Assembly: GCA_023515725.1 (NCBI GenBank)
Contig: JALDTO010000162.1
Coordinates: 162,476 to 226,475 of the forward strand
Source of the DNA: Amoeboaphelidium protococcarum X5
Taxonomy: Eukaryota; Fungi; Aphelidiomycota
Direction of reading: 5' to 3'
Length of the DNA stretch: 64,000 nt
Of the stretch, positions 1 through 64,000 are shown piece after piece (position 1 is the first letter of the stretch; every line of letters starts with the position of its first letter). A model generated the notes under the pieces. The model was given only the letters and a program-made list of their open reading frames with translations. It was not told the DNA's origin and searched no databases. Both the position numbers and the translations under genes were made by a program.

Positions 1-1949
1 CCAGGTGTGCAGTACAACCAACAACAATGCCGTGGGATAAGAGTAGATGAGCACAGAGCACCTTTCAGCGGCCCAACAGTAACAGGACGAACCTCTGTTG
101 GGACCTACTCGATACAGAGGCAGGAGAGACAGATACTATGATAGAGGCCAGCAAATAAGTACGATTACCGCAGCAACACCAACGTAATGCCACAGGTAAT
201 CAAAGGTATTCAGCTGACCATAAACGTCAATAACCGTCAAAACTTCAACTAATCCGATCTGATATCCATGACCAACAGCCAAAAACCAATGATAAGCGAA
301 CCAACAGACAACATCATAAACAACAAAGCCAGTTGCAGAATGTGTAGAACCATCAGCACCAGTCAGTTATAAAGACTTTCCTCCAGGACATAAAGGTAGA
401 CGAAACTAGGTGCGAGATAACAGGAGCGATGGACACAACTACAGTAGCAACTGACGAAGGAGAGAGACTCGCTGGACGGCCATGGATATCAGATTAGATC
501 TAGCAAAAGGTATCAGAGACCATGAGGACACCAGCCCATCTACCAGACGGGCATTATTAGCAACCTTTACTTTTATATCTTTTCTCCCTCCCTTTCCCTC
601 TTAATTTTTAGCTTTTTTTTATCATTTATTTTTTACCTCCCACCTCCTATTATAATAAACATGCAAGGTCACACCGCTCCCTCCTACCATCCCGGGTGTG
701 CCTGCGTAATATGCTTCTTTTTTCAGCTGGGCACTACATAAGGCTAAGATTAAAGGTATGATTCATACGCCAGACGCAGCACCATAAAAGAGGCCTACCT
801 TCACTTTCCTACACAGATCACAAGAGATATAAAGAAAAGCTTACCTTTAGCGTGCCATGGAGTAGCTCATATGAGTCAGAATAGTCAACATGGAACAGAG
901 CATAGAGGAGAAGGAATACCAAAGGAGGAATAGGATAGATATACAGCATGAGGAGCTTCTGGAGGATAACATTGATTCAGCAGCATTCAAAGACTTGATA
1001 CGCAGAACCAACGGACACCATACAGCATATATGTAGCGAAGAAGCACAGCAGTAACTTGCACATGATAGAAGACAGAGAGTTGCAACTAAGACCAATACC
1101 ATGATGAGTGAAGTATACCATACCAGTAGACTAGGTAGTGGACAATGCCAGATGCAACAAAGCCACAAAACGAGACTGTTTCAGACGACGAGATAGGACA
1201 AGCGAATGATTCTAGAGGAAGAAGCTTACCAAACTTGGACCAGAATAGCAGCATACTGTGTGAGCACCGCATAGAGCATAGGGGATATTGAGCATATATA
1301 ATTTAGAAGTATGTTGCGACAATTGATATTGTTTAGTTGGGAAGAGATATGAATTATCAAACATCGGCTAGTCGTTCGCGTTTCAGATATGAAAGCCACT
1401 GGATTTTTAGCGACGGATTTCGCGGCGTTTCAGCGCCCCGCGATCGTAAATGACAAACAATAATATAATAGGTGTAAAGCTCAGTATCATAGTCAAATGA
1501 GCCTGTATATATCTCAGAGGAAGTATATACCTTTAATAACTAACAATCAAGAATCTGTGAAAAAATCATGAAATTCGGTTGAATATTGATAGAGTTAGAC
1601 AGCAGCAGCGCGCCTGCATAGAGAACAATGAGAAACTCTCCTTTCCCCAAACTGAAACGGCCATGAAACTGATAGAAATTATTGAAATACTATTTGCAGT
1701 AAAACTATCATAATTCAATAGTTTTCAATTAATAAATATAGTGCTTTGCACCACTTTTCTTTATATCTTCATTCTATGCACCAGATACTACAGGGAGGAG
1801 AAAAGCGCATAAAACTTAGGAAACTGTACTTTTTAGAATCATGCTACAAGTTCTGTCTTTACAGTATTGACTTCCCTACCAGATTTTCTTCCGTTGGAGA
1901 ATTATCGGTTTCGCCTATTTTTCAAGAAATTGCTCTTAACCATTGCATA

Positions 1950-3574
1950 ATGTCTTAGAGTTACGTTAAGATTTGGTACCTTGTCGTGGACAAGAATGGA
2001 GTTTCTATAGATAAAAATGGCGCTCTTTTTGGTCTTAGAGTACCACTCGACACGGAGGATTTGGCCGATTTGCTCAACTTAATTACTGCCGATATTGGAT
2101 ATAAAGTTTAATAGGATGTCCCTTTAATTTCAGTGTACTTGTTTGAAGATATCACCGAGTTTGAGAAGCGAAACCCGCTCAATCTTGGACTTAGATTATC
2201 CTAGCTGGTAGATTTAGTAGGTTCATACGATAATCCACTGCTAGTTTGTTGGTCTAAATATGAGTCTTAAGTTGCCGCAAGTGACTTGGTAAAAGTTGTG
2301 GATTCCATCTCTGCACCATCCTCTTTTAGCAAGTATAAGGGAAAGGGATCGTGGGTTGATGTATTTACGAACAAGAAGCCCAATATAATATGCCATAGAT
2401 AGCAAAGTGAATCCTCTACTCCGCCAGTCTCTCTTTTATGCAAACAGTTTGCTGACTTTGTGGTGGATATAGATAACATTGCCGTTGATGGGAAAGATTG
2501 CATGTTTGTCTACTAACTTTGTTATTATATGGGTGGCTCTTTCATTGATTAACAGGCGCGTCAAGAGAAATTCAGTTCGCTCTTTATGAATACACCGGGT
2601 ATGCTCTATATCGTACGTATGTGGAGAAATCGCTATCAGTTGGGTCTTTGATATGGAAGGAAGGAACATTGTATTGCAGTCTGGCGGTCGCAGTTGAGAA
2701 GGGGCAAGGTGGCGGGGATCTGTATATGCAAGGCTTGGCGTTTTATATCAAAATTCTATCAGATATCGTGTAAAATAGGCAATCTCAAGTTAAGTAGTAT
2801 CCGTGTCTTCATATTGAGTTATGTGGAACTTTGTTATCTGTTAACGGAATTGGCAACACAGATACCAAAGTGATATGTGATTCTTTAGGCCCCTCTTATC
2901 AACTATTGTGCAATCCTGAAGAGCATACCGTGATAAAGATTGCTAGAATGTTTGCAGCCATTAAAAAGTACTTATAAAATGCTAATCAACAGTATCAGCA
3001 AGCATTTTTAGCTACATAGTTTCCCTATCCAAAGCAAGCTGTTAATGGTAATAAAGTGCTATTTGAGTTTGAGTACAAGTTAGAAATGGATCCCATGATG
3101 TATGAGGCACAAATAAAAAGTACGGACACGATGGTCATTGTAAAGTTTTGCACCAAGTATAACGAAGAAGTCCATCGCCTTTGTCACTAGCATGGATTTG
3201 CACCAAATCTGTATTCGGTCAGTAGAGTGGGGCATTATTTTATGGTGGTTATGGAAAAGTTGGATATGCGCCGTATTCGAATTGATGATAGAAAGAATCC
3301 GTCTCTAATTACTCAGGCTAAACACATTATCTCAACACTGCAGTAGAAAGGTTATGTTCATGGTGATATGAGAGAGACCAACGTGTTGATTCGCACAGAC
3401 ACTGAGCAGCTCGTGCTGATTGACTATGACTGGGCAGGAGTTCATGGAGTGTCTGTATACGCGCCATTTTTGAATATGGACGAGATCGCGTGGCCTCCAG
3501 GTGTTGAACCGGGAAAGCCAATGCTGATGGAACATGATGAGTGTCTAATGCGACGCCTCTTCAATATTGGTTGA
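1950..3574 (+). pseudogene. Crinkler (CRN)-type effector: N-terminal header + degenerate PD-(D/E)xK REase + atypical kinase; one frameshift at ~2585
   Basis: ATG 1950 gives MSQSYVKIWYLVVDKNG...GSYDNPLLVCW (CRN-like header). The frame changes at ctctttatgaa (one T short of ...SLFYEYTG...). It then reads AVEKGQGGGDLYMQGLAFY (REase-like), VIVKF...HGFAPNLY, HGDMRETNV, LIDYDWAG, WPPGVEPG...EHD, and ends at TGA 3572-3574. Confidence 0.75.
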
Positions 3575-3787
3575 GCACAAAATTCGGATATGTTTGACAG
3601 ATAGTAATAGTTTTTCCTTTCACTTGCAATCTTTTCATTCATAAATAAGCTATTATTGGCACGCGCATTACTTTTTATTAGTTGCTAAGTAATAAAAGAA
3701 TCTAATGCCCAAAATTTCCTACCATGACACATCAAATGATCCAGAATTTCCTCAACACTCTAAAACCCGATCAAGCAAAAAGCTAAA

Positions 3788-3859
3788 TGCCCAGTCCCAG
3801 AATCGAACTGAGATTTCTTCGGCCACAACGAAGTGTACTAACCGTTATACTAACTGGGC
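3788..3859 (-). tRNA. tRNA-His (anticodon GTG), intronless, G-1 not encoded
   Basis: Reverse complement GCCCAGT TA GTATAACGGTTAGTAC A CTTCG TTGTGGC CGAAG AAAT CTCAG TTCGATT CTGGG ACTGGGC A folds as a cloverleaf. A T5 Pol III terminator lies just downstream. Confidence 0.95.
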
Positions 3860-4092
3860 TTTTGCTGTATTTCATGAAAATTCACTGACGTGGCAGTATA
3901 TATTCGTTAAATACCCGAATGACAAATGCCTTAATGTGCGATGTGGAGATGCTTTGAGCTAGTCAAGAATCAGACTATGGAGATCAAGATAATCAGGTAG
4001 ATAATTGAATATATATTTATTTAATCGTAATATATCAATTATATCCACCTCAATTAAATCCGTAATAAAGTTCCACAAGACAGCAATAGAAA

Positions 4093-6008
4093 TCAACGAA
4101 TAACGCGTTGACGCTTGGCATGGCGAAGGCCCAATGTCTTTGCAACGTCCTTACTCAAATTAGAGCAAACGTCCTGAATATACTCGGCACTGCATGACTT
4201 CTACAATTTAATGACGGCCATCTGTGTAGCCTCTTCGTAATCCTCAGCAAATTTTCAATAACATTAGCAGTTCTCTATGCAGAATCTGCATCAGTACGCT
4301 CGGCATAACGTTCCAGCAAGTCCAGCATAATCAAACAAGCCTCATCACTCTCATCATATTGGCGAACCAGCTAAGCACAAAACTCACTGGCAAGAATGCA
4401 ATCAGAGTACTTGAAAATGTCTTTAGAACTCTCAACAAAATCGACAAACATGTCGCAACTGCAAGCTTCGCTTAGGATTGAATGTAGAGTTTTATGCAAA
4501 TTTGACGAGCAATGATCTTCTTCTTCATCACTGGCGGAATCATGTAGTTTAGAATACTTTGCCAAAGCCAACTTGACAAGCTCCAAATTCTTTCCACTGA
4601 GAACATTTTTAAATAATGCCCACACACTTCTAAACAGATTATCCTTCGGTTCAGCAAAAGTTAAACAAGTATACTCAAATAAGCCGGTTACATCCAGCAA
4701 TGCACTTTGTATGTCCTTGAAATATTAAGGATTAAAAGCAACAATTGGTCTAAAATTGGTATAAGAGTTGCGTGTATCATCTAGTACTTAACGAGGCAAC
4801 TTCATGGCAAGAGCCACAGTCAGCAATTCTGCCTACTTCAGTTCTCCTTTGTTCACCTTATCTGCAATTAACTTTACGTACCAGTTGTCACATTAATACA
4901 AGTCAAATTAGCGATAATATCGAGCACTGAATACCTAAACTAACTCAATTAAAGCAAATACAGTACTTAAAGACGTGACCGCGATATCCTATGGGAGAAT
5001 TAGAGACAACTGGTACTGATACTTCAACAGCACCTCCCCACAACCAATATTAACCGCGTACTTCTTACTTTCAGCCTAGATGTCTTCAAAAGTATTATCT
5101 GACAAGTTGACAGATTACTACTATTCACATTTAGATAACATCTTCTGAAAAAACTCTTTCAACAAAACAAGCATATCCAACTAGGTGTGCAATTGTTCCC
5201 GCTTTAAGATACAAAGACACGCGCTAAGTACACGATAAGTAGGTTCCTCTTCCAAAAAGTAATGCATCACATCCTTCTCAATGTCAGTACAGAAAGGATC
5301 CGGCAGCATCTTCAAGAAATAGCTCAGAAAATTGAATGGCAGTACTTTCTCCTAAATGCTGTTAAAATTATAATTAGACAAAAGTTCCATTAAACAACGC
5401 AGACCATATTTCTTCAGTGCATCATGAGCATATCCATACTATAGCACTTTGATCTTTGGGTTGCAGCAATCACGATCGCTCAAGTACGTCTATAACAACA
5501 CGGTGGCAAAGTCCTTAGATGGGGCGCTAAGAAACTCCGTGTTAGGCAGGTACGGCGCGCTCCACTAGTAATACTTCCTAGCTCACTACCACAAACTCCC
5601 CCGATAATTATCTGGATCTATTTCGCCATATCCAGCTTGATACTCTATATCAAAATAGCCCAACAATTCTCTGCGCCATACTTGATTCAGCATTCCCGGG
5701 TCATTGTCAACGCGGACGAGGCCTTTCAGATAGCGTCTCAGAGTCTGGTTCTTCAGAATAGACTTGTGCAGGAAGTACTGGACAGCTTCCACTGTATTCA
5801 GCTACAGATAATTGTGCTCTCTGATACGGAATGCTGTCAATACAGGACCATAATACGCGTGATAGGCATCCTTGACAACGCGTTCCTGATCGAGCAACAC
5901 GCCCTGGACGCGTTAGCTTGTCAGCGACAGCTCCAACAGGTCCACTGGTCTCAAGTACTGGCCCAGCGATGATTTCGGTACAGCATTTAATAAGTGTGTG
6001 ATATTCAT
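4093..6008 (-). pseudogene. F-box-like protein (~640 aa) with an in-frame TGA and a probable late frameshift
   Basis: Starts MNITHLLNAVPKSSLGQYLRPVDLLELSLTSQR (F-box-like). In-frame TGA at 5583-5585, then the frame stays open for ~470 codons. Near 4249 a T-run shift restores ENFAEDYEEA...AKRQRVIR* (stop 4093-4095); the unshifted frame stops at 4155. Confidence 0.55.
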
Positions 6009-6208
6009 TTCTAATGTGTCAAATTAATCGTTCGTAATAATCCCAAGTTTATAATGCGTATTTCGTGTTACGTTAATGTGAACTGACAGTTCTAGAATTT
6101 GAATTTTTGATGTGGCTTTGATGAATGTGAATTCGCTTATACCAAGTAAAAGAGTCAACTAAAGAATAAGCTGGTATTTGAATTGAATGGATGATAACAA
6201 TTGGATAA

Positions 6209-8359
6209 TCATTTAATATTGATGCTCTTAATCAGAGAACCACCTAAGCGTTCGATTGAAGCAACCACGGACGCAATGTCCAGCTTCACCAATCCCGAAT
6301 CCTCATCCAACTCAACTGTGTAATCAATGCTCTCCTACCATTGGTGCCATTGTAATACATTCTTTTTCAAGACTATTCCAATGAAAGAGGAGGATATCAA
6401 ATCAACTCTAAACTGATCAATACAAGTTGCAGGCGGTATTACATTAAAGATGGATTCAATAAGCATTGTTACGGGATCGTATCCAATCTTCATCTGATTC
6501 TTCATTGGTAGCTGCATATTCTTGAAATAATCTTCAGCTTTCAATCCTTTTACCGCACTGGACATCTAACGAGCCACAGCTCCAGTTTAGTGACAATCCA
6601 ACCGAATGGCAATATCATAATCACAGGTCTACGGCATGAATGTTGACATAAGAGCCTTGGTGTCATACTACTACTATATATATAAGCGGTCGACATGAGC
6701 AATCGCAGACTTGGCCAGGACGCGTAAACGTTGTGCCGTATCTGCATCACAGCTACGCTATGTGAGATATGACTACTGTAACATGATTAAGGCTTACGAG
6801 AAATCAACTAGTTCATTAGAATCTTCAATAGCATTTAAAACAGAAACATAAATGCCACATTTCTTTTATCCATCACGTCTAACTTCATTAAAGTGCTTCT
6901 AAACAGCAGCCATCTGGTCATTGGAATCTTTGCCAAAGTTTATAAACACAGGATACTCTGCAAAATTGTACTCGGCAAACAGCTATAGCACCTGAAGGAA
7001 TGCAGCAAATAGATTCTGTTTAGGACGCGCAGATGATCGGAATACATACACGCACAAGAGTTCCACAACTTCCTCTCTGACACCAGACGCGTACTTCCAT
7101 GTCTTCATATCAGTTAACAATAGATGACAGGATAGCCAACGCTTTACCAAACGAATACAATCCGAAAGTACGGGATACTTATGAACAGCAGCAGTCATAA
7201 CCTGATGATGAATCGGCAAAACCTCATACAACTCTATATTCTTTAAATATTCAGATTTGGCAATTTATTACTCAGACTGTGATAAATCTGGATTGAATTG
7301 CTACCTCAGACGCATCAATTTCTCCTGCTTTACATACAAATAGATGGCAAATACGTGAGTAGATTCAGATATGACAACGAGCTTCTCGCTGATATCACCT
7401 TCTATACTGGTAGAACGCTAACACTTGACAAACCACGATTTCAACTTTAATTCAATCAACTACTTATGAATCGATAGCAAGTACAGCTATTTCATATTCT
7501 GCAGTGCCACTAAGTCTTGAGGCCACTTTGAAGAACTTTCAAGCTCAATAATCAAGTCCATAATAGGGACAGCTGGCTTTTCAAAATTAGTCTTGACATG
7601 ATTCCACTCGTCGTAGCTCACACCGTGTGGCACAAAGACGGAGCATTGTCTACTGAATGGACTTACCACTTTAATATCATTCATATACAGAGGTAGATCA
7701 GGCAGCGATTTTAGTACTTTAGAGAATTCAATACCAGCAGCTACAGCTTTATCAAAAGTAGCGTCTATAATTTCACTAAAGAGCGGATGAACGCGCTAAA
7801 GTTATCGCGGAGCATTGATCAATGTCTGCAACTTATTATCAAAAGTGAGTGCCTAACAGGTACGAGATACGTGTTATCCAAGAACTGTTTATATGATATG
7901 ATGTACGATATCATCCCCAGCATTAGTAACTGTATCCAAGTCCCATACCACACTATACCAAATACTGCCACTCTTAAATTTTCTCAGTTCCGCCAGTGGA
8001 CCCCACAGATTCTTAAATTGCTTCACAGCCTTAACATCCTCCGGCATAGGTCCATAATCTACAGTGCGCTTACTTTAAGCATATTGACGCGTAAATCCAA
8101 TGTTAAGAACGCGAATATCTTTGTTATCAGTATGTTTAATGCTTTACTACCACCAGCACACTAAGAATTCAACGCGATCTCCCAGCGCAAGTCTGAGCAG
8201 ATGCTCGATGCTACTGATTAGAGGATCATTGCAGTCTACAGAGACAGACTTCAATATCTCCTAAAAGAATGCGGATTACCCTTCATGAACATTATCGATG
8301 GGTACCACTAGATGATCGTCAAACTTGTCATATACGCGCACTATAGAATTCATAGTCAT
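6209..8359 (-). CDS. UTP22: Utp22/NOL6 (Nrap) C-terminal part, 716 aa
   Basis: Own ATG at 8359 (MTMNSIVRVYDKFDDH), then LALGDRV, FKNLWGPLAELRKFKSGSI, ELESSSKWPQDL, IRLVKRWLSCHLL, EEVVELL; stop TGA 6209-6211. Different frame from the N-terminal part. Confidence 0.85.
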
Positions 8360-8537
8360 TATCTCTCAGTTAAACTATGCTGCTCTTTTGATATATAAAT
8401 ATTTAAAGAAATTTGAACTAATAATAATGATGATAAAATTTGATGAATTTTCAAAACGCGATCTCTACACTATGAGCGATTTACTGAAAAACTATCCGTC
8501 CAATGGTATTAATCTATTATATATTCAAATTTAATAA

Positions 8538-9761
8538 TCATAGTTGGAACATTTTAGCGCACCAAGATTTATCAGTGGCTCTAGCGAGAAAGTTGGAATT
8601 CGAATCTTCATCAAGAGCCAAAGTGTGAACAGCATCTTTACACACTGATTGAATCAACTTCCACTGATCATTCGATACGCCCTGTAAGACGTTCCAACCT
8701 CCTTCATAAACAGTCAAATTTAATAGCGTTTAATATGCAGATCCCACCAAGCCTTTAGATGCAATGAAATGTAAGAATCCCTTGAATAGATTATAGGCAG
8801 ACACGCTTTTGTAATCAGACGAAGACTAAGAGGATTTGAGCATTATATAATGGGAAAACAAAAGTGTCACAACTTGACTTTACAATCCACCATGACATAT
8901 AACGCGTCCCTTAGCAGTAAATTAAGCTTTAAAATATAACTTTGCCATAAATAGTGCTTCTTCACCATATTAAAACAGCTACAATGCAGCATGGGTGAAT
9001 ATATAGTCGCGCAAAACACACATATCACGAAGCACGTCACAGTTGTAGTATGGAGTAGGTGCTGATGCAGTATCATCTTACTGAGGATCTCTAACGCAAC
9101 ATTTACCATCTATCGACAATTTACCAGCATCAAATACAGTATCTTTTACAAATGGAATAATTTTGATAGGTAGGAACTAAGGCTTTTTACCATTATCTTG
9201 ACTTGCAGGTGATATCAAAAGACACGATCTCCGACCGCTAGAGCTATCAGTGTTATGATATTCTACGCGACACTGAGCACCGTCAAGTCCATTTACCAAA
9301 GCTCTCTTCACAACAGCCAGATATAAGGCTCGCTTTTAAAAGTATTTATAATTCAGATAATCCTTCTTTTAAAAGAGCGAAGCCGGCATTTCTATAGCCA
9401 TATCTATAGAAGGATCACTACTAATCCCCTCGTTGATCATTGACTGATTAAACATAAATGATCCAACAACATGCACAGATGCTGGCTTTTAGAATCCAAA
9501 TTTAATCTGAATATCGCGCTGATATTAATCTTGAGGCCATGGAATATTAAAATAGTCATCGCAAGCCTAAGCGAATGACAAATCTTCTGTAATTGCTTGC
9601 ATACCATCTAATATCTCTTTGACGCGCCACAACATATCTGATGAAGCATCAATAACACTCTTTTCTACCTGATACTATGCAGCAATTCCCTTGAAATTCT
9701 TTTAAAACCATGGCGAACCACTAACACTCCAACCTTACTGAATACTCTCAATTTGAGTCAT
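8538..9761 (-). CDS. UTP22: Utp22/NOL6 (Nrap) N-terminal part, 407 aa
   Basis: VHVVGSF, IDMAIEMPASLFQKKDYLNYKYFQKRALYLA, PTPYYNCDVLRD. Traced codon by codon to TGA 8538-8540. Confidence 0.85.
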
Positions 9762-9919
9762 TTTTCACTCTATCTGGCTCTCGCTAATCGAAAAGACTTC
9801 AAGGACAGAAGAGACTTTAAATGTAGCGTGAAAGTTCAAAGTGGTATTAAACGGAATTCAATAACAAATCAAATCAATTAAACATTTTAAAAATAGTTAA
9901 TTTTGTTATAGCGACGCTA

Positions 9920-10714
9920 TCACTCATACTCGGGAGGTGGCCAAACACTGGCTTTCGGTGTAGGATTCTCAGCCTAATTTGTGCTTTAGTTGGGAGCTTC
10001 AGATATGTCATTTTCCATTTCCGGAGGTGGCCATACAGATGATGGCTTATCAACAGCCGAACCTGCGCTAGATGGAGACTTGGGCTTTGATGATCCAGTC
10101 ACAACTGCGGAAGTCTACTACGATGTCAAATACTTGCCACCTGATGTAGTAGTATTGCTATTCGCATTAGATGTGCTACTTGTATTTTGAGTACGCTAAG
10201 CCGCTGCCGCAGATTATCTCGATGTTGGTAGACAACATACACCACACTGCAGTAGAAGCGCTGATAGGTAGAATGGAACTGAAATTAAACCAAAAGCAAG
10301 AGCACTATTCAACATTGGACAATACTGAGAGGAGGTTGAGAAGGCTTGCGTTGGATCTCTACATCCAACCTGTTGCTAAATATTAAGAATTGCAAAGAGC
10401 GGCACTAGAACACCAGCAATAACATCAAATATAAATGTGGACATTGCCGAGTCACAGCCATTCTCCAGCGAGACCGACTTCTCCAAATCCCGCCTGATAT
10501 CACTCTCTATTATCCGCTTCATGAAGAAGAAGATACTCATTATGGCAGCGAGAAGGCAAATGACCAAGTAAATGTACAGCAGTGGCTGGTTCTGCCCAAA
10601 TTTAACTAGGAGCGCTATCAAAACACCAGCGGGTATAGCATCACACGCAATAATACTCAGACGGACCCATCTCTAATCAGCTAACCAGTATCCAATCCAA
10701 TTACAAACCGACAT
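9920..10714 (-). CDS. Four-TM (MARVEL-like) membrane protein with Ser/Thr-rich tail, 264 aa
   Basis: Four hydrophobic segments, a Cys pair before TM4 (GCRDP...YCPMLNSALAFG), and a tail with two SVWPPPE motifs ending WPPPEYE*. Confidence 0.6.
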
Positions 10715-11107
10715 TCTTAATCGCCTTACTAACAGAGATATCTGTATAATTTAAGATCAGAGAAATATTAGAAAATACAAGGCCAGATGAAGAATATCAA
10801 AGAATAAGACTAGGAATAGCAGTGAGCGTCGCTACGATAAGAGATATAGACTGACTGACGATGATCACTAGGCAATCATCAAAGTGGAACAACTTTAAAC
10901 TTGGCAAAGAAAATCGGCGCAAGGCTTTTAGATGAAACGGGGGATCGACGGAGAAAATCCATTTTGGTACAAAGCGAGAGAAACGATAACAAAACTAGCA
11001 CTGATGAATCAATCCATCAAACTACGCACTCAAGTAAGACGTGTATGGTGTGATACCAACTGTGAACCACATTTACATGCGAATTCTATCGTGGTACTTA
11101 TAAAATA

Positions 11108-13375
11108 TCATTTATCACTCTTCTTGCTTGATGATTTCATCTTTAATCCTTTAAACATTGATTTCAAGCCGCCTTTGGAATGCTCTTTTCCCTGAGATGA
11201 CAGGGATGATTTAGATTTTGAGACATCTCCCGAACCACCACTACCTGAATGCAGATTACCAATACTGGATGCAGTGGGAATGTTCACTGGCATCTTTAGC
11301 TACTTCAGATCATCGACGAATTGATCTGGAGTCACAACATGAGTGCTTCCAATGAAGATCTCACGTTTAATCAGATTGGATATCTGGTATATGGCTCTGA
11401 TCTCACTATACGTTACTCCACCGACAATAAACAATATGATCCTGCCACCCTTCTACTTATCGTCAACAGCTTGCTGCTATTGAGGAGATGTTGGCACAGA
11501 GCCACCGGTAGCAGATGCATCTATAGACGGACTCTTCTTATGCCAAGATGGCTTAGTGGTACGTAGTGACGTCGCCTGAGTGGATCCAACTGACATTTAG
11601 CTAGACTAATGCTACGGACCAGATGAATGTGGGCTTAGATGATTATTAGTGCCACCTGTCGCAGCAGCTGCACCCAAATTCTTTGCACCATACGCACCGG
11701 CGAATGTTGGCTCACGAACAAACGGGAAGAATTCCTTCTATAGAGTACCTTCAACTGTACTCTCCACTACAGCTCTTAGTAAGGGCTGATATCTGGATAG
11801 ATCATATGGTAAATCATCGTTCTTCTTGCGATCTTTCTTTTTATTCTGTTACAACAGCAGGGGATTAGTAGGCTTCTTACTGCTAGAATTGGAGCCACCG
11901 AAAAATCCACTACGAGTATTCTAAGGTCGAGATAACTTAACTCCGAGCAGTGATAGATTGATAATGGCATTAATCATCTCTGACGGTATCTGGGCATGAT
12001 CAAAGATTTTACGCCTATCATCATCCTTCAGACCATCTTTGCCAATGACATACAGCATCAACAGACGCACTTTATCATACATTTAAATGCTCGGCTCGTT
12101 CATAACTGTGGTCAATGCAATCTCTACATTCTTCACGGCACCGCCATCTGCAGTCTCTCCGGTGGCTAAATCTTGCTCCACAGCCGCAATCTCCTCAAGT
12201 TTATATCGATTAAACAGAGCCAGACATTCTTAAGCCATGGCCATATGAAGACCAAATTTGGACTTTAGCTCTTGAAATTAAGGTATGGCACTCATCATCT
12301 CTTTCAAATCCTTCAAATTATTAGCTTTTCCACCAGATCCCTTCGCAGCCTTGTTCTCTGACAGAAACTTATTAAACTATCCTACAATAATATCTATACA
12401 CTCGGCAATGTGTGAGTGTCTAATCTGCGCCCACAACTGATCAGCATTCTCATCCAGTAGCACCTCCTTATCTTTTCCATCATCCTACCTGTACTTATAC
12501 CTGGTACCATTATCTGTCAACTGAAGCAAATCATTCGCCATAGCCTGGTACGTAAACTCATGAATAATCGGAGAGGTGACATCAAAACTTCGGTCCAATA
12601 TGATCAATTGAGATCTTCCCTTGCCCAAATAAGCTGGATCTTTACTCGGATACTGATCATCGTCGTCAGCGTATTACTCCAGCTGTTCATACACCAGAGC
12701 TGCGAGTTTAGAAGTGATTCTATCAAATCCAATAGTCTATTGCTGCTGTGGAATGGAAGAGTACCTGATGAAGGGGAATTCATTAAGGGAGATACAGAAC
12801 GAGGCAATCTACTTGGCAATACTGTGAAACTCCTTGTTCTACTACTCATTAGATACCTCGGTGCCGAAGAAGGTTAATAGACTCCATGGACGTTCGCATA
12901 TAAAAACGGCAGACTCGAGTACCAGATAGTCTAGAAAGAGCTCCTTCACAGTCTTAACGTACGGACGCAGAGTGGTGCAAGACTGCAGCTTATGCAGCAG
13001 ACGGTCATCAAGAGCAGAGGTAAAGAATAGATGTGCGGCGGCGTACAAGTGTCCAGTCTTATTATTCTTAGCAGATGGAGTGAAATCCTCAATAATCCTA
13101 TTAACCGACTCCAAGGTGGGAGACACAAAGTATATAGCCTCCATAGAATCATACGGAGCACGACGCTTCTCCAGAGCTTCAATCAATGTAATGTTCTCAT
13201 CAGTAAGTTCACTCTACCGCACCACAGCATTGGTGATCTTTAGAGCAGTTCTGTCCAGAATCATAATCTTCCACTTTGCCTCCTTATTACCACCACCACC
13301 ACCACCCTGACTATTACAAGCCCTCACCATATCATCCAATATAATCTTTCTCACCACCGCCTTGATTCCACTCAT
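11108..13375 (-). CDS. SEC1: Sec1/Munc18 family SM protein, 755 aa
   Basis: [66 protein letters not shown], internal fragments and TGA share one frame. Confidence 0.93.
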
Positions 13376-13804
13376 CTTTATAATAAATTCTGAAACAAAT
13401 TTTGATACAAAAGAAGAATGTCACTTGATACAGATAAAAGAATCAATCTAATAATGAAAATAGTAATACTCCAAGAGTACTTGGTAGAATATAAAATTAA
13501 TAGTGTCAGAAATGACAGTTAATGATAAATGTAGAAGATCAAGAGCAAGAAGAAGAAGAATTTCTCGAAACAGAAAATCGACTATAGTGTACGCCGCACA
13601 GAGTCGTTCGGTATGATGAATACTGCTGACACAGACATACGGTGAATGGGAGGACTCTCTCACGCTAAATTGAATAAACACAATAATCAGGTAGTTTTAA
13701 TTTCGTGTAAACATTTATTCGACTTATCCGCCAAGTATTACAATAACTTATTGTAAGCACTAGATCACTGAGAAACCAATTTGTTGACAGAAGCGCTGAC
13801 AATT

Positions 13805-13832
13805 GAGAGAGAGAGAGAGAGAGGGAGAGAGA
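13805..13832. repeat. (GA)n microsatellite in the SEC1/SERINC divergent intergenic region
   Basis: GAGAGA run of ~28 nt with one interruption. Confidence 0.9.
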
Positions 13833-14074
13833 TTCCGAGTTGATATCGAGCGAGCTTTCCCTTTTCTCTCAATGCATTAATCACATTCATGTAGATTGCC
13901 ATTAATATTACCACGTATACTGAAGGCTTCTCTTATTATACTTCTACATTTAAATAATCAGAAGTGATTTAATTATTTTCAGTGACTGTTGATTTCCTTT
14001 AAAGAATTGATTTCAACTATCCGTCATCATTTTCATTTACAGTAGTGTGGAATTGAATAATCATAATAATTGAA

Positions 14075-15397
14075 ATGTGTCTGGGATTCTTTGGTGGATG
14101 TGCTAGTAGTATTTGTACTAATCTGGCGTGCTGCTTTGCGTCCAAGGCATCTGGCTGCCTCTGTGTACATCTGCGATCATCGTTCATGACTAGATTATAC
14201 TACTCGATCTAGATATTTATCGCCACCATTCTCGCTTGGGCTCTGTACCATTTTGGAGCTAGGATGCCTAATACAATTACGGAGGAGTGTGATGAAGCCT
14301 GCTGGTAGTATCTGGCTGTGATGCGTGTCTCACTGGCCATGGTAATCTATCATTCCATTCTGTGTGTATTAACATTTGGTATTAGATCGGGTGAAGAGGT
14401 GCGCGCCAGTGTTCAGAATGGTTATTGGGGAGTTAAGTTTATATTATGGACTGGACTTATTGTGGCCATGTTCTTTGTACCGGATTCTTCATTCTATAAC
14501 TATCACATGGCTTCGCTGATATTCGCATCTATTTTCATAGTGTTATAATCATTTCTTCTGGTGGATTTTGCATGGTCGTGGGCTCAGAAGTGGATAGAGA
14601 AGTGGGATGAGACGGGTGATGACTGGTACAAGCAGATGCTTATTGGATTCTGTGTCACGTTCTATCTCATATCACTGGTGGGCACTGTACTAATGTTCAT
14701 ATACTATGGTCCACCGAATAAGCCTTAGCCATGTGCACTCAACTCTTATTTCGTAAGTATGAATCTCATACTCATACTGGTGCATTCCATAACATCAGTC
14801 CTACCAAAGATTTAAGAGTACTCACCAAAGAGTGGTCTATTCTAATCATCGATACTGGGTGCTTATACAACATATTTAACAGCTTCAGCTCTGATATCAC
14901 AGCCTAATCAAGCCGACTTTTAATGTAATGCTAATTCTATATTCGATGATGGCAGTAATAACAATGGTGGAGATGCCTCGAATGGTTCCCTCTCCAATCT
15001 AATGACATACACTGGTATCATTGTAACATTTGTCGCTATTGGATATAACGCCTTTGCCAGTGGATCATCTAATGTATTCTAATATGATTCGCTCGAGGAT
15101 GGATAAGACAATATAGTAACAGATGAAGATAATGGTATCCCATAGGATGAGTAGGAGCGTACTGTGTACAGTTACTCATTCTTCCATTTTGTCTTTGTCA
15201 TTGTGGCATTCTATCTGGCCATGGTTATCACGGATTGGTCCATCATGGAATCGGATCTATCCAGTCCGAATGGTGTCAAGATTGTGCATGGATTCGGTGC
15301 AATGTGGGCCAAGATTATCACTAGTTGGGTGTGCTCACTTCTCTATCTGTGGACTCTTATGGCCCCGTTGATATTCCCTGATAGAGATTTTAGTTGA
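14075..15397 (+). CDS. TMS1: Serine incorporator (SERINC/TMS1) membrane protein, 440 aa
   Basis: Cys-rich N-terminus, RASVQNGYWGVKF, QSFLLVDFAWSW, YSYSFFHFVF, WAKIITSWVCSLLYLWTLMAPLIFPDRDFS*. Confidence 0.95.
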
Positions 15398-15524
15398 TTT
15401 TGATTTGTAAAATTACTTTTTATTCAATATAAATACTGCACTAAATTCATGATGATATATTCGATATCTTTATTTCATATCATAACAATAAAGAGAGCTT
15501 TAATATCTCCCGCAGTCAATTCAT

Positions 15525-17975
15525 TCAATATGGTGAAAATGGGCCAGCAGTAAAGAGGACGTTTCTAGGTGTAAATTTCATCTCATGTAGTGGAGTCCTC
15601 TTGGTCTTGCATGTAGATATCATACGGGGCATAGCCACGCCATTAGATAATTACGCTGCAGATTATACCAACTACAACTACTAAAACTGTTGTGAAGGAG
15701 AAAAGGTTCTCTGTAAATCCCACAAAGTCACTGTACCATCAGCAAATCCAACTGCAAGAACATGCGAGTCTGCACTAAAATCTAAGCTATAAACTGACGA
15801 TACAGCTCGCCTCTGGGACTCTGAGACACCATCACCTATATTACTATTTCCAGAGGCATCTTGTTAAGTATTCGCACCGAACGGAATATGGAATAGGACA
15901 CGGGTGGATGCCAGATCCCAGACAACAACACTTCCATCATCTGCACCACTGGCAGCGACTGCGCCATTCGGAGATATTCTTAAAGCAGTAACGGATGCTT
16001 ATCTACTATGACCACCACTGGCAGACTGACTCTAAACACCTGTAGCAGTAGAAGCAGCAGCTGTATTACTACCGCTACCAGTGAATAGTCTCACACAATT
16101 ACTACCGCCCCTGTTGATGTCCCATAATCGCAAAGTTTTATCAGAACTCGATGACAGGACATATGCATTATTAGGATGAAATCTCACCTGGTCGACATCA
16201 GATAAGTGTCCACAGAATATTCGGAGCGGCGCTACTCGTTCCACATTGAATAATCTGCAAGTCTTATCCGCTGAACCGCTGACAAAATACGGCGCGTTAC
16301 TGGAGGCATCCAAACACCAAACTGGATAGTTGTGAGCTTTGTAGCGTACAAGATTGGTCATAGTGTCCAGAGACCAGCCTCTCACCGTGCCATCTTCAGA
16401 ACATGATAACATGAAATCCGAGCCACTAAGGAACGCCATATCATAAACTGGACCAGAATGCCCAATTAGTTTCCGACTCAAATGTCCACCAGCCTCTGCA
16501 CCTACAGACCAGTCCTTGGCATCTTCAAAATCCTAAACATCAAACTCTGTGCTCCCCTTCATAGACTTTAAATGACCAGCGTCACGAGGTCCATTCTATA
16601 AATAATCTCCATACTCACTATACTGCTTTTCTGAATTCACACCATTACTGCGAGTAAGAGAATATAGTTTAATATAAGAATCATAGCTTCCAGTAGCCAA
16701 TACCTTAAAATCTGGAGAGAACCTGCAGCTAGTCACGGTATTACCCGAATTGTGTATGGTATACGTGACGATAGATGGAAGAGCTGCGGCATCTCCACTC
16801 AGCTAGACTCGATTGCGATAATCCTGGAATCTCTGCAACTGCTTCATAACATCGATATTGTTCTTTGGAGGTAGTGGCACCTACTAAAGAGGACAATTCT
16901 CTGACACTTGAGATTAAATGTAATTCTCCAAAGCCACTTTTTAATCACGAAGTTTATAAATCACCGCCTGCTTCACCGTCAATCTTCCATTTTCACCATT
17001 GTCCTCACTCGCACCCTTCTATTATTCACTATAAGAAGTCACCAAGTCATTAGGCACACCAAGACTTACATGTTAACCATTAATTCCATCTTCGAGATCA
17101 ACAGCATGTCCACCGTGAACACTTTTCGACTTATCTCCATTACCGGAATCATTGATAGCAGAGGAGACTCCAACAGACGACGTGGTATAAACTTTTACAT
17201 TCAAGAACCGCATCACCACGGATACAATTTTACTGAGGCCTTCACCAATACAGAATCCGAATAACATTTCCCAGCCCAGCGATGACATGGAGATGGTGTA
17301 TTTGTTATTCAAATACAATTAAGCCACCTCAGAGCTCTTGATTAACTCATTGAGCATCTAAATGTTGACTTGTGCCTACTACTAAGATGATGATTTCACT
17401 TTCCTACCACCATCTTACATCATTAGTTGAGGACTTAAATTCAATAAAGCGCCAATTTACTAAATCTCCTAATTTAAAGACATACTCTAGTCATTCCAAC
17501 TATCCCCATCCATTTGCTCAAAAAACAATTAACATAATCCACGATACAACTCGATGCACTCATCAACACCACCCTTCTTGCAACACTCCAAAAGACAATA
17601 CACATAGAGCGGATATACAATGGCAAACATCTCTTGCTTGTACTAGTCTAAGGATGATGATTCGATGTATTGGACAACTTTCTTCAATTGATCAACATAG
17701 TGCATAATAGAATCACGTCCACTAGTTCCCGATTACGAACCACCAATATCCTGACTGGCAAAGTGCAAAACTGTATTATGCAGAGGATTGCTAGTATCCA
17801 GAAGGGCACTCTCAAACAGAAACTCATCTAAATCTTGTCCATCGGAACCAGTGCCAGTCTTTGAGCTACTTTATTACACTTCTTGCAGAAACTACTGCTC
17901 AGTAAGCCTGTATCCACGCTACTTTAAATACGAGAATATGGCCAAATCTGTAGGATTAGTTATCTACTTTATCAT
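15525..17975 (-). CDS. TAF5: TFIID/SAGA subunit TAF5 (LisH + NTD2 + WD40), 816 aa
   Basis: LAIFSYLKQRGYRLTE (LisH), YPLYVYCL, YLNNKY, LPSIVTYTIHN, LIGHSGPVY, YKAHNYPVW, PLRIFCGHLSDV...FHPN. Confidence 0.93.
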
Positions 17976-18339
17976 TATAAGAACTGACGGACAGCTAATC
18001 AATACACTGAATGAAATATTTAAATTAGAGCACCGGTGATACTATACCACACAACAAATTCACTGAAATCACAATTTTAAGGTCAAAAGCCAATCCCACC
18101 ACGTTCCAAAGCAAAATGACAAAGACACAACGAGAGAAGCCAGCAACTATCGTGAGCGCGAATTGATTAAGAAAGAGAGAACGCGACCGAGTAATGGCTG
18201 AAAGGAGGTAACACGAGGACTCGGGCACTCAGCTGGCCCTTCCCGATATCGCTCATGTTTCAGGAATATTGCATCCCTTATTTCTTGCCACCTATCACTT
18301 TCTTTTGAATTAAGTACCAGACGTTGAATAATTAGAAAT

Positions 18340-18795
18340 ATGAGCGAAATGTAGCGATATATAGAGTAGGCCTAATTAGAGGCTGAAAAGGCCGAAATGC
18401 TAGCAGGAAATGGATAATCCGTTCAAGAAGCCGCGGAATGTTGTCGACGAGCCGCGGAACTGTATTCGAAGGCACTTTCTCTGTGCGATGTTGGTTCTGA
18501 GATTCACAAGACATTGATACTTCTGCAAAAGTCTCACTTGGAAAAGTACAATGAGTTGAAGAACCTTACACTGCAATAATCTAGTCCTAGCACATAAGAG
18601 TCATCCGCTTAAAATTCTTACGCGACTCGAGGAATTCAGATGCCATCATAACTGGAGAAAACAGAAAGGCTGTTCTATACGCGGTACAGGGAAAGTTATC
18701 AGTCCTTCAAACCCAGCGCGGTTGGTTAGAAAATGGAATCTAAACAAACTGATGGTAGTTATAGTATTCTGACTAACTCTATTGTAAATGAATGA
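18340..18795 (+). CDS. Small MIT-domain protein, NRBF2/Atg38-like, 151 aa
   Basis: Not in the ORF track. Reads MSEMQRYIEQAQLEAEKAEMLAGNGQSVQEAAECCRRAAELYSKALSLC...HKTLILLQKSHLEKYNEL, a three-helix MIT pattern; TGA 18793-18795. Confidence 0.6.
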
Positions 18796-18974
18796 TATTG
18801 CTGCTTTTCGTCTTGTAATCAAGTTGAGGTTATATTCGAAAGAAGCCAATGTGTAAAGTTTCTAATAAATGACAACTTGCGATATATTCTCATGACGCGC
18901 CAACGTCATTAAGTACCGAATATTAACTAAATAGCTTGAACCAATCTGATCTAAATCTAATCAATCTAATACTT

Positions 18975-21425
18975 TCATTTCTATTCAACTTTATCCAAGA
19001 TACTCTTTAGTATTCCCGCAACTGCCTTTCCATACTTGATCAGAACGGTAATTTCTTTCTCAAGGTTGGCCAAATCATCGCCACTATCACTGTCTGTACC
19101 TTCTGTGATTCTATAATTATAGTTGGGCAATAGCCAGGTCACCAAATTTTAGTAATTTTTAACAATATGATTTAGCCTCTTTGCATTGGCAACCATCTCA
19201 TCTTGGCTCTTTCGAAATGTCAGCTCCAAAATCTCTCTGCGCATTATTTATAACGCCATAACAGTATTCTTATTATGGCTCAATACGTAGCCAGACGCGG
19301 TTGTGCGCTGATTTAAAATCTTGCGCTATATTTCCTCAGCATCTTTGAACTTTTGGGCAAGCGCGCGTTTTATACTTGCTGCTCTTGAAGGCAATTGAGC
19401 ATTCAATGACTTCAATTGTTGAATCTTCTCTTCATTTAATTCCACCATCTTTGTGCAAATATCTAACGTGCGAATCGATAAGAGCAACTAATTCTCTAGT
19501 TCATACAGCTTTTGAGATAGTTGCGATTCTGCACTAATAAATTCTGCCGACCTTTACGTACGGTAAAGATGAGTCGACAGACGCAGGATTTCACTCAGAT
19601 CAAAATCCTTGAACTGTAGCTCTGACTTCTTGACAATTTTCGCAACTTCATTCATTTTCAACATGAGCACATCCATCTGACGGATGTCCTTTTTTTACTA
19701 GTCATCGGCTTCCTAAGTTGCTTTGTCACTGCTAACAATCTAACTTTTTTTCAAGCTAGTAGGCTAAGATTCAACAACAACAGGCTTCTTCTTACCCTTC
19801 TTACCCTTTTTAAACTAGTTCTTTCCGGTGGTCTATTACGCAGTAAGCTTAGCTTCATCTGTGACCGCACTAAAAGGCTCAGGTGCATCAATAGCTGACT
19901 ATAGTTCAACCAACTACGCGTCTGCTAAATCATCCTTTTCATCTATATCTTCATCGACAGGATCCGAGTCCATTAAAATATCAAATTGATTGGTGACTTC
20001 AATCGGCTTTTTTGATGCCAAAGAATGAATTGGTTATGGAGGAGATTTAAAGTGATTGCCATGCTCAACGCTAAAGTGCATATCATCCGGCAGCTCATCA
20101 TCCACGATTTATTCTTCTTACTCTTCTTCAATTGCGTCCAATTGATTACTCTGAATATGTTCCTGAGACTCACGTATAGATTAACCATTCTACAAAGATG
20201 GCGTCACATATTCTACCTCCGCATCCAACTCATTACTTTGAAGATATTCCGCGCTATCGATAGATTATTATTATTAGTTTTCCAAGAATGAAGGCCTATC
20301 TTCCACCTCTGCATCAAGAAAATCACTAGGAGAATATTGCGTAGGCTATATTGACTACTACTATTAATATTCCAATTGCAACGCGCCTTGGTACGGTGAT
20401 ATCTGCTCCAGAGCATCGTCCACTTCTTACAAGACAGTCTTGACCGCATCCGACTGCTTCTTGACAAGTGCAATGTTCGCCTAACTAGCTTGGCCCTTCT
20501 CTAGATGAGAACGAGGTATGATTTTCGACTTGAGTTCCACCAGCTATTCAGCATAACTACTTAGAGTATCACCACCAGAAGGCAAAGAAACATCGAAATT
20601 CAAGTTGCTATAATCCTTAATCTTCTTCAAAATATCCTCCATTTAATTGAGAATGCACATATTATACTCGCTCATAAATAATGTCTAGCTAGCATATATT
20701 GATAGATACGTGTCCTCTTCCAAAATGAACGAAGACACTACAGTCTCATAAAACTACTTTAAAGAGTTGAGTTGCGCCTCAGTCGAGATATCTTTGCTGT
20801 CCATTAGAGCAACGCTGTTCTCAATAGCGCGTATAATTTAGAGCATTGTAGCCAGCGCCTATTCTAAATATTCAAAGTTGGGTGCTCTTCTGAGACCCTC
20901 ATCAATCACAGCGTTATACTCAGGAAATACGTCAGTGCAAACATCTTTCAGCAACGAGGGAAACACAGATCTAATATCGTCCCAAGTTATATTATCCAAC
21001 AATTCAGCTATAGCTACCAACACATGAAACTAATGATCGATTGCACGCGATAAATCTAGATTAGATAGTGACCATTCAGTAACGTCGACAGGCCTCAAAC
21101 GCGACTTTACCTCATCCAACTTATCAGACAGACCTTCACGAATTTTCTGATTCATTACAGCTCTCTCCATTAGATCAAAGTGCTAAAGATAATCCAAATA
21201 ATTATCGCGATTGATCAAGTCTATCTGCACCGGGGCCACATTACTATGATGAGGTGCTTTGTGAAACTATTCAATAGCATTATTATGCGGAGGGCTTCCG
21301 ACACCAAGATCCGAGGCCCCAATCACCTGTGCACCATAAGAATTAGATGATCGCTATTAAACTGGTCCAGCGCGTACCACTACGATAAGCAGAAGCATAG
21401 CCAAGAGACTTTTCGTCATATTCAT
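18975..21425 (-). CDS. Secreted helical protein, family member A, 816 aa
   Basis: Signal peptide MNMTKSLLAMLLLIVVVRA|GPV, N-terminal helical domain, acidic ~30-aa repeats, Lys-rich patch and C-terminal helical domain (QDEMVANAKRL). Paralogous to the next gene. Confidence 0.8.
20657..21113. repeat. 457-bp near-identical block, copy 1 (copy 2 at 23643-24099)
   Basis: Direct comparison by eye shows only ~3 substitutions; flanking DNA is strongly diverged. Confidence 0.92.
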
Positions 21426-21900
21426 GATAGTCGAATTAGCAATCTTAGTATAGTGCTTGGAAAGAGTGCAGGTGGGGGTACAGATCAACGAAAAATGATC
21501 AAAATTTTTATCGAGATTTTAAGGAGATTTAGCGCGTGATAAAGACTATAATTGATATCTCTCTGTAGCCTGGTGGCATTTAATCAAAACACATCACAAA
21601 GTGTGATGCATTGCCAGAAAGCGATAAAATGAGAACTGGTTACACCAAATTTCAACTCTACCAATATATTCGAACCTACTTTATCATTTAAAAGTAGTCG
21701 CAAGTGTAGAACATTACTCGCTGAGTAAATACTCATACATCACACATTGTGATGGATTTAATAGTCTTGAATCTGTCTAATTTAGAGTACTTACAAAGAG
21801 TACTATTTCGTATTAAGCTACTAAGTAACAGTTAATTTCAGATTTTTTAAGAATTCAACTTTAAAAGTGTCAATAATAAATTTTAGTCTATCTAGAATTT

Positions 21901-24396
21901 TCATTTCTCCCTCAACCCCTACATCAGAGTACTAAAAACACCCTATACAGTCTCGCCATATTTGGTCAATTCCTTGATGTCCTTCTCAAGAGTTTCCAAA
22001 TAAGCACCATGCTAGCTCTTCTTACTTTCTGATAGACTATAATTGTAATCTGGCAATAACCAGGTCACATAAGTTTGATATCTTTAAATCAGAGAATTTA
22101 AAGTTTCGGCATTGGCAGCTAGTTCTTCTTGACTCCTCTTTGACATTAGCTTCTTAATATCATCACGCAGAAACTTTAAGGCGATAAGCACAAACGCATT
22201 GTGGTCAAATACAACATCTGACGCGGTGGCATACTGATTTCGAATCTTACCGGAGACGACACTGGCAGCTTGAATCATTTTGTTAAGAGAACGTTAAGTG
22301 GTGAACACACTAGTGGATAACTGAGCATTCTTCAAATTTTACTTCAGGATTTAGTCCTCGACAGATGCCACAATCTTCATGCCAGAACTGTGAGCATAAG
22401 TAATAAATTTCAGCTCGTGTACTAGGTTGAATAGCTTTTAAGACAGCAGCCATTGAACATCCTTAAACTCTGAGGTCTTTTGTTTTCGATAAAGAAGAGT
22501 CTGCAGATTCTAAATATCACGCCAATCAATACTATTCAAATTGTGTTCTCCTTTCTACACCATTGATGCCACTTCCTCAATCTGTGACATGAGCCCCTTC
22601 ACCTGTTCGGCTTCTCTCAATTTTGAACTAACGATTTCATCAACAGATTTTTCAGTTGTCCGTCTTTGACTTTCCTTCTAGCTGTTGAGCTATGGATTAA
22701 CAGCCGCCTTCTTTTTACCCTTCTTTTTCTTCTTGGGCTACTTCTTACCACTGGTAGATTATGCATCAGACTCTGGAATATCTGTAATCTCGCCAGGAGG
22801 CTCCAATAAGTCACTAGATGGCGATTCTTCAGTAAATTCAACGTTTGTAAAGCCTTCAGTTTCGACAGGATCAGAGTCCACGAGAGTATCAAACCTATTA
22901 GCGACTTGAATTGGCTCCTCTGGTGTCATTGAGAGCGGTGGAAAGGTTGGAGACTCAGCATGAATAAAATCGTTAGCATTGACGTAGAAATCATCCTGCA
23001 AATCAAGATTCGCAACCTCTTCATCCACCTGCTCTATCTCTGCATCGTAAGCATGACTTTGAGGGTACTCTATATCCTCAGTGGACAATTGTTATTAACT
23101 TTGCAAAGATGAGGCCCTCTGTGAAATCTAATCGTCCAAATCATCACTTGTACGATAATCTGAATTTTCAACGGACGACAATTAATCTTGCAGAGGTGAA
23201 GCCATCTATTCTGCTTCTTCATCAAAAGCATCACTCTGAGTATGCCCAATATCCTCTGAGAGCAATTACTACTAGTTTTACAAAGGCGGCGCCATCTGTT
23301 CCTTCTCCGCATTTAAAGAATCACTATGAAAATATGCTGTAGGCTCAATGGACAATAGCAATCGCGACGCGTCTTGCTGCGGCTATATCTGCTCCATAAC
23401 ATCGTCCACCTCTTATAAGACATTCTTCACAGCATCAAACTGCTTTCTAACGAGCAAAATGTTGCTCTGGCTTGCTTGACCCTTTTCTAATTGCGAGCGA
23501 GGTAGTAATTTAGACTTGAGTTTCACCAGTTGCTCAGCATAGCTCGTCAGAGCATCACCATCAGACGGAGCAGGAATATCAAAATTCAATTTACCATAGT
23601 CCTCAATTTTCTCCAAAACATCTTCAATTTAGCCAACAATATACATATTATACTCGCCCATAAATAATGTCTAGCTAGCATATATTGATAGATACGTGTC
23701 CTCTTCCAATATGAACGAAGACACTACAGTCTCATAAAACTACTTTAAAGAGTCGAGTTGCGCCTCAGTCGAGATATCTTTGCTGTCCATTAGAGCAACG
23801 CTGTTCTCAATAGCGCGTATAATTTAGAGCATTGTAGCCAGCGCCTATTCTAAATATTCAAAGTTGGGTGCTCTTCTGAGACCCTCATCAATCACAGCGT
23901 TATACTCAGGAAATACGTCAGTGCAAACATCTTTCAGCAACGAGGGAAACACAGATCTAATATCGTCCCAAGTTATATTATCCAACAATTCAGCTATAGC
24001 TACCAACACATGAAACTAATGATCGATTGCACGCGATAAATCTAGATTAGATAGTGACCATTCAGTAACGTCGACAGGCCTCAAACGCGACTTTACCTCC
24101 GCCAGCTTTTGAGAAAGATCTTCACGGATTTACTAATTCATGGCGGCTCTCTCCTCTAAACTAAACTACTTATTGTATTCTATAAGACTAGCACGGCCTG
24201 TCTAGTCCATCTGCAATGAGGACACCTCAGCGTCACCAAGATAGACATCAGGCTAAGCAATCGCTGTGGATGCACGGCTTTCCATATCAAGCTGCGGAGA
24301 ACCAGTCCCGCTATCAGCATGAGATAAAGTCTACAAGACTGGTACAGCGCGTATTGCTACGGTATAAAAAAACAAAGCCAGAAGAATTTTCATCAT
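21901..24396 (-). CDS. Secreted helical protein, family member B, 831 aa
   Basis: Signal peptide MMKILLALFFYTVAIRA|VPV. Colinear with member A (EDVLEKIEDYGKLNFD vs EDILKKIKDYSNLNFD; QEELAANAETL). Confidence 0.8.
23643..24099. repeat. 457-bp near-identical block, copy 2 (copy 1 at 20657-21113)
   Basis: Same length and orientation as copy 1, inside the paralogous CDS. Confidence 0.92.
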
Positions 24397-24585
24397 TATT
24401 ATTACTACTTGAATTCAGCAATCAATTACGCAAGCTATGAAGCAGTGCTGAGTACAAAGAGGAAGTAAAGATCTGCTAAAAATGATCAAAATTTATCTCA
24501 ATTAAGGGGATACAGATCAAGATAGGGGCAACAAATTTGGCCTAAAGTGTTTAAAAATATTTTTTTAAAAAAATCTATATTTTAT

Positions 24586-25734
24586 TCATGAACTTTCAAT
24601 TTGTTATAGCTTTTCAGCTAAATCTACCACCAACTGATTCGCAACGACGATGCTTTCAACCACAGCCGTAGCCTTCTTTACCAAATCCTCGGGCAATGAG
24701 ACGTGATAAGTGTCTCGATAAACTTGCTGCGACCTTAAATATAATAAATCGTCCAGCATAGGCTTGATCGCATCCGCATTGGCCAACAACTCTTCATCCG
24801 GTCTCCATTCGCGCCTATCTTGGTCATGTATGTAAAGCTCCAGCTCTTTAAATATCTCCTGCATCTTCATGGAAATCGCGGCATTGTGTTTCATCACGAT
24901 AAGTGTCTCCTCAGCATAGTAGTCAAAGGCTTTCTTTCTGGCGCGCTCCAAGGAATTGTCCAGCTTTCTGGCAAGCTGTTTTACAACTGCCTTGAGTTTA
25001 AGCAGCTTCTATTACTACGGCTTAGTGTAATCATGAAATTTTGCGCTCAAAACTTCCTGTACAGGGCCTTGGAGATAACGCGCCATTTTACTCATATCAG
25101 GATAAACACCTTTGGCCATATTGCCCAGTTGGGAACAAGCCTCGGGGAAGCCGTCAGTTTTGCTTGCTTCTTTAAGAAATTTCTCCACTCTATTGAGGTG
25201 ATCCCAGTCAATTTAACTCATTTCCTAGATCATACTCTTTATGGTGTCCTGCAGTTCATCCATCTTTAAAAGCTCATTATTAAATTTAACTTGCAACTCT
25301 TCCACTCGGTCCCTTTCGATTATTAATTGCTCCTCCGAGGGCAAGATGCTATCAAGATCTTCAGTCTGTTACTAACGAGCTCTATTATTTCTTAATGATT
25401 TCTTGGATTTTTTACTCTTCGATTACTTATGCGACTATGCAGATGTCAAAGACGCGTCTATGTCTCCAGATTTTCTTCCATTTCTAACAGATAACGCACG
25501 AAATTCTTCTTAATCCAGTGTATCACGTACAAGGATGTCGTTTCCATTGAGTGTTACACTGTCTAGCCTGTCTGTAATCTCATTTTCCACGTAAGGAGAT
25601 ATCGGACGCGTCACATCAATCTCAGAGGACAATCTTCCAACTTAGACTGCTTCAACGTCGGAATTCTACCTTCCATTAAAGGTTGGAATACAATTAACTG
25701 ATATTACAAAAATTAGAATAAAAAGCAGCTGCAT
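24586..25734 (-). CDS. Secreted helical protein, divergent short family member C, 382 aa
   Basis: Signal peptide MQLLFILIFVISVNC|IP. C-terminal DEELLANADAIKPML aligns with the E.L.ANA motif of A and B; the N-terminal domain is missing. Confidence 0.7.
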
Positions 25735-26367
25735 ACTTCAATTCAATTGACTTCTAATGAAGATGTATTTTTATCATGCAGTGAATGAATGAAAAACGTA
25801 TAAAGTCCCCTAAAACTTCAAAGCATACTGTCAGGGGGGATCTGATTAAATTGCTTAATTCTAGTTTGGACTATAAATCAAAACATATAGTTCGAAACAT
25901 ATAGTTCGCCATGATAGAGATGACTAAACTGTTCTGAATACAGCCTTGATAAAAGTTGGAAACTAATCTGGTTGGACCTTTGAATCGTGTTAAATGTTAG
26001 CATCTACTGTACTTACAGATGTGAGATGTCTGTGAAACTTTTTCGGTTAAAACTAAATGGTTGAGGTCGAGTCGCATTGAAACTCATGAATTATACTTTA
26101 AAAATTGGTAACGAATATCTCTAATAAGTTAGATAGGGATTGGTTGGTCTCAGGTGGCGATGTTGTGCAAGATTGTGTCTACGCTGATTGGTCATCATCA
26201 TATCGCTGTGAAACAATTGGCTTGGCTGTTAGATCAATCTGTGATGCTGTTAGTATCATTACTCTTAATTTCGCTTCTATTTTTCGATTAAAATATTTAC
26301 TGTACATCAATACTCTGTATATATTAAACGTGAGAATACAACTTGTGATATTAAAATCGTATACAAT

Positions 26368-27954
26368 ATGGCCAAATAACTGACGCGTTATGACAAGTAT
26401 GGATTTGTTTAGGATGATTACGGCGCGTAACATGAAGGATAGTATTAACAGATTTTGAGTGAGCGCAAATAAAGATGGATCGAGTGGCTGGATGAATTGA
26501 ATAACTGTAAACTATTTGGAGATTGTCTATCGATATTCAAAATTGATGAGCAGGCTTTCAAGTATCCGGCCAGATGCAATAAGCTGAGTAGGTTCATACG
26601 CAAAGGTATCCCATCTTCGCTGAGGCCCGTGATGTGGCTCCATTACTCTGGTGCAATGGATAAGATGAATTGCTATCTTGGATTATATGGCTAGCTAGTT
26701 GGCAGAGTGCCCAATGAGATTAATGCTGATGTAATACGGGTAGTCAAGTATGAGCTTGATCACACCTTTAAGGATAATGTCAACTTCAACCCCTAATAAT
26801 CTCATACACCTACCGCCTTGTTTCAGTCTCCTGGCACGGCATCCTCTTGTATAAGTGGTGTTAAATCGTAATCTTCATAGAGCAAGCAATAGCTGCATGT
26901 CACTATAAAAGAAAAGATAAAGAATATCATTCTGGCTCTTCTGGTACACAACAAGGGGTTGAACAAGTAACACCCACCTAAGCCGCTGTATTAGATTACA
27001 TCTCTCATCTTCCTCATACTATCCAACTAGAAAACTATGTAGTTCAATGTGGAAGAGGCCACTTTTTGGCTCATGGAGACTCTGTTGAATGACATACTTC
27101 CCACGAATATGTTCACGGAAGGATATCGAGGCGCTAAAGTTGACCAGGACATTCTGTGGGAGCACATGTTGCCATAACACGGTCTTGGGAAGAGTACACT
27201 AAAGCGAATGATAAATGATTACTATGACAATGACGTCCCGCCTCTATCCACAATTACCATCCAATGGTTTATGAATCTGTATGTTGGAATTCTGCCGATT
27301 GAGACGGTACTTCGCGTGTGGGACTGTCTGATCTGCAACGGCCGCGAAAAGTAAGGCAAGGTGCTGTTCACAACCGCACTTTCGCTGATTAAAATGCATG
27401 AGGGCTAGATTTGTCAACTGCAAGATGTATACTAGACAACTCAATTCTTTTTGAAAGCTCCCAAGTACGTACACGATTGCCATGCATTTATGCAGTATGC
27501 TCATGATCACTGTGATTAGTTAACATTCTCCTTTGGCGGTAGTGGTCCTGGTGGCTATTTGTCTTCAAGAAATATTCATTAGTTGAGAATTCGGTTGGGT
27601 GGTGGTAGATGTAATGAAAATCCAGATTCACTTGGTGCTGCTGGCTTAAGATTTTGGCTATAGAAATGCGACCTTTTGCCATCGATGAGCAAGTTGAACT
27701 CTGTACCTAAATTGAAAGACGCGCCACGATAGAGACGTCCTAGTAAGAAAAAATCAAATGTTGGAGTGAATTCCTCAAAACCTGCTGCTAATAGCAATTG
27801 CATCGAAGCGTCTAATAATAATATTATTAAGGATATTCAAAGCCCGAGTCGAAATTATGTTAATTTGAGTGCCGCTCTCAAATTAAGATCGCCGCGAGAT
27901 GCAGATCTGATGAGTAGACCGTCTGTAAGTACCCACAACTCGGGAGAATATTGA
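26368..27954 (+). CDS. TBC/Rab-GAP domain protein (Msb3/GRTP1-like) with degenerate catalytic fingers, 528 aa
   Basis: YDKYGF, IRKGIPSSLRPVMWLHYSGA, EEATFWLM, QWFMNLYVGILPIETVLRVWDCL. Confidence 0.85.
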
Positions 27955-28401
27955 AAAAGGAATGTGTAAAGTAAATTGATTGCTTTTTGAATCAAATAAG
28001 TTGCTTTTCATTTTCATGGGTGTCGTACTGCGCTGCTCGGTGAGTGGCTGATATCGATTCATTTTCCGAGATTATGATGAAGTACTAGTTTATCAGATAT
28101 GATTGATTATTACACTTAATGCAAGATTGTAGTTTCGTTTATCTAGAGAGACTAAACTGATGAGATTATAAGCCCCATTAAAGTTTCACCCATCCGCGCG
28201 TGCCATCACTAGGGCTGCTGATCTGCTGCGCTTTCAGTCTCTTCGTAGTAATTCAATCGCGCGCCAAGCTGTCTCTTTCCTCTTCCTTCTTTGTTAGCGA
28301 TTGAATTTCCCCAATAGACTATTATTACAGTCAAGTATCCTCCAGTTAATAATAATAATAATAATAAGAATTTATATATTTGAATATTTGCCGTATTGAT
28401 T

Positions 28402-30342
28402 ATGAGTTCCTTTTTTGGATTTGATACTAGTTCTGTACCGCGTAGTAGTTCTTAATAGCAATAAAAGTAACAGTTGACCTCCTCTGCGAACGATGCATAG
28501 CTGCGAGAGTATGACGATGAGCATAATGATGAGACTTTTGGTGTTAGTGTGAGCGATTTGAAGCAGGATTTTTAATTCGGAGCTCCTGTCAAGGTGGAAG
28601 ACCATGGTCATGCATCTGCTGCTGATCACGGCGGAGCAAGTGGAATTACGGGCGGTAATAACAAGAGAGTCACGGTCGAAGAACTGGAGTCGGAAATGCT
28701 TGGACTTAAGACATCTGCAGCTGCTTCTTCTGTTCAGGATTCTGCTTTAAGTGCTGCGGACATTGAGGCTTAAATGCTCGCCGAGGTTGCGTCAACTGCT
28801 CCATCCGAGTCTGCAGCCACCGATGATATTGAAGGTGGAACTTACGCCGATGCCACTTCATCTGATCGTCAGTAGAATTATGATGGCCTGATGTTGGATT
28901 ATGAAAAGGATCTGATTTTGAAGATTCAATTGTCATAACTTGCATCTGATCCTACATTTGAGATTGACTTTTACAACACAGCTTTCAACAGTATGGTCCA
29001 GAACGCGGCTAAATAGAATCCTAACATGGTAGTTGATCAGGATTTGGAAGCGTTGAAGATCAAGAATGAGGATGAATTGAAGAGTATCATGAAGGAGGTG
29101 CGTTTACATACATTGTAAAAGATTTCCAAGAGTTCAGCTGCTCAATCTAGTGGAAGTCCAGCACTTGGTAGAGCAATGCTAAATTCTCTTCGTAGACCTA
29201 AACAATTGATGAATGTCGATTTGAAGGAGGAGGTGAAGGATGCAGCTGCATAAGTGGATCTTAACAGTATACCATCTGCTGATAAATTGGTACCTGAGAA
29301 TGGTGTACTATCTGATTCTGATAATGCGCAGTAATCCGCATTTAAAGTTCTCTCCTGTATCGAACGCTGTCATATGACGTTGATTGCCCTCAATGATCTG
29401 TATTAGGAATTCTAGAAAGATGGTCCTGCTGATAATCCACGAAAATAAGAGGAGCGTAATGCTAAATATTCGAGCCATGTCAAGTCTTTATGGACGCTTT
29501 TGCATTAAATAACGCGAGATTCGCACGAGGTGGACAAGGTGGATTTGAATGATCTACTAAAATAGTTTCCACCTCCACATGGAATATCTCTATTCTGCTC
29601 GTACGGTAAAGGTAGAAGAGTTATTGGTAATTTTTTGCGTTTTCTGCCTCGTGAGTAGATTCTGCTCCTATTGAAAAGCGTTATGCTCTCATTGAAGACT
29701 ATTGTTCTACCTCAGAATGGTGATGCTTTTCTGATATTGCGTGAATTGGAGGAGTATGTCAACTTTGTGGTGTTTCCGTTCGCTAATGTTATCGGTGATG
29801 TTGATCTTGCGTACGTCAATGATGTATGTGAGAGTCTGTTGTAGACTGGTGATATTGTGTCTATTGGTAGAACTAAGCCGGGTCTGTTGTTTATCACTCT
29901 CCTGTTGAGTCGTGTTCAGATTATCATTTAGAAAGTGGAAGAGGGCTCGTATAAGGCTCCACAAGCAGATTTGGATACTTGGAATAATTCTTTGTTTCCT
30001 ACTCTGTTTGCTGCATTCTAGACCAGGTATGTCAGTCTATTCCCACCTGCTCAGATTCTACCACCACTGTTCTAGACATAGACTCTGTTTGGCGGTGAGT
30101 AAAACGCTGGTGGTACTAGACGGCCATCTGCATAATCTTAACCAATCTAGGTGGATGATACGTATGTGTGGTAATTTCTGGCGGCACTGTCACCTGCCTG
30201 TGATGAAGAGCAACATCGCGTGTTGGTGACGGAACTCAGAGATAAAATCTTTGAAGTTATTGGCAGACAAGGAGACCAAGGCAAAGCGAAGGTGAACATT
30301 TTCTTGAACACTCTTGGTCTGAACGCATCGCAGCTCTAATGA
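28402..30342 (+). CDS. PAT1: mRNA decapping activator Pat1, 646 aa
   Basis: MSSFFGFDT, HNDETFG, SLRRPKQL, YGKGRRVI, VNIFLNTLGLNASQLQ*. Confidence 0.85.
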
Positions 30343-30511
30343 GTATTCTGAATACATAATATTAATTTATTGCATCTCTTTGATAGTTGAGCTTGCGCTT
30401 TTTGTATCAGTTGATCGATAACTATATACCATGTGGCCATAAAAGCTTAATAAAGCTAAATCAAAAACTTTATTTTAAGAATAACATTTCACAAATTACT
30501 ATATAGACATT

Positions 30512-33061
30512 TCAAATCATTTACTTGCTAGTCTTTCTACCGTCCATTTTAGAACTGGACGATCGTCTTAGATACTCTTGGCTTAGCGTACTATTGCCTG
30601 ATTAAAGAGCTTTTTTAAGTCCTCCCCATGCAGATGAAGAGTCGGTGGAAGATTTCGATGCGGTAGCTGATGATGATGATGGTGGAGGTGGATGATTGCC
30701 AAAAGATGCCTAACTCGGCGCTCTGGCCAATTACTACTACCGTCCAAGTGTTAGCTCTTTGGCAACTTAAGGTGCGTAAGTCTCAATCAAATCTCCAAGC
30801 AGAGTCTTTCTAGTCCTGATCATCTTCTATGAAAACTCTGGAGCCTGGTACGCTGCATTCTACTCATTTATCAGTTTACAAATCAACAGAATGGCGAAAG
30901 CTTCCGATTTGGCAAAAGAGTGACTTTGCAGATGAGGAGATACAATAGGCACATCCTTCTTCATGGCAAACTGCAAATTATAACCGATAACTTCGCTTGG
31001 AGTTGAGTCTGCATTAAAATTACTAATGCTCTATGCCAAGATTGGCCTCACTACCGCAAACACCTAACAGTATTGACTTGATATGGTGTCCGCAGAGAAC
31101 GGTGTGTCTCCATCAATGAATATAATCAGACACATATCATTTCCAATGTGCCGCTTACGTGCCAATTACTGTGATCGTATAGTCATTCGCCGTCCCTCTA
31201 TCCCTTGAGAGTTGCTAAATTCATCTTCATCTGACGGGAGAAGGGTGGATACATGGAACATGACCTGAATGCTTTTCCACTACCGCACAATACTTTCCAT
31301 TCCTGTGGTGTTATTCTTAACATCAAGTCCACCTCTAAATCCCTGGTATCCCTACAACTTCACTCGATCACCCAGAATGGAGAGGAATTCATCAAAATGC
31401 ACAGAGCCGGTTCGATTACCAAACATCTCTTCCTCCGTGGTCTGACCTTAGTACGCAAATAAAACTCCAAACTTATAATTAGGCTCCTTCTCATCCTACT
31501 CTATTCTGGCCAGGCGAGACATTGCATTCTGGTACTCCTGAGAGTCAACTGCCGGATCGAGCTTGTGCATCAGAATCCGTGAAAAGTCCAGTTCAACCTT
31601 CTACTGGTCAGTCTTGGTCCGTTACATCAGTTCAAACTACTTCAAGGCGACATTCATAATCATCTCTGGCCTCTGCACCTTATCGTTTGATGGAAGATTA
31701 AAAGTCGCCAGGAAACGTCCATGGCTAGTTAACAGCAATGCTTCAAAAGTGTCCAAACCATTCTTACTCACTCCACTTTTTATAGTCAACAGGGCAGCAG
31801 GCTCGTGCTCAGACAACATACCCACGGCCAAAGTGCAATCCTTGCCCATGAATTTATCCCGCAGTGGGGATTCCATATTTCTGGTATGCTCTCGAGGTTC
31901 ATCATCTTGAATGTACGTGGGTAGATCTATGATTTCATGCCCACCAGGACTACTCTCCACTTTGTATCCATCACAGAGTAGCACTGAAGGTTTCTGCTGG
32001 ATGAGCTCATTCAAGTCTTTCGCAATCAACTTGTCCTACTTGATGGACGTCAACGTCTCCTAGTGCCGGATAACTGCAGATACAACAACTTTCTGAATCG
32101 CTTTAACGCTAGTCTCTATTCGTTTGATTGTAGTCAATGGAATGACGGCATCCACCATGTCGGACACTGATGGTTGACTCTACCGAGTCTTGGTCTACCG
32201 TCTACCTTTAGTGCCATACTCTGACTCTTGAGGACCAGTAGATTAATTCTATCCACTGACTGATGCATTACTAGAAGACGAGGTGGAATTAGCGCCAATT
32301 GCATTATTAGTTACACTGCTAGAATTATAAGCACTATTAATCACTTGCTATAGGACGGATTAGACACGAATAACCTCCCGCTGAATGTCACGCAGAGAAT
32401 CAACCAGGATGGTATTCAACTAAATGACAGGATCTGTCTGAGTAGCAGATGCAGGATTCACACTAACACCATTAGACTATCTTTTAAAGTGAGAAGATGA
32501 GCTCCGGTGCAGAGAATCCAGCTCTAACTTGGATAGATTATTATTATTGTTGGCAAGAACAGCTTAATGGAAATCTTAGATGTTGTCCAACAGCTGGCCA
32601 ACCTACATCGCACTAGAAGCAGGACCTATTTTAGAGCTAGCGCCGCTCTTACCAATTTCATTATCATTATTAATAGTGGTCTTCTAAATGGTAGTAATAT
32701 TGAGCGATTAACTATCGCTAATGTCATTTGAGATACCATTCACAGCCTAATCGGCGCATGAGCCATGAGATGATGACTGTAACATGTCACTCTGATCGGC
32801 CAAAGGAGAATCGAGTATTCTAATCTCGCTGGGAGCCTAGACTTCAGCGGCATAATCCCTTTTAAGGTCATCAGAGTAACGAGGTGTATTACCAACAGAT
32901 TTCAATTGTCTCAACCCACTTATACTTCCTGCCGAGCTTCCTTCATTAGCCTCTACAATCTTGTGCAGATAATCGCTCTCAACAACTCTTGTACCGGGTA
33001 TTTAATTATCAGGTATATCGCTATTATCGCTACTCACTGGTAAAGTCTGATGATACTCCAT
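30512..33061 (-). CDS. Rap-GAP domain protein, ~850 aa (start uncertain)
   Basis: YKFGVLFAYQGQTTEEEMFGN, GFRGGLDV, VMFHVSTLLP, RKRHIGND (catalytic Asn intact), RTRKTLLGDL. Confidence 0.88.
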
Positions 33062-33348
33062 TGTGCAGAGATAATTATTAGATCTAAAGTGAAGCTTATA
33101 AATAAAGTTGATTTTCACAGTAAACAAGATGAAGATGAAGTGAGCGAAAGAGACAGTTGTTGTTGAAACATCAAATCTTCCATAAAAATAGATTCCGAAC
33201 AAACAACCAACAAGCTGCAATAACATCCGTCTAATAAGAGTCATTTTGAAAAGGAGAGCTTTGCATAAACACTCTCAAAATTTATACTAGTGGATATGAT
33301 TATAGGGTATAGAGTGTAAAAGTAAAGGGAATACATCGAAAATAATAA

Positions 33349-34582
33349 TCACTTCAGTCTCCCTGAGCGCTCTTCCTGATCTGCAACATCGCTGGGCATT
33401 AACCGCGCTGGCTCGAAACCGCATGGAGACTCGGGATCAGCAAGCAATGCATTAGGAATTGTATCATTCTTACCACCAATAGACGTGTATCTACAAATTA
33501 ATATAAAACGTAAATAGTCTTATAATAAAACAATACATTACCCTCTGTCATATAGGTTGCAGTATGGAACGTTGAGCACGTCAATAAATTGCCAAATCTC
33601 AGTAAAAGACCAGTCCAAGATCGGATTAACGCGCATCACCAGTGGCCATCCATTATTAGAGTCGGTCGGACTGAATGCCTATAGATGCTCTACAATTATA
33701 ATGCAACTATGGCGTAAACTGATCTATAACAAAGATACTTACAACAGTGAGGATCAGTGCGTCGGGTGCCCATAAAGATGGCTCTTGATGAAGGTGATGA
33801 ACTTTGGCAATATTCACTCCATTATTATAAGAACGCCTGCAGCCCACTTTTGATCGACCCGTCATATTCAAATAGACGAAGTCCATAGCTACATTTAAGA
33901 AACAATTAGATAATAAAACTTGAATACAATGATATAAAACCAAAATTCGTATAGATTATTCTTACCTAAGTGATGCTTAGTGGACAAATTTCTCAATTTC
34001 TTCGAATGGATATTGAGATCGGATATAGAGAGCATTGATTACACCAGGTCCATAATACGGCTCACGACATTCAATTGGTGTCGCATTCTCAACATTGGTA
34101 AAATGAATGGCGCAACCTATTTAAAGCAATCGCAGAAGAACTGTACAGTCTTTACCACCATTATAACTTATAGATAGATTATCAAAACCGTATTATCGGA
34201 AAGCGTCCGCGATAACAGACAGCGAGTGCTCTACTTTACGTCGAAGTATAGGATCGAGTCTATGGGAAATAGCATCATTCTACTGCGCCAGCCACTTCTC
34301 TCTTGCCTTTCTATTATGAATAAGATCATTCCTCTCATCATGCCTCAACTTAACCAGGTGTTCCATATTTAAAGATGAATCGGATATTACGTGATTTATC
34401 AAATCATTGTACATAATCGTTGCAGTTCCACTCAGATCATGACCGATAACGATCGTTGTTGGTCCATCATCAGAATCTTATTCCAATCGATAATAACCAT
34501 TGAGTTGAGCACACATATCCTCGATCTTTGACTTTAAAGACGCGTCAAGCTCTAAATCCACAAGTAATCTATATTCGGACAT
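33349..34582 (-). CDS. FAD1: FAD synthase (PAPS-reductase family), 350 aa; introns 33889-33965, 33690-33742, 33491-33541
   Basis: [52 protein letters not shown]. Three GT..TGTAG introns restore a 351-codon frame. Confidence 0.92.
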
Positions 34583-34969
34583 CGCTGTAATGTGGGATAT
34601 TCCGCGTTTGGATTAGAATTTTAAAGTTGAAAGTAAGTAGTGCCCAAGCTTCGACAATGCACTTTTAACACCTGGTAATAGAGCAATTTGTTGCTCAAAT
34701 GCAAAAACGGCAACCTTGCTATGGAAGAAAGTTCGATGGATTAGAGAAGGTCAAAATCGCACTGCAAAGAGGAGAATGCACTGTGCTGTTATGTATCCCA
34801 GCATAACCTGCTTTTCATCTTTTGTCTAACGCGTTCGTAACAACATTCATGGACCGCTTGCGTACTATAGAGTCAAAATCACATCAATTCTAAATTCATT
34901 TTATTCATCAAACATCATTCAAAATATATATTCTTCATCTTCTTCAATTCATCAATACTTTCAACAACT

Positions 34970-36097
34970 TCATTCATTGGGAGGCCAATTCACAAACTAG
35001 CAAAGACGTTTGAGGATAGAACACAGATTTGAAGTTCCCAACGATCCGGTGCACAAGTTGTCAACACATTGACACAGTTTTTACTCAAGCGATTTCTCAG
35101 TATTGATTGGCTGAGGTGATGGCGCATTTACAGAAGCTTCCGAGTTGGCTTGATTTTGCTGTAGAGGGGCAACTGCTGGAGGTGGAGATGGATTAGGAGG
35201 AGTAGGTGCAACAAGATTGTGAGGATGATTGTGGCCTTCGTGTCCAGGTGGAACCGCTTGAGAAGGCGGTGGCGATGGAGCTGCGCTGTTATTGTTGCTT
35301 GATGCAGCAGCAGGAGGAGGTGTAGAAGGAGTCACTGAATTGTCAACTTCAACTTAAGATGGTCCTAGCAGAGCTCGTGGATCCTATGCGTCACTACCAT
35401 TGGACGCGACGACATTTAAGCCACCACTACCAACTTGGACTTCAAAGCAGTCAATGTACTGCTGGGCATCATTGAGTGTCCAGGCGAACATGCAAGATCT
35501 TATTTCACCTTGCTACCATGTGGATGGGACCTGGACTTGGCCCGTACATTTAGCCCAACTCACATCAGAGCCATTGCAATTATCGTAAGGTGTGGTGGCA
35601 ATCAGCTCCATACCGCCAGTCGCGTTGTTGGACGCGCCAGAAGTTGTTGTAGCTGCGGATGAAGTGAGAGATTCATCACCAGGAGTGCCAGAGAAGATGG
35701 CCTATTCATCAACTTTACTACCGGCAGATGAAGCATCAGTAGAGCAATAGATCCACACATCAGAATGCTTTTGTTGCAAATGGCCGCGCGGAGGCCACTG
35801 AACCACAACCGTAGATCCTGGCATCCACTTGGCCATGGGATATTTGGTAGTGTACATTTACCCAGAATCGGCTGGCGCGGTGGGACAGCGAATTGCTCCA
35901 GCGGCCACGATAAAGTTTCTATCCTTGGACTCATCACTACCTTCATATCCTTGCTTATAATAAGAGTAATAGCGCGGATAGCCAGCACATTGACCAGGAC
36001 CTTTGACATCAGTACACTCCAAGTGAGAGTGGCCTGAAACAAAGTTCAAGAGTGGGATAACAACTGTAGAGACACGTAGAATTTTAGTCATGGGCAT
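34970..36097 (-). CDS. Secreted His-brace copper protein, LPMO-like, with Pro/Ser linker and Cys-rich tail, 375 aa
   Basis: Signal peptide MPMTKILRVSTVVIPLLNFVSG followed directly by His1 (HSHLECTD). Also CAGYPR, YPMAKWMPG, VQWPPRGH (second His) and FAWTLNDAQQYIDCFEV (Q-x-Y-x-x-C). Confidence 0.75.
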
Positions 36098-36371
36098 TCT
36101 CACTATGAATATTTTTGATAAGACCAGATTATAATAATGAAGAGAAAGAAAGAAGTATTAGATGTCCTGATGGTTGTGATATCAGATCAGATGGAAGTTC
36201 GATTTTCTGATTGCTTGATATTCTCTTGATTCAAAGCAGCCGATTTACATTGGACGAATTCATCATAAGAAATTGAATTGGCAAACTCTGAACAACACGC
36301 AAAAAACGTAATTTTATTCAAGTGTTATAGCAATATGGTGCGAAAGACTATATAATCTTATAGTAGAAAGT

Positions 36372-37262
36372 TCACAATTTCAGACGCATTGAGTACTTGT
36401 CAAGAGCTTGTCTGGAAGATGACACAACTTTACCGTCAGTATCAGCAGCATTGCCAAAAGAGCCTAAGAAATCATCACTAAGGAGTGTCTGTTAGCCACC
36501 TTAATGAGATTTATATTCTCCGACCACATCTTCTGATGCATCACCGACACCTACAGATTGAATACTTTCCACTATTTCCATAGATTTAGGACTTCTGAAG
36601 CTGTTAATTTTATCCTTTATGTACGCTTACAAGTCATTAATTCCACAGTATTTGTATATTTCCTTATTACGCATTACTAAATGACGCCAATGCTGCAGCA
36701 ACAACGTTTAGTCTTCAATAAACAGCTGAGTATTTACTTTATCACCCAGCTACTTGGGCACACTCAGAGATTTGACAGGAAATTTGACGTGATCATAGAC
36801 ATTCAGATCTTTGCAGACTTTAGTTATTAACTGATACATTGTCTATCTCTACGTGAGAAGCTTTTAATTTTTCCCCTTCAACCTTTTCGACTACTCATCA
36901 TCACTATCATCCTCATTATCGTTATCTTCCATCGAGTCATTGCGATAAAGTGACATGTACTTGAAAGTCTTTGGATAAAATAAAATGTACATCAGATCAT
37001 CAAGAGTAATTTAAGCCTCAACACCAGAAGCATCGTCTTTTACGCACTTCAAATACTTTCTCTGAGCTTTTCGCATCTCAAAGAATCTCACACGCTAATA
37101 ACGCGTCTAATACTTTTTGATAACCTGCAACTCGGTCTCTTGTTCCATATCAAATAGGAGGACTTTTAATTTCCTCTGCTATTCCTATCTAGTAGCAGGA
37201 TCGGTATTTTCTCGATTAATTAATCGGTGAGTATCACGTATAGACTTTTTAATCTTGTTCAT
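36372..37262 (-). CDS. EFG1: rRNA-processing protein Efg1, 296 aa
   Basis: MNKIKKSIRDTHRLI, RYQRVRFFEMRKAQRK, DLMYILFYPKTFKYMSLY. Confidence 0.8.
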
Positions 37263-37598
37263 TTCGTTTTGATCTATTTGCACACAATTATGGATCTGCG
37301 AGCGAATGAAGATTCCCTCTCGTGTTAAAAGGCTAATCTAAGCGAGTTCAACTGTCCCCGTCCGCCCGAATCGTGTGAGACGCGATCGGCCAGGCTATGG
37401 CATTTCTCACCGCTCCAACAACAGCAATGATCATGTTGAAACGAAATAAAGATGTTGATCAAAACAAATCTATGGAAACAATGGTAACACGTTTCCATCT
37501 CAACTGCATTGTTTACTTTATCCAACGCTTACACGAGTAAAAAAATTCATCATCTTCTTTGGTCTAACCGTCGTTATCAAATATTTTATATCCACTAC

Positions 37599-37988
37599 AT
37601 GTTCATTATGTCTGGCTCCGTTCTAGTCTTCTTTGTCTTTGCTGCTCTAATGCTCACATCTCAACATCAACAAGTGCTTGCGGTCCCTTGGTCTTTTCTT
37701 AGTCGTTTTGATTCCACAAAGGGATTACAATTGTAATAGCATGATATCGATTTATGGCTCAAGAACTTTGACTTGAATGCTGATGGTCACTTGGACGGGT
37801 ATGAATTGATGAGTTCCTTTGCACCACAGCATGAACATTACGTGGTGACTCACGATACTGCAAGCGATCATAATGGAAACATTCTGCCAGAGATCCAGTT
37901 CCTGGTGGACTCTATTCTCTAGATCGATGACCAAGATGGTGACGGCCGCCTAAGTAGAAGGGAACTTATTTAAAGTCATGAACTATGA
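37599..37988 (+). CDS. MCFD2-like secretory two-EF-hand protein, 129 aa
   Basis: Signal peptide, FDLNADGHLDGYEL, VDSILQIDDQDGDGRLSRREL, C-terminal SHEL* (HDEL-like). Confidence 0.75.
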
Positions 37989-38014
37989 TACATTAAATGC
38001 ATTATTAAACTATT

Positions 38015-38545
38015 TCACTCAGACTTTGGTTTCACGTCTACCTTCTATTATAACTGTTATTGGGTGGTGAACTCTCGCGTCACTCGGCCCTGAAACCAAA
38101 ACAAAGACGCCGCGATCGAACACGTCAGCAATAGACCGCCGGCACAATGAGCCATCACAAAGAACGCGTTGTCTATGCTCCCCTGGATGGACAGAATGAA
38201 TACGGCAATGAGCATCACGAGCCACAGCATTGATAATGCACCGAGAGACCAGTAAATGACTTGGAGTAGACCGTTGTTGAATGGGAGCGAATTTTATAAT
38301 TCCTCTTCATTCATAGTAAGAGGGTCGACAATGCCGTCCACAAGATCTTATAAAATAGATTTGACTTTTTCTGATTACTCGACTGATACTTGAACCGACT
38401 CAAACTTTATCTCTTCACCATCTTCCTTTTGTGCGGATGCTCTAATCACTGCATCATTCACAATATCTGCAACGATTGACTATATTACGGAAACATTATC
38501 CTCCTAACCCTAACAGGAAGTTTCTACATTCATCTCCATTTCCAT
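38015..38545 (-). CDS. Two-TM ER membrane protein, possibly Pkr1-like V-ATPase assembly factor, 176 aa
   Basis: Acidic N-terminus, two hydrophobic helices ending GGLLLTCSIAASLFWF, polar C-terminal tail. Confidence 0.5.
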
Positions 38546-38645
38546 TTTCTAGTGAAGAGACGGATTTGATCGCTATCTCACTCTTCGCGCAAACTCTCTT
38601 CTTCACACTTTACCGCTGCGATCAAAACCGCTGAAGAGAGAAAAG

Positions 38646-41600
38646 ATGTCAAAGTATCAGAAAACGCGTAAAATGTCTAGCAGTGTGTTGGAGGAGGAAG
38701 TGAAGGCGTTGGGAGGTGATAAGAAGGATTTGGAGTTGGTATTAGGTGTATAGTCTGATGAAGAGAGCGTGATATCACTTCACCAAAACGAAGATGGTGT
38801 AAACGATGTCAAGTTACAGAAAGATCTCAAATCATTTATCGGAGAATTGGGTTTGGGTGGAATGGATTCTGATGATATTATGGAGACTGACGCTGAGGAT
38901 AGTGTCGAGGACGATGATCAAGAGTCTGATGAGGAGTCTTCTGTGGAAGATGAAATCTTAGAAACCGTATAGTAGATTTAGCATTAGGTGAAATCTGCTG
39001 GGAAAGAATCTCTTGGTGTTATGATAATGCCTCCGAGCAGTTAATGGTATAAGACTCGCGTCAGAATCCCTCAAAGCTCTGGTAAGAATGAAAAGTATGA
39101 AGTGGTCCTTAACAAGAGTAAAATCGTAAAGGTCCTGTATGAATACGCGTAAACTGTATAAGCACAGGAAGCTAAGGCTTATGAGAACTTGAAATTTAAG
39201 CAGAACAAAACTGAGGCGGTTTTCTTCCGTTAGATGGTGAAGAAGGGAACTCTGAGCGATAAAGTTGGTGCTTTGTCTCTGGCTATTAAAGAATCCCCAG
39301 TCCACAATCTATAATACTTGTAGTCTCTAATCGCGCCATTCAACCAGGTACTCAGTAAGAATGATGGACAACACAGTGCGGGTAAGAGGCGTGAAATGGA
39401 GGCGTCAATTGATGTTCTTCATGAATTGTTCAAGGAAGTTCTGTGTCCGCAGAGTAGGAAGCTCAAGTTTTTCGTTGAGAATCAGACACTAGATGATCTA
39501 TTGGATTATGTATCTCCTAGATGCAAGTCTGTCGTCAATTATACGTCCATAGAAAAGTGCCTGAGTGGTAATAAGGTGATGAAGTAAGTTTTGTTATTGG
39601 CTTATGTTGAAGATGTTATCAAGGCTTCTTACTTCACCTTCATCACAGCCATTGATCGTCTTTCTAATGTATCATCCCAATAGATATCTTCTGGTGGTAA
39701 TTACAACAAGTTGCTGAATATGATGTACGAACTTTTGGTCAATGTCCCCGAATAAGAGTCTACGGTGCTCACAATGTTAGTGAATAAGCTGAGTGTTAAC
39801 AACAGAGTGCTGACAAGTAAAATTGTTCATCTCCTAAATACCTTGATATCTCATGACGTACATCCTCAGATGAAGCCTATTGTGATCAAAGAGGTGGAGA
39901 GATTTTTATAGTCTAATAAGAATCTGGAGGTGGTGCCTGGTAAGAGAAGTAAAGACGAAGTTGATGAGAGACGACACCGTTCCAATTTCTATGCTCTGGT
40001 CTTTCTATCTCAAGTCGTGCTATCGTCATAGGAAACTGATATTAAAAGTGCGCGTCATTTGATGCAAATTTATATGCGTTTATTTTAGGAAATTTCAGCG
40101 TTTAGTAATGATGGCGCTAATGCTGAGGAAGCATCGGGAGATAATGAGAAGGATAATGGTCTGGTTTAGAAGAAGTAAAAGAAGCGTAAGTTTAGAAAGT
40201 AAAAGGTTGACAAGAACATTGCGGAGATTTAGTGCAAGATTATGTCAGCGATTTTGACAGGCATAAGAAGAGCTGTTCCTTATGCGATGTTGAAGTTATA
40301 GTCAGAAAGTGAGAGTTAGTTTGATTTGAAGAGCAGTCAGCTGTCGAAGCACATTGATCATTTGTTTGCCATTATCCATCAGTCCGACATTGGAATGATG
40401 AGTTCTGTGCAAGCATTGTAGATTATATTGTAGATATTGTATCCTCAGGTGCAAGTAAAGGGCGGGCTAAAGGTTGATGACTCTTCCGCAGTTCTGATGC
40501 CTTAATTGGTGTCTCGTTACTTTCGCGCTTTATACGCTAGCTTATGGGATGGTCGTCACGCACTTAGTGGAAAGCATCATGCGATTTATCTAAATGTTTT
40601 GTACAAGTCTTTGATACGCGATTAAGACACTTTGAGAAGTGTTGCTTTTATTAGGCGTTGCCTGCAGATTTGTCTAGCTGGTCCTCTGTCTGACGATACG
40701 GCATTTACATGCGGAATGCTTGTAATAATTGGTGAAGTGTTGAAGTAAAAGCCGGAATTACGAACTACTTTGATAGAACTCAGCTCGGGTAGTGTTAAGT
40801 CTGTTGCTGCTGATATTGGTGATAGTAATGATTCATTGACTCAGACTGTATAGATTGACGAGGATGAAGATGCCGAGATATTTCTTGATCGCGATGAAAA
40901 TGATAACATTGTTGAAGTAGAGGTGACACAAACGCAGACGGCGAATGCTTTGGTTAAAGTTGAATAGTCTTTTGAGAAGACTGTAGATGCATTATATGAT
41001 CCTGAGTAGCGTTAACCGGAACACTGTAATGCTGATAAGCTCGATTTATTCGAATTGATTCCATTCACAGTGCATCATCATCCGTCTGTGAGGCTGTTTG
41101 CAACTATGGTGTTGAACGGACAGGATGTAAATTACCCATCAGATCCATTGAGAGACTTTACGCTAATCAGATTTCTGGACCGCTTCGTGTTTAAGAATCC
41201 AAAGTAGATTGGAAGCAAAGATGGTTCTAAAGCAATGGGTGTAAAAGCTCAATCTTCTTCAATCCTTCGTAAAGCTGTTCCGTTGAATCGTGTCCAAGAA
41301 TCTCCTGTCAACTCTGCTGAATGGATTAATTCTAAGAACGATGGTTCTGATAAATTGGCTGCATCAAATATACCTGCCGATGAAATGTTTTACCATACCT
41401 ATTTCAAGCTTAGTGGTAAAGATTAGGAGATTCTATAGCGTGCTAATCAGCAGGGTGGAGGCTCTGAATTTGGAGATGATATGAGTATTAATGACGATGA
41501 AGTAGACTAGGCTATCTTTGCTGCTACTGGCTCAAAACGCGATGCTGCGGAGTTTGAAGACGTTGACAGTGACGATTTTGACAGTTCCATCGAGTTTGAT

Positions 41601-41918
41601 GATCATAGTGACGCGATGTCTGATGACTCTGCCGCTGTGATAATGGATGGCAATGCTTAGGATGAATGGAGCGACTTTGGCGATGCGGAAGAATTTGATG
41701 AAGAAAATGACTTAAGTATGGATGACGATTCTCTACCAGAGGGGTTATCGGATTCCAGTGATAGTGAAGATGAACTTTCCCCTCGAAAGAAGCAGCAGAA
41801 GAAGAAGTCGACGCCGGTACAATTGCGCAACGCTATGAAGAATTTTATGAAATCATCAGGTGCTGCAAAATCCACATCTAAAAGCGTATTTGCACCTGCC
41901 GAAGACTATTTGACGTGA
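38646..41918 (+). CDS. MAK21: Ribosome biogenesis protein Mak21/Noc1 (CEBPZ), 1090 aa
   Basis: VKALGGDKKDL, KGTLSDKVGALSL, HPQMKPIVIKEVE, RYFRALY, HHHPSVRLFA, DFTLIRFLDRFVFKNPK, VFAPAEDY. Confidence 0.93.
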
Positions 41919-42086
41919 AAACTGAAATAATGAAATGAACTCGAGTAAACAGAATGAGATTCTTAGCAACGCTATAATTGAAGTTTATTTTTGCATCTAT
42001 CACCACACCAGATTGTCATTTTTTCATATTAAACACTTATCTAACTCTCTTAGCATTGGCCTATCATATATCCCAAGAATACCAAC

Positions 42087-42956
42087 ATGAGACACGTCGA
42101 CGAATACCACAAATTTATTCAACAGTAGCGCAACCCATTCTTGGATTCCGACTCTTCTGAAGATGATGACGACGAGGAGGTCAATTAAGTCAGTCACGTA
42201 CAAGCTGTCAAGTAAAAAATGGAGATGCTACTTGCTGAAGCTGACAAACAGAGTAAGCCTTGTTAGTTGTGTTTGTAAAAGACGTAGGATTTGTAGAATA
42301 TCAAAAAGCAACTTGAATCAGTAACTTCCGCTAACACTGTACTGCAATCGCAAAATGAAGTGACTCAAACGGTGTTCAAGTAGAGCTAAGACTAGTTGAG
42401 TAAATGTAAAGCTTAGGTTGACACTCTCACAAGAAAGTGCGCTGAGCAGCAGGGTCTGATTTCATCGCAGGCACAGACGATTCAAGATCAATCAGCCAAG
42501 TTGAAACACGTTGAAAAGTTGATAAAAATAGCTGAGGCTCGCAACTAGAAACTGTAATATGAGATTGAAGATAGCCAGGATATTATCAAAGAGAAAGACA
42601 CGTGCATTAATACTCTCAATAAGGCGAATGAAAAATATGTAGCAGATTTACTCAGATTGTAAGAGTAGAAAGATGAAGAGATCTCTCTGATCAGAGAGCA
42701 GCTTGAAAAGGCGTTGGTCGACCTGGATTAAGTTCAAGGCGAGAATGTTAGTCTACGAAAATAAGAATAATTGCTCAAAGATCATGTCAGCGGTTCGCTT
42801 GATATTGATTTCGAAAAGGAGATTGATGAGTATAAGAGTTAGATGGATGAAATGGAGTAACTGAGACAAGAAGTTGAGCAGTTGCGCATCGAAAATCGCA
42901 AAGGAAGGCGCCTATGCTCCATTATGGTCCAGGAGCTTGACTTGAAACAAGTATGA
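42087..42956 (+). CDS. Coiled-coil protein of unknown function, 289 aa
   Basis: Open frame under TAR=Gln with Q/E/K-rich heptads and an NPF motif near the N-terminus. Confidence 0.7.
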
Positions 42957-42971
42957 GTAACAGGGATTAGT

Positions 42972-43866
42972 TCAAATTTCATATTTCAGTGCTTCGCATG
43001 ATAGTTTGCAATATTGTACTTTGAACGGAAGACTTTGCCCTTGAAATTCCATTAATTCAACTTTTTCCAACTGGCTCTCGCAGAATAGTGATTTACATCC
43101 GGAGCATGTTCTACACCGAGATGGCTACCTCCCTTTATGCGATACCATTTCGTTTTACAAGATTGATCTTCTGCAGAGCTCCTGTAGGGACGGGACATGA
43201 GCCCTAGTCAGCTAAATACACCCAGCTTACAGGAGAGGATTCGGAAACCAGTTGACGCGTTGTAATGATTTCATATCCCGCATCTCAACAGGTAGATATT
43301 ATAACTCGTTACATCTGATCACTAGTGTCTCTAGTTTACTCAACATCGCAATCTCTTCTGGCAAATAAGTGAGACCATTGTTACCTACACTAAATCAAAG
43401 TATTAAAGAAAATATCACTACAGATAACACGTACTTAAATCAAGATAAACCAAATTAGAAATGGTCCACAATACTGATGAGCTCTTCAATATGTTCAGTC
43501 TGTTCCAACTTAAATCCAACTAAATTTTTGGCGTAAAAGAATAATTAGGACAGTAAGATATCAGACAATTTAAAGATGCCAAATCGTGGGGCAGTTGCTC
43601 CAGCTCTAAACCGCTACATGATACAGTAATTGTATCAAATATTCAAGTGAAGGTATCAAAACCACTTACTTCAGATTTATGACTGAAAAACCACTTTCAA
43701 TGGCATAATTTATAATATCTTGAGGGTCGGAAGACTCGCAAAAGCTCAATCGTCTACCTTCGATACGTCTCTGGGATAATTTACTTGGAACACGCTTCCC
43801 CTTCACCTACACTTTCACTACTTGCGTCTACCTAGAATGAAAATCACTAATATATTTTTAAGGCAT
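42972..43866 (-). CDS. LRR protein with BC-box and Cys-rich C-terminus (LRRC58/LRR1-like), 262 aa; introns 43614-43669, 43385-43434
   Basis: LDLSWNRL, LVYLDLSNNGLTYLPEEIAMLSKLETL, NELQYLPVE, VPSLQELCRRSI, CRTCSGC...YCKLSC. Two GT..TGTAG introns restore the frame. Confidence 0.8.
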
Positions 43867-44517
43867 TTTTCTATTCAGTTAATTATTGAGTTTAAATAAG
43901 CTAGAAACAGCTTGGATAGGTGTGAATAAGTAGTACTAAGAATGGTGTAGATTCACAATTTACTGATCAAACAATGGATGTTGTTAAGGTGAAACAAAGC
44001 GCACCAGTATAAAACTAACCATCTCGCCTATACTGTGAACACTAACAAGTCGTCTCAGTTTATGTATAGTTTATGTGTTAAAATCAACGGTGATAACTTT
44101 TATACTAGATTTTGATTTATAGTGTGACAGTTGTCATTATCTTCATATCCATTACTCCATACTCTAGTTTTGCCAATTGAACGGTAGCGAATCAATAGAA
44201 ACTTCGTTCATGCTCTAGATTACGTCATGTCAGCATACAGTCTAAATTAAGTTCACTTACATAAACACATTTGACTCAAAATCTAGATTGATACTTGTCA
44301 CTCTCTTCTTCTTCTTCTTTAAACTGATTTATCCGTTGTACTTATAACTATTGGTCCTGCTTATATAATCGTAATCATTCCAATCTCTCTCTCTCTCTGT
44401 TAATCGTAACACTCTCGGACAACCAATCTCTGAATTCAAATGGTAAGCAGCGAAACGCGCGTCTCTTTCTTCAGCAAAGTAACATCATCTGCTCACAGAA
44501 AGTCATCCAATAAAGAA

Positions 44518-44901
44518 ATGGTTTACGAAGTAAAGTCTGACAGTGAATTCAAGGAAAAGATCAACTCTGCTGAAATTGTTGTTGTTGACTTCTATGCCAC
44601 CTGGGTAAGTCTATTATTTTTTAAATTGTCGTAGTTATAATGTATGATGATAATGATGACCTTTTGAGTGTAGTGCGGTCCTTGCAAGTTCATCTCGCCA
44701 AAGGTTGAAGAGTTTAGCAAGAAGTACACAAAGGCCACGTTCATCAAGGTTGACGTGGACACTCTGCCAAACATCTCTGCAGAGTACGAGATTCAAGCTA
44801 TGCCAACCTTCCAGATCTTCAAGAATGGTAAGAAGGTTGACGAGGTGATTGGAGCCGATGCCAACAAGTTGGAAAAAGCGATCTAGAAAGCTGTTGCTTG
44901 A
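44518..44901 (+). CDS. TRX1: Thioredoxin, 104 aa; intron 44605-44673
   Basis: VVVDFYATW|CGPCK joined across the intron; FIKVDVD, AMPTF. A TAG lies four codons before the true TGA. Confidence 0.96.
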
Positions 44902-45383
44902 TTAGGTTCGCCATAATGGTTCATTCATTTTATGAAAATTAAATGAAACTTGATATTAAAACATTTTGATCATACTTGGTGCCATCTTCTTTCAATTTGT
45001 ACTTGATTAATTGTCGTGCCGTGACTTGAATTGTTTAAAATGATCACGTCAATTCAACCGGTTATTATTGCAATTAAAACACAATTCATTCATCAACTCA
45101 ACTACATAACTTATTACAGGTATTGCTTGTTCAATGGAGTGCACGCTTTCTGGGCGACCATCCCATCTATTAGTCGTTGGTCAAATCGAACGCGCGCGCG
45201 ATTCCCCTTTCGTTTCAGAAATTTGCAAAACGCTCTAGGTTGTTTCTACTAAAAAGTCATACCTACGTACATACACTCATAATCCACAGCTTTGTAAAGC
45301 TGCGTATACATTTTAGTTAGTAAAATATTGTGTACTTAATCTGACTTTTTAATTTGGCATAGTCTAAACACTTGCAGAGTGAT

Positions 45384-47333
45384 ATGATTTACAGTAGAAG
45401 TGAGATTGAAGACTATCTTTTGCAGTGCCTCTCTGACAATGAAACTGTATTGCTGGGAGAACTACCTCAGTTTCTAGAGCAAGTGGAGGAGGAGTTGAAG
45501 TTCATATGGATGCTGGATGATGTAAGGAGCAATTTTGTACAATAATGCAACAGGCAATCGGATCAAGTTATCTCTGTGAAAGATGCTGTTGGTTTTATGC
45601 TGGAGCTCTGGTAGTCGTCACCGTCAAGGAGTACATCTCCAACGTAACAATAGTTGAATCAGTTTCACCAAGAGTAAAACGAGTCTCTCTGTGATGAAGG
45701 CGGCGATCACCTCGATCCTACTCCACCTACTACTGGTAAAATTCGAAAGCGTCTATTTACATCTCCCAACTTGATTACATTCAAAGAGAATATTTCTGAT
45801 AGCAGCCAACACCGTAATAGCATTGACAAGTAAAAGACTGGCTCTCGTGCAGAAGAGGACAACGCAGCTTAATATGTTCAAAGTTCTGTTACAGAGATAA
45901 GTGAGCAAAGTTTTTCGCTGCATGATCGTTCATCACAGTCAAGACTTAAAGTTTATACTAGAAGAGTGTTGCAATTGGAATAGTTGGTTGAAGAGAAGGA
46001 GTATTAGATTCAGGGATTGGATAAGGATATCCAGGACGGGAAGTTGGAGTTGAGTAAATGTAAGGATCAGCTATAGAGTCTATAGGGCGAGAAGTAGCAA
46101 TTAGCAGAAGAACTAAGTCAGTGTCGAGTAAATCTTGAGAAGGTGAAGAAGGAGAATAGGCAGCTCAGTGTAAAAGTTGGCCAATTGATGGAGTCACGCG
46201 AGACTTTGAAGCTAGAGCTTAACGACAAGAATGATGAATTGCAGCGTCTTAGCAAGATGTCTTAGTCTCTTAATGCTGGAGCTTCACAAAGGGTCAACAG
46301 CGCTGATCAAGTACAAAGATTGAAAGAGGAAAATTCTCGGCTGCATGATGAAATTCTCATGTTGTAGAATTAAATTGCTGATACAGATGGTCAGTTTAAT
46401 TCTATTCATCCTATAATGTCTCGCGGTGGTAGAGAACCTGCTTTCAGCGAGTTTACATCCGTGTTAGTTCAGAATGTTAACGATGCTGATGATAGAGCCG
46501 TCTAGATGCAGTAGCAGTAAGAGCGTATGCAAGATATCATGACAAGATTGAATGGCCCCGAGCTGTCCACTATCCATGAATTAATTGAGAAGAATCCAGA
46601 TTATGCCGATGATTTGATTTAGTGGCTGTCTGGTCTGAAGGAGGATGTCAATTCTGTGATCAAGGACATACTCTAAAACGTCAATGATCTACGCTAGAGT
46701 AAGCGAAAGTATAAGCATAGAGTCCGACTTCTTGAGAGTGAATGTGAACACCTCAAAGATAAAGTTAGTCGACTAGAGTCAGCTGCTTAGTAGAGTCGAT
46801 CAAGTGCAATGTCAAGTGTTGGCACTGGTAAATTTTCGGATTTGATCGAGTAGAAGAATCAAGAATTGGCGCAATTAAAGTAAAAAGTTTAAGAGTTGAC
46901 ACTGTTGTCGTAGTAAAAGCATCTGAATGGTAATGATGATATCCTCAATGATGGCTATGAGACGAGTCGGGAAATGGAAGCCAGAGATGTCTCTAATGTT
47001 ACTGCCGGTAAGGCGCCAAAGTCTCCGCGAAAGATTAGAATTAGTCCCAAAAAGGCTCCAGCTCGGATTCTGTTCAAGCAGCATACACAATCTCTATCTC
47101 TTTTGAATAAGGTCGCCTACCTCTTAGCTGGGACTCTGACAGGTGTTGTTTTGCTGTTTGTGTTGATGAGTTACAGAGATGCCGTGCAACTGTCTCAGTC
47201 CTATGAAGACTCTATATTCTACGATAATGTGTTTGACAAGGTTGACTCGGTATTTATCCAACAAGAAGATAAAGGTGGCTTCTATTTCCAACTGCTGTCT
47301 TTAATGTACAAAGTGCTCCCTTTTATGCAGTGA
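45384..47333 (+). CDS. Long coiled-coil protein with C-terminal TM helix and short tail (Kms1/KASH5-like architecture), 649 aa
   Basis: Compact helical N-terminal domain, SP/TP-rich linker, ~300 aa coiled coil, TM AYLLAGTLTGVVLLFVLM and a ~50-aa tail. Confidence 0.55.
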
Positions 47334-47434
47334 TTAAAATTAATGTTTATAAAAAATTTGCTTTCTTGTATCAATACTAATGCTAATGTTCAGTGTCACC
47401 TATCAGCAAGTCAATAGAGCTTTAGTATGCAATA

Positions 47435-48406
47435 TCATGACTGGCACTGAGAATACAGGACAGCGTCAACAGTTGCCAGATTGCTAAAGAGACGCTTCAT
47501 AATGGAAACATAAGAGTATAGGATCACCGATGCCTGCTGAGATACATCGAAAGTGGAAGATGATTGGGCCTTAAGAATGCATCTAAAATAATGTTTCTTG
47601 GCACTTTAATGCCCGCAAGACAATCCCAAAGCACTACAAAAAGGGACGCCAATAGAGAGTAGAACAATGTTCATCAAAATGCGACTCAAACGCCCATTGC
47701 CATAAACGAATGGATGAATAGACACAAATTTGAACGAGAACTCGGCAGCCAAATGAAGACCACGAAGCCAATTATCATCATCATCATCATCAATTTCCAA
47801 GCTCTTAAGATTCAACTTGGCCAATTTCTGACCAACCTCCGCCATTAAATTAATCATAGACTGCGGCACTAAATCTGGTGCAATAAACTGATGAGTATCA
47901 GCACAAACATTAACATTTCTGTACTTACCAGGTTCAGATATCAAACCATTCATCAATATGCGGTGGGCATTTTCGATCAATTTCTCATCCAACAGGCACC
48001 GTTTCACAATGAAGCGATCGTAAAGAAAGAGAAACGCGTCAACGTGCTGAGTAACTTCAACTCTACGTCTTTATTCCGCGTCCCTTTAGATTGATGAAGC
48101 TTGAATGTCTGCACGTATTAAACAACTGTCATCAGAAGTCCGATGTGATGGCAGAGTCTCGAGATGATGAGACACTAGAGAACGAGTTTCTTCAAATGCA
48201 AGTCCAGCCTTTTCTATATAATTGGAAAAGTACTCGGAAAAATTTAAGATTCAATAAAAATTAAGATTATACTTCAGCTGCAGCAATTTAGTTTGGCTTA
48301 TCAGCAGTTATCTATATCATCTTTTAATACGTCTTTTGTAGTCAGAAACTATTTCACTCAACGCTCCCTCCGTTCCCCACACCAGGGCTGTGAGTAAATG
48401 AGACAT
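47435..48406 (-). pseudogene. Fic/Doc-domain gene, disrupted
   Basis: FSNYIEKAGL, EVTQHVDAF, AHRILM...PGKYR, HPFVYGNGRLSR (acidic motif residue replaced by Tyr). In-frame TGAs at 48317-48319 and 48251-48253. Confidence 0.75.
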
Positions 48407-48645
48407 TACAGAGTACAGTATAAATAATAAGTAGTTTAGAAACAATGAAAATAGCTAGATAATAGAGACGAATGAATTGAGCTGATGACATAAATTCCAG
48501 CGTTTCAAAAAGCCAATCAAGATTCAAAATATCGTTTCACCCAATTGTTTGAGAAACTACGCGTGGATCCTTTCCGAAAATTCTTGTATTTTTTGTTGGG
48601 TTTTCATAACGGCAATATCATAAATATAGGTGATATTACAGTACA

Positions 48646-49287
48646 ATGGGAAGATTCTCTACTAGTAAATAATCTTAGTCTCCATATATCGCTAGGAAAG
48701 CGTAGATGCTTATGGAAGAGGATGATCCTAATAGTACCTAGATATAAGGTTTCAAAGTTGCTGAGCGTGGAATTTTATCTCCTAGGAGGACGTCGGTTTT
48801 CAAGAAGATATAATCGTCATTAGCTTTATCAGCGCAGCGATTGGCCGTATTCAAGTCTCCTGAATATAAACGACATCGTGATGAAGCAGGTATCGCAGAA
48901 GCAGATGTCACAGTGACTCCGATGGGATTATTGAGAACGGCGTTGGATCCGCAGTTTCGAGAATCGAGACTTGGTGATCGATGGAGATTTATAGAAGGAT
49001 GTAATGATAAAACTGATGCGGCTGCCCTGTTTGATCGAGCGGATACAGGAACGTCTTTATAATAAGCTTCGCCTGGGTCACAGTATCAATAACAACAGCT
49101 GACTAATGGAGGTAGTAAATTGCGGTATTTTATTACTGCTGAGCCCTAAAATTTTCAAGATTTGCATTCTCTTAATCAGTAAGTTAAGCCAAAGTAAAAA
49201 AATCGAAGTAAAAGAACATCAAGTTTGTCTAAAGCGCCTCTTAGAAGAAGTAAAAGGCTGAGGAATAAGCAACTAAAGCTAAAGTGA
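48646..49287 (+). CDS. Basic, disordered protein with C-terminal LRRSKRL motif, 213 aa
   Basis: Open from ATG to TGA under TAR=Gln; SP/TP sites (LSPRR, KSPE, VTPM); ends PLRRSKRLRNKQLKLK*. Confidence 0.65.
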
Positions 49288-49358
49288 CTGACGATGATGA
49301 TGTACTGTTGACAATTTAATTTAGTGTGATTATATTAGGATTGTATTTCTATTTAATG

Positions 49359-52223
49359 TCAAAAGTAAATAGTGTCGCGTTATATGAAGGCAGATTTAGC
49401 AACTTCTCTGCCAGTGTGTAGATAGACCTGCTTCAGCTTTAATTGCTTATCAGCAACTTGGTAGATTTCCAACATGTCTCGACCAAAGACGCAAAAATGA
49501 CAATCTACGCATATTATACGCTAAGCAACGCTATTCCACTGGCCAGATGTTAATACTCTGAATGGATTATTAGACTCAACCACCATGTACTAGTGTTGAT
49601 ACGTTAGAACAAAAGCAGACTCTTTGGCAATAGGGAACATTCCCAGCGGATGGACAAGGTCATCATCACTCTCTGATTAATGTTGAATAGATTAACTGTG
49701 CAATGTCTCCAAATCTATCAATTCATACCCTTGAACAGTGCCCACCAAAACGGAATCCTTACCATTAGGAGTCGGCATAAAATCGAATGATGTTGACTAT
49801 ATTGGTATCTCTAATCTTTGAAAGCATTCATAATTCTGTGACACTTGATCAGACTTAAGAATATTCCTCAGACTACCAAGACTAAAAGCCTGATTAGTAC
49901 CACTCTACATCCTTTTATACAATTTAATATAAGTATGCAATAGACCAGTTCTAACTACAGCCACAGCAATTTAGTCACGTATTAAGCCAATACAAAAGAA
50001 GCTACATTTATTAGTGATCACTTCAATAGATAGATCCAACTCAGAGTCATCCTGATGATCAGCAGAAGCCATAGCCTGATACAATGAATCCAATGTCAAA
50101 GTTAAGAGTTTATTTCCACTCAGCAGTAGAATAAGCTTCCAATCTTTAACGTGATATAGCTACGTTATATCAGTAAACTGAGTAAAGTTTAGGGTATCAC
50201 GTCCATCTGAGACTATAAATCCACCTTGATGCCCAAAAATAATCATCTGACGATAATTACTATCATTAGGAGACGGAATACAGACAGAGCATTATATCTC
50301 TTCTACATCATTGTGGATGTCATAGTCTTGTTGGATGCTTTAAATTTCAAATACATTTTACTTAAACTATTCACATTAAGAAAGTTATCTTTGAATGAAT
50401 TCAATCCACTTCTGGGCATCTAGTTCAGATCTCGCAGCAAACTTGAGTCTCTAGCTGTACCTACCATGTACCATCAATGCAAAGGATTTCCCTTCCTCTT
50501 CTTAATCATTACCATCGCTCTAGGACACCACATTGCCTTAGCTTATAGATCGCAACAAATCTCGTGTCCTCTATATTCCTTCACCAGCACCTGTACTCTT
50601 GCGTCGTCCAAATGCAGCTATAGATATCTTTAGTCCATCATCGGATACTTGCAATAGACTATTGGATCTCGAACGAAACTCCGCAGCTTCCAAAGCTTTC
50701 TCCTCAGAGATTACAGATAGAAGATATATCGGTGCAGGTCTATAACATATCACGTACTAACCATCTACAACGCGATAAACTAAAAGAGCATTATCTACTA
50801 GCAACAGAGATACTTCAGAATAAGAACCACCTTATCGCAGCGACATGCAACCATCTTTAAGTATCACTCTGTCGCCTGATTAGAGTTGAAGTATATCAGA
50901 ATAATCAGAAAATGAAGCAGACTCTTTCATAGCCTCTGATAATCTCTTCAACTTCATTTTTTATTCAGCCAATGCAAAACTTGTATCCATTTAAGTTAAA
51001 ACTTACTTTAAACGGGCAACAGAATTCTACAGCTACTCAACTTCCTCTTCGTCCTTATCACCGCACCTACGTAGTATAGAAGATAGGAGTAAAGGATATC
51101 TAGCAAGGCGAGTAGTTGGTCTGAGGAGAAAAGAGTTTAGGGACAATTTCCGACTCTTTGGCAGACGTTATATCCTGTTACAGAAGGAATCAAATGGGGG
51201 ATTGCTCAGCCTTTGTCTCCGCACAATATCCTGGGCAATACATACATTCTTACCATAAGCTAGATAATGCTCTCCGCATTCCATGCTAAATTTGCTGACG
51301 ATACAGCCCACAGATTTTATGAAATGACTTTTCTAATAAAGTGCATTCAACTGCTGGAGGAATCGCCCATTTACTAAACTTACCTATTCCAGATTTCCAA
51401 ACACATCCTTTATAAAATCATGACACTCTTCCTCCGCCATAACATCAGACTGCAATAGCTAAGTGATGTACAAGTCATTTATCAAGTGCAGATCAGCGAC
51501 GTACTCACACTCAGTCTTAATGAGTTCATATATCGCCTCTTGCCTGTTACGTTCATTCATAGACAATTAACGGAGCAGTGTTACATCCACCATAGAACTC
51601 CACGTATCATCCTGAGATATCTCACTTTATACGGGCGATGAGTAAGAGGCACTTCGGCAATGATAAGAGTAACATTAACAATGCGAATTATTATTCTAAT
51701 CATTGCATTTATCGCCATTGGTACTCTAAGAACACGATGGAGAATAGCATGGGGTGAGGGACATTATAACACCTTAAGAAAACGGGCTCTACTTCTTGAC
51801 AAAACTTTAACATGCAGGACCATCGACGTAGGATACTAAATCACCCTCACTACCATTCACACTCGTTTAAATCACCTGCTTATTACCATAATCACCATTA
51901 TCGCGACACTAAACAGTAGCAATCCGCTGCAGCCCATCATGACACTTTAAATTTACTCTAAAGTGATCATTCTTGTTGTTGACCTCTATAAGAAATCCCT
52001 CATTCAATAGCCATTGGTATATTCTCTGTGCTTAGCGGTTAATGCTGATCTTCTACTATTATATGTCATTCTGAGGTTCAATTAAGTGATGACTATTCTG
52101 ACTCAAGCTTTACGATAAAACTTTAATAATATACTCCTCACTTAAACCGTTCTCATCCTATAAATAAAATTTATACAGTTAATGGGCAAATAGAGACAAC
52201 CTCCAAAGAGATGTCTATGTCAT
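49359..52223 (-). CDS. Rom/Rgf/Tus1-family Rho GEF (DH-PH-CNH-like), 954 aa
   Basis: GVIMSLTPCYSPSC...CYSYHC (family signature), ERNRQEAIYELIKTECEYVADL, LNSFLLRPTTRLARYPLLL, CNH-like C-terminus. Confidence 0.85.
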
Positions 52224-52416
52224 CTTTTAACACTGGCGCGATTTTAATTCCATTAATTAGAATGAAACATCTCAAGACAAAGAAGGCGTATTAACGAAGT
52301 AAAGTATTCATCATCATGGAAAAATTATGTATACAGCGATGAAAGTAAAGTATTATCACAAAAGCGAATTGACGAATAAGAATAGAATGAGTCTGCATGG
52401 AGATGTAGTCAATTAT

Positions 52417-54582
52417 TCATTCAAAGCCAAATCCAACGTTACCTTCAGTGATAGAAGTGTAAAGGCGCTCTTTCAACTGCTCATACGTATCATATGCGGG
52501 AATATCCACCTGGTTGAAGCACGTATGCGCAGTTGGCAACCGGTCAGTCTTTCCAAAATCCTTGTGAATCTAAAACTTCTACTTGCCACCGATACCTTGC
52601 AGATTAGCGAAGCCTTCTAGTGGAACTTTTGACGTCCCAGTGGCAAACTGCAACAACTTGGCCCGCTCCTCCTGATCAAAACTTCTCACCACACGCCAGA
52701 ACCATTAAACTTGTGGTGACGATGCCGTATAGCCACCACGGTACTCTGTATTGTTCTTCCAGTCATCAATGTCAATATCAGGAATACCGCTGATGAGCAA
52801 CTCCAACTCCTTCTCAGAGAAGAATGCAATCAGTTCTTTAGGTATAATCTCTTGGAATCCTTCAAGGAATGACTTGATCTGATCTTGTATCATCTTGGTG
52901 AGTCTGTACTCAACAACTAATTTTACATACTCCATCTTATTAGCATCGGTGACCACTTCGTCTCTTCCATTGGGAATCAAATCAACAATCTTGGTCTGCC
53001 CAAACTCTTCATGTTCAGTGGAGAATGTCAGGTCCAGCACATCCTTGATTGGGTTGTTCAATATCCATACCAAGCTCTTGTGATACTCTGGATCAACAGC
53101 TTCCATATCACTGACATCGACATTCTTATTCAAAATGTGCTTATACACGGAGCGAGTGAAATAACAGTCAAGTAATCTGCCGTCATATATAGCCTTTCCA
53201 ATGATACGCCCAACAAACTTGAAGTATTATAAATGTGAAGGATTTACCCACGATGCCGGATTAGGTTAGTACGTGACTCCCATCTTCTCAGCAGATGGAG
53301 TGAACAGAGCATAATTCGGATTGAACATCTCCTTCGTCAACTCCTGATACCATTCACGCGTCACACCACCATAATCCGCACCTTCTTCATCATGGAAACG
53401 CACAGTCAACTTGGCGTGCCGTAACTCTGCTCCACTCTTGCTCTGCAACTGGTAATAAGAATCTTGGAATATATACTGTCTGCGAACGTTCACATGAATA
53501 GTCTTTGCCTTCTATCCGCCCTTCTTATGCAACTGCTAATTGAAGTAATTTCTCTTCGAGTCAAAATCCAGTATCTTTGGATTGTGTACGAGTAGAGAAA
53601 ACGAACCTCTTAACAGTTTTGGATTCTACCTAACCAGCTGATTTAATACCTTCCTGTTCTTCTCTGTAAACTGGAAAAAGAGTTCTTCACTCTCCGTCAC
53701 TTTTTAGGGAGAAATGGCGCCATTGCTAGCACTTTACGGGCGTGATAAAGTCACCTGTTGATCAATAGATTTGGATCGATACTTGACCGGGAGAGAGTAC
53801 TTGAGCATAACCATAAGGCATTCAATCAGAGGTAGTAGAGCTGCTGTGACAAATCCAAGTCCTTGATTAGACTAAATCACTCCCAGACTAGATTGCAAAT
53901 GTGTCCAAATATCCTTGTATCCACACTCTTAAAACTTGGCGGATATCATTTCTTAAGTTGCATCATTCACAGCAGCAGCAGTATCAGCACCATCATCCAA
54001 TTCATCAACAGATGGTGTTGGAGAATCACCAGATTGACCACCCCGGGCGCCTGCTAAAATTGCTGCGAATGACTTTTACTTGTCATCAGTCTTTACTTAC
54101 TGACTCCCCTTTTTCCTGGAATAAATGTAATCAACAGTCTTTAACAGTCGCAAGAATTTAGATTAATTACTACTATTTGGAGTAAATGAAGGTAGAATAC
54201 TTTGCTGCACCATCAATTCAAAAGAGTCCTAATCAAGTAAATCAGCTCCACGCTTCGTTAATGCATTACTCAGCGTGTCTTCAAGCATCACCAAATCCTT
54301 GCACACCAGTACACTCTGAGCATCCATAGCATTGAGGAGTTGAGTCAGTATAATACTCTTAACATTTGGCAGGAACGATAAATTCTCAATAATGATGAGC
54401 AAATTCTTGAGAGTCTTATTAGAGCAGTCACCCTGGTAAATTGGAGCAATCACATTTCTGAGATACTCAACAGGTATAAAATTCTGTTCATTCAATTTCA
54501 ACTTGGACGGAGTCTTTTGCTACTATTAAATGCTTTTTGAAGACGATGATGCCTTCTGCTGAGTGTTTTCCTCAACTTGCAT
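52417..54582 (-). CDS. TOM1: Tom1/HUWE1-type HECT E3 ligase, C-terminal portion only, 721 aa
   Basis: [77 protein letters not shown] (catalytic Cys), GFGFE*. An in-frame TGA lies just upstream of the ATG. Confidence 0.88.
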
Positions 54583-55197
54583 TCTCAATTTACCGGTATA
54601 ATATCACTGCAGTAGTATGTTTCTTGGTGCGGATTGACAAAGTTTAAAGGAAGGAAAGGTGAAATATTCACAAACTGGCATGAAGAACGGCAACGGCGTT
54701 GAATTGGATTGAAAGCGCGCGATGAAAATGTTTCAACTGATTTTCTGCTCATCATTTGACGAGAGAAGATTGAGACTTCTGTAAATGATCATTGCTGTTT
54801 TAATGCACACGCGTGCTTTGTCTGAGATGTTTCACTTTTAAGGAATTCTGCTAGTGAAATGAACTGCATTCTACAGTAAAGTACAAGTGCAGCCTTTCAT
54901 CACTGAATCAAGCGTCTGAAGGTCAACTCTGCTCTGATTGGACGTGGTGACAAATCGAATCGGAGGCGACAAAGTCTGATTGTGCTACTTGACGTGTCCC
55001 TCTGATTTGATGATACACTTACACAGAGATATTGTCTGCCTCCTGTTCACACCGATCCTAAGTCTTAATTTTTCTTTTGGGTATTTTGAGATCCTTTTTT
55101 CTACTATAGCTATCTTTGTCTTTTACATTGTTGACACTGTATCTATTTTAGAAATACCATCTGATCAATTTTTCAATTATAATAATATAATATCAAA

Positions 55198-56580
<1,383 letters not shown>

Positions 56581-56687
56581 AAATATTTATACAGACTTAA
56601 TCATTGTTCATACTTAATATGAAATTTTCTCTTCACCACGATTTAGTTTTTTTACACTCTCCATTAGTGTGAAAATCTCTTAATAGT

Positions 56688-57640
56688 ATGGCGTGCTCAA
56701 AGTATGAATATGTGAAAAAGTTTGAACTCTCAGATGCCATGCTGCCCAATACTTACATTGTGGTTAGAATAGATGGTAGAGGATTTAGTAGGTATGACTC
56801 TAATTGTAAAACATACGCGTCTGATATACAATGGAATCAATCAATCGTCCAATATATTGCTGTAGATTTACTAAGGAGCATAAATTTGAAAAGCCTAATG
56901 ATTTGAGAGGAATTTAGTTGATGAATAGCTGTGCTGAACGCGTTTTGAAGGATTTCAGTGATATAACACTGGCGTATGGACAGAGTGATGAGTATTCATT
57001 TTTATTATCACGATCCAGTAATTTATACCATAGACGTTCTTCGTAAGTTGTGATATTTAATGGTTTAGTTGATTCGATATCATGCAAATTTTAGTTTTGT
57101 AGAAAATTGGTGTCAACAATAGTTAGTCTATTCACTGCTACGTACGTGTTTGAATGGTCAAAGTATTTCCCGGATGTGGAATTGTAATATCCTCCATCCT
57201 TTGATAGCCGCGCTGTCTCTTACCCATCAGTCGATAATATTCGTGACTACTTTTCATGGCGACAAGTTGATTGTAAGTCTTTGAAAATATTCTCATATTG
57301 CCTATATAATCGCATTTTAATTTAAATTGAGAGTGTAGGTCATATTAACAATCTGTATAATACATGTTTCTGGAAATTGGTCAGTGTCGGGGGACTGTCT
57401 GAGCAAGCGGCAGAGGAGCAGTTACGTCCCACCAACTCTGCCATGAAGAATGAACTGTTATTCACTCAGTTTTAGTTGAATTACAACAGTCTGCCTGAAG
57501 TATATAAGAAAGGATCTGTGATATACCGCGCCAGAGTTGTTGATGAGATAACTAAGCGGACACGTAATTAAATAGTGATTGGCCATTTGGATATAATCAA
57601 GGATGAGTTTTGGCACTCAAATCCTAAGATATTAGACTGA
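56688..57640 (+). CDS. THG1: tRNA-His guanylyltransferase, 250 aa; introns 56792-56865, 57043-57102, 57273-57338
   Basis: [58 protein letters not shown]. Introns restore a 251-codon frame. Confidence 0.96.
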
Positions 57641-57942
57641 TGCTTTCAGAGTGTGGTAATAGTTGTTCTTGTAATTGTATCACGTATAATATTAGAATAG
57701 AACTTTTGTAAGTTTGATATTTTGTCTGTTTATTAGTTATTAGCTGTGAATCTATGATTTATTACACTTCTATAGTGCTTCATTGATACAGACGCACCTC
57801 ATAAGGATCGTTTCGCGTCGCGTTTTGTTTTAGCTTTTCCTCTGCACGCTTTACTCGTTGTATTTACTTGAACGGTGTTAGATAGTATACATTGTAATTA
57901 CAATCTGCGTTAGTGGATTAATTTTAAAAAAGAGATCTCAGT

Positions 57943-59040
57943 ATGTAAAACTTTTTCAAGCCACGTTCTGGTGTAGAATAAAAGCAGAAGCCAGTTCAGG
58001 ATGCAACGGCTACTGCAGTTGGCCCAGTGTATGATCGCAACTAACCATGGGTGGAAAAGTATCGTCCTCGCAACATTGATGAAGTGTCTAGCTAGGAAGA
58101 GGTGGTGAGTGTGCTCAAAAGTACTATAGAGTCCAAGAACTTGCCACATCTTTTGTTCTATGGCGCAGCGGGTACGGGTAAGACTTCCACCATTCTGGCT
58201 CTGTGTCGCCAAGTTTTTGGTCATGACTTCAAGTATCGCGTGTTGGAATTGAATGCTTCTGACGAGCGTGGTATTAACGTCATCCGTAAGAAGGTGAAGG
58301 ATTTTGCAAGGACCACGCTGCATTCTAGTGATCATAACACTGTGAAAGACTCAATGCCGCCGTACAAAATTGTAATCTTGGATGAGGCAGACTCAATGAC
58401 CACTGATGCTTAGAATGCCCTGCGCCGTACGATGGAGACTTACTCGAAGCAGACGCGGTTCTGTCTCATCTGTAATTATGTGAGTAGAATAATTGAACCT
58501 CTCGCCTCTAGATGTGCCAAGTTCCGATTTAAGCCTCTGGACTCTGTGAGTGCCACCAATCGGTTGAAGTATATCGCCGCAAAGGAGAATGTCTAGGTGG
58601 AAGACTCGGTATACAGTTGGCTAATTACTATGAGTGAGGGAGATTTGAGACGGGCGATAACTTTCATGCAGAGTGCATCTCGACTAGTTTTGAATTAACA
58701 GGATTAGCATGCCGTGCTGAAAGTCAGTCATTTCATAGATATTGTCGGTGCGTGTCCTCAGTAGTTGATCCAAGACTTTATGCATGCGTGCAAGAGTCAA
58801 GACTATGCTCAGATCTGTCATGTGGTGGAAGTATTAATTAGAGATGGATTCTCTGCCAACTAGTTTCTGGTGCAATTGCATGATCACATAATTCACGATG
58901 CTTCTCTATCAACTCGTCCAAAGTCTCTGATTATGCAAAAGTTGGCCATTGTTGAGTCGCGTTTAATCAATGGCGGAGATGAGACTATGTAACTCATGGA
59001 CTTGGCCTTACAGACATCCTCTTACCTGTCCCAACAGTGA
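57943..59040 (+). CDS. RFC2: Replication factor C small subunit (yeast Rfc2/human RFC4), 365 aa
   Basis: [39 protein letters not shown](TAG=Q)[14 protein letters not shown]. Confidence 0.96.
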
Positions 59041-59097
59041 TCGCATTGTGTCAATCAAACCGAAAGATTAAAAGTGAGAGATTCTATGTAAAATACG

Positions 59098-59943
59098 TCA
59101 ATTCTATTTGAGTTCAGTCTATGCTTATGATTTATCTCGATGAGTATCATCATTTAATGGCGCGTTATATTTTAGAGCATACTAAGAAAATGGCTCATAC
59201 TTTGACTTGAAAGTTAATGGCTGATCTCTAATCAACACCGAATCAGCCCATTGAATTGAATAATATATGAAACCAGATAGCAGTCCAAGCAGTGAGCACC
59301 TAACTGTATCCCTTCGCCCAAATCTGCGATATATCGCGAATGATGTTGTCAACAAACTCCCAGCCAAAGGACTATTATACACGGGCACGAGAGCATAATC
59401 ACCGCTCATATCTACGTTTTGAACAGCTGGACCGGAGCTAAAATTCATACCGCCACTCTTATATAATTAATCCAGAAGTACATCTGCTGCTACAAAAGCT
59501 GAGCATAATCCACCCAATTTGAGCGCAAATTTCATCCCATTCTTCATACCTGCGTATCCCATCACGTAGTACTTCTTCCTAAAGTACGTGTACCATTCTT
59601 TCTTGTTCTTGGTGCTCATTATAGTACTCGGAATCTCCATCGCAGATTACTAATGATGATGATGATGATGATAGTTCTACCCACCAACGCGTCCATCGAT
59701 ACTCTGACCACCACTATTAACGTTTCCTCTCTGCCACCTTCTCTATGCAAGCTGGCTTTGAATCGCCTAATCATTGGCCACTTGAGTATTCTCTGCAGTG
59801 TAAATCAGACCAGCCTCGCGTACTCCAATACCCGCACCAATGATGAACGTTCCCAGCATTCCCTGCAGAGTCAGCATTTTCCAATACGCAAATTCATTCA
59901 TCGTCTGCAAGTGCTTTAATCTATCTTGGACTTCATCCAACAT
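59098..59943 (-). CDS. Tim17/22-like membrane protein of an uncharacterised fungal type, 281 aa
   Basis: GLIYTAEN, EWYTYFRKKYYVMGYAGMKNGMKF, Gly-rich TM segments. Confidence 0.55.
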
Positions 59944-60173
59944 TATTAATTTGTAAATTTTTATTTATTTAGATCAACTACAGGTAGATCTATCTACTCA
60001 CTAGAAAGATCAATAAACGACAGCAATTGAAGAACTTTAGAAATTCTTGTCGCTTCTCTTCTTTCTTCAGCTCTTCATCACCAGAACTAACGTTAAGTCA
60101 ACCTTGTAATTTTTATTCATTGAGCAATATCTAATTTTATTAAAAGTATAATAATTTAGAATTAGTAATAAAT

Positions 60174-61859
60174 ATGGATGGCTGGTAGTAACATGAAGAG
60201 AATGGAGATGATCCGTTGAATGAAGCATTTCTGACAGCCTCAGCTCTGAACAGTGCCTAGTAATAGTAATAGAATCACTTTGATGAAGAGGAGATTAATC
60301 CATTTGCGTCTCATTATGAATAGTTATCTCCTCCTATTGCTTCACCGTCTGCAGGATAAGGTTATACTTTACAGAACGAACCAGAGACATTTAATAGATA
60401 GCTACCAGGTGCTGCCAGTGAAGATGAAGTTGGTGATAATACACTTGCTGCTTGTGGTAATAATGATCCTTTGTAAGATGTCCAGATTGATGAAGACAAG
60501 GCTAGTGCCAATACAGCAGCGTCATCTTAGAATGCAGCTTATAATGTATAAAAGCAACAATAATAAAAATCACCTGTAAAATAAAAGGCTAAGGCGGAGT
60601 TTAGACGAGCCGCAGCTAGTTCTTAGCGCTCTGGTAAAGTGCAATTGAGTAACCCTGAAAAGTGTGGAGATGGTCTCAATAGCTATATCTCATACACTGT
60701 AACTTCGCCGTATGGTGCTGTGAAGAGACGCTATGGCGATTTTAATGCTTTATATGGTGTATTGAGAGAGCGGTATCCATAGTATGTCATACCTCCGCTT
60801 CCATCCAAGTAGAGACTTGAGTACTTGGACAGATTCAGTGAGGAGTTTATTGAGAAGCGGCGCGTGTCTCTGCAGAGATTTCTGTGTAGATTACTTGAGC
60901 ATACCATGCTGGGTAGTAGTGATGGTGTGAAGAAGTTTCTCTCTTTGGATCACTTTGATTCAGCCGCTTTAATGAGCAAAAGCGGTGGTGTTGGTGGTGA
61001 GGAAAAGAGCAAGATTATGGACAATGTATCTGACTATTTTGTCAATGCATTCGCCAAAGTCAAGAAGCCTGAAGATTAATTTCTGAATATGCACAAGGAT
61101 ATTGATATTTTCACTGATGGTGTGTCATCGTTGGATAAGGTGGTCACCAAGTTGATTAAAGTGCAAACTGAACTGTCTGAAGATTATGGTTCTTTTGCCA
61201 CGGCAATGTTAGAATTTGGTGATGATAATGTTCCAGTTGAGTGTGCGGGTAATTAGTTGAAATCCTACTGCAAAGAGTCTTCTGTTATGGCATCGTAGCT
61301 GCAGAATGAAATTCACTTACTCTCCTCTGAACAAGAGCTGAATGTCGAGTTGGTATTGAAAGATTAAATTGGGTTCGGTGAGAGTATTAAAGATGTTTTG
61401 AAAGTTCGTGATTAGAAGCAGATTGAATTTGAGAGTCTTAGTGATTATCTGGCAGAGTTGCGCGCAGAAAAGAGTAGATTATCTGGCTACAGTGGCGGCA
61501 GTAGTGGAGCGTCAGGTATCAGAAGCAGTGCCAGTGCTGGGGCAATTTCGAAATTTCTCAAGGACAAGGTTGAAGAGATGAAGGGAGCCACTCCGGCTCA
61601 GATTAAAGCGGAGCGATTGGTGAAAGTTGAGGCCAAGATTGGCGAACTGGAGAAGGCTGTCGACGTGGCCAACACTTAATCTTTGCAATTTAATAAGGAG
61701 GTGATTACAGAATTCCAAAAGTATTACGGCTAGGATGGTGTGCGTGCAAAAGAGTTGCAAACGATGCTCAAAGACTTGGTTCGGGCGAATCTGCAGGCTT
61801 GCCGAAATGCTCAGGCTGCATCTCAGTAACTGTTGGAATCTTTGTAATTGAAATAATGA
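60174..61859 (+). CDS. SNX4: Sorting nexin Snx4/Atg24 (PX-BAR), 561 aa
   Basis: SYISYTV, VKRRYGDF, IPPLPSKQRLEYLDRFSEEFIEKRR, NAFAKVKKP, RDQKQIEFESLSDYL. Confidence 0.9.
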
Positions 61860-62219
61860 ATATATATCACTATCTATTATCATGTTAAACCTGAATGGAG
61901 GCACTTTAGTATTACGCAACATTTTATCTGTTTAATCTCGTCGTAACGAGAGAATTTTCAGCGTCGCATTAATATGCTTGGACCATGCGTCGGTCTCCTC
62001 TAAAAAGTTTCAGAACCAAAGCGTTCAGTTAGAATGAATACGCGTCTCAGAAACGGTTTTGGTAAAACGCTTCTCCTTTCACTGCTGCAGCGACTGACTA
62101 ACTGACCCTTCTTCCGCGTACCGTGCTGCTTTTGTTTCAATTGCACTACTGTTGTGCTCCTTTAAACTACCCTAAAGTCGTGTATTTCAGGAATTAATTT
62201 TTAAAAGTACATCAAGTCA

Positions 62220-64000
62220 ATGTTTAGTGGATTTAGTATTTACAGAAATAAAGTCAAAAGTGGAGGTTAATCTGGGCTATCTCAGCAGCCGTCTTTTGAT
62301 ACCTTGTCGCCCAGTCAAGGATAGCTTTTACAGCTTGGACTGGAGTCTTTTGACAGTGTATTTAATGTAAGTTAACATCTCTTACCGTATTCCCATTAGA
62401 TTAAATGTCATTGCAAAAGGTGATGTAGAATGTCTTGGGAAAGTATTCATAAGATGTGGCATAGTCTGTACTGGCCTACTTGGCGACTGAAGACGCAGAG
62501 TCAACGGACGTTCACACGGCGATTGTTTCAAGCGACGCTCTGCTCATTCGGGACATTGTGAGCCGCTTGGATCAACTGCAGTTCAAGTCTATTCCCCTGG
62601 ATGAAAGTAATTGTGGGAATATGAAGAGTGTATTGAAAAGTCTTGGATAATAATTGATATCTGTCAATGCTAATATTTCATCCATTGACGATTTGTTATA
62701 GCATTAGGTGTCTTGCGAGTAGAAGTTGGTTATCATCTTGAGTAATGTTGAGTCAATGTAGACCGTGGTGTTGGAGCGCGTTATTTACATTATACACAAG
62801 CTGAAGTAATCTTTTGGGCTGAATTTGATTATTGGCTGTGATTTGACTTTATCGTTTACCACTCTGGTATCTCACTCAGTTTTTAGTCTTATACAGGTGG
62901 AGACTTTTAGTTTGTCGTCCAAAGGTGAACTTGTTGACGAGATTATGCAAGAATTATGGTCATGTACTTGTGATCCTTAACGTGGTCTTGATGGACTTGT
63001 CAATTTGTCTCATGATTCTCTAAAGTTTATCGTGGACACATCCAGATAGAGTCTTCTTCCAGTTGAAAAGCTTCATAAATTGTTGCAGTATACTTTAATG
63101 TCTCAGAGTTGTAGTGGTTGTAATTTGACTCTATTTGACACCTCTGAAATGGATCAAAAATCTATCGCATAGAATTTGCCTCTTGATAGAATTAGAATGT
63201 CTGTATAGTTTCGAGAAATGATTAGTTAAATGGTCAGCGATAGATCTACTATCACTCTGGCAGATTCTTTGCTACATGACGATGATTAGCTAAAGGAATT
63301 TCTTTCAAATTAAATGAGCTAGTTTCGACCTGTAAGAACCAATTTCTGTGCAACTGTACTGTTGCTCTTCTAGTTGCGCTCTCTCTTTGAAGAGAATGCA
63401 GCAATACAATAGTGCCCTGTATAATTTGCTGATTTTCTAGTGGAAGCTGTGTCCCCTGGATACATTTAAAGCAGTACATTCAATTAGTTGGTATCATTAG
63501 TTAAATATCTCACTGGCGAAAAGCTGATCAAGTTTTGTCATGCTGTCGTGTGTTTATCGGATAGAATTGCTGGATTCGATAACAATCTGTGTGAATAAGC
63601 AAATGCTTTACTATAGTGTAATGTTGATTAAATGACAAATTAGTCCTAATAGTTTATATCAACAGTGTAGCTCTTATGGAAGTAGTCAATCATATAAATA
63701 AGGTAGAACTGGTTGTATCATTTGTCCGTCTTTGATAATGTGCAACTTCTATAATAAACATTCAATCCACAGTATAGAAAACATTTACACGTGGCAATGC
63801 TCCATCCAAGAGGGTACTTGTATCCAGAAGGCGACAGAGTTGGTGTAGAAGACTGGTACGCGGCATACAAAATCTACCTGGAAAGTGGTAAACTTATCAA
63901 CTTACATGACTGGTACGTATCTTTTGCAACAATGGTGGGCAACAATGACTCTGTGGAAACATGCAATGTCAACAAGCATCTCTATGCTAGATTTCTAAGA
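62220..64000 (+). CDS. ORC3: Origin recognition complex subunit 3 (runs off window end); intron 62367-62428 (alternative acceptor 62419)
   Basis: VIILSNVESMQTVVLERVIYI...LNLIIG and C-terminal winged-helix motif YKIYLESGKLINLHDWYVSF...LYARFLR. Confidence 0.8.

Follow-up and report, generated by a model that had tools for sequence, protein, structure and literature searches.

Introduction

The lytic polysaccharide monooxygenases (LPMOs) of families AA10, AA15, AA11, AA13 and AA9 are secreted proteins that share one fold, a histidine at the first position of the mature chain, a second histidine and a last strand with the motif Q/E-x-Y/F. Q-x-Y with an axial tyrosine is the pattern of the cellulose family AA9, and the chitin-active AA11 enzymes carry E-x-Y. 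An LPMO-like fold with an N-terminal histidine is also seen in the X325/Bim1, AA16, AA14 and Egh16-like proteins, and His-brace proteins of this fold without polysaccharide activity exist (X325, some AA16). Candidate LPMOs have been screened for by a histidine after the signal peptide, a second histidine and an N/Q/E-x-F/Y motif (PMC5320794). A putative, uncharacterised group named 'LPMO16' (A. niger An07g08250), present in fungi, oomycetes and some animals, has very low similarity to the AA families (PMC5320794, PMC6950343). Disordered C-terminal regions are known from CoAA9A, a Cys-linked dimeric LPMO that acts on cellulose and assists the penetration of plants (PMC10990093), and from PcoAA14A, whose His-rich tail binds copper (bioRxiv 10.1101/2025.11.04.686606).

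Aphelids, parasites of algae and close relatives of the fungi, must cross the walls of algae; how they do so is stated to be unresolved, enzymatic entry being proposed and unproven, and their cysts contain chitin (PMC6299283). Amoeboaphelidium protococcarum infects cultivated microalgae (PMC8657485) and has undergone a genome-wide duplication (PMC10608142). We analysed a stretch of 64,000 nucleotides from its genome (strain X5, contig JALDTO010000162.1), called the window below. A preliminary description of the window, made from the letters alone, had pointed to a gene for a secreted LPMO-like protein of no family that could be placed, and had proposed that the protein might breach the host wall or remodel the cyst wall.

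Results and Discussion

The LPMO-like gene lies at 34970..36097 on the minus strand of the window and reads through in genetic code 6 as a single exon of 375 amino acids followed by TGA. Its 375-codon frame (36097 -> 34970) contains seven in-frame TAA or TAG codons, which could mark it as an artefact or as a non-functional pseudogene broken by stops. However, TAA and TAG also occur within all long ORFs of the window. At glutamine positions 100, 238 and 316, moreover, CAG and TAG or CAA and TAA interchange between the copies of the gene, which directly supports code 6, with TAA and TAG encoding glutamine in this gene. A public NCBI protein (P0019) is identical to the code 6 translation. The preliminary description had correctly anticipated both this code and the fragmentation of the gene by standard-code calling; a 79-aa piece of it exists as P0020.

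Searching with the first of the stop-free pieces, we recovered a full-length second copy (P0001) of 372 aa on contig C142 (L002), the core of which differs from the window copy at three residues only. The 90% cluster of P0001 comprises KAI3639029.1, KAI3653895.1 and KAI3653097.1, all named 'hypothetical protein' of A. protococcarum, together with P0019, and it bears out the aphelid origin on which the preliminary description had made its reading depend. A profile search of the A. protococcarum genome returned these two copies only, which fits one ancestral gene with one copy per subgenome in a duplicated genome. The gene is also intact on an environmental contig (L012), with 88% DNA identity over 2.7 kb.

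Three public sequencing runs behave as RNA, since they pass over the introns of the gene next door and leave intergenic DNA without coverage. Each run contains contigs without a joint over the LPMO-like gene, the longest measuring 1026 nt at ~93% identity; one spans 34925-35947 and another spans 36000-36200. Read for the presence of transcript, the contigs therefore indicate that the gene is transcribed and intronless in a related strain. The three runs are possibly the series of Graesiella infections (PMC8657485).

Comparison of the window copy with the two other copies gave pN/pS values of 0.05-0.06 for the core, corresponding to strong purifying selection, 0.06-0.12 for the terminal module and 0.34-0.40 for the linker; over all comparisons between copies the linker gives 0.26-0.40, and the copies also differ there by indels. 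No sign of positive selection was seen in these comparisons. The codon swaps, the intact copy in a wild population, transcription and purifying selection refute the pseudogene or artefact reading, to which we assign a negligible probability. The gene is real, well conserved and previously unannotated, and its protein is not obviously part of the dbCAN list of CAZymes published for A. protococcarum.

The protein begins with a predicted signal peptide (aa 1-22, 36032..36097; this and the following features are on the minus strand) that contains a hydrophobic core, with valine at -3 and glycine at -1 before His23. The cleavage site was called by the (-3,-1) rule and by conservation: a histidine directly follows the hydrophobic leader in all 15 family members with an N-terminus, and small residues at -3 and -1 directly precede it in 14 of them. 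Cleavage is predicted to occur before His23 (36029..36031), which would become His1 of the mature protein and of the predicted brace and is found in all members with an N-terminus. His25 (36023..36025), or mature His3, is nearly invariant, with alanine in its place in the divergent relative P0031. The presumed second brace histidine, His106 (35780..35782), is part of WPPRGH in the loop after model strand 74-79, and P[PA]RGH with this histidine is found in 17 of 17 aligned rows. In the last strand, Gln212-x-Tyr214 (35456..35464) would provide a second-sphere glutamine and an axial tyrosine. The tyrosine and the sequence Tyr-x-Asp-Cys are present in every one of the 17 rows and the glutamine two positions before the tyrosine in 15; P0031 has T-x-Y in place of Q-x-Y.

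Eight cysteines fall within aa 28-217 and are kept in all complete members except P0031. A tyrosine-rich stretch at aa 40-51 (35945..35980) lies in the loop/helix insert after the first strands and is a candidate substrate-facing patch; alignment A1 shows no variation at its Arg42 and Tyr44. The main elements of the preliminary description thus hold for this part of the protein: secretion with a 22-aa signal peptide exposing His23, the second histidine in VQWPPRGH at 35780-35782, the eight-Cys domain, and the last-strand Q-x-Y-x-x-C, present as Gln212-x-Tyr214-x-x-Cys217. All three features used in the LPMO screen (PMC5320794) are found in the window protein. A limited search of the A. protococcarum genome found no other candidate with a complete set of His1, His2 and Q-x-Tyr.

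AlphaFold2 predicts the mature core (aa 23-224, 35426..36031) as a beta-sandwich containing the eight conserved cysteines, with pLDDT 80.9 and pTM 0.82. We searched 48,161 PDB representatives with this model. The top 20 matches are all LPMO-family proteins (Z 8.3-10.8) and the first unrelated fold follows at Z 7.0, in agreement with the immunoglobulin-like sandwich of LPMO type that had been expected. The Z scores of the core are 10.8 for AA10, 10.3 for AA15, 10.0 for AA11, 9.8 for AA13 and 9.3 for AA9; across all comparisons with these five families they range from 9.3 to 11.4 and are about equal, so that no family stands out. AA17 and AA18 are absent among the structural match rows. Residue 1 of the model aligns with His1, the first residue of solved LPMO chains, from which the core differs by an rmsd of 3-4 A at 8-21% identity. 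The loop that follows a core strand contains His106, and Tyr214 stands where the last strand begins; LPMOs keep their second histidine and axial aromatic residue at these places. In the predicted structure, the core has the LPMO fold with the residues of the His-brace motif.

The same fold would also suit a copper protein with a His brace but no cutting activity on polysaccharides, either an H2O2-producing oxidase, as are some AA16 proteins, or a copper scavenger of the X325/Bim1 kind, with a His cluster in the tail as a further copper site. X325 and some AA16 proteins provide precedents and the conserved extra His25 could crowd the site, but X325 (Z 8.3), AA14 (7.8) and AA16 (7.3) score below the active families AA10, AA15, AA11, AA13 and AA9, and the protein retains Q-x-Y in full. 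The His-rich tail of PcoAA14A, which binds copper (bioRxiv 10.1101/2025.11.04.686606), offers a parallel for the His cluster, and the family is without an assayed member in the literature searched; on the other side, the window protein does not end in a GPI-like hydrophobic stretch, and a separate His1 family, unrelated to it by profile, occurs in the genome. The absence of a Pfam match, the polar C-terminus and the lower Z place the protein outside X325/Bim1, and unlike the Egh16-like proteins, in which aspartate replaces the second histidine, it keeps this histidine. We regard a copper protein without cutting activity as possible, if on the unlikely side.

None of the available Pfam models of AA families recognises the protein. 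Like its relatives, it scores 11-14 bits against AA9 (PF03443), far under the cut-off of 27.8, and when the stop-free pieces were searched against Pfam the one result was a faint AA9 match (E=0.063), from the Gln212-x-Tyr214 strand. Neither the window protein (at E 10) nor its relatives (at E 1) matched LPMO_10 (PF03067; AA10/AA15), and no model of AA11, AA13, AA14, AA16, AA17 or AA18 matched in the Pfam search of the window protein. A sequence-profile search of the PDB at E 10 found no LPMO. The sole match of that search, ribosomal S12 (E 0.015), was rejected as chance, as were the DUF3304 and NCBIfam matches; an ESM Atlas query with a 57-aa stop-free piece was uninformative.

We also compared the protein with DUF7492 (PF24320), an uncharacterised family that is mostly ascomycete in Atlas clusters. 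The window protein scores 13.1 bits (E=0.054) against a cut-off of 27 bits. Among the 14 family members scanned, 11 match DUF7492 at E<0.01, and the orthologue-level relatives P0008 (34.6 bits) and P0010 (27.2 bits) pass the cut-off. Since the window protein is below the cut-off and these relatives are above it, we treat it as a relative of DUF7492 and do not file it as a member. The matches run from His1 to the second histidine, near model position 101-102. By structure, the ESM Atlas aligns DUF7492 with TM 0.69 over 177 residues, with the same fold and His register. The first ranks of the Atlas by both features (0.91 and 0.90) and structure (TM 0.71 and 0.67) are two unnamed Mucoromycota LPMO-like clusters of 63 members each, which have automatic names only and no Pfam family; AA10 follows at TM 0.58. 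The window protein differs from DUF7492 in its start, H-S-H, and in its pattern of eight cysteines, and a profile search even at E 10 found no DUF7492 protein, too few words being shared.

The window protein thus branches distantly from a family that is catalogued already, though uncharacterised. While the absence of a match to characterised CAZy AA families was borne out by the available Pfam models, the statement that no family could be placed was not, because the protein is related to DUF7492 and has structural kin among LPMO-like proteins of Mucoromycota. The fold and motif, the failure of the AA models and the DUF7492 matches make it an LPMO by anatomy that lies, by the tests run, outside the characterised AA families. 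Compared by description only, the 'LPMO16' group of Voshol et al. may be the same wider group as the DUF7492 kin. The freely accessible literature, which we searched, yielded no paper that deals with DUF7492 or with LPMOs of this type in aphelids.

The core is followed by a low-complexity Pro/Ser/Ala/Asn linker (35090..35425) with 22% proline, which is probably disordered judging from its composition. The linker contains the GHEGHNHPH of the preliminary description at aa 285-293 (35219..35245), a cluster of four histidines that may form an extra copper site. Four tail histidines are present in all four A. protococcarum proteins and are unaligned in other relatives. At the C-terminus, the cysteine pattern marks a helical hairpin (34994..35089) with Cys 342, 349, 359 and 366 and an unmatched Cys344; the model of this part consists of two helices (pLDDT 80.7). 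The 5-Cys terminal module described earlier indeed has five cysteines in aa 342-366, but only four of them belong to the conserved module. The hairpin pattern is found in six lineages, that of the window and five others, twice in two of them, and is absent from the rest. A fold search with the hairpin gave no informative match (best Z 4.3), and the tail contains no CBM1, other Pfam module or recognised carbohydrate-binding module. What had been proposed as a novel binding module is an optional helical hairpin.

The number of tail cysteines is odd in 9 of the 17 rows; three of these are relatives whose tail ends in a basic patch and one cysteine. In its low complexity, its histidines and its unpaired cysteine the tail is like the disordered C-terminal regions of CoAA9A and PcoAA14A. 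This is a likeness of composition, and tail dimerisation and copper binding are suggested by analogy only. On this analogy, a role of the tail in dimerisation or anchoring is as plausible as one in carbohydrate binding.

Further relatives were found in 18 metagenomic clusters, some of them fragments. Thirteen relatives, those whose core is nearly complete, share 40-59% identity with the window core, and the positions of His23, His106 and Tyr214 are kept wherever they are covered. A tree of 17 cores resolves only the A. protococcarum clade. The contigs of relatives that we read consist of compact eukaryotic DNA that uses the standard code. On two of them we found the conserved downstream neighbour of the window gene, a PAPS-reductase-family (FAD synthetase-like) gene with three introns (33349..34582, minus strand) that serves as a synteny marker; the best matches of the copy on contig L005 lie exactly beside the two A. 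protococcarum LPMO-like genes. One contig carries a ciliary C2 gene. An ACC marker scores 734 bits against the A. protococcarum genome, 712 against the best fungus and 686 against the best mammal, a weak positive, and an eIF2-gamma marker gives a tie (677 vs 672). The hosts of these relatives are probably aphelids or close kin; in view of the two markers we rate their aphelid identity as only likely. Pattern scans of bacterial and archaeal genomes, viral contigs and JGI metagenomes were blank and tblastn of plasmids found no relative; these searches are insensitive, and the scans also missed known JGI members.

The divergent P0031 consists of the core only, is 40% identical and lies at 3079-3684 of contig L013 (Logan SRR17187268), two genes from a chitin synthase. 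L013 is gene-dense; its divergent chitin synthase is 22-30% identical to A. protococcarum's own, and it also carries a ResIII/DEAD helicase and an S1/P1 nuclease. The contig looks like a large DNA virus or a viral insert, although viral scans were blank. On L005, a tyrosinase, also a copper enzyme, lies at 4816-5823, ~4 kb upstream of the relative P0011, probably by chance.

We propose that the protein would be secreted and act as an LPMO with a single copper, one of a subfamily that is related to DUF7492 and uncharacterised. Removal of the signal peptide would free His23, whose amine and ring would bind one copper together with His106; Tyr214 would be the axial ligand and Gln212 would position H2O2 or O2. 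Once the enzyme is reduced, H2O2- or O2-driven oxidation of a glycosidic carbon would break the chain of an insoluble polysaccharide of a wall. Copper binding, brace geometry, catalysis and substrate are all predicted properties. We consider cleavage of some polysaccharide fairly probable and put it no higher because inactive His-brace proteins of the LPMO fold exist (X325, some AA16).

The likeliest target would be the parasite's own chitin wall, of the cyst, germ tube or resting spore, which the enzyme may loosen jointly with GH18 chitinases. This reading, which we hold tentatively and at somewhat less than an even chance, is supported by the presence of only two copies in a duplicated genome, purifying selection and the conserved downstream neighbour. 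The nearest structural clusters are in Mucoromycota and Ascomycota, fungi with chitin walls, the divergent member is located near a chitin synthase, and chitin is present in aphelid cysts (PMC6299283). The A. protococcarum genome has 12 GH18 and 13 chitin-synthase matches and no match to AA9 or LPMO_10, this absence being a weak negative; the searches of this genome with PF03443 and PF24320 were run without a positive control and prove nothing. Against an action on the own wall, LPMOs active on chitin and those active on cellulose score within 1 Z unit of each other, Q-x-Y is AA9-like and the adjacency to chitin synthase comes from one contig of uncertain nature.

Alternatively, the same copper enzyme could be aimed at the cellulose or hemicellulose of the host alga's wall, at the tip of the penetration tube. 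The need of aphelids to cross this wall and the proposal of enzymatic entry (PMC6299283) speak for such a role, and the best single PDB match is the cellulose-active ScLPMO10C (Z 10.8-11.4), but its lead over chitin-active LPMOs is within noise. The AA9-like Q-x-Y motif with the tyrosine-rich patch and the disordered tail, whose spare cysteine recalls CoAA9A (PMC10990093), point in the same direction, whereas the tail is without CBM1 or another Pfam module, there is neither family expansion nor positive selection, and the nearest kin are in fungi that apparently do not bore into algae. With one gene per subgenome, no recognised CBM and no positive selection, the host-wall-breaching enzyme of the preliminary description is unsupported, and we find this target unlikely. 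Its other option, remodelling of the cyst wall, is one towards which copy number, selection and relatives lean slightly, and remodelling of the own chitin is the slightly likelier substrate reading of the two, although the arguments for either substrate are weak.

Activity on any polysaccharide, if true, would give the DUF7492-related group its first function and could found a new AA family, and knowledge of the substrate would separate remodelling of the own wall from host entry. The window gene is single and small and can be expressed and assayed. Should the enzyme attack the host wall oxidatively, which we think improbable, this would provide a concrete mechanism for aphelid host entry and would date oxidative attack of this kind on walls to before the aphelid-fungal split.

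The separate His1 family mentioned above, secreted and of 311 aa, is encoded at L032:1345-2280 and L033:1342-2277 (genome contigs C286 and C264); it has a weak Egh16-like match and a Cys-rich second domain. A published list (PMC8657485, Table S3) contains 14 'AA15' transcripts for A. protococcarum, some fused to GH18, and these encode mostly long unbroken domains. None of the eight readable A. protococcarum GH18 loci (within L014-L025) has an N-terminal His domain and PF03067 has no match in the genome; the 'AA15' transcripts may derive from the host or a contaminant.

In the FAD synthetase-like gene, short introns at ~33491-33541, 33690-33744 and 33891-33969 are spliced in RNA, and the protein has an extra N-terminal domain. 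Elsewhere in the window, three tandem secreted helical proteins (18978-25737, minus strand) are encoded by ORFs of 872, 837 and 383 aa; a near-identical block is common to the first two. The minus strand also carries a Fic/DOC domain gene (PF02661, E=1.3e-11) at 47438-48250 and a tRNA-His(GTG) at 3788-3859.
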